Of a stretch of DNA of 32,000 nucleotides, positions 1 through 32,000 are shown piece after piece. The position numbers and the translations under genes are program-made. How positions within the stretch are numbered: position 1 is the stretch's first letter; each line of letters opens with the position of its first letter. The stretch is from assembly GCF_000008565.1 (NCBI RefSeq), contig NC_001263.1, forward strand, positions 2,069,834-2,101,833. Reading direction: 5' to 3'. Below the pieces are notes generated by a model. The model was not told the origin of the DNA and ran no database searches. It was given only the letters and a program-made list of their open reading frames with translations. This DNA comes from Deinococcus radiodurans R1 = ATCC 13939 = DSM 20539 (GTDB lineage: Bacteria > Deinococcota > Deinococci > Deinococcales > Deinococcaceae).

Positions 1-945
1 CGCTACTTCGCGGCCAAAGCGCGGGCACTGGGCAAACAGAAGCTCGACTGGTGGGACCTGTTCGCGCCGGTCGGAGAAACCTCTACAGAATGGACCTACG
101 AAGCCGGCAGCGAGTTCGTGGAGCGGCAGTTCCGGGGCTACTCGGACAAACTCGGTGACTTTGCCGCCCGCGCCTTTGCCGGGGACTGGGTGGACGCCGG
201 CCCGCGCGACGGCAAGCGCGGCGGGGCCTTTTGCATGGGCTGGCAGGGCGACGCGAGCCGCATTCTGATGAACCACAGCCCCAGCCTCGACAGCGTGTCC
301 ACCCTGGCCCACGAACTCGGGCATGGCTACCACAACTTCGTCAAGGCCGGGCGCACCCCGCTGCAAAAAGAAACGCCGATGACGCTGGCCGAAACCGCCT
401 CGATTTTCTGCGAAACGATCATCCAGAATGCGGCGCTGCAAACCGCGCAGGGCGCCGAGAAGCTCTACGTGCTCGAAACGCAGCTCCTGGGGCACGCGCA
501 GGTCGTGGTGGACATCCACAGCCGCTTCCTGTTCGAGCGCGCGGTCTTCGAAAAGCGGGCCGAGCGCGACCTGACCCCCCACGAACTATGCGAGCTGATG
601 ACGCAGGCCCAGCGCGAGAGCTACGGCGACGCGCTCGCCACGCTGCACCCCTACATGTGGGCCGTCAAGCCGCACTACTACGGCTCGACTTTTTACAACT
701 ACCCCTACACCTTCGGGCTGCTGTTCGGCCTCGGTCTGTACGCCCAGTACGAGCAGGCCCGCGCCGAGGGCAACGCCGCCGACTTCCAGCGCCGCTACGA
801 CGAGCTGCTCTCCTCCACTGGGCTCGCCGACGCCCGCACGCTCGCGGCCCGCTTCGGCATCGACCTGCACGCGCCCGATTTCTGGGAAGGCAGCCTGAAC
901 GTGATCCGCCGCCAGATTGATGAATACGAGCGCGCGGTGAGCTGA
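1..945 (+). CDS. pepF: Oligoendopeptidase F-like M3B zinc metallopeptidase, C-terminal part (gene enters from the left edge)
   Basis: Frame +1 is open from base 1 with no stop before the ORF-track start at 118. It contains the HEXXH zinc site LAHELGHGYH. Stop is TGA 943-945. Confidence 0.85.
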   Translation, partial: RYFAAKARALGKQKLDWWDLFAPVGETSTEWTYEAGSEFVERQFRGYSDKLGDFAARAFAGDWVDAGPRDGKRGGAFCMGWQGDASRILMNHSPSLDSVSTLAHELGHGYHNFVKAGRTPLQKETPMTLAETASIFCETIIQNAALQTAQGAEKLYVLETQLLGHAQVVVDIHSRFLFERAVFEKRAERDLTPHELCELMTQAQRESYGDALATLHPYMWAVKPHYYGSTFYNYPYTFGLLFGLGLYAQYEQARAEGNAADFQRRYDELLSSTGLADARTLAARFGIDLHAPDFWEGSLNVIRRQIDEYERAVS

Positions 946-990
946 GCTATGCCATCGGGGCCAGTCTGACGTGATGACCGGCCCCGACGC

Positions 991-1019
991 TTGCGCCTTT
1001 TGAAAGTGCGTGCTACTAT
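991..1019 (+). promoter_or_regulatory. Candidate sigma70-type promoter for tRNA-Asn
   Basis: TTGCGC (991-996), 17-nt spacer, TACTAT (1014-1019), about 45 nt upstream of the tRNA 5' end. Confidence 0.45.
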
Positions 1020-1061
1020 CCCTCTCGCGCCGGAAACGGCCCGCCACGCGCAAAGCGCGCA

Positions 1062-1141
<80 letters not shown>

Positions 1142-1146
1142 CGCAA

Positions 1147-1172
1147 CCCCCCGCCCCCGTGGTGGGGGTTTT
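1147..1172 (+). terminator. Intrinsic terminator after tRNA-Asn
   Basis: C-run/G-run hairpin (CCCCC 1154-1158 pairs with GGGGG 1164-1168) followed by TTTT. Confidence 0.6.
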
Positions 1173-1218
1173 GCTTTGCCTTTGATGTCAATGGAACGAA
1201 CAGGAGCGACAATCGGTC

Positions 1219-1662
1219 ATGGCTCTCACCCTGGCGCTGTTGACGCTCCTCGCCTTTGACCCGCTGCCCCTGGAACAGACGCCGTGGACGCTTCGCAGCC
1301 TGACGTTGCCGGGCCAGGAGACGTTCACTCTGGGGCCGCGCTTGCCCCGGCCCACGCTGCGACTCGGGCCGACGCGGTTCACGGGACACACCGGCTGCAA
1401 CGCCATTTCCGGGCAAGCCACTTGGGATGGAGGCCGCCTGACGTTACGAGTTCAGCACCAAACATCCCTCCCCTGCCCCGACCATCTGCTGAGTCTGGAA
1501 GCCGACTTTTTGCGGCTGCTCCAGGGCCCACTGCGGCCCGAACTCCAGGGACGCACGCTCACGCTGTCGGGGGAAGAGCGCGGGCGACTGGTGTTCGGCG
1601 CCCCCGGTTTCTCAAGTTCCGGCCCGGATGTCCTTACACCGGAGGCAGGGCGCGGCGATTAG
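1219..1662 (+). CDS. META-domain (HslJ-like) protein with hydrophobic N-terminus
   Basis: The translation shows the META-domain pattern W.L..L....... F.G.TGCN..SG....DG..L.......T...CP. GC3-rich frame; stop TAG 1660-1662. Confidence 0.7.
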   Translation: MALTLALLTLLAFDPLPLEQTPWTLRSLTLPGQETFTLGPRLPRPTLRLGPTRFTGHTGCNAISGQATWDGGRLTLRVQHQTSLPCPDHLLSLEADFLRLLQGPLRPELQGRTLTLSGEERGRLVFGAPGFSSSGPDVLTPEAGRGD

Positions 1663-1671
1663 ACTTCGGCC

Positions 1672-2244
<573 letters not shown>

Positions 2245-2264
2245 GCTGACTGCTTTTCCCCTGG

Positions 2265-2288
2265 CCCATCCCCTGTGGATGGGTTTTT
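2265..2288 (+). terminator. Intrinsic terminator after the DUF697 gene
   Basis: CCCATCC (2265-2271), loop CCTGT, GGATGGG (2277-2283), then TTTTT. Confidence 0.75.
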
Positions 2289-2370
2289 ATTTGGCGAACC
2301 CAGGCGGCTCCGAATGATTGGTGAACTGACGCCAAGTTGCCAAATCCACAACGAGTCAATAGGCTGAAGC

Positions 2371-3357
2371 ATGAACAAAGGCACTTTTTCTCTGCTCGCT
2401 GCGGGCCTGCTGCTGGTGGCCTGCGATACAGCGCCGCGCACGCCGGTCAGCTTCAATCCCGAGGTTGTGCTGACGAGTGACCCGGTGGGCGACGACCCAG
2501 GGCAACTCGACCTGCGGGCCACCGTGACCGCCCGTGACCCGGTGGAGCGCGTGGTGTTTTACCGCGACGGCAAACTGCTCGGCGAGGACCGTGAAGCGCC
2601 CTACACCTGGAGAGACCACATTGAAGACGGCGTCACGTACACCTATCAGGCAGTGGCCTATGACAAGGCCGAGCGCCGGGGCGCCAGCAATTTCTACGAC
2701 GTGACCTTGCGCCCCTCCCTCGAAAGCGTGGCAGGCAAGCTGAGCGAGCTGCCCGCGCTGACCTCGCCCACCGAGGCGCGGCCCTGGACGGGGGGCGCCG
2801 GCAAGCTGGAGCTGTTCGCCGGAGACCAGACCGTGCTCAGCACGCCGCTGGCCGCTGACGGGAGCTTCACCTTCGACCTGAAGCAGCCCCCCCAGACCGG
2901 CTGGCAGGCCGCGACCCCACAAAACCTGCTCGCTCCGCTGGGCCTCGCCGGTTGTCAAGGCAATGCCAGCAGCAGTGACCCGGCGGTGCGGATGGTGCCG
3001 ACTCAGACGCGGGTGAGCGCGGGCAAGAGCGGCCCGGTCGCGCCCTTCAAGGTCTTGCCGCCTACCCAGGCCGGAAACGTGCAGCTCAACTATTTCTCGC
3101 TGGGTTTCCTCGTCTACGCCGAGCGCAAGGTCAACCTGACAGGCCAGCTCACCTGCGGGACGGGCGCAGGCAGCACGCAGGTCAGTTTGCAGTTGCCGCT
3201 GCAACAGGGCTGGAACAAGGTGACGCAGCAGGTCACGCAGCCTTCCGGCGCGGCGCAGCCACGCAGCTCAGCCTCGCCACCAATTTTCCGGTGCCTGAGC
3301 AGTGGACGCTGCTGCCCCAGCGGCCCTGAGCGTAGCCCCGACCGCCCCGGCCCTTGA
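2371..3357 (+). CDS. Secreted lipoprotein of unknown function (Ig-like/beta-rich); 3' end possibly frameshifted
   Basis: Signal peptide with lipobox LLVAC (Cys18). The body is GC3-rich. The last ~38 codons look out of frame; see the finding at 3230-3357. Confidence 0.7.
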   Translation: MNKGTFSLLAAGLLLVACDTAPRTPVSFNPEVVLTSDPVGDDPGQLDLRATVTARDPVERVVFYRDGKLLGEDREAPYTWRDHIEDGVTYTYQAVAYDKAERRGASNFYDVTLRPSLESVAGKLSELPALTSPTEARPWTGGAGKLELFAGDQTVLSTPLAADGSFTFDLKQPPQTGWQAATPQNLLAPLGLAGCQGNASSSDPAVRMVPTQTRVSAGKSGPVAPFKVLPPTQAGNVQLNYFSLGFLVYAERKVNLTGQLTCGTGAGSTQVSLQLPLQQGWNKVTQQVTQPSGAAQPRSSASPPIFRCLSSGRCCPSGPERSPDRPGP

Positions 3358-3383
3358 CCCTCTCCCCCGCCGCGCCGCACAAT
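3354..3383 (+). promoter_or_regulatory. Candidate promoter of the glyQS T-box leader
   Basis: TTGACC (3354-3359), 18-nt spacer, CACAAT (3378-3383). It overlaps the stop of the upstream gene. Confidence 0.4.
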
Positions 3384-3395
3384 AGCCCGGAGGCG

Positions 3396-3604
3396 TTGAA
3401 CCGCAGGAGTACCGCGAAGAGCCCCCAACGAGCGAGCCTGAGACGGTGAGAGTCAGGCAGGGTGAGGCGCGACGGGAAAGGCAGCGGGGAGCCACAACCG
3501 GTCTGAAAGGTGCTGGCGAGGGCCAGAACTGGGGTGGAACCGCGCATGTCCCGTGCGTCCCCGGATGAGCTGCCACAACACGGCGACTCGTCCGGGACGT
3601 TTTC
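3396..3604 (+). promoter_or_regulatory. T-box riboswitch leader, glycine specifier (GGC)
   Basis: The Stem I base CCGC (3401-3404) pairs with GCGG (3484-3487). AGTA lies on the 5' side (3408-3411). The 3' side of the specifier loop reads GAAAGGCA, with GGC at 3480-3482 followed by A. The apical hairpin CCTGA-GACGGTGAGAG-TCAGG spans 3437-3457. The T-box sequence AACTGGGGTGGAACCGCG spans 3527-3544. A terminator hairpin plus T-run spans 3557-3604. The downstream gene is GlyRS. Confidence 0.85.
3557..3604 (+). terminator. T-box attenuator terminator
   Basis: GTCCCCGGATGAG pairs with CTCGTCCGGGAC (one bulge, one G-U), followed by GTTTTC. Confidence 0.75.
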
Positions 3605-3651
3605 ATGAGCTCAGATTGTCTCCCCGTCCAACTGTCTCACCGCTGCAAGCC

Positions 3652-3683
3652 GTTTGACCGTTCGACCCTTTGACTGTTTGACG
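3652..3683 (+). repeat. Four tandem 8-nt units (GTTTGACC GTTCGACC CTTTGACT GTTTGACG) in the glyQS 5' UTR
   Basis: Read directly: units at 3652-3659, 3660-3667, 3668-3675 and 3676-3683, ending 5 nt before the SD AAGGAG (3689-3694). Confidence 0.8.
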
Positions 3684-3698
3684 CTCCGAAGGAGCCAT

Positions 3699-5218
<1,520 letters not shown>

Positions 5219-5219
<1 letters not shown>

Positions 5220-5509
5220 TGGCCGAGCCTCTGACCATCTTCCTGATCGTGGACAATGCACCGGACGCGGAGGACGACTGTTACGCGCTGAGCGGCACGG
5301 TCATCCAGGAGGATGGTCAGGAGGTCTGGCGCGGCAATGAGGGCCGCTGGATTCCACTGGACGACGACTGGCGTGGGCGGCGGCGGGAGGTGAAACCGGA
5401 AGTGGCCCATCTCCTCGGCCCCGCCGCTCACTTTCTGCCCGTGGTGGTGCGCCTGCTGCCGGACGGCGACCTCGACGGCGTGCCGCTGGGGTGGAAGCTT
5501 CCACCGTGA
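5219..5509 (+). CDS. Hypothetical acidic 96-aa protein, translationally coupled to glyQS
   Basis: ATG 5219-5221 overlaps the glyQS stop TGA 5217-5219 (TGATG). The frame is GC3-rich and I recognised no family. A terminator follows. Confidence 0.55.
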
Positions 5510-5530
5510 TCCCCGAAACCTATCCTGACT

Positions 5531-5554
5531 CCTGCCCCCGTGCAGGGGTTTTTT
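5531..5554 (+). terminator. Intrinsic terminator ending the glyQS-orf96 unit
   Basis: CCTGC/GCAGG (or CCCC/GGGG) hairpin at 5531-5548 followed by TTTTTT (5549-5554). Confidence 0.65.
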
Positions 5555-5584
5555 GCTCTCCTGGCCCTCTGCCACAATCTCCCC

Positions 5585-6022
5585 ATGACCCAACGAACCG
5601 AGGAGCAGTATTTCGACCAACTGATGCAGCTCGAATTTGCTGTGCTGGGCTTTTTCGACGACCACCCGGACCTGACCGACGCGGTGGTGGACAGCGCCTA
5701 CGAGGAACTCGCCAAACGCTACCGCGCCGAGGCGACGGCCCATGAGTACAAGCCGGGCAAGCTGGACGGCCTGCGGCTGGAGCTGCACGACACCCTGCTG
5801 CCGCTCGCCGAGATGCTGGTGGGGCGGCCCGACAACGTGATGCCGTATGCGCCGGTCAGCGCCCAGGCCATGCAGGACGTGTTCAAGCGGCTGCGCGCCA
5901 GCATCAAGCGCTGGGGCAAGGTGGGCGGGCGGCAGGCGTATCTGAACTTCATAGGCGGGCAACTCGGCGGCCTGGAGCTCGACGGGCTGGAACTTGATGG
6001 ACTGGAACTGGACGAGGACTGA
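5585..6022 (+). CDS. Hypothetical protein with C-terminal (GLELD)x3 acidic repeat
   Basis: ATG 5585 sits 6 nt after the extended -10-like TGcCACAAT (5570-5578). The upstream part of the ORF-track call (5540) overlaps the terminator. The repeat is encoded at 5969-6013. Confidence 0.6.
   Translation: MTQRTEEQYFDQLMQLEFAVLGFFDDHPDLTDAVVDSAYEELAKRYRAEATAHEYKPGKLDGLRLELHDTLLPLAEMLVGRPDNVMPYAPVSAQAMQDVFKRLRASIKRWGKVGGRQAYLNFIGGQLGGLELDGLELDGLELDED
5969..6013 (+). repeat. Three tandem 15-nt units encoding GLELD
   Basis: GGCCTGGAGCTCGAC / GGGCTGGAACTTGAT / GGACTGGAACTGGAC. The peptide is conserved while third codon positions vary. Confidence 0.85.
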
Positions 6023-6027
6023 GCCTG

Positions 6028-7038
6028 TTAGCGGCTCAACAGCCGCCAGTGGCTGAGCGTCCCGCCCCGCGTAATGGCCCACAGTTCGCCCGCCGCGCTT
6101 ACCCCCACATCGGCGTAGTCGCCGCCGACTGTTTCCAGCCGCCGCAGCCGTCCGCCTGAGGTTTCTATCAGTTGGAGGCCCCGAGAAGTGGCGGCCACCA
6201 CCCGGGTTCCGCCCGGAAGCTGGACCACGGCGCCCAAACGTTCCCCGCACGGCAGCGACGCCAGCGCCCGGCCCGTCGCCGCGTCCCAGAGCCGCACTTG
6301 CCCGTCCGCCGAGGCGCTGAGCAGACGCGCAGGCGAGAGAAACAGCAGGTCGACGAGGCGGGCGCGGTGGGGCGCCTGGCCCGGCTCGTCAGCCAGCACA
6401 CGCAGGGGCCGCCCAGTCACGCTGCTGCGGAGGATGACCCCGCCGCCGACGGAACCGCTCGCCACCCACCGTCCGTCCGGGCTGAAGGCGAGGGCCGAGG
6501 TCCAGTTGGGTTGCATGCCGTCCCCGGCGGTGGGCCGCGTAACCGGCCAAAAGCTTCGCAGAGGGCTGACCCCCACGCGGACCAGCCGCGTCTGCCCTAC
6601 GGCGTTCACGCCTGCCAGCACGTAGCTTTGACCGCCCGGCGCGAAGGCCAGGGCGCTGACGCCCGCGCCGTCGCTGCCCTCGCGGTTGTCCGCCAATTTG
6701 CCCGTCCAGGCGTCGTAGTGCAGCGTGCCGCTGTGGGCCGACCAGAGGGTGCGGCTGTCGGGGCTGAACAGCAGCGTTTTACCGTCTCCATTGGCGGCGG
6801 GCACCCGGTAGAGCCGCCGCATCTTCGCGGTGTCCCGCACCTCGATGCGGGTGTCGTAGGGCGCGTAGGCGGGCGTGCGCGGCGCCGGGCGGGTCAGCGC
6901 CAGCAAGCGTCCGTCGGGACTGACGGCAATGGGCGCGTGACCCAGCCCTTGCCAGGTTTGGAGCAGGGTGAAAAAGCTGCCGGACGCTCCAGCGGAGCCG
7001 CTGAGCAGCGCCAGCATCAGTACGAGACGACGTGTCAT
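6028..7038 (-). CDS. Secreted WD40/beta-propeller repeat protein
   Basis: N-terminal signal peptide [20 protein letters not shown]. Repeated FSPD(G/S)R...S and [14 protein letters not shown]-like units are present. Confidence 0.8.
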
Positions 7039-7129
7039 GCCGCAGCTTAAAGGCCGGGCGGGGGCGGGCGCGTCCGCCTTTCGGTGGATGTTCCTTTCCC
7101 CGGAGCAACCTCAGGCTAGACTGCCCCCC

Positions 7130-9469
<2,340 letters not shown>

Positions 9470-9494
9470 GCGAAAGCAGGAGATTTATCTTTAG

Positions 9495-9527
9495 AGGAAG
9501 GGGCCGTCGAGGTGCCCTTCCTTTTTT
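9495..9527. terminator. Terminator after pnp; overlaps the stop of the convergent small ORF
   Basis: AGGAAGGG (9495-9502) pairs with CCCTTCCT (9515-9522), followed by TTTTT. Confidence 0.75.
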
Positions 9528-9813
9528 ATGCTCTGTGTACAGCTTTGGGGTGGGTTGCCCGTCCAGACAGAACACCTACCCGGCCAAGCAGCAGCGGCGC
9601 AAGGCCGTAATAAACTGGGACGCCAGCGAAAAAGGTGAGGGAGACAAACATACCTATCCCCACCAGCGCACCCAGAACCGCTAGCAGCCGCAGCCCTGGC
9701 AGATGCCGTCCCCAGGCCCAGCCTCCCAAGACGGTAAACAAGCTGGCAGCGACGGTCAGCGCCCAGTGCCATGAGGTCACGACGGTGGGCGGACTGGCGA
9801 CAGGCATGGACAT
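9526..9813 (-). CDS. Small hypothetical membrane protein (95 aa, 2-3 hydrophobic helices)
   Basis: This is the 3' portion of the ORF-track entry 9526..11052, starting at ATG 9813 (MSMPVASPP...). It has hydrophobic segments. GC3 is only moderate and no family was recognised. Confidence 0.4.
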   Translation of the reverse strand: MSMPVASPPTVVTSWHWALTVAASLFTVLGGWAWGRHLPGLRLLAVLGALVGIGMFVSLTFFAGVPVYYGLAPLLLGRVGVLSGRATHPKAVHRA

Positions 9814-10005
9814 GGGTTTATTCTTCCCTGCTGCTCCTGACCCCACTCTGAACAAGAGTTTGCTCCTGCAAGCTGTTTTTTGAGCCAGAGAAGCTACGGG
9901 TGTGAACGGCGCAGAGCACATACGGATGCTTTTCCCAGACGCGCGGACGAGAGTCCAAATCCGTGTGACAGGTCCCTGTGACGCCCCGGCCCGTAGGCTG
10001 GGCGG

Positions 10006-11172
10006 GTGAACGTCGACACCCTCATCGTCCTCTTCGCCGGGCTGCTGGGCCTGCTGGTGGGGTCTTTTTCCAATGTGCTGATCTGGCGCCTGCCGAGAGG
10101 CGAAAACATCGCTTTTCCGCCGAGCCACTGCCCCAAGTGCGACCATCCGCTCAAGCCCACCGACCTCGTGCCGGTCTTTTCCTGGCTGGCGCTGGGAGGC
10201 CGCTGCCGCTACTGCCGCGCACCCATTAACCCGCGCTATCCGGTGGTGGAACTGCTCACGGGCGTCGCCTACGCCGTCATTGCCGCGACGTTTCCGCTGA
10301 GCACCTACGAGGCGGGCACGCTGGGACTGATGGTGCTGTTCACGATTTTGCTCGTCGGCAGCGCGATTGACCTCGACACCATGACTCTCCCTGACGAGCT
10401 GACGCTGCCCGGCACCCTGCTCGGCGTGCTGTTCGGGCTCGCGGGCGCGGGGCTCTACGCGCAGGAGGGTCAGTTGGGCCTGCCCAACGTCGCGCAGGCG
10501 GTGGAAGGCGCGCTGATGGGCGCGGGCGTCATCGTCTTGATCAGCGTGTACGGCTCGTGGGTGCTGCGGCGCTTCCGCGAACGGCAGTGGCCTGAAGCGC
10601 CCATCGGTTACCAGCAAATCAGCCTGGGGCTGCTGGCAGGCGCGTGGCTGGGGCCGTGGTGGGGCCTGGGCGTCGCGCTGCTCTCGGCGGCGGTCAACGT
10701 GGCGGCGAAAAAGGCCGTGCGGATTCCTGAACTGCTCACGCTGGGCGGCTTTCTGGTCAGCCTCGCCCTGAGCAGCGCGGGCACAGGGCCGGGCCTGCTC
10801 GACATGCTGCGCGGCGGCCTGATGGCGGCGGGCGCCGTCTCGCTCGTCTGCGGCGTGTACTGGTGGATCTACTGGCGGCGCAACAAGCAGGCTGAAGACG
10901 ACGGCACCGACGACGAGCAGAGTGACCCGGTGGCGATGGGCTTCGGGGACGTGAAGCTCGCCGCTGTGATTGGCGCCTTTCTGGGCTGGGAGCGGCTGCT
11001 GCTTGCCGTGGTGGTGGCAATTTTTGCGGGCGCCGTGCTGGGGCTGGTGCAACTCGCGCTCAAGCAGGAAAACCGGGTCAAGTTCGGCCCTTACCTCGCC
11101 CTGGGGGCCGTCGTCGCGCTGCTGTGGGGCGGGCCGCTGCTGGACTGGTACCGGGGGCTGCTAGGGATGTAA
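10006..11172 (+). CDS. pilD: Type IV prepilin peptidase / N-methyltransferase (A24 family) with a large internal insertion
   Basis: N-terminal CPKC...CRYC zinc-binding domain. The first Asp motif is GSAIDLDTMTLPDELTLP and the second is GFGDVKLAAVIGAFLGW. GTG start at 10006. Confidence 0.9.
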   Translation: MNVDTLIVLFAGLLGLLVGSFSNVLIWRLPRGENIAFPPSHCPKCDHPLKPTDLVPVFSWLALGGRCRYCRAPINPRYPVVELLTGVAYAVIAATFPLSTYEAGTLGLMVLFTILLVGSAIDLDTMTLPDELTLPGTLLGVLFGLAGAGLYAQEGQLGLPNVAQAVEGALMGAGVIVLISVYGSWVLRRFRERQWPEAPIGYQQISLGLLAGAWLGPWWGLGVALLSAAVNVAAKKAVRIPELLTLGGFLVSLALSSAGTGPGLLDMLRGGLMAAGAVSLVCGVYWWIYWRRNKQAEDDGTDDEQSDPVAMGFGDVKLAAVIGAFLGWERLLLAVVVAIFAGAVLGLVQLALKQENRVKFGPYLALGAVVALLWGGPLLDWYRGLLGM

Positions 11173-11186
11173 CGGCGATAAAGACC

Positions 11187-11237
11187 AAAAAGGAAGGGCC
11201 TTTCCGCCAGTTTCACCGGAAAGGCCCTTCCTTTTTT
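11187..11237. terminator. Strong, probably bidirectional intrinsic terminator
   Basis: Perfect 16-bp stem AGGAAGGGCCTTTCCG (11191-11206) pairing with 11217-11232, flanked by AAAA and TTTTT. Confidence 0.9.
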
Positions 11238-11251
11238 CGTCTCTTCTCAAG

Positions 11252-11372
11252 GCATTTAATGAAAAGATGCTTTGTGGTCTTGACCCTCTCCACTGGTGGG
11301 AGAGGGCCTGCCAAAGGCAGGGGTGAGGGGGCGTCCAGGCTAAATCTAACGAAACCTCATCCCATTAAATGC
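11252..11372. repeat. REP/SNR-like palindromic intergenic element bounded by a 10-bp inverted repeat
   Basis: GCATTTAATG (11252-11261) and CATTAAATGC (11363-11372) enclose two hairpins: CCCTCTCC/GGAGAGGG (11284-11306) and CCTGCC-AAA-GGCAGG (11307-11321). GGGTGAGGGGG follows. Confidence 0.5.
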
Positions 11373-11373
11373 T

Positions 11374-11832
11374 CTACAGCACCCGGAACGCCAGCCACCC
11401 CGCGAAAATTCCGATCAGCGTGCCCACGAACACTTCTGAATAGGTGTGGCCCATCAGCACCCGCAGCGGCTTGGGCGCGAAGCCCTCGCGGACGACCGCG
11501 CGCAGTTCCTCGATCAGCTCGTTGAGGAGCCGGGCCTGCACCCCCGAGGAGTGGCGCACCCCGCTCGCGTCGTACATCACGATCAGGGCGAAGGTGGCGG
11601 CGATGGCGAACAGCGGCGTGTCCCAGCCCTCGGTAAGGCCGATGCCGGTGCTCAGGGCGCTGACCATCGCCGAGTGGCTGCTCGGCATCCCGCCGGTTTC
11701 CATAAAGGCGCCGGGGTGCCAGCGCCGCTCCAGCAGCAAAATCAGCAGCACCTTGAGCACCTGCGCCCCCAGGGAAGCGAACACTGCCGCCCACAGCCAG
11801 CGGTTGCTCAGCAGCTCAGTCAGGGTCGTCAC
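11374..11832 (-). CDS. Divergent PAP2 family (DUF212, YuiD-like) membrane protein
   Basis: GGMPSSHSA motif and hydrophobic profile. GTG start 11832 follows a GGAG 6 nt upstream. Confidence 0.85.
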   Translation of the reverse strand: MTTLTELLSNRWLWAAVFASLGAQVLKVLLILLLERRWHPGAFMETGGMPSSHSAMVSALSTGIGLTEGWDTPLFAIAATFALIVMYDASGVRHSSGVQARLLNELIEELRAVVREGFAPKPLRVLMGHTYSEVFVGTLIGIFAGWLAFRVL

Positions 11833-11855
11833 AGCAGCTCCGGCAAAACGTCGGC

Positions 11856-12430
<575 letters not shown>

Positions 12431-12434
<4 letters not shown>

Positions 12435-12838
12435 CTCGCGCCCTGGCCTTTTGCGGTGGCCGAGGGTTTGACGCTGCTCTGCGCCCTGGCACCGGGCTGC
12501 TCCTTGGGCACGCACACGCCCTGCACCGAGATGTTGACGGTCTTGACCTTGAGTCCTGTCATCAGTTCGATGTTCTCACAGATCGAGCGCTGCGCCTGCT
12601 GCGAGACCTTGACGAGGTGCTGGCCGTACTCGATGTTCAGGCCCACGTCCACCGTCACTTCCTGGCCTTCGCGGGTCACGCGCAGGGCGCGCGGGCGCCG
12701 GGCGCCGGGCTGGTTGCGAATGACCTCGCCCACCTTGAGGGGAGCGGGCGCGATCTCGACGCCTTCGATGTGGTCGAGCGTGGTCGATGCGATATCGAGC
12801 AGCACGCTTTTGCTGATGTCTACTTCGGGGGTGGTCAT
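12431..12838 (-). CDS. Asp23/Gls24-family alkaline shock protein
   Basis: [20 protein letters not shown]...[12 protein letters not shown]...IELMTGLKV is typical of Asp23 (DUF322). GGAGG lies 9 nt upstream of ATG 12838. The asp23-nusB arrangement is common. Confidence 0.85.
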
Positions 12839-12908
12839 GCTCGTGTGCCTCCGGGCGCGGGAGAGTGGTGAGCCGCGCCGCTTGTCAGACTAGGGTAGCA
12901 GCCGGCGG

Positions 12909-15086
<2,178 letters not shown>

Positions 15087-15220
15087 TCAGGGGCACATCA
15101 GGCTTCTTGCCCTGCGCTCACTGCGGTTCTTTATACTTGACGGTGGTTTGAGCAGACAACTCGCGCAGACCTGAGGCCAACGCCCGTTTGACCCGTTTTT
15201 CTGTTTCCCCAGGAGACCCC

Positions 15221-16327
15221 ATGAAAAAATTTGTAACCCTGGCCCTCACCCTGAGCACCCTCGGCGCTTCCGTCGCTTCGGCACAGGCCGTGCGCGTGGG
15301 GATGGCCTACGACGCCGGCGGCAAGGCCGACAAGAGCTTTAACCAGAGCGCCTACGAAGGCAGCCAGCTTGCCGCCAAGAAGCTCGGCATTCAGGTCAAG
15401 GACTTTGAGCCCAGCGACCCCAGCCAGATCATCCAGGGCGTGCGCTCCTTTGCCAAGGAAGGCTTTGACCTGACCATCGGCGTGGGCTTTTCCAACAACG
15501 CCAGCATCACCCAGGTCGCCAAGGAAAACCCCGACCTGTACTTCGGTCTGGTGGACGACGTGAGCACCGCCAAGAACGTCGCCAGCCTGGTGTTCAACGA
15601 AGAGCAGGGCAGCTACCTCGTGGGCTACCTCGCCGCCATGAACTCCTCGACGGGCGTGGTGGGCTTTATCGGCGGCATGAACATTCCGCTGATCCACAAG
15701 TTCGAAGCCGGCTACCGCGCGGGCGTGAAGGCCGCCAACCCCAAGGCCACCATCATCTCGCAGTACGTGGGCAACACCCCCGAAGCCTGGAACAACCCCG
15801 GCAAGGCCAAGGAAATCGCCGCCAACATGCGTGGGCGCGGCGCCGACATCATCTTCGCGGCGGCGGGCGGCTCCGGCAACGGCCTGATCGATTACATCAA
15901 ACAGACCCCCTGCCTCAACGCCTCTCAGCTTCCCAAGGGCGTGACCTTCAAGTCCGACAACTTCAAGAACGTCAAGAAGAGCGCCGCCTATGCCAAGGCC
16001 TGCACGGGCAACACCCGCCCAATGTTCTTTATTGGCGTGGACAGCAACCAGAACTACCTCGGCGACTTCGACAAGAACCCCGCGACCCTCAACCACGGCC
16101 TGACCAGCATGGTCAAGCGGGTGGACAACGCGGTGTACGCCCTGATCAACGAAGTCAAGAACGACAAGTTCAAGGCCGGCGAGCGCCGCTTCGGCCTCAA
16201 GGACGGCGGCGTCGCCTACGCGGTGGACCAGTACAACAAGGCCCTGCTGCCCGCTGCCCAGATCGCCAAGGTCGAAGCTGTCAAGCAGCAGATCATCAAG
16301 GGCCAGATCAAGGTGCCGACCAAGTAA
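15221..16327 (+). CDS. BMP-family (PnrA/Med-like) ABC-transporter substrate-binding protein, secreted
   Basis: AGGAGA (15211-15216) precedes ATG 15221. Signal peptide MKKFVTLALTLSTLGASVASAQA. GGKADKSFNQSAYEG and AAGGSGNG motifs are present. Confidence 0.85.
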   Translation: MKKFVTLALTLSTLGASVASAQAVRVGMAYDAGGKADKSFNQSAYEGSQLAAKKLGIQVKDFEPSDPSQIIQGVRSFAKEGFDLTIGVGFSNNASITQVAKENPDLYFGLVDDVSTAKNVASLVFNEEQGSYLVGYLAAMNSSTGVVGFIGGMNIPLIHKFEAGYRAGVKAANPKATIISQYVGNTPEAWNNPGKAKEIAANMRGRGADIIFAAAGGSGNGLIDYIKQTPCLNASQLPKGVTFKSDNFKNVKKSAAYAKACTGNTRPMFFIGVDSNQNYLGDFDKNPATLNHGLTSMVKRVDNAVYALINEVKNDKFKAGERRFGLKDGGVAYAVDQYNKALLPAAQIAKVEAVKQQIIKGQIKVPTK

Positions 16328-16344
16328 GCTCAACCTCTTAAGAG

Positions 16345-16369
16345 CCGCTCCTTCGGGGGCGGTTTTTTT
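16345..16369 (+). terminator. Intrinsic terminator after the BMP gene
   Basis: CCGCTCC-TTCG-GGGGCGG hairpin followed by TTTTTTT (16363-16369). Confidence 0.8.
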
Positions 16370-16434
16370 GGTGCCGTGAACACAGAAAAGGCCCAGCATC
16401 CTCAAAGGACACCGGGCCAGTCAGCGAGCAAAGC

Positions 16435-17769
<1,335 letters not shown>

Positions 17770-17841
17770 ATCCTCGCCATGATACGTCGGTGAGTGCCGT
17801 GTGTACGAGGCTCAAGATGGGGATGACTGACTACGAGGCCG

Positions 17842-18924
17842 TCAGGCGAGGCCGAGAAACGCCCGGTACCGCCCCAACTCTTTCTCCACCCCCGATGCCA
17901 AAGTCTTCGTTTGCCGAACGCCGGGCAGGAAGTGTAGGTCGGCCTTCAGCTCACCGCCCTCTCCCTTCAGATTGGCCCACCCCACCGCCTTTTCCCCGCT
18001 GAAGACCGGCAGCGCGTAGTACCCGAACTGCCGTTTCGCGGCGGGCGTATACGCCTCCAGCTTGTACGCCCAGCCGTGCAGGTGTTCAAAGCGGCGACGG
18101 TCCCACACCAGCGGGTCGAAGGGACCGACGATGCGGACGCCTCTGGGCGCGGGCACATCTTCAAGATTCCACTCGGCGGGCCACACGTAGCGCACGCCGT
18201 CCACCACCGCGCCCGCCAGTTCTTCACGGGCCGCCCGCTTGAACGCCGCGCGCAGTTCGCCGTGCAGGTGCGGAAAGCCGAAGCGCGAGAGGGTGACGAG
18301 GTAGCCCAAACTCGCCTCGGGCAGCGGGCCGTACAGCGCAGCGAGCAGGTGCACCGCACCGCGCAGCCGCTCCGCATCAGGAAGGGGGTCGCGGCGCAAC
18401 TCGGCCAGATGGGGAGCCGGGCCGTAAAGCCGCACGCCGGACACCCGGCGGGTCACGCGGGCCTCGCCCCGGTAGTGCAGCGCGTCCAGGGCGCGAGTGG
18501 TGGCGCTGCTCTGGCCGCCCCAGGCGTTGCCGACGCGGCCCCGGCCAATCAAGGTGTCGGCCTCGCGGGGGTGGAGTTCTGCGCGCTCACGCAGCAGCCC
18601 CCGCACCTCGTCCAGAAGTTCCGGGTGCTCGCGCTCGATGCGGGTCACGCCGACCTCGCGCGGGTGCAGCAGCTTTTGCGTCTCACGCGGGAAAAAGCCG
18701 TAGTTGGGGAGCATGTCCTCTTCGGCGTCGAGCGCGGGGTAAAGGCGTTCGAGGTCGCCCGCGCGGTAGCCCCGCACCCGCCCCATCAGCGTCAAATCCT
18801 GCGCCCTGGCCGGGGCGCGGATGGGGTCGGCTTGCAGGAACCCGAGGGCGCTGAGCGCCGTTTGCACGTCCGGCTGCGGGGTGAGGGTACGGAAGGCGGC
18901 GGCGCGCAGGGTGGCGAGGTTCAT
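17842..18924 (-). CDS. YcaQ/AlkZ-like (HTH_42, DUF1006) winged-helix DNA glycosylase homologue
   Basis: N-terminal GFLQADPIR (Q-phi-D motif). The C-terminal GPFDPLVWDRRRFEHLHGWAYKLEAYTPAAKRQFGYYALP closely resembles E. coli YcaQ as I recall it. ATG 18924 overlaps the upstream stop (ATGA). Confidence 0.8.
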   Translation of the reverse strand: MNLATLRAAAFRTLTPQPDVQTALSALGFLQADPIRAPARAQDLTLMGRVRGYRAGDLERLYPALDAEEDMLPNYGFFPRETQKLLHPREVGVTRIEREHPELLDEVRGLLRERAELHPREADTLIGRGRVGNAWGGQSSATTRALDALHYRGEARVTRRVSGVRLYGPAPHLAELRRDPLPDAERLRGAVHLLAALYGPLPEASLGYLVTLSRFGFPHLHGELRAAFKRAAREELAGAVVDGVRYVWPAEWNLEDVPAPRGVRIVGPFDPLVWDRRRFEHLHGWAYKLEAYTPAAKRQFGYYALPVFSGEKAVGWANLKGEGGELKADLHFLPGVRQTKTLASGVEKELGRYRAFLGLA

Positions 18925-19499
18925 GGATGAGGGTTGCTGGACGACAGGGCGAGAGCTTCGGCGTGCCCCATGATGGCCCGCGCCGCTTCCTCCGGGGAAA
19001 GCCGCGAAGTGTCCAGCGTCAACATGCCTTCCGGCACAGGCAAGACGCCTTTGCTGTCCAGCACGGCCTGCAACGTGTCGGGGTCGGTCAACTTCAGGCG
19101 GGCACGGCGCTCCGGCAGCGGCATCCGGCGCCGCAGTTCTTCGGTGGGGCAGGTCAGGAAGACCGGGACGAAAGTGGCCCCCCGCTGCTCAGCCAGCGCC
19201 GCGAACTTGCCTATCATCTCGGCCTCACCGGGCAGGTCTGCCAGGTAGTTGGTGAAAATATGGCTGACCCCCGCCGGAGCCGCCGCCACCGCCTCCAGCA
19301 GCAGCGCCCGCAGGCGGCGGGTAAAAGACCAGACCTCGGCGGGCGGGTCGCCCTGGCCCGTGAAGCCGAACGCTGCGAACATCGGGTCATTGATGATGTG
19401 GTTGTCGAGCAGCGCCGCGCCGGTCAGCCGCGTGAGTTCCAGCCCCACGGTGCGTTTGCCGCTGCCGGGCGGCCCGATGAGATAGAAGAGACGGCTCAC
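18921..19499 (-). CDS. P-loop NTPase, small kinase-like (AAA_33/CPT-like) protein
   Basis: Walker A LIGPPGSGKRT lies 9 residues from the N-terminus. An Arg-rich lid-like segment ELRRRMPLPERRARLK is present. GTG 19499 overlaps the mpg stop (GTGA). Confidence 0.7.
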   Translation of the reverse strand: MSRLFYLIGPPGSGKRTVGLELTRLTGAALLDNHIINDPMFAAFGFTGQGDPPAEVWSFTRRLRALLLEAVAAAPAGVSHIFTNYLADLPGEAEMIGKFAALAEQRGATFVPVFLTCPTEELRRRMPLPERRARLKLTDPDTLQAVLDSKGVLPVPEGMLTLDTSRLSPEEAARAIMGHAEALALSSSNPHP

Positions 19500-20068
19500 G
19501 GCGCGGCCAGCTCCATGCTCGGCTGCGCGGGCGACACCCAGCCGTTGCCCCGAATCAGAAAGCGCCAGGGCAGGTTGCGCCCTTCGCGGATGCCTACGCG
19601 GGCGGTGACGGTGACTTCATCGTCGGCCAGCGGAGTCTCCGGCGCGAGCAGGTGCAGTTCGGGGCTGTTCACCGGGCGGTGGCTGATCTGCATGGGGTCA
19701 AGGCCGAGCGCGTAGACCAGTTTCGCCGGGCCGCTCGTCAGGTCGCGCTGGCGGGTCACAGGGCGGTAATCGAGCATTTTGCCCGCCCCTTCCAGCGGCT
19801 CAAGCGCCCGGATCAGCACGCTGGCGCTCACCCCTTCCTGACGGCAGGCGACCTGCAACAGCGGGTGCCCGTGCGCGAACCAGAACAGCCAGTGACCGGG
19901 CGCAATCGCCATTTCCGCGCTGCGGGCGGCGTGAAAGCGCCCGGCGGTGCAGGCCGGGTCACGCGGGCAGTCGTAGGCTTCCACTTCCACCACTCGCCCG
20001 CTCAGGCGGTGGCCGTCCGGGGTTACGCGGACCAGCGTGCCTCCGAGCAGCTCGCGGGCAAGGCGCAC
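19496..20068 (-). CDS. mpg: 3-methyladenine (alkylpurine) DNA glycosylase, AAG/Mpg family; true start probably upstream of 20068
   Basis: ARELLGGTLVRV...GRVVEVEAY...SGPAKL...RVGI is the Mpg/AAG pattern. The first canonical start is GTG 20068. The frame stays open to 20119 and encodes more Mpg-like N-terminal sequence; see the finding at 20066-20135. Confidence 0.85.
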   Translation of the reverse strand: MRLARELLGGTLVRVTPDGHRLSGRVVEVEAYDCPRDPACTAGRFHAARSAEMAIAPGHWLFWFAHGHPLLQVACRQEGVSASVLIRALEPLEGAGKMLDYRPVTRQRDLTSGPAKLVYALGLDPMQISHRPVNSPELHLLAPETPLADDEVTVTARVGIREGRNLPWRFLIRGNGWVSPAQPSMELAAP

Positions 20069-20119
20069 CGGGTTGGCGTCGAAGTGGGCGGGATTTAGGG
20101 GTGGAAGCGGCGGCAGGAC

Positions 20120-20530
20120 TCAGCCCTCAGTGCTGGCGCCGGGGCGGGTGGTCCACTCGGGGGCGGGCTCAATCACGTCGGCGGGCGCTTTGCCGCGCTC
20201 CAGGCCGCTGTTTTGCTCGGTCTGCACCGGGCGCAGCGCCATGCCTTCCGCGCACTCGATCTGGCAGGAGAGCCGCGCCTCACCGAGCAGGCCCTTGTCC
20301 TGCAACTTGTCGTGTTCGGCCAGCGTCATGGCGTCGGGTTCGCCTTCCGTGAAGACCACCCGGCAGGTCGTGCATTTGGCGACGCCGCCGCAGCGGTGCA
20401 GGATGTCCACCCCGCCGCGCTCCAGTGCCGTGACCAGCCGCTCGCCCGAGTGGGCCTGAATCTCGCCGTAGCCCTCCACGGCAATGGTGACGGGCTGGCC
20501 TTGCTGCTGGGCAATCAGGGGTTCGGTCAT
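20120..20530 (-). CDS. 2Fe-2S ferredoxin
   Basis: The Cys pattern C-x5-C-x2-C...C (HRCGGVAKCTTCRV ... LSCQI) sits in a ferredoxin-sized beta-grasp protein. ATG 20530 sits 6 nt after TATCCT. Confidence 0.8.
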   Translation of the reverse strand: MTEPLIAQQQGQPVTIAVEGYGEIQAHSGERLVTALERGGVDILHRCGGVAKCTTCRVVFTEGEPDAMTLAEHDKLQDKGLLGEARLSCQIECAEGMALRPVQTEQNSGLERGKAPADVIEPAPEWTTRPGASTEG

Positions 20531-20536
20531 GCGGTC

Positions 20537-20551
20537 AGGATACGGGATACT
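20537..20551. promoter_or_regulatory. Back-to-back -10-like boxes in a 27-bp divergent intergenic region
   Basis: AGGATACGGGATACT reads as GATACT (20546-20551) on the plus strand, 6 nt before ATG 20558. On the minus strand it reads as TATCCT (20542-20537), 6 nt before ATG 20530. It is also a tandem GGATAC x2. Confidence 0.5.
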
Positions 20552-20557
20552 CCGGGC

Positions 20558-21544
20558 ATGACCTCATCGTCCGCCGCTCCCCTCGTTCCGCTGCTGGGCA
20601 GCCTGCACGCGCTGCAAGTGCCGATTCCTTACCCCATGAAGACGGTCACGGTCCTGATCGACGCTCCGGCGCGCGGGCCACTGACCCTGATCGACTGCGC
20701 GCTCGACACCCCGGAGGCGCGCGCCGCCATCGAGGACGGGCTCGCGCAACTCGGGCGGCACTGGTCCGACATCGACCGCCTCATCGTGACGCACCACCAC
20801 CCCGACCATTACGGCCTCGCGGGCGTCATCGAGGAACGCAGCGGCGCGCGCGTGCAGATGCTCGACGTGGAAATCGGGCGCGGCGAGCGCTACTGGCACA
20901 TGCTGAGCGAGTGGCTGCCGGGGCACCGCAAGCACATGCGCGACCACGGGCTGCCCGAGGCATCGGTGGAGGGCATCCGCGCCGAGAACCCGCGCGTGCA
21001 CCCCGCCAGCCGGGTGGAACCGCTGCGCGAGGGACAAAGCGTGTCGCTCGCCGGGCACGAGTGGGAAGTGCTGTGGCTCCCCGGTCACGCCGACGGGCAC
21101 CTCGGCCTGTGGAACGAGGAAGAAAGCCTGCTGATTGCCGGCGACGCCATCTTGCCGCGCATCAGTCCCAACATCGGCCTGTACGCCTACACCCGGCCCG
21201 ACCCCCTCGGCGACTACCTGCAAACGCTGGGCAAGCTGGAAGCCCTGAACCCGCGCCGGGCCGTCGTCGGGCACCACGGGCCGGTCATGGAGGGCGTGCA
21301 GGCCCGCGCCCGTGAGCTGCGCGGGCACCACCACGAGCGGCTGGACTTTATCGGCGCCGAGGCTCGCCGTGAGGGCCGCAGCGCCTACGACCTGTCGCTG
21401 GCGATGTTTCCGCGCGACCTCGACGAAGGCGGGCGCCGCTTTGCTCTGGCCGAGACGCTCGCGCACCTCGAACACCTGCGGCTGCTCGGGCAACTCGCCC
21501 GCACCTGGGACGAGGGGGCGCAGGTGTGGCGGTATCACGCTTGA
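20558..21544 (+). CDS. MBL-fold metallo-hydrolase
   Basis: THHHPDHYG (HxHxDH) motif. The ORF-track start at 20213 would run antisense through the ferredoxin gene, so ATG 20558 is chosen. Confidence 0.85.
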   Translation: MTSSSAAPLVPLLGSLHALQVPIPYPMKTVTVLIDAPARGPLTLIDCALDTPEARAAIEDGLAQLGRHWSDIDRLIVTHHHPDHYGLAGVIEERSGARVQMLDVEIGRGERYWHMLSEWLPGHRKHMRDHGLPEASVEGIRAENPRVHPASRVEPLREGQSVSLAGHEWEVLWLPGHADGHLGLWNEEESLLIAGDAILPRISPNIGLYAYTRPDPLGDYLQTLGKLEALNPRRAVVGHHGPVMEGVQARARELRGHHHERLDFIGAEARREGRSAYDLSLAMFPRDLDEGGRRFALAETLAHLEHLRLLGQLARTWDEGAQVWRYHA

Positions 21545-21632
21545 GGTTCCCCAAAAGAACTGCCCCACTCTGCCCCATGAAATGGAGCCACTCTTCCCGA
21601 GCCCGGCGAGCAGGCCGTCTATACTCGCCCGC

Positions 21633-22091
21633 ATGACGGCATCCCAGACCGAGCTGCGGCGCATCATGGCCGCGCTGCAAGAACGTGGCCTGACCGTCGA
21701 GGCGGTGGAAGACGGCGCGCTGGTGCAAGACGGCGACGCCCGCGTGGCGCTGTTTGCCGAGGCCGACCACCGCGGCGGCGTGCTGGTGCGGCTGCACCTC
21801 GACCTTGACCTGTACGTCGAGGAAGACTCGCTGCCCGACATCCTGATGGGCATGAATCTGCTCAACCAGGGCCTGGACTACGGCGCCCTGATTCTCGACC
21901 CCCTCGACCCCGAGGATGCCGACGAAGAAGCGCCCATCGCTTTCGCCGTACTGGGGCGCAGCGTGCTGTGGCTGCCCGACCTCGGCCCCGAGGAGCTCGG
22001 GCGGCTGCGCGAGCACCTGCGCCGCTTCGAGCAGGAAGTCACCGAAACGGTGGAGCGCACCCTGCACGGCGGCAGCGGCATCAGCGCCTGA
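21633..22091 (+). CDS. Hypothetical acidic protein (possibly YbjN-like fold)
   Basis: ATG 21633 sits 7 nt after TATACT (21620-21625). The frame is GC3-rich. The family assignment is tentative. Confidence 0.6.
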   Translation: MTASQTELRRIMAALQERGLTVEAVEDGALVQDGDARVALFAEADHRGGVLVRLHLDLDLYVEEDSLPDILMGMNLLNQGLDYGALILDPLDPEDADEEAPIAFAVLGRSVLWLPDLGPEELGRLREHLRRFEQEVTETVERTLHGGSGISA

Positions 22092-22110
22092 GCAGGAGAG
22101 AAACAGCAAG

Positions 22111-22145
22111 GGGCCACTTCCCGGCGAAGGAAGTGGCCCTCTTTT
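22111..22145 (+). terminator. Intrinsic terminator between convergent genes
   Basis: 11-bp stem GGGCCACTTCC (22111-22121) pairs with GGAAGTGGCCC (22129-22139), followed by TCTTTT. Confidence 0.8.
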
Positions 22146-22167
22146 CAGTTTGGGTCGTCAGTGCGGG

Positions 22168-22881
22168 TCAGCGGCCAATAAAGTCGCGCACCTGGGTGTA
22201 GACGGTGGCGTCACCGTACAGGCTCGAGTGGGTCAGGCAGGAGGTCTTAGTATTGGTGGCTCCGCTGAGCGGCACGCTGCTGTTGGGGTTGATGACCGCG
22301 TCGCAGGGCGACCACCAGGTGGCGTAGCGGACCGCGCCGGGCGTTTCGTCGCCGCTGTTGAGCGCTTTGATGAACGACGAGCCCTGGCGCATCTCAATGC
22401 AGGAGGCGGTGGAGCAGGCCAGCGCAAAATCGGTGCCGTGGTTGGGGCCGCCGAGCGACACCCAGGCGTCCACTTTGGCGGTGCCGCCGAGGTTCTTGAG
22501 GTAGTAGCGGCTGGAGAGCGCGCCCATCGAGTGCGACACGATGTCCACTTGCGCCGCGCCGGTCTGCGCCAGGATCGCGTCCACCTTCTGCCGCAGCAGG
22601 TCGGCAGTCACGGCGTTGGACTTGAAGCTGTCATACGACCAGCTGAACAGCTGCGCGTCGGTCCAGCCGTCCTGCTTGAAGCGGTTCATCATCGGGCTCC
22701 AGATGGAGCCATCCGAGTTGAAACCGTGCACGAACAGTACCGGATGCCGCACCGGCGCGGCAAGGGCCTGGGCCGACAGCTCGGACGGAGCCTGGGTCAG
22801 GGTGCCACAGCCCGCCAGCAGCGCCGCCGAGAGCGGCAACAGGACGAAACGTTTGGAAAAAGCCAGGAAAGGGACAGTCAT
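22168..22881 (-). CDS. Secreted lipoprotein lipase/esterase, Bacillus LipA-like (Lipase_2) alpha/beta hydrolase
   Basis: Lipobox LLAGC (Cys25). PVLFVHGF oxyanion region, nucleophile elbow VSHSMG, and LGGPNHGT. Confidence 0.85.
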   Translation of the reverse strand: MTVPFLAFSKRFVLLPLSAALLAGCGTLTQAPSELSAQALAAPVRHPVLFVHGFNSDGSIWSPMMNRFKQDGWTDAQLFSWSYDSFKSNAVTADLLRQKVDAILAQTGAAQVDIVSHSMGALSSRYYLKNLGGTAKVDAWVSLGGPNHGTDFALACSTASCIEMRQGSSFIKALNSGDETPGAVRYATWWSPCDAVINPNSSVPLSGATNTKTSCLTHSSLYGDATVYTQVRDFIGR

Positions 22882-23002
22882 ATGCTCAGTCCAATCTAAA
22901 GCCTCTGCCAGAAAACTTACCCAATGCTCATGGTAAAGGCGGGCCTGGGTGGGTCAGCCGGCACCCTTACACGCTCGCTGTACTTTGCCGTACTATGTAG
23001 TC

Positions 23003-23353
23003 ATGCAAGGTAAAGACCTGGACGGCAACCTGCTGCGCGGCACCCTGGACTTTCTGCTGCTGGCGAGCCTGGAAGACGGCCCGCTGTACGGCCTACGCAT
23101 CATTCAGGACGTGCAGGACCGGACCGACGGGCATTTCCGCTTCAAGGAAGGGACGCTGTATCCGGCATTGCACCGCCTGGAAAAGCGCGGCTGGATCGTG
23201 GGGGAGCAGCGTCCGAGCGACGCGGGCGGCCCACCGCGCAAATACTATGAGCTGACCGAGGGCGGCAAAACCGAACTCGCCCGGCAGCGCGAGCAGCAGC
23301 GTGCCCATGCCCGCGCCCTTGCCCCCTACCTGCAACTTTGGAGACTGGCATGA
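23003..23353 (+). CDS. PadR-family transcriptional regulator
   Basis: LYGLRIIQDV...FKEGTLYPALHRLEKRGWI...YYELTEGG winged-helix signature. ATG 23003 sits 6 nt after TACTAT (22991-22996). Confidence 0.9.
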   Translation: MQGKDLDGNLLRGTLDFLLLASLEDGPLYGLRIIQDVQDRTDGHFRFKEGTLYPALHRLEKRGWIVGEQRPSDAGGPPRKYYELTEGGKTELARQREQQRAHARALAPYLQLWRLA

Positions 23354-24495
23354 CCCCCGAAGACCGCTTTGTGAAAGCCGCCACCCGGGGCCTGAGCCGG
23401 GGCAAACGGGCCGAAGCCCAGGCCGAGCTACGCTCTCACCTGCACGAGCGCACCCAGCAACTGATTCTGGCGGGTAAGCCGCTGCCGTCAGCGCAGGCAC
23501 AGGCCATGCAGGAACTTGGCGCACCGGCCCAGATTGCACGGGGCTTACGGCGCACCGAGCATGTCCACCCGCTGCTGAGCGCGGCGGTGCTGTTGGCCCT
23601 GGCGGGGGTGCTCCTCTGGCCGGTGCCGGAACTGCGTTGGCAGCAGCTCATGTCCCAGGTCTATAACGGTGTGGGAACAAGTAGCGGCAGCGGGGCAGAA
23701 CTCATGGAACTGGGTTCCTTGCCCCTCCCCGAAGCGCGGCGGCGACTTGGCACCCTTGACATAGAGCTTGTCCACCAGAAAGGAAGCTACCTGCTGCGGC
23801 GTGCCGGCCTTCCAGACGCTCCGCTCGGGGACACACGGACCTTTCAGTGCCTGCCGCCCCTCTTGCCCGGGGGGACGCGGCCCACCCTCACTGACCTCTT
23901 GAATTCCGAGCTGCCCACTTACGTCGATATGCCCGGTCTGCTCAGCTGTATGGCACAGGCTCACTGGCCGCTCACCGTCTCGCCCAGCGGAGTGGCGCTC
24001 GGCGAGCAGACACTCCCGCTCTCCTGGGGAACGGATTACAGCCTGTCTGCAGCACTGTCGCAGGTGTACTTTCCAGCGCTCAGCACCGCCCTCAGGCAGC
24101 TTCCTGCACCTATGTGGCAAGCCGCTGGGATCGGTGGACCACTTATCACCCCACTCGCCAGCGATGACCTCCACTCTGCGCCCCCGCTTCAGCTGAATCT
24201 GCCCGGCGGGACGCCCATTTTGGCGCTCGTCAAAAAGCAGAGTCGGTCATACGGCGCCCCAGAACGCACAACTTACCCAGCATTTGCGGCGGCCCTGCGC
24301 TGGACGGACGCCCAGGGACAGCTCCAACTTCCGCGGCCCCTTCACGGCCCAGAGCTACGGCTCTACAGTTCACGTGCAGCATGGCTCCAGGCTCCACTCA
24401 CGGAGAACGCCACCCTACTGCTGCCCGTGTCAACTCAGGCAACTCAGGAAATTAGTCTCACGCCGCTGGCTGTCAGCGGGCCGGTGCCTGAATAA
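23350..24495 (+). CDS. PadR-associated membrane protein (N-terminal HAAS / permease-prefix-like helical domain, one TM, large extracytoplasmic domain)
   Basis: ATG 23350 overlaps the padR stop (ATGA). The N-terminus is MTPEDRFVKAATRGLSRGKRAEAQAELRSHLHERT, then TM LLSAAVLLALAGVLLW. I recognised no family in the remainder. Confidence 0.7.
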   Translation: MTPEDRFVKAATRGLSRGKRAEAQAELRSHLHERTQQLILAGKPLPSAQAQAMQELGAPAQIARGLRRTEHVHPLLSAAVLLALAGVLLWPVPELRWQQLMSQVYNGVGTSSGSGAELMELGSLPLPEARRRLGTLDIELVHQKGSYLLRRAGLPDAPLGDTRTFQCLPPLLPGGTRPTLTDLLNSELPTYVDMPGLLSCMAQAHWPLTVSPSGVALGEQTLPLSWGTDYSLSAALSQVYFPALSTALRQLPAPMWQAAGIGGPLITPLASDDLHSAPPLQLNLPGGTPILALVKKQSRSYGAPERTTYPAFAAALRWTDAQGQLQLPRPLHGPELRLYSSRAAWLQAPLTENATLLLPVSTQATQEISLTPLAVSGPVPE

Positions 24496-24519
24496 ACTTA
24501 AGCGACCCCAGCAGGCAAG

Positions 24520-24553
24520 CGCAAAAGAGAAGGCCGCCCCACGACAGGGCGGC
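24520..24553. terminator. Terminator between convergent genes (best oriented for thrS)
   Basis: GCCGCCC (24533-24539) pairs with GGGCGGC (24547-24553). An A-rich tract precedes it on the plus strand, giving a U-run for the minus-strand transcript. Confidence 0.6.
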
Positions 24554-24587
24554 ACTCACGTTTTGTCTCTCTTTGGGATTTGGGGTC

Positions 24588-26537
<1,950 letters not shown>

Positions 26538-26716
26538 GGTTCTCCTTGATATGAACATGAAAAAGCCCGGTCTGGCCGCGTGGACAGCAAAACGCCTGAA
26601 AACCGCAACAGGGGTTCTCAGGCGCTCAGAGTTCGCGTGCTCAGTCCGGGCATGGAGGGACTTCGGCGGCCCACGCGGCGCATCACCAGACCGGAGTGAT
26701 GGGCGGGGCGCTTCAT
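26538..26716 (-). promoter_or_regulatory. Structured thrS 5' leader (candidate attenuator/operator; not a recognisable T-box)
   Basis: Hairpin CATCACT-CCGGTCT-GGTGATG (26701-26681). Terminator-like hairpin GCCTGAGAACC/GGTTTTCAGGC plus GTTTTG (26625-26586). A 9-nt complementarity links 26694-26686 with 26575-26567 and is followed by GCTTTTT. Confidence 0.55.
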
Positions 26717-26722
26717 GGCCTC

Positions 26723-26752
26723 ATAATAGCGCGGCGGGCGGGCAGGGGTCAA
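26723..26752 (-). promoter_or_regulatory. Candidate thrS promoter
   Basis: On the minus strand: TTGACC (26752-26747), 18-nt spacer, TATTAT (26728-26723). Confidence 0.55.
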
Positions 26753-26816
26753 AGCGCCTACCCTCCCTCCCTGGCAGCATGGCAACTTTTGCGCCGCCCG
26801 GGCCGTATGCCCAGAT

Positions 26817-27644
26817 ATGTCCCCCCCGACCCCCGCTCAATTGGCGCCGCTGCGTGAGCCCACGCCGAAGTGGTGGCCGCTGCTGGTCGCAGTGCTTGTG
26901 CTGACCAGCCTGCTGCCGGTCGTGCTGATCCTGGCCCCGCCCGTGCTGGGGCTGCCCAGGTACGAGGTCTCGGGCGGGCAGGTCGTGGCGCGTTCTCTGG
27001 CGTCCAAAGTGGTCATCCCGGCGGGAACACCCGCAGAAAAAGTGTCGCTGGGACGCCTTTCAAAACAGGTGGGCAGCAACATGCCCGGCTATACGGTGGG
27101 CCACTTCCGTTCCGAGCGCGGAGAACTGGCGGTCTACGGCAACGGCTCGCGCACGGGACTGCTGTTCGGCACCCAGCCGCCCACTTTCCTCACGCCCGCC
27201 GACCCCGAAACTTTGCTCATCGTCTGGAAAAAAGGGGACGCGGCAACCTTCCGGCCCAGGGGAGTGCCGCTGCGGGAAAATATCTGGCCGCTGCTGCTGC
27301 TTTTGCCACTCTCACTCGCGGTCGGCTCGCTCCTCATCTCCAGGCCGCGCCTCAGTTACGAAATCCACGGCGACACCCTCACCGTCAAGACTCGCGCCAG
27401 CAGCACCGATTTTCTGCGCCAAAGCACGAAGGCCAGCGTGACCAGCGACCCGCTAGGCGTGCGGCTGTTCGGCACCGGGATGCCCGGTTATCACACCGGC
27501 ACCTTTTCCACCCGTTTGGGCAACGTGCAGGCGGCGGCGAGCAGTGCCCGGCCAGAGCAAGCGCTGCTGCTGGAACACGCGGGCAAACGGTACTACCTGA
27601 CACCGAGTGACCCGGCGGCGGTGGAGGCGTGGTTCGGGGGCTGA
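26817..27644 (+). CDS. Membrane protein with an internally duplicated TM + beta-rich (bacterial PH-like?) module
   Basis: Each of two units has a TM helix, then (Y)E(V/I).G, then G..MPGY..G.F, then LTP.DP. This frame is preferred over the overlapping 26870..27610 frame on composition. Confidence 0.65.
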   Translation: MSPPTPAQLAPLREPTPKWWPLLVAVLVLTSLLPVVLILAPPVLGLPRYEVSGGQVVARSLASKVVIPAGTPAEKVSLGRLSKQVGSNMPGYTVGHFRSERGELAVYGNGSRTGLLFGTQPPTFLTPADPETLLIVWKKGDAATFRPRGVPLRENIWPLLLLLPLSLAVGSLLISRPRLSYEIHGDTLTVKTRASSTDFLRQSTKASVTSDPLGVRLFGTGMPGYHTGTFSTRLGNVQAAASSARPEQALLLEHAGKRYYLTPSDPAAVEAWFGG

Positions 27645-27646
27645 CC

Positions 27647-28504
27647 TCAGCGTTCGGCAAGCACCTTTTTCAGCAGGTCGGGCCGGTTGGTGATGACGCC
27701 GTCCACGCCCATTTGCACCAGCCGGCGCATCTCGGCCTCGTCGTCAATGGTCCAGACCTGCACCGCCACGCCACGGGCGTGCAGGGCGCGCACGAAGGCC
27801 GGCGTGACGATTTCGATGCCGCCCGAGCGCACCGGCACCTGGGCCACCTGCCCCGGCGTGGGAGCCAGAGCACTCAGCCCCACCTTGCTCAGCAGCACCA
27901 GCGGGCGCAGTTCGCGCTCGGTCATGGAGGTCATGACTTCCGGGCACAGGCGGCGAAACTCGTTCAGGGCCGCGTCGCTGAAACTCGCGGCAATCACCCG
28001 CCCCGTCGCCCCGGCGCGGCGCAGTTCGGCGCAAAACGGCGCGGCAATGCTGGGACTCGCCTGCTTGAGTTCGATAATCAGCGGCGTGTTCGGAAACTCG
28101 CGCAGCACGTCCTTTAACTGCGCGACCTGCACGCCCTGGCCCCGAAAGGGAAAGCCGCTGCCGCCCGCCGGGGTCAGCGTGTAGCCGGCGTCGGCCCGCA
28201 GCACCTGTTCCAGCGTCAGGTCGGCAATGCGGCCTTGGGTGTCGGTCAGGCGGTCGAGCGTCGCATCGTGCGAGAGGACAAGCGCGCCGTCGCGGGTGGC
28301 GTGCAGGTCCATTTCCAGCAGGTCCACGCCGAGGGCCACCGCGCCCCGGTAGGCGGTCAGGGTATTGCTCGGCCACAGCGCCTCGCCGCCCTGATGGGCG
28401 ATGTTGAGGGTGCGGCCCGTCAGGTAGGGATTGGGCGCGGACGCGACCGGCGTGGCGCACCCCATCAGCAGCAGGGCCAGCGCCCCGAACCAGATTTTCG
28501 ACAT
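27647..28504 (-). CDS. Glycerophosphodiester phosphodiesterase (GDPD family), lipoprotein
   Basis: Lipobox LLMGC (Cys16). NIAHQGGE...EMDLHATRDGALVLSHD...VQVWTID GDPD motifs are present. Confidence 0.9.
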   Translation of the reverse strand: MSKIWFGALALLLMGCATPVASAPNPYLTGRTLNIAHQGGEALWPSNTLTAYRGAVALGVDLLEMDLHATRDGALVLSHDATLDRLTDTQGRIADLTLEQVLRADAGYTLTPAGGSGFPFRGQGVQVAQLKDVLREFPNTPLIIELKQASPSIAAPFCAELRRAGATGRVIAASFSDAALNEFRRLCPEVMTSMTERELRPLVLLSKVGLSALAPTPGQVAQVPVRSGGIEIVTPAFVRALHARGVAVQVWTIDDEAEMRRLVQMGVDGVITNRPDLLKKVLAER

Positions 28505-28557
28505 GCTCTACTTTGCCGCGTTCCAGTCAGCGGGGCAACTGCCGGGCCAAGAATGCC

Positions 28558-28585
28558 AAAAAAAGCGGCCCCCGCAAGAGCCGCT
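28558..28585 (-). terminator. Intrinsic terminator after the glutaredoxin-like gene
   Basis: The minus strand reads AGCGGCTCTTGCGGGGGCCGCT followed by TTTTTTT (plus-strand A-run 28558-28564). Confidence 0.8.
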
Positions 28586-28603
28586 TCAGAGCAAAAGTTG
28601 AAG

Positions 28604-28849
28604 TTAGAGGCCCGCTTCCGCCAGAAACGCGTCGAGCTTCTGAGGCCGGAACCCGCTGAGGCTGTGCGCCACGTCGCCGCTGACCAGGGTGGGCACGCTG
28701 CGGCGCCCGCCGTTCACGCTCATCACGTACTCGGCGGCCTGTTCGTCCTGCTCGATGTTGATTTCCTCGTAAGCGATGCCCTTCTGCGTCAGCGCCCGCT
28801 TGGCCGCGTGGCAGTCGGGGCACCAGGTGGTGGTGTACATTTTGACCAT
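28604..28849 (-). CDS. Glutaredoxin-like / mycoredoxin-type small thiol oxidoreductase
   Basis: MYTTTWCPDCHAAKRAL carries a CPDC active site and the protein is 81 aa. ATG 28849 sits 6 nt after TAAACT (28861-28856). Confidence 0.85.
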   Translation of the reverse strand: MVKMYTTTWCPDCHAAKRALTQKGIAYEEINIEQDEQAAEYVMSVNGGRRSVPTLVSGDVAHSLSGFRPQKLDAFLAEAGL

Positions 28850-28911
28850 AGGCTCAGTTTACAAAATAAAGCACTCGGGGAAATGACCGGGCCTTGAGCC
28901 GGACTTGAGCG

Positions 28912-29136
28912 TCAGCGAAACAGCCGGGCGAGCAGGCTCAGCACTACGCTGAGCACCAACATGCTGACCCAGGGCACGAAAACGAAGGTGTTGCCGTTCT
29001 GGTAGCGAATGTCGCCCGGCAGCCGCCCGAACCAGCCGAACAGGGTCCGCAGCAGCCCCGGCTGATAGGCCCACAGCAGGCCCAGCACGATGGCGAATAC
29101 ACCGGCCAGAATCAGCAGTTTGGGAAGAGATGCCAT
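28912..29136 (-). CDS. DUF2905-family small membrane protein (74 aa)
   Basis: GRLPGDIRY...FVFVP...SVVLSLLARLF is the DUF2905 pattern. ATG 29136 sits 7 nt after TAGGCT (29149-29144). The ORF-track start at 29184 is upstream of that box. Confidence 0.8.
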   Translation of the reverse strand: MASLPKLLILAGVFAIVLGLLWAYQPGLLRTLFGWFGRLPGDIRYQNGNTFVFVPWVSMLVLSVVLSLLARLFR

Positions 29137-29209
29137 GCCTGTCAGCCTACGGTGGCCGTCAGTATCGCGGCTGAGCAGCCCCAAAACGTGGCTTTACCTG
29201 AGTCACCAC

Positions 29210-29238
29210 AAAAAACCGGCCTGTCACAGGGACAGACC
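29210..29238 (-). terminator. Intrinsic terminator after infC
   Basis: The minus strand reads GGTCTGTC-CCTGT-GACAGGCC, then GG and TTTTTT. Confidence 0.75.
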
Positions 29239-29259
29239 AGTCGGGGAAAGAGAGAAGGT

Positions 29260-29898
<639 letters not shown>

Positions 29899-30051
29899 CT
29901 CCGCCGCGCCCCACAGGCTGCGGCGCGAATGCGCGGTCAGGACCTGTGCCGGGCGGCTTGCAACTGCGCCGTGTCCCGGGCAGTTCAGGAAAGTAGTCTA
30001 CCACGCCCGCGCCCTTTTCCCGCCGAAAAGCACTAGAAAAATGTTAGGACT

Positions 30052-31218
30052 TCAGAAGCCGATGTTGATGTCGAGCAGTTCGGTGGCCGCTTCACCCACA
30101 GCGCTCTCGTCCTCGGTCTGCGCGGCGCTGAAGTCGTCCAGGCTGACGATGGCGCGCACCTGCACATGACCCAGCAGATACCGGTTGGTGCGAATCACTG
30201 TCCAGGGCGTGAGCAGCCCGAGGGAAAAGATGCGGGCCAGCGTATTGGCCAGGTTGATCCACACCAGCCGCCAGGGGCTAAAGGTGGCCTGGGTCCGCAC
30301 CACGCCGCCCAGCTCGAAATTGTTGAGGACGTAATGCATGGTAGCGGCGCGGACGTACTGCCACGCTATGCCGTAGAGCACTGCCAGCGCCAGGTAACCG
30401 AGCACGAAAGCCACCACCACCGCGGAAGTGAGCAGGTCGGTGTCGAGCTGTTCGAGGTTCAGGTCACCCAGGACGCCAGCGATGGTCGCAGCCCCGATGG
30501 CGAGCCCCGCGAGGAGCCCTATGCCCAGCACGGTCAGGCCGGCCCCCGCCAGCCCAATCAGGTAAAAGGGCCCCAGGCTGCCGCGAAAGTGTCCGCGCGC
30601 CGTGCCGTAAGCGAGGCCGTCGGCCTGGTAGCGCCGCTGCATGAACCACGCCCAGGGCAGCGCGAGCGACCCCGAAAACACCGCCGCGATGTTGGCGACC
30701 CCGTAGGACACGTAGGCGTCCCCCAGCGACCCGGTAAAGCGGAACCGCAGCCCCCGGTGCACCGTGCTGCGCGCCTGAAAGCGCATGGACTGCCGCACCA
30801 GCCAGGGATACGCCACCGCGAACAGGAGGCCGAGCGCCCCGGTGACCCACTCCCAGCCGGTGAACTGAAGCTGCTGCGCCGCCGTGTAGAGCCCGAAAAA
30901 CGCCACCACGATCAGGTAACCGCGCAGCAGAGCGAACGGGCTGGCGGTGTACTCGAAGTTCTGGTCATCGAGCCAGGTATGCCCGTAGAGATACTGCCGG
31001 GTGCGGATGCGGGCCCAGGGGGTATACAGCCCCAGCGTGATCACCGTGAGCGCAAGGTTCACGATCCAGACGCGGAAATACTCGCTGGCCTGACCAGTGA
31101 AGCGCAGCGGGTAAGTGTGGACCCGGGCGGCCTGCGGCGCGTTCGCCGTCCCCAGCGGAGTGGCGAGCAGCGCCTGGCCGGGGGGCAGGTCCTGGGGAGG
31201 CAGGGTCATGGCCTCCAT
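30052..31218 (-). CDS. YjgN-family (DUF898) multi-pass membrane protein
   Basis: FTGQASEYFRVWIVNLALTVITLGLYTPWARIRTRQY, with a second half-repeat LANTLARIFSLGLLTPWTVIRTNRY. The start is ATG 31218, or ATG 31209 which sits 7 nt after TACTAT (31222-31217). Confidence 0.85.
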   Translation of the reverse strand: MEAMTLPPQDLPPGQALLATPLGTANAPQAARVHTYPLRFTGQASEYFRVWIVNLALTVITLGLYTPWARIRTRQYLYGHTWLDDQNFEYTASPFALLRGYLIVVAFFGLYTAAQQLQFTGWEWVTGALGLLFAVAYPWLVRQSMRFQARSTVHRGLRFRFTGSLGDAYVSYGVANIAAVFSGSLALPWAWFMQRRYQADGLAYGTARGHFRGSLGPFYLIGLAGAGLTVLGIGLLAGLAIGAATIAGVLGDLNLEQLDTDLLTSAVVVAFVLGYLALAVLYGIAWQYVRAATMHYVLNNFELGGVVRTQATFSPWRLVWINLANTLARIFSLGLLTPWTVIRTNRYLLGHVQVRAIVSLDDFSAAQTEDESAVGEAATELLDINIGF

Positions 31219-31286
31219 AGTAGGCGATGCCGCGCGACTTCCGGCCTTGCCCGGCCTGCCCCGATGGCCATGCAGACCGCGCCCAG

Positions 31287-31309
31287 GACGGCCCAGATGA
31301 CGGCCCAGA
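31287..31309. repeat. Exact 11-nt direct repeat GACGGCCCAGA x2 (12-nt period)
   Basis: Copies at 31287-31297 and 31299-31309, plus a third GCCCAGG at 31281-31287. They lie between the divergent yjgN-like and gamma-CA-like genes. Confidence 0.85.
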
Positions 31310-31403
31310 CGGCTGTGCTACCTTTGGCAGCAAGATCACTGCCGGTGTGGTGGGCGTTTTTGCCCTGTCCCCCCCTGCCCCCGCCCCGGCCCCGGAGGCC
31401 CAC

Positions 31404-31949
31404 ATGCCGCTGCACACCCTGGAGGACCTGACACCTGACATCCACCCCACGGCCTTCGTGGCCCCGAGCGCCGACGTGATCGGCCAGGTAAAGGTGGAGG
31501 CGGGCGCGAGCATCTGGTTTGGCGCCGTCCTGCGCGGCGACACTGAACAGCTCCGGGTGGGCGAACGCAGCAACGTGCAAGACGGCGCCGTGCTGCACGC
31601 CGACCCCGGCTTTCCCTGCACGCTGCACGAGGACGTGACGGTGGGCCACCGCGCCGTGGTACATGGGGCGACATGCGAGGCGGGCAGTCTAGTTGGCATG
31701 GGCGCGATCATGCTCAACGGCTCGCGCCTGGGCCGGGGCGCGGTGCTGGGCGCCGGGGCACTGCTCCCGGAAGGGAAGGAAGTGCCCGACGGAATGCTCG
31801 CCGTGGGGACGCCCGCCCGCGTGGTGCGTCCGGTGGCGGCGACCCCCAACGCGGCCAGCTATGTCCGCAACGGCGAGCGCTACCGCGCCGGCCTACGTTC
31901 CCAGGCCGACCCCGCCTCCCCCACCGGGCCCGCAGGAGACCCCACATGA
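31404..31949 (+). CDS. Gamma-class carbonic anhydrase-like hexapeptide-repeat (LbH) protein
   Basis: GGAGG (31394-31398) lies 5 nt before ATG 31404. IHPTAFVAPSADVIGQVKV...NVQDGAVLHAD...VGHRAVVHG pattern. An in-frame ATG at 31227 would add 59 aa (uncertain). Confidence 0.85.
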   Translation: MPLHTLEDLTPDIHPTAFVAPSADVIGQVKVEAGASIWFGAVLRGDTEQLRVGERSNVQDGAVLHADPGFPCTLHEDVTVGHRAVVHGATCEAGSLVGMGAIMLNGSRLGRGAVLGAGALLPEGKEVPDGMLAVGTPARVVRPVAATPNAASYVRNGERYRAGLRSQADPASPTGPAGDPT

Positions 31950-32000
31950 CAGACCCCCGCCGCCGCCCTGCGCGGCTGACCACAACTTCCGTCTCTACCC
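31946..32000 (+). CDS. 5' end of an unidentified gene (runs off the right edge)
   Basis: ATG 31946 overlaps the preceding stop (ATGA). The frame is open to the window end (MTDPRRRPARLTTTSVST...). It is too short to identify. Confidence 0.35.
   Translation, partial: MTDPRRRPARLTTTSVST

Follow-up and report, generated by a model that had tools for sequence, protein, structure and literature searches.

A probable four-gene operon of Deinococcus radiodurans, likely assembled around two predicted alkylpurine DNA glycosylases

LpxK is a P-loop kinase. DNA glycosylases of the Mpg/AAG family act on 3-methyladenine, hypoxanthine and ethenoadenine, and those of the YcaQ-like (YQL) family on 7-methylguanine and N7-linked interstrand crosslinks. 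The YQL clade is defined by a Q-phi-D motif, formed in E. coli YcaQ by Gln45 and Asp47 (PMC9040887; PMC7367128), and E. coli ycaQ, msbA and lpxK are members of a putative operon of four genes (PMC7367128). Both families are represented in a block of four consecutive minus-strand genes, DR_2075 to DR_2072, on chromosome 1 of D. radiodurans, which we analysed within a stretch of 32,000 nucleotides (the window; Table 1). An earlier note on this DNA had described the four genes and assigned their families; all four open reading frames were confirmed at their coordinates, and profile searches proved the assignments right. The note had also viewed the four genes as wired together into one repair system. 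One part of that idea stands, since the glycosylase pair is conserved, whereas the quartet as a whole is confined to one species group. In our view, with a probability of roughly 0.6, the block is real and probably co-transcribed, and was assembled piecemeal around a core of two glycosylases, with the ferredoxin and the P-loop gene as passengers.

Table 1. Genes and putative signals of the DR_2075 to DR_2072 block and its surroundings (window positions)
Feature	Position	Strand	Remark
2Fe-2S ferredoxin, adrenodoxin/ISC type, 136 aa (DR_2075)	20120..20530	-	first gene of the block
Mpg/AAG-family 3-methyladenine DNA glycosylase (DR_2074)	19496..20116	-	206 aa from CTG 20116; 190 aa from GTG 20068
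Stand-alone P-loop kinase-like protein, 192 aa (DR_2073)	18921..19499	-	AAA_33
YcaQ-like (YQL) AlkZ-like/HTH_42 DNA glycosylase, 360 aa (DR_2072)	17842..18924	-	PF06224
glmM (DR_2071), housekeeping gene downstream of the block	16435..17769	-	TIGR01455, E 6e-195
MBL-fold hydrolase gene, divergent from the ferredoxin gene	20558..21544	+	Lactamase_B, E 2e-28
Shine-Dalgarno-like GAGGG	20124..20128	-	in the final ferredoxin codons, 7 nt before CTG 20116
-10-like box TATCCT, leaderless-type promoter	20537..20542	-	6 nt before the ferredoxin ATG
-10-like TATCAT, downstream boundary of the block	17779..17784	-	9 nt before the glmM ATG, in the 72-nt spacer

Like E. coli YcaQ and the rest of the YQL clade, DR_2072 has a full-length PF06224 match (residues 25-356 on profile positions 2-329 of 329; E 1.6e-48, 166.5 bits for a cut-off of 25.9) and an invariant Q-phi-D motif. 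The motifs noticed earlier, LQADP and FDP..WDR..YTP..KR..GY, are both present. Residues Q31-A32-D33 are invariant among 12 homologues and align with the QID of PDB 9zd6, the sole PDB relative that sequence searches found (E 4e-27). DR_2072 is hence predicted to be a YcaQ-like glycosylase active on crosslinks and 7-methylguanine. No cluster-type genes were found among its neighbours within 10 kb. As with E. coli ycaQ, its gene lies in a functionally mixed, probable operon beside cell-envelope genes (here glmM). The presence of LpxK near E. coli ycaQ and of a P-loop gene near DR_2072 makes a curious parallel. An AlkZ-like relative outside Deinococcus, from Abditibacteriota (55% identity), has no mpg nearby. 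In the literature searched, we found neither a biochemical report on any Deinococcus YQL homologue nor, among papers on Deinococcus repair, DR_2072 itself; the protein was still labelled "hypothetical" in 2026.

The second glycosylase, DR_2074, matches the Mpg family in full length and above the curated thresholds (Pfam Pur_DNA_glyco, E 1.6e-45, 155.2 bits, cut-off 27; TIGR00567, 120.6 bits, cut-off 116.35). It shares its whole domain and the catalytic Glu and Tyr with human AAG and bacterial Mpg (PF02245). In the whole-domain alignment with human AAG (E 6e-22), its VEVEAY corresponds to the human VETEAY, which preserves the equivalents of catalytic Glu125 and Tyr127, both invariant in the Mpg alignment. 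In contrast, the Deinococcus Mpg-A clade departs from human AAG at Tyr162, Asn169 and His136, which are replaced by His, Gln and Thr, respectively. The first of these residues is the intercalating tyrosine that fills the space of the flipped-out base; it is a His (FAHG-H) throughout the Mpg-A clade, and the Mpg-B paralogues and the Flexivirga Mpg retain the Tyr. DR_2074 is predicted to have alkylpurine glycosylase activity, with the non-canonical plug residue as a point against. The protein has been detected by proteomics (PMC12197293); it was listed as "not tested" for activity and reported to give no expression in E. coli (PMC5128194).

The start of DR_2074 also appears to be unusual. Between the ferredoxin stop (20122-20120) and GTG 20068 there are 51 nt, and the two share one frame, as had been observed before. 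The conserved Mpg N-terminus PAHFDANPV is encoded upstream of this GTG, and there is no ATG, GTG or TTG between the ferredoxin stop and PAHFDANPV. In the gene calls of the NCBI assemblies, a 206-aa Mpg begins at CTG 20116, 3 nt past the ferredoxin stop. Translation probably starts at this CTG, for which the GAGGG would serve as the ribosome-binding site; such a non-canonical start would set the D. radiodurans protein apart from human AAG and bacterial Mpg (PF02245). The shared frame itself is a one-in-three coincidence, and it was the question of this frame that led to the discovery that mpg lacks a canonical start. A ferredoxin-Mpg fusion or read-through of the TGA was rejected, because in the loci of the two closest relatives of D. 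radiodurans (L002 and L003) the genes are separated by about 70 nt that contain in-frame stops, and because the two genes overlap in different frames in D. reticulitermitis.

The remaining junctions are overlaps: the mpg stop and the P-loop gene start share GTGA (19499-19496), and the P-loop gene stop and the AlkZ-like gene start share ATGA (18924-18921), both as previously read from this DNA. The leaderless-type -10 box of the first gene was likewise recovered (TATCCT, -12 to -7 relative to the ferredoxin ATG). It is the sole one, with no TANNNT within 45 nt of the mpg, P-loop or AlkZ-like starts. The earlier note had seen no hairpin followed by a T-run inside the block, and our terminator scan agrees: it gave one weak 5-bp motif within mpg (19898-19886) and no credible terminator in the four genes, and over the whole region the number of terminator-like sites was at chance level (6 found, 4.1 +/- 2.2 expected). 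We also discarded the idea that a terminator separates ferredoxin and mpg in the relatives, the L002 hairpin folding no better than shuffled sequences (z -0.96). Strand, overlaps, the lone -10 box and the missing terminator suggest that the four genes are probably one co-transcribed operon, with transcription plausibly driven from the ferredoxin promoter. In a study of DdrO depletion, DR2072 alone from the block is among the 50 most repressed genes listed (PMC12934235).

Downstream, glmM is on the same strand, 72 nt past the AlkZ-like gene. No terminator separates the two, and the minus strand has its first terminator-like hairpin only beyond glmM (16418-16390). An alignment of six Deinococcus species places a TAT(C/G)AT box at the same position before glmM, even in species whose upstream gene has the opposite orientation. 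Hence, glmM is probably a transcription unit of its own, and read-through into it is possible. GC3 is alike across the four genes of the block (0.84-0.88), which led us to reject a foreign composition for the P-loop gene. In addition, 4-nt overlaps are common in the region, as the Asp23/NusB and PadR/neighbour pairs of the same genome have them too, so that tight coupling is nothing special to the four-gene block.

The glycosylase pairing is the part of the block that recurs in the genus. The mpg gene is followed by the AlkZ-like gene in five of the ten Deinococcus lineages surveyed, which supports a link between the two enzymes. D. phoenicis, D. geothermalis and D. terrestris have this pair with non-coding spacers of 26, 27 and 392 nt, respectively, and in D. 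reticulitermitis the order is Fer2, Mpg-B, Mpg-A and AlkZ-like, with all starts overlapping. The content of the slot between mpg and the AlkZ-like gene therefore varies from about 27 nt to a 392-nt repeat spacer (in which no P-loop remnant was found in D. terrestris), a second Mpg or the P-loop gene. A 237-aa protein encoded upstream of the AlkZ-like gene in D. grandis was considered as a divergent Mpg and rejected. The adjacency may derive from a single ancestral event. It is co-inherited with unrelated genes for a deacetylase, an APH protein and glmM, so conservation alone is no proof of selection.

We consider it unlikely that there is no functional link at all and that even the glycosylase adjacency is unselected, inherited synteny in a densely packed, compact genome. 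Such a reading draws on the fact that the adjacency travels with Polysacc_deac, APH and glmM in the same lineages, that the two genes lie apart, with neither lost, in five other lineages (D. deserti, D. soli, D. psychrotolerans, D. grandis and D. maricopensis), that unrelated neighbours such as Asp23/NusB share the same kind of overlap, and that YQL neighbourhoods in Streptomyces are conserved yet functionally incoherent (PMC9040887). On the other hand, we estimate the chance that a random neighbour of an alkylpurine glycosylase is another such enzyme at about 1 in 500 to 1,000, and D. reticulitermitis has three glycosylase genes in one overlapping row.

The other two genes fail the refutation test set in the earlier note, which asked for a conserved adjacency in related genomes. 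Only the D. radiodurans group and D. reticulitermitis have a ferredoxin gene in front of mpg, and the products of the genes before mpg in D. soli, D. deserti and D. psychrotolerans showed no similarity that would make them hidden ferredoxins. Among the 77 loci from genomes and 69 from metagenomes that were surveyed, the P-loop gene sits in the slot between the two glycosylase genes in D. radiodurans and its two closest relatives only, so that the full quartet is limited to D. radiodurans strains, L002 and L003, the last with an insert of 860 nt between mpg and the P-loop gene. DR_2075 itself has the Fer2 domain (E 1.6e-9, 38 bits, cut-off 21) and all four cysteine ligands of E. coli Fdx and of adrenodoxin/putidaredoxin-type ferredoxins. 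Of the PDB structures, E. coli Fdx (1I7H) matches it best, and the C-x5-C-x2-C...C ligands coincide in the alignment. It differs from E. coli Fdx by a C-terminal tail of about 40 aa, and it stays below the cut-off of the fdx_isc equivalog (34.8 bits against 132). Unlike the genes of these ferredoxins, that of DR_2075 is paired divergently with an MBL-fold hydrolase gene, with 27 nt between the two start codons. The MBL gene adjoins the ferredoxin gene in the same divergent arrangement in L002 and L003; in a further locus (L087) it is also upstream and divergent, with a PEGA gene between the two.

These comparisons make it highly improbable that the four genes form a dedicated alkylation and crosslink repair system in which the ferredoxin and the kinase are mechanistically required. 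The tight translational coupling behind one promoter-like element, the complementary chemistry of the two glycosylases (PMC7367128) and the coupling of ferredoxin to Mpg in D. reticulitermitis too would suit such a system. Against it, the quartet is limited to one species group and the slot between the glycosylases differs by species, while D. geothermalis, D. phoenicis and D. terrestris have the pair without ferredoxin or kinase. We know of no Fe-S or redox requirement in either the Mpg or the YcaQ family. There were also no PADLOC hits, on which ground a role in anti-phage defence was rejected.

The P-loop protein DR_2073 matches AAA_33 barely above the cut-off (E 2e-6), a match that alone cannot discriminate kinase types. 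Its Walker A motif is GPPGSGKRT, with G9, G14, K15 and T17 invariant in the family alignment, and D32-N33-H34, R125, R131 and K136 are also conserved. The AlphaFold2 model (pLDDT 91.4) gave 317 PDB matches in Foldseek at E<=0.001, and the best 50 listed are all kinases or putative kinases, headed by 2RHM (putative kinase Caur_3907) and followed by APS, gluconate, shikimate, adenylate and CMP kinases. 2RHM, APS kinase, gluconokinase and shikimate kinase share with DR_2073 the Walker A motif, an Asp after strand 2 and basic residues in the LID-like region. The TM-scores to small kinases of the NMP-kinase fold are 0.60-0.66, a similarity in fold only. As modelled, DR_2073 is a P-loop NTPase with an NMP-kinase-like fold.

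The earlier note had suggested a PNK-like function as one of several options and named the polynucleotide, CPT, gluconate and shikimate kinases as families for comparison. DR_2073 falls below every threshold of the curated kinase families (AroL, 18.8 bits against 161), and of 23 members of its family, eight gave a weak match to SKI and one a match to CPT. No polynucleotide kinase is among the 50 best Foldseek matches. The family comprises 446 representative clusters at E<=1e-30, nearly all of about 190 aa; the rare longer members are fused to a flavodoxin-like fold or a CxxCxxCC domain, or are tandem copies, and no fusion to a phosphatase, ligase or other repair domain was found. A PNK-like role thus finds no support in structure matches, family profiles or domain fusions, and DR_2073 is most likely a small-molecule kinase unrelated to DNA ends.

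In other Deinococcus, the P-loop gene usually adjoins genes for OsmC, an alpha/beta hydrolase (Hydrolase_4) and an acylphosphatase, and is often tandemly duplicated; its nearest relatives outside Deinococcus have heterogeneous neighbours and no repair genes. An AAA_18 protein near the AlkZ-like gene of D. maricopensis matches at the Walker A motif only and was set aside. In Flexivirga (Actinobacteria), three species and a metagenome contig show the order argH, P-loop, mpg and tyrS, the gap being 23 nt. The Mpg of this genus shares only 35-37% identity with that of Deinococcus, which argues that the P-loop/mpg pair was not transferred as a unit. Such an independent placement of the P-loop gene directly upstream of mpg is awkward for a pure passenger status.

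A true partnership with Mpg, as a regulator, in salvage or detoxification of the excised base or as a processing factor, recruited twice independently, seems rather improbable to us. The adjacency does occur in two unrelated lineages and in opposite orders, mpg first in the radiodurans group and P-loop first in Flexivirga, and we roughly estimate that, with some tens of independent contexts, chance would bring the two genes together a second time in a few per cent of cases. Conversely, about 140 other family loci have no mpg neighbour. In the genome-contig survey, all Deinococcus P-loop loci outside the radiodurans group lack a nearby mpg or AlkZ-like gene, and all the Mpg- and AlkZ-centred neighbourhoods inspected outside that group lack an adjacent P-loop gene. 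Moreover, no repair-domain fusions were found, the kinase fold is generic, and base excision repair by a monofunctional glycosylase leaves no 5'-OH end for which a kinase step is required. It is similarly doubtful that the DR_2073 family has an undescribed tie to Mpg, by which DR_2073, the divergent Mpg and the YcaQ-like enzyme would make up a specialised alkylation/crosslink module.

We thus favour a patchwork. Only the glycosylase pairing is shared with other Deinococcus and the other two genes are probably recent add-ons, which points to an ordinary patchwork operon and not to a new four-part system. The functional core would be Mpg followed by the YcaQ-like enzyme, two monofunctional alkylpurine glycosylases that, expressed together, would both supply base excision repair with AP sites. 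The leaderless promoter would come from the ferredoxin gene. Translation of mpg would be coupled to the ferredoxin stop, from the CTG after GAGGG, and that of the P-loop and AlkZ-like genes would then follow through GTGA and ATGA coupling. The ferredoxin and P-loop genes would be lineage-specific passengers at an insertion-prone junction.

Overall, the overlaps and the shared promoter gave four genes the appearance of a system, which calls for caution, as comparison with ten related lineages revealed evolutionary depth at only one of the three junctions of the block. A predicted YcaQ-like glycosylase, DR_2072, in one probable operon with DR_2074, an Mpg of divergent active site, should be useful to the Deinococcus repair field, and the pair offers a cheap, concrete entry to how a model extremophile tolerates alkylation and crosslinks.

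The four-gene block is made of known protein families assembled in a probable lineage-specific mosaic operon and is not a new system. Several complete D. radiodurans chromosomes of 2.65 Mb encode the identical 192-aa P-loop protein, which places the window on chromosome 1. An earlier note had described four consecutive minus-strand genes, and the ORF list and family scans bear this out; we take them to be DR_2075 to DR_2072 from their position beside ligA (DR_2069), in agreement with the cited literature. The two overlaps, GTGA between mpg and the P-loop gene and ATGA between the P-loop and AlkZ-like genes, are present.

Coordinates of the block genes in the window and of the APH-gene comparison sites in the surveyed loci
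Feature	Position	Strand	Basis
Fer2 ferredoxin	20530-20120	minus	ORF list and family scans
Mpg/AAG glycosylase	end at 19496	minus	ORF list and family scans
192-aa P-loop protein	19499-18921	minus	ORF list and family scans
AlkZ-like protein	18924-17842	minus	ORF list and family scans
APH-gene comparison sites	L002 8629-9693; L087-L089; L160-L163		

A TATCCT box is found at -12 to -7 relative to the ferredoxin ATG, and no TANNNT motif was detected within 45 nt of the starts of the mpg, P-loop and AlkZ-like genes. The terminator scan gave no credible candidate inside the block, as the earlier note had reported, the earliest good hairpin and T-run on the minus strand being located after glmM. This gene lies 72 nt downstream of the AlkZ-like gene and was treated as a separate unit, because its own -10-like box is conserved across six species, even in those whose upstream neighbour is encoded on the other strand. 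Coupling by itself is ordinary in this region, since Asp23/NusB as well as PadR and its neighbour are likewise joined by four-nucleotide overlaps. On the other side of the block, only 27 nt separate the ferredoxin ATG (20530, minus) from that of an MBL-fold hydrolase gene (20558, plus); the two genes are divergently oriented, and their -10-like boxes lie back to back (window 20528-20560). The same divergent MBL gene is observed upstream of the ferredoxin in L002 and L003, the loci of the two closest relatives, and in locus L087, where a PEGA gene is inserted between them.

The GTG start previously taken for mpg (20068) is doubtful, as the conserved N-terminal peptide PAHFDANPV is located upstream of it. 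In relatives, Mpg begins at this peptide with ATG or TTG. No ATG, GTG or TTG occurs between the D. radiodurans ferredoxin TGA and the peptide (window 20069-20122, minus), and the stored NCBI-assembly gene calls give a 206-aa Mpg starting from CTG 20116, 3 nt past the ferredoxin TGA and with GAGGG 7 nt before it. At the sequence level, this implies that CTG 20116 would be the sole plausible start, and hence a non-canonical start or termination-reinitiation. If CTG is the true start, mpg and ferredoxin are coupled even more tightly than first proposed. A ferredoxin-Mpg fusion, suggested by the shared frame, was rejected: the L002 and L003 spacers hold in-frame stops and the D. reticulitermitis overlap is out of frame.

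Across its entire domain, Mpg can be aligned with human AAG, and the catalytic Glu and Tyr are retained. In Mpg-A, the Deinococcus orthologues of DR_2074, the intercalating tyrosine (human Y162) is replaced by His, and two pocket residues are changed, Asn169 to Gln and His136 to Thr (window 19496-20116, minus; alignment A4). These substitutions are common to all Deinococcus orthologues and absent from the tandem paralogue Mpg-B (alignment A4), which retains Tyr and Asn in D. reticulitermitis and D. soli. Judged from the alignment, they may alter lesion recognition. The DR_2074 protein has been seen in proteomics, at 0.18-fold in a PprI comparison (PMC12197293).

The AlkZ-like protein carries LQADP and a C-terminal FDP..WDR..YTP..KR..GY block, in line with the earlier account. 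Its Q-A-D motif is invariant and aligns with the QID of the sole PDB relative found; Q-phi-D defines the YcaQ-like clade, whose characterised members excise 7-methylguanine and unhook nitrogen-mustard crosslinks (PMC7367128, PMC9040887). DR2072 is still carried as hypothetical in the literature examined, where we found no paper tying Deinococcus to YcaQ or AlkZ, and NCBI annotation already gives the family name for homologues. After 16 h of DdrO depletion, DR2072 was repressed 3.8-fold, within the 50 most repressed genes (PMC12934235).

The ferredoxin is adrenodoxin/ISC-like, with four of four Cys ligands present. The P-loop protein reached no curated family threshold in HMM searches, and its confident predicted model (pLDDT 91.4) best matches 2RHM, a putative kinase, followed by APS, gluconate, shikimate, adenylate and CMP kinases. 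The PNK-like option raised earlier finds no counterpart, no polynucleotide kinase being present among the best 50 structural matches. At E<=1e-30 the family is large, with 446 representative clusters, and nearly all of its members are stand-alone proteins of ~190 aa. Longer ones are few; what they have in addition is a flavodoxin-like fold, a CxxCxxCC domain or another copy of the P-loop domain, and never a repair domain. The rare fusions P0398 and P0425 pair a DR_2073-type P-loop domain with a flavodoxin-like fold of the FMN reductase type or with a metal-chelating CxxCxxCC domain. Taken with the OsmC neighbours in Deinococcus, these fusions hint at a redox or stress-related small-molecule role. 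Several Deinococcus species (L006, L008, L010, L015, L017) have two tandem P-loop paralogues, the second 34-49% identical to DR_2073.

In a P-loop-centred scan of 77 loci, with one genome per species, the quartet with full flanking synteny was recovered only in L002 and L003. In L003 (Deinococcus sp. VB343), an 860-nt insert (6156-7000) separates mpg from the P-loop gene; it shows a weak coding signal and no Pfam match. In the other Deinococcus loci of the scan, no mpg, AlkZ-like or ferredoxin gene was found near the P-loop gene. Neither mpg nor an AlkZ-like gene accompanies it even in D. taklimakanensis and D. piscis, whose orthologues reach 65-79% identity. The recurrent neighbours of the P-loop gene in these Deinococcus loci are OsmC-like, Hydrolase_4 and acylphosphatase genes, and the P-loop gene itself often occurs as a tandem duplicate.

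The neighbourhoods of Mpg and of the AlkZ-like gene, inspected in turn, revealed Fer2, Mpg-B, Mpg-A and AlkZ-like genes, in that order and with overlapping starts, in D. reticulitermitis, Mpg followed by AlkZ-like after 26-27 nt in D. phoenicis and D. geothermalis, and the same order with a 392-nt repeat-rich non-coding spacer in D. terrestris. The latter (L163 4610-5000) is G-rich with many inverted repeats. The two genes are non-adjacent in D. deserti, D. soli, D. psychrotolerans, D. grandis and D. maricopensis. The mpg/AlkZ-like junction took insertions repeatedly and is an insertion hot spot. An APH-family phosphotransferase gene follows the AlkZ-like gene convergently, on the opposite strand, in every lineage examined except D. 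radiodurans, and glmM follows in most. In D. radiodurans, just the 72-nt spacer (window 17770-17841) stands in its place. From this distribution, an AlkZ-like/APH/glmM neighbourhood is the old core around which the block grew: mpg would have been added in one sub-lineage, then the ferredoxin and finally the P-loop gene.

Outside Deinococcus, argH, P-loop, mpg and tyrS genes are consecutive in three Flexivirga species and one metagenome contig. The full run is argF-argH-P-loop-mpg-tyrS (L018-L020, L091), with the P-loop homologue directly upstream of the native actinobacterial mpg. This adjacency is of independent origin, because the Flexivirga Mpg is only 35-37% identical to that of Deinococcus, versus 43-45% for the P-loop protein and DR_2073. 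Near ~140 other P-loop family loci, no mpg, AlkZ-like or ferredoxin gene was detected, and no repair link was found among the neighbours of the nearest relatives. A real P-loop/Mpg link is improbable.

The most likely reading (probability about 0.6) is that a single leaderless transcript, starting at the ferredoxin promoter, would co-express two predicted glycosylases of alkylpurine-excising families, which would pass AP sites to base excision repair, with the ferredoxin and kinase-like protein as probable passengers. To our knowledge, repair begun by monofunctional glycosylases has no obvious step for a 5'-kinase, and we know of no redox requirement in the Mpg and YcaQ families. Two alkylpurine glycosylases are unlikely to be paired by chance (a rough estimate gives about 1 in 500 to 1,000), although the pairing may reflect a single ancestral event. 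Of the four-part repair cassette put forward in the earlier note, the gene identities, overlaps and promoter-like box stand, but a dedicated four-part system is very unlikely, as the quartet is confined to D. radiodurans, L002 and L003. As a probable lineage-specific mosaic operon, the block offers a helpful starting point for research on repair in Deinococcus.
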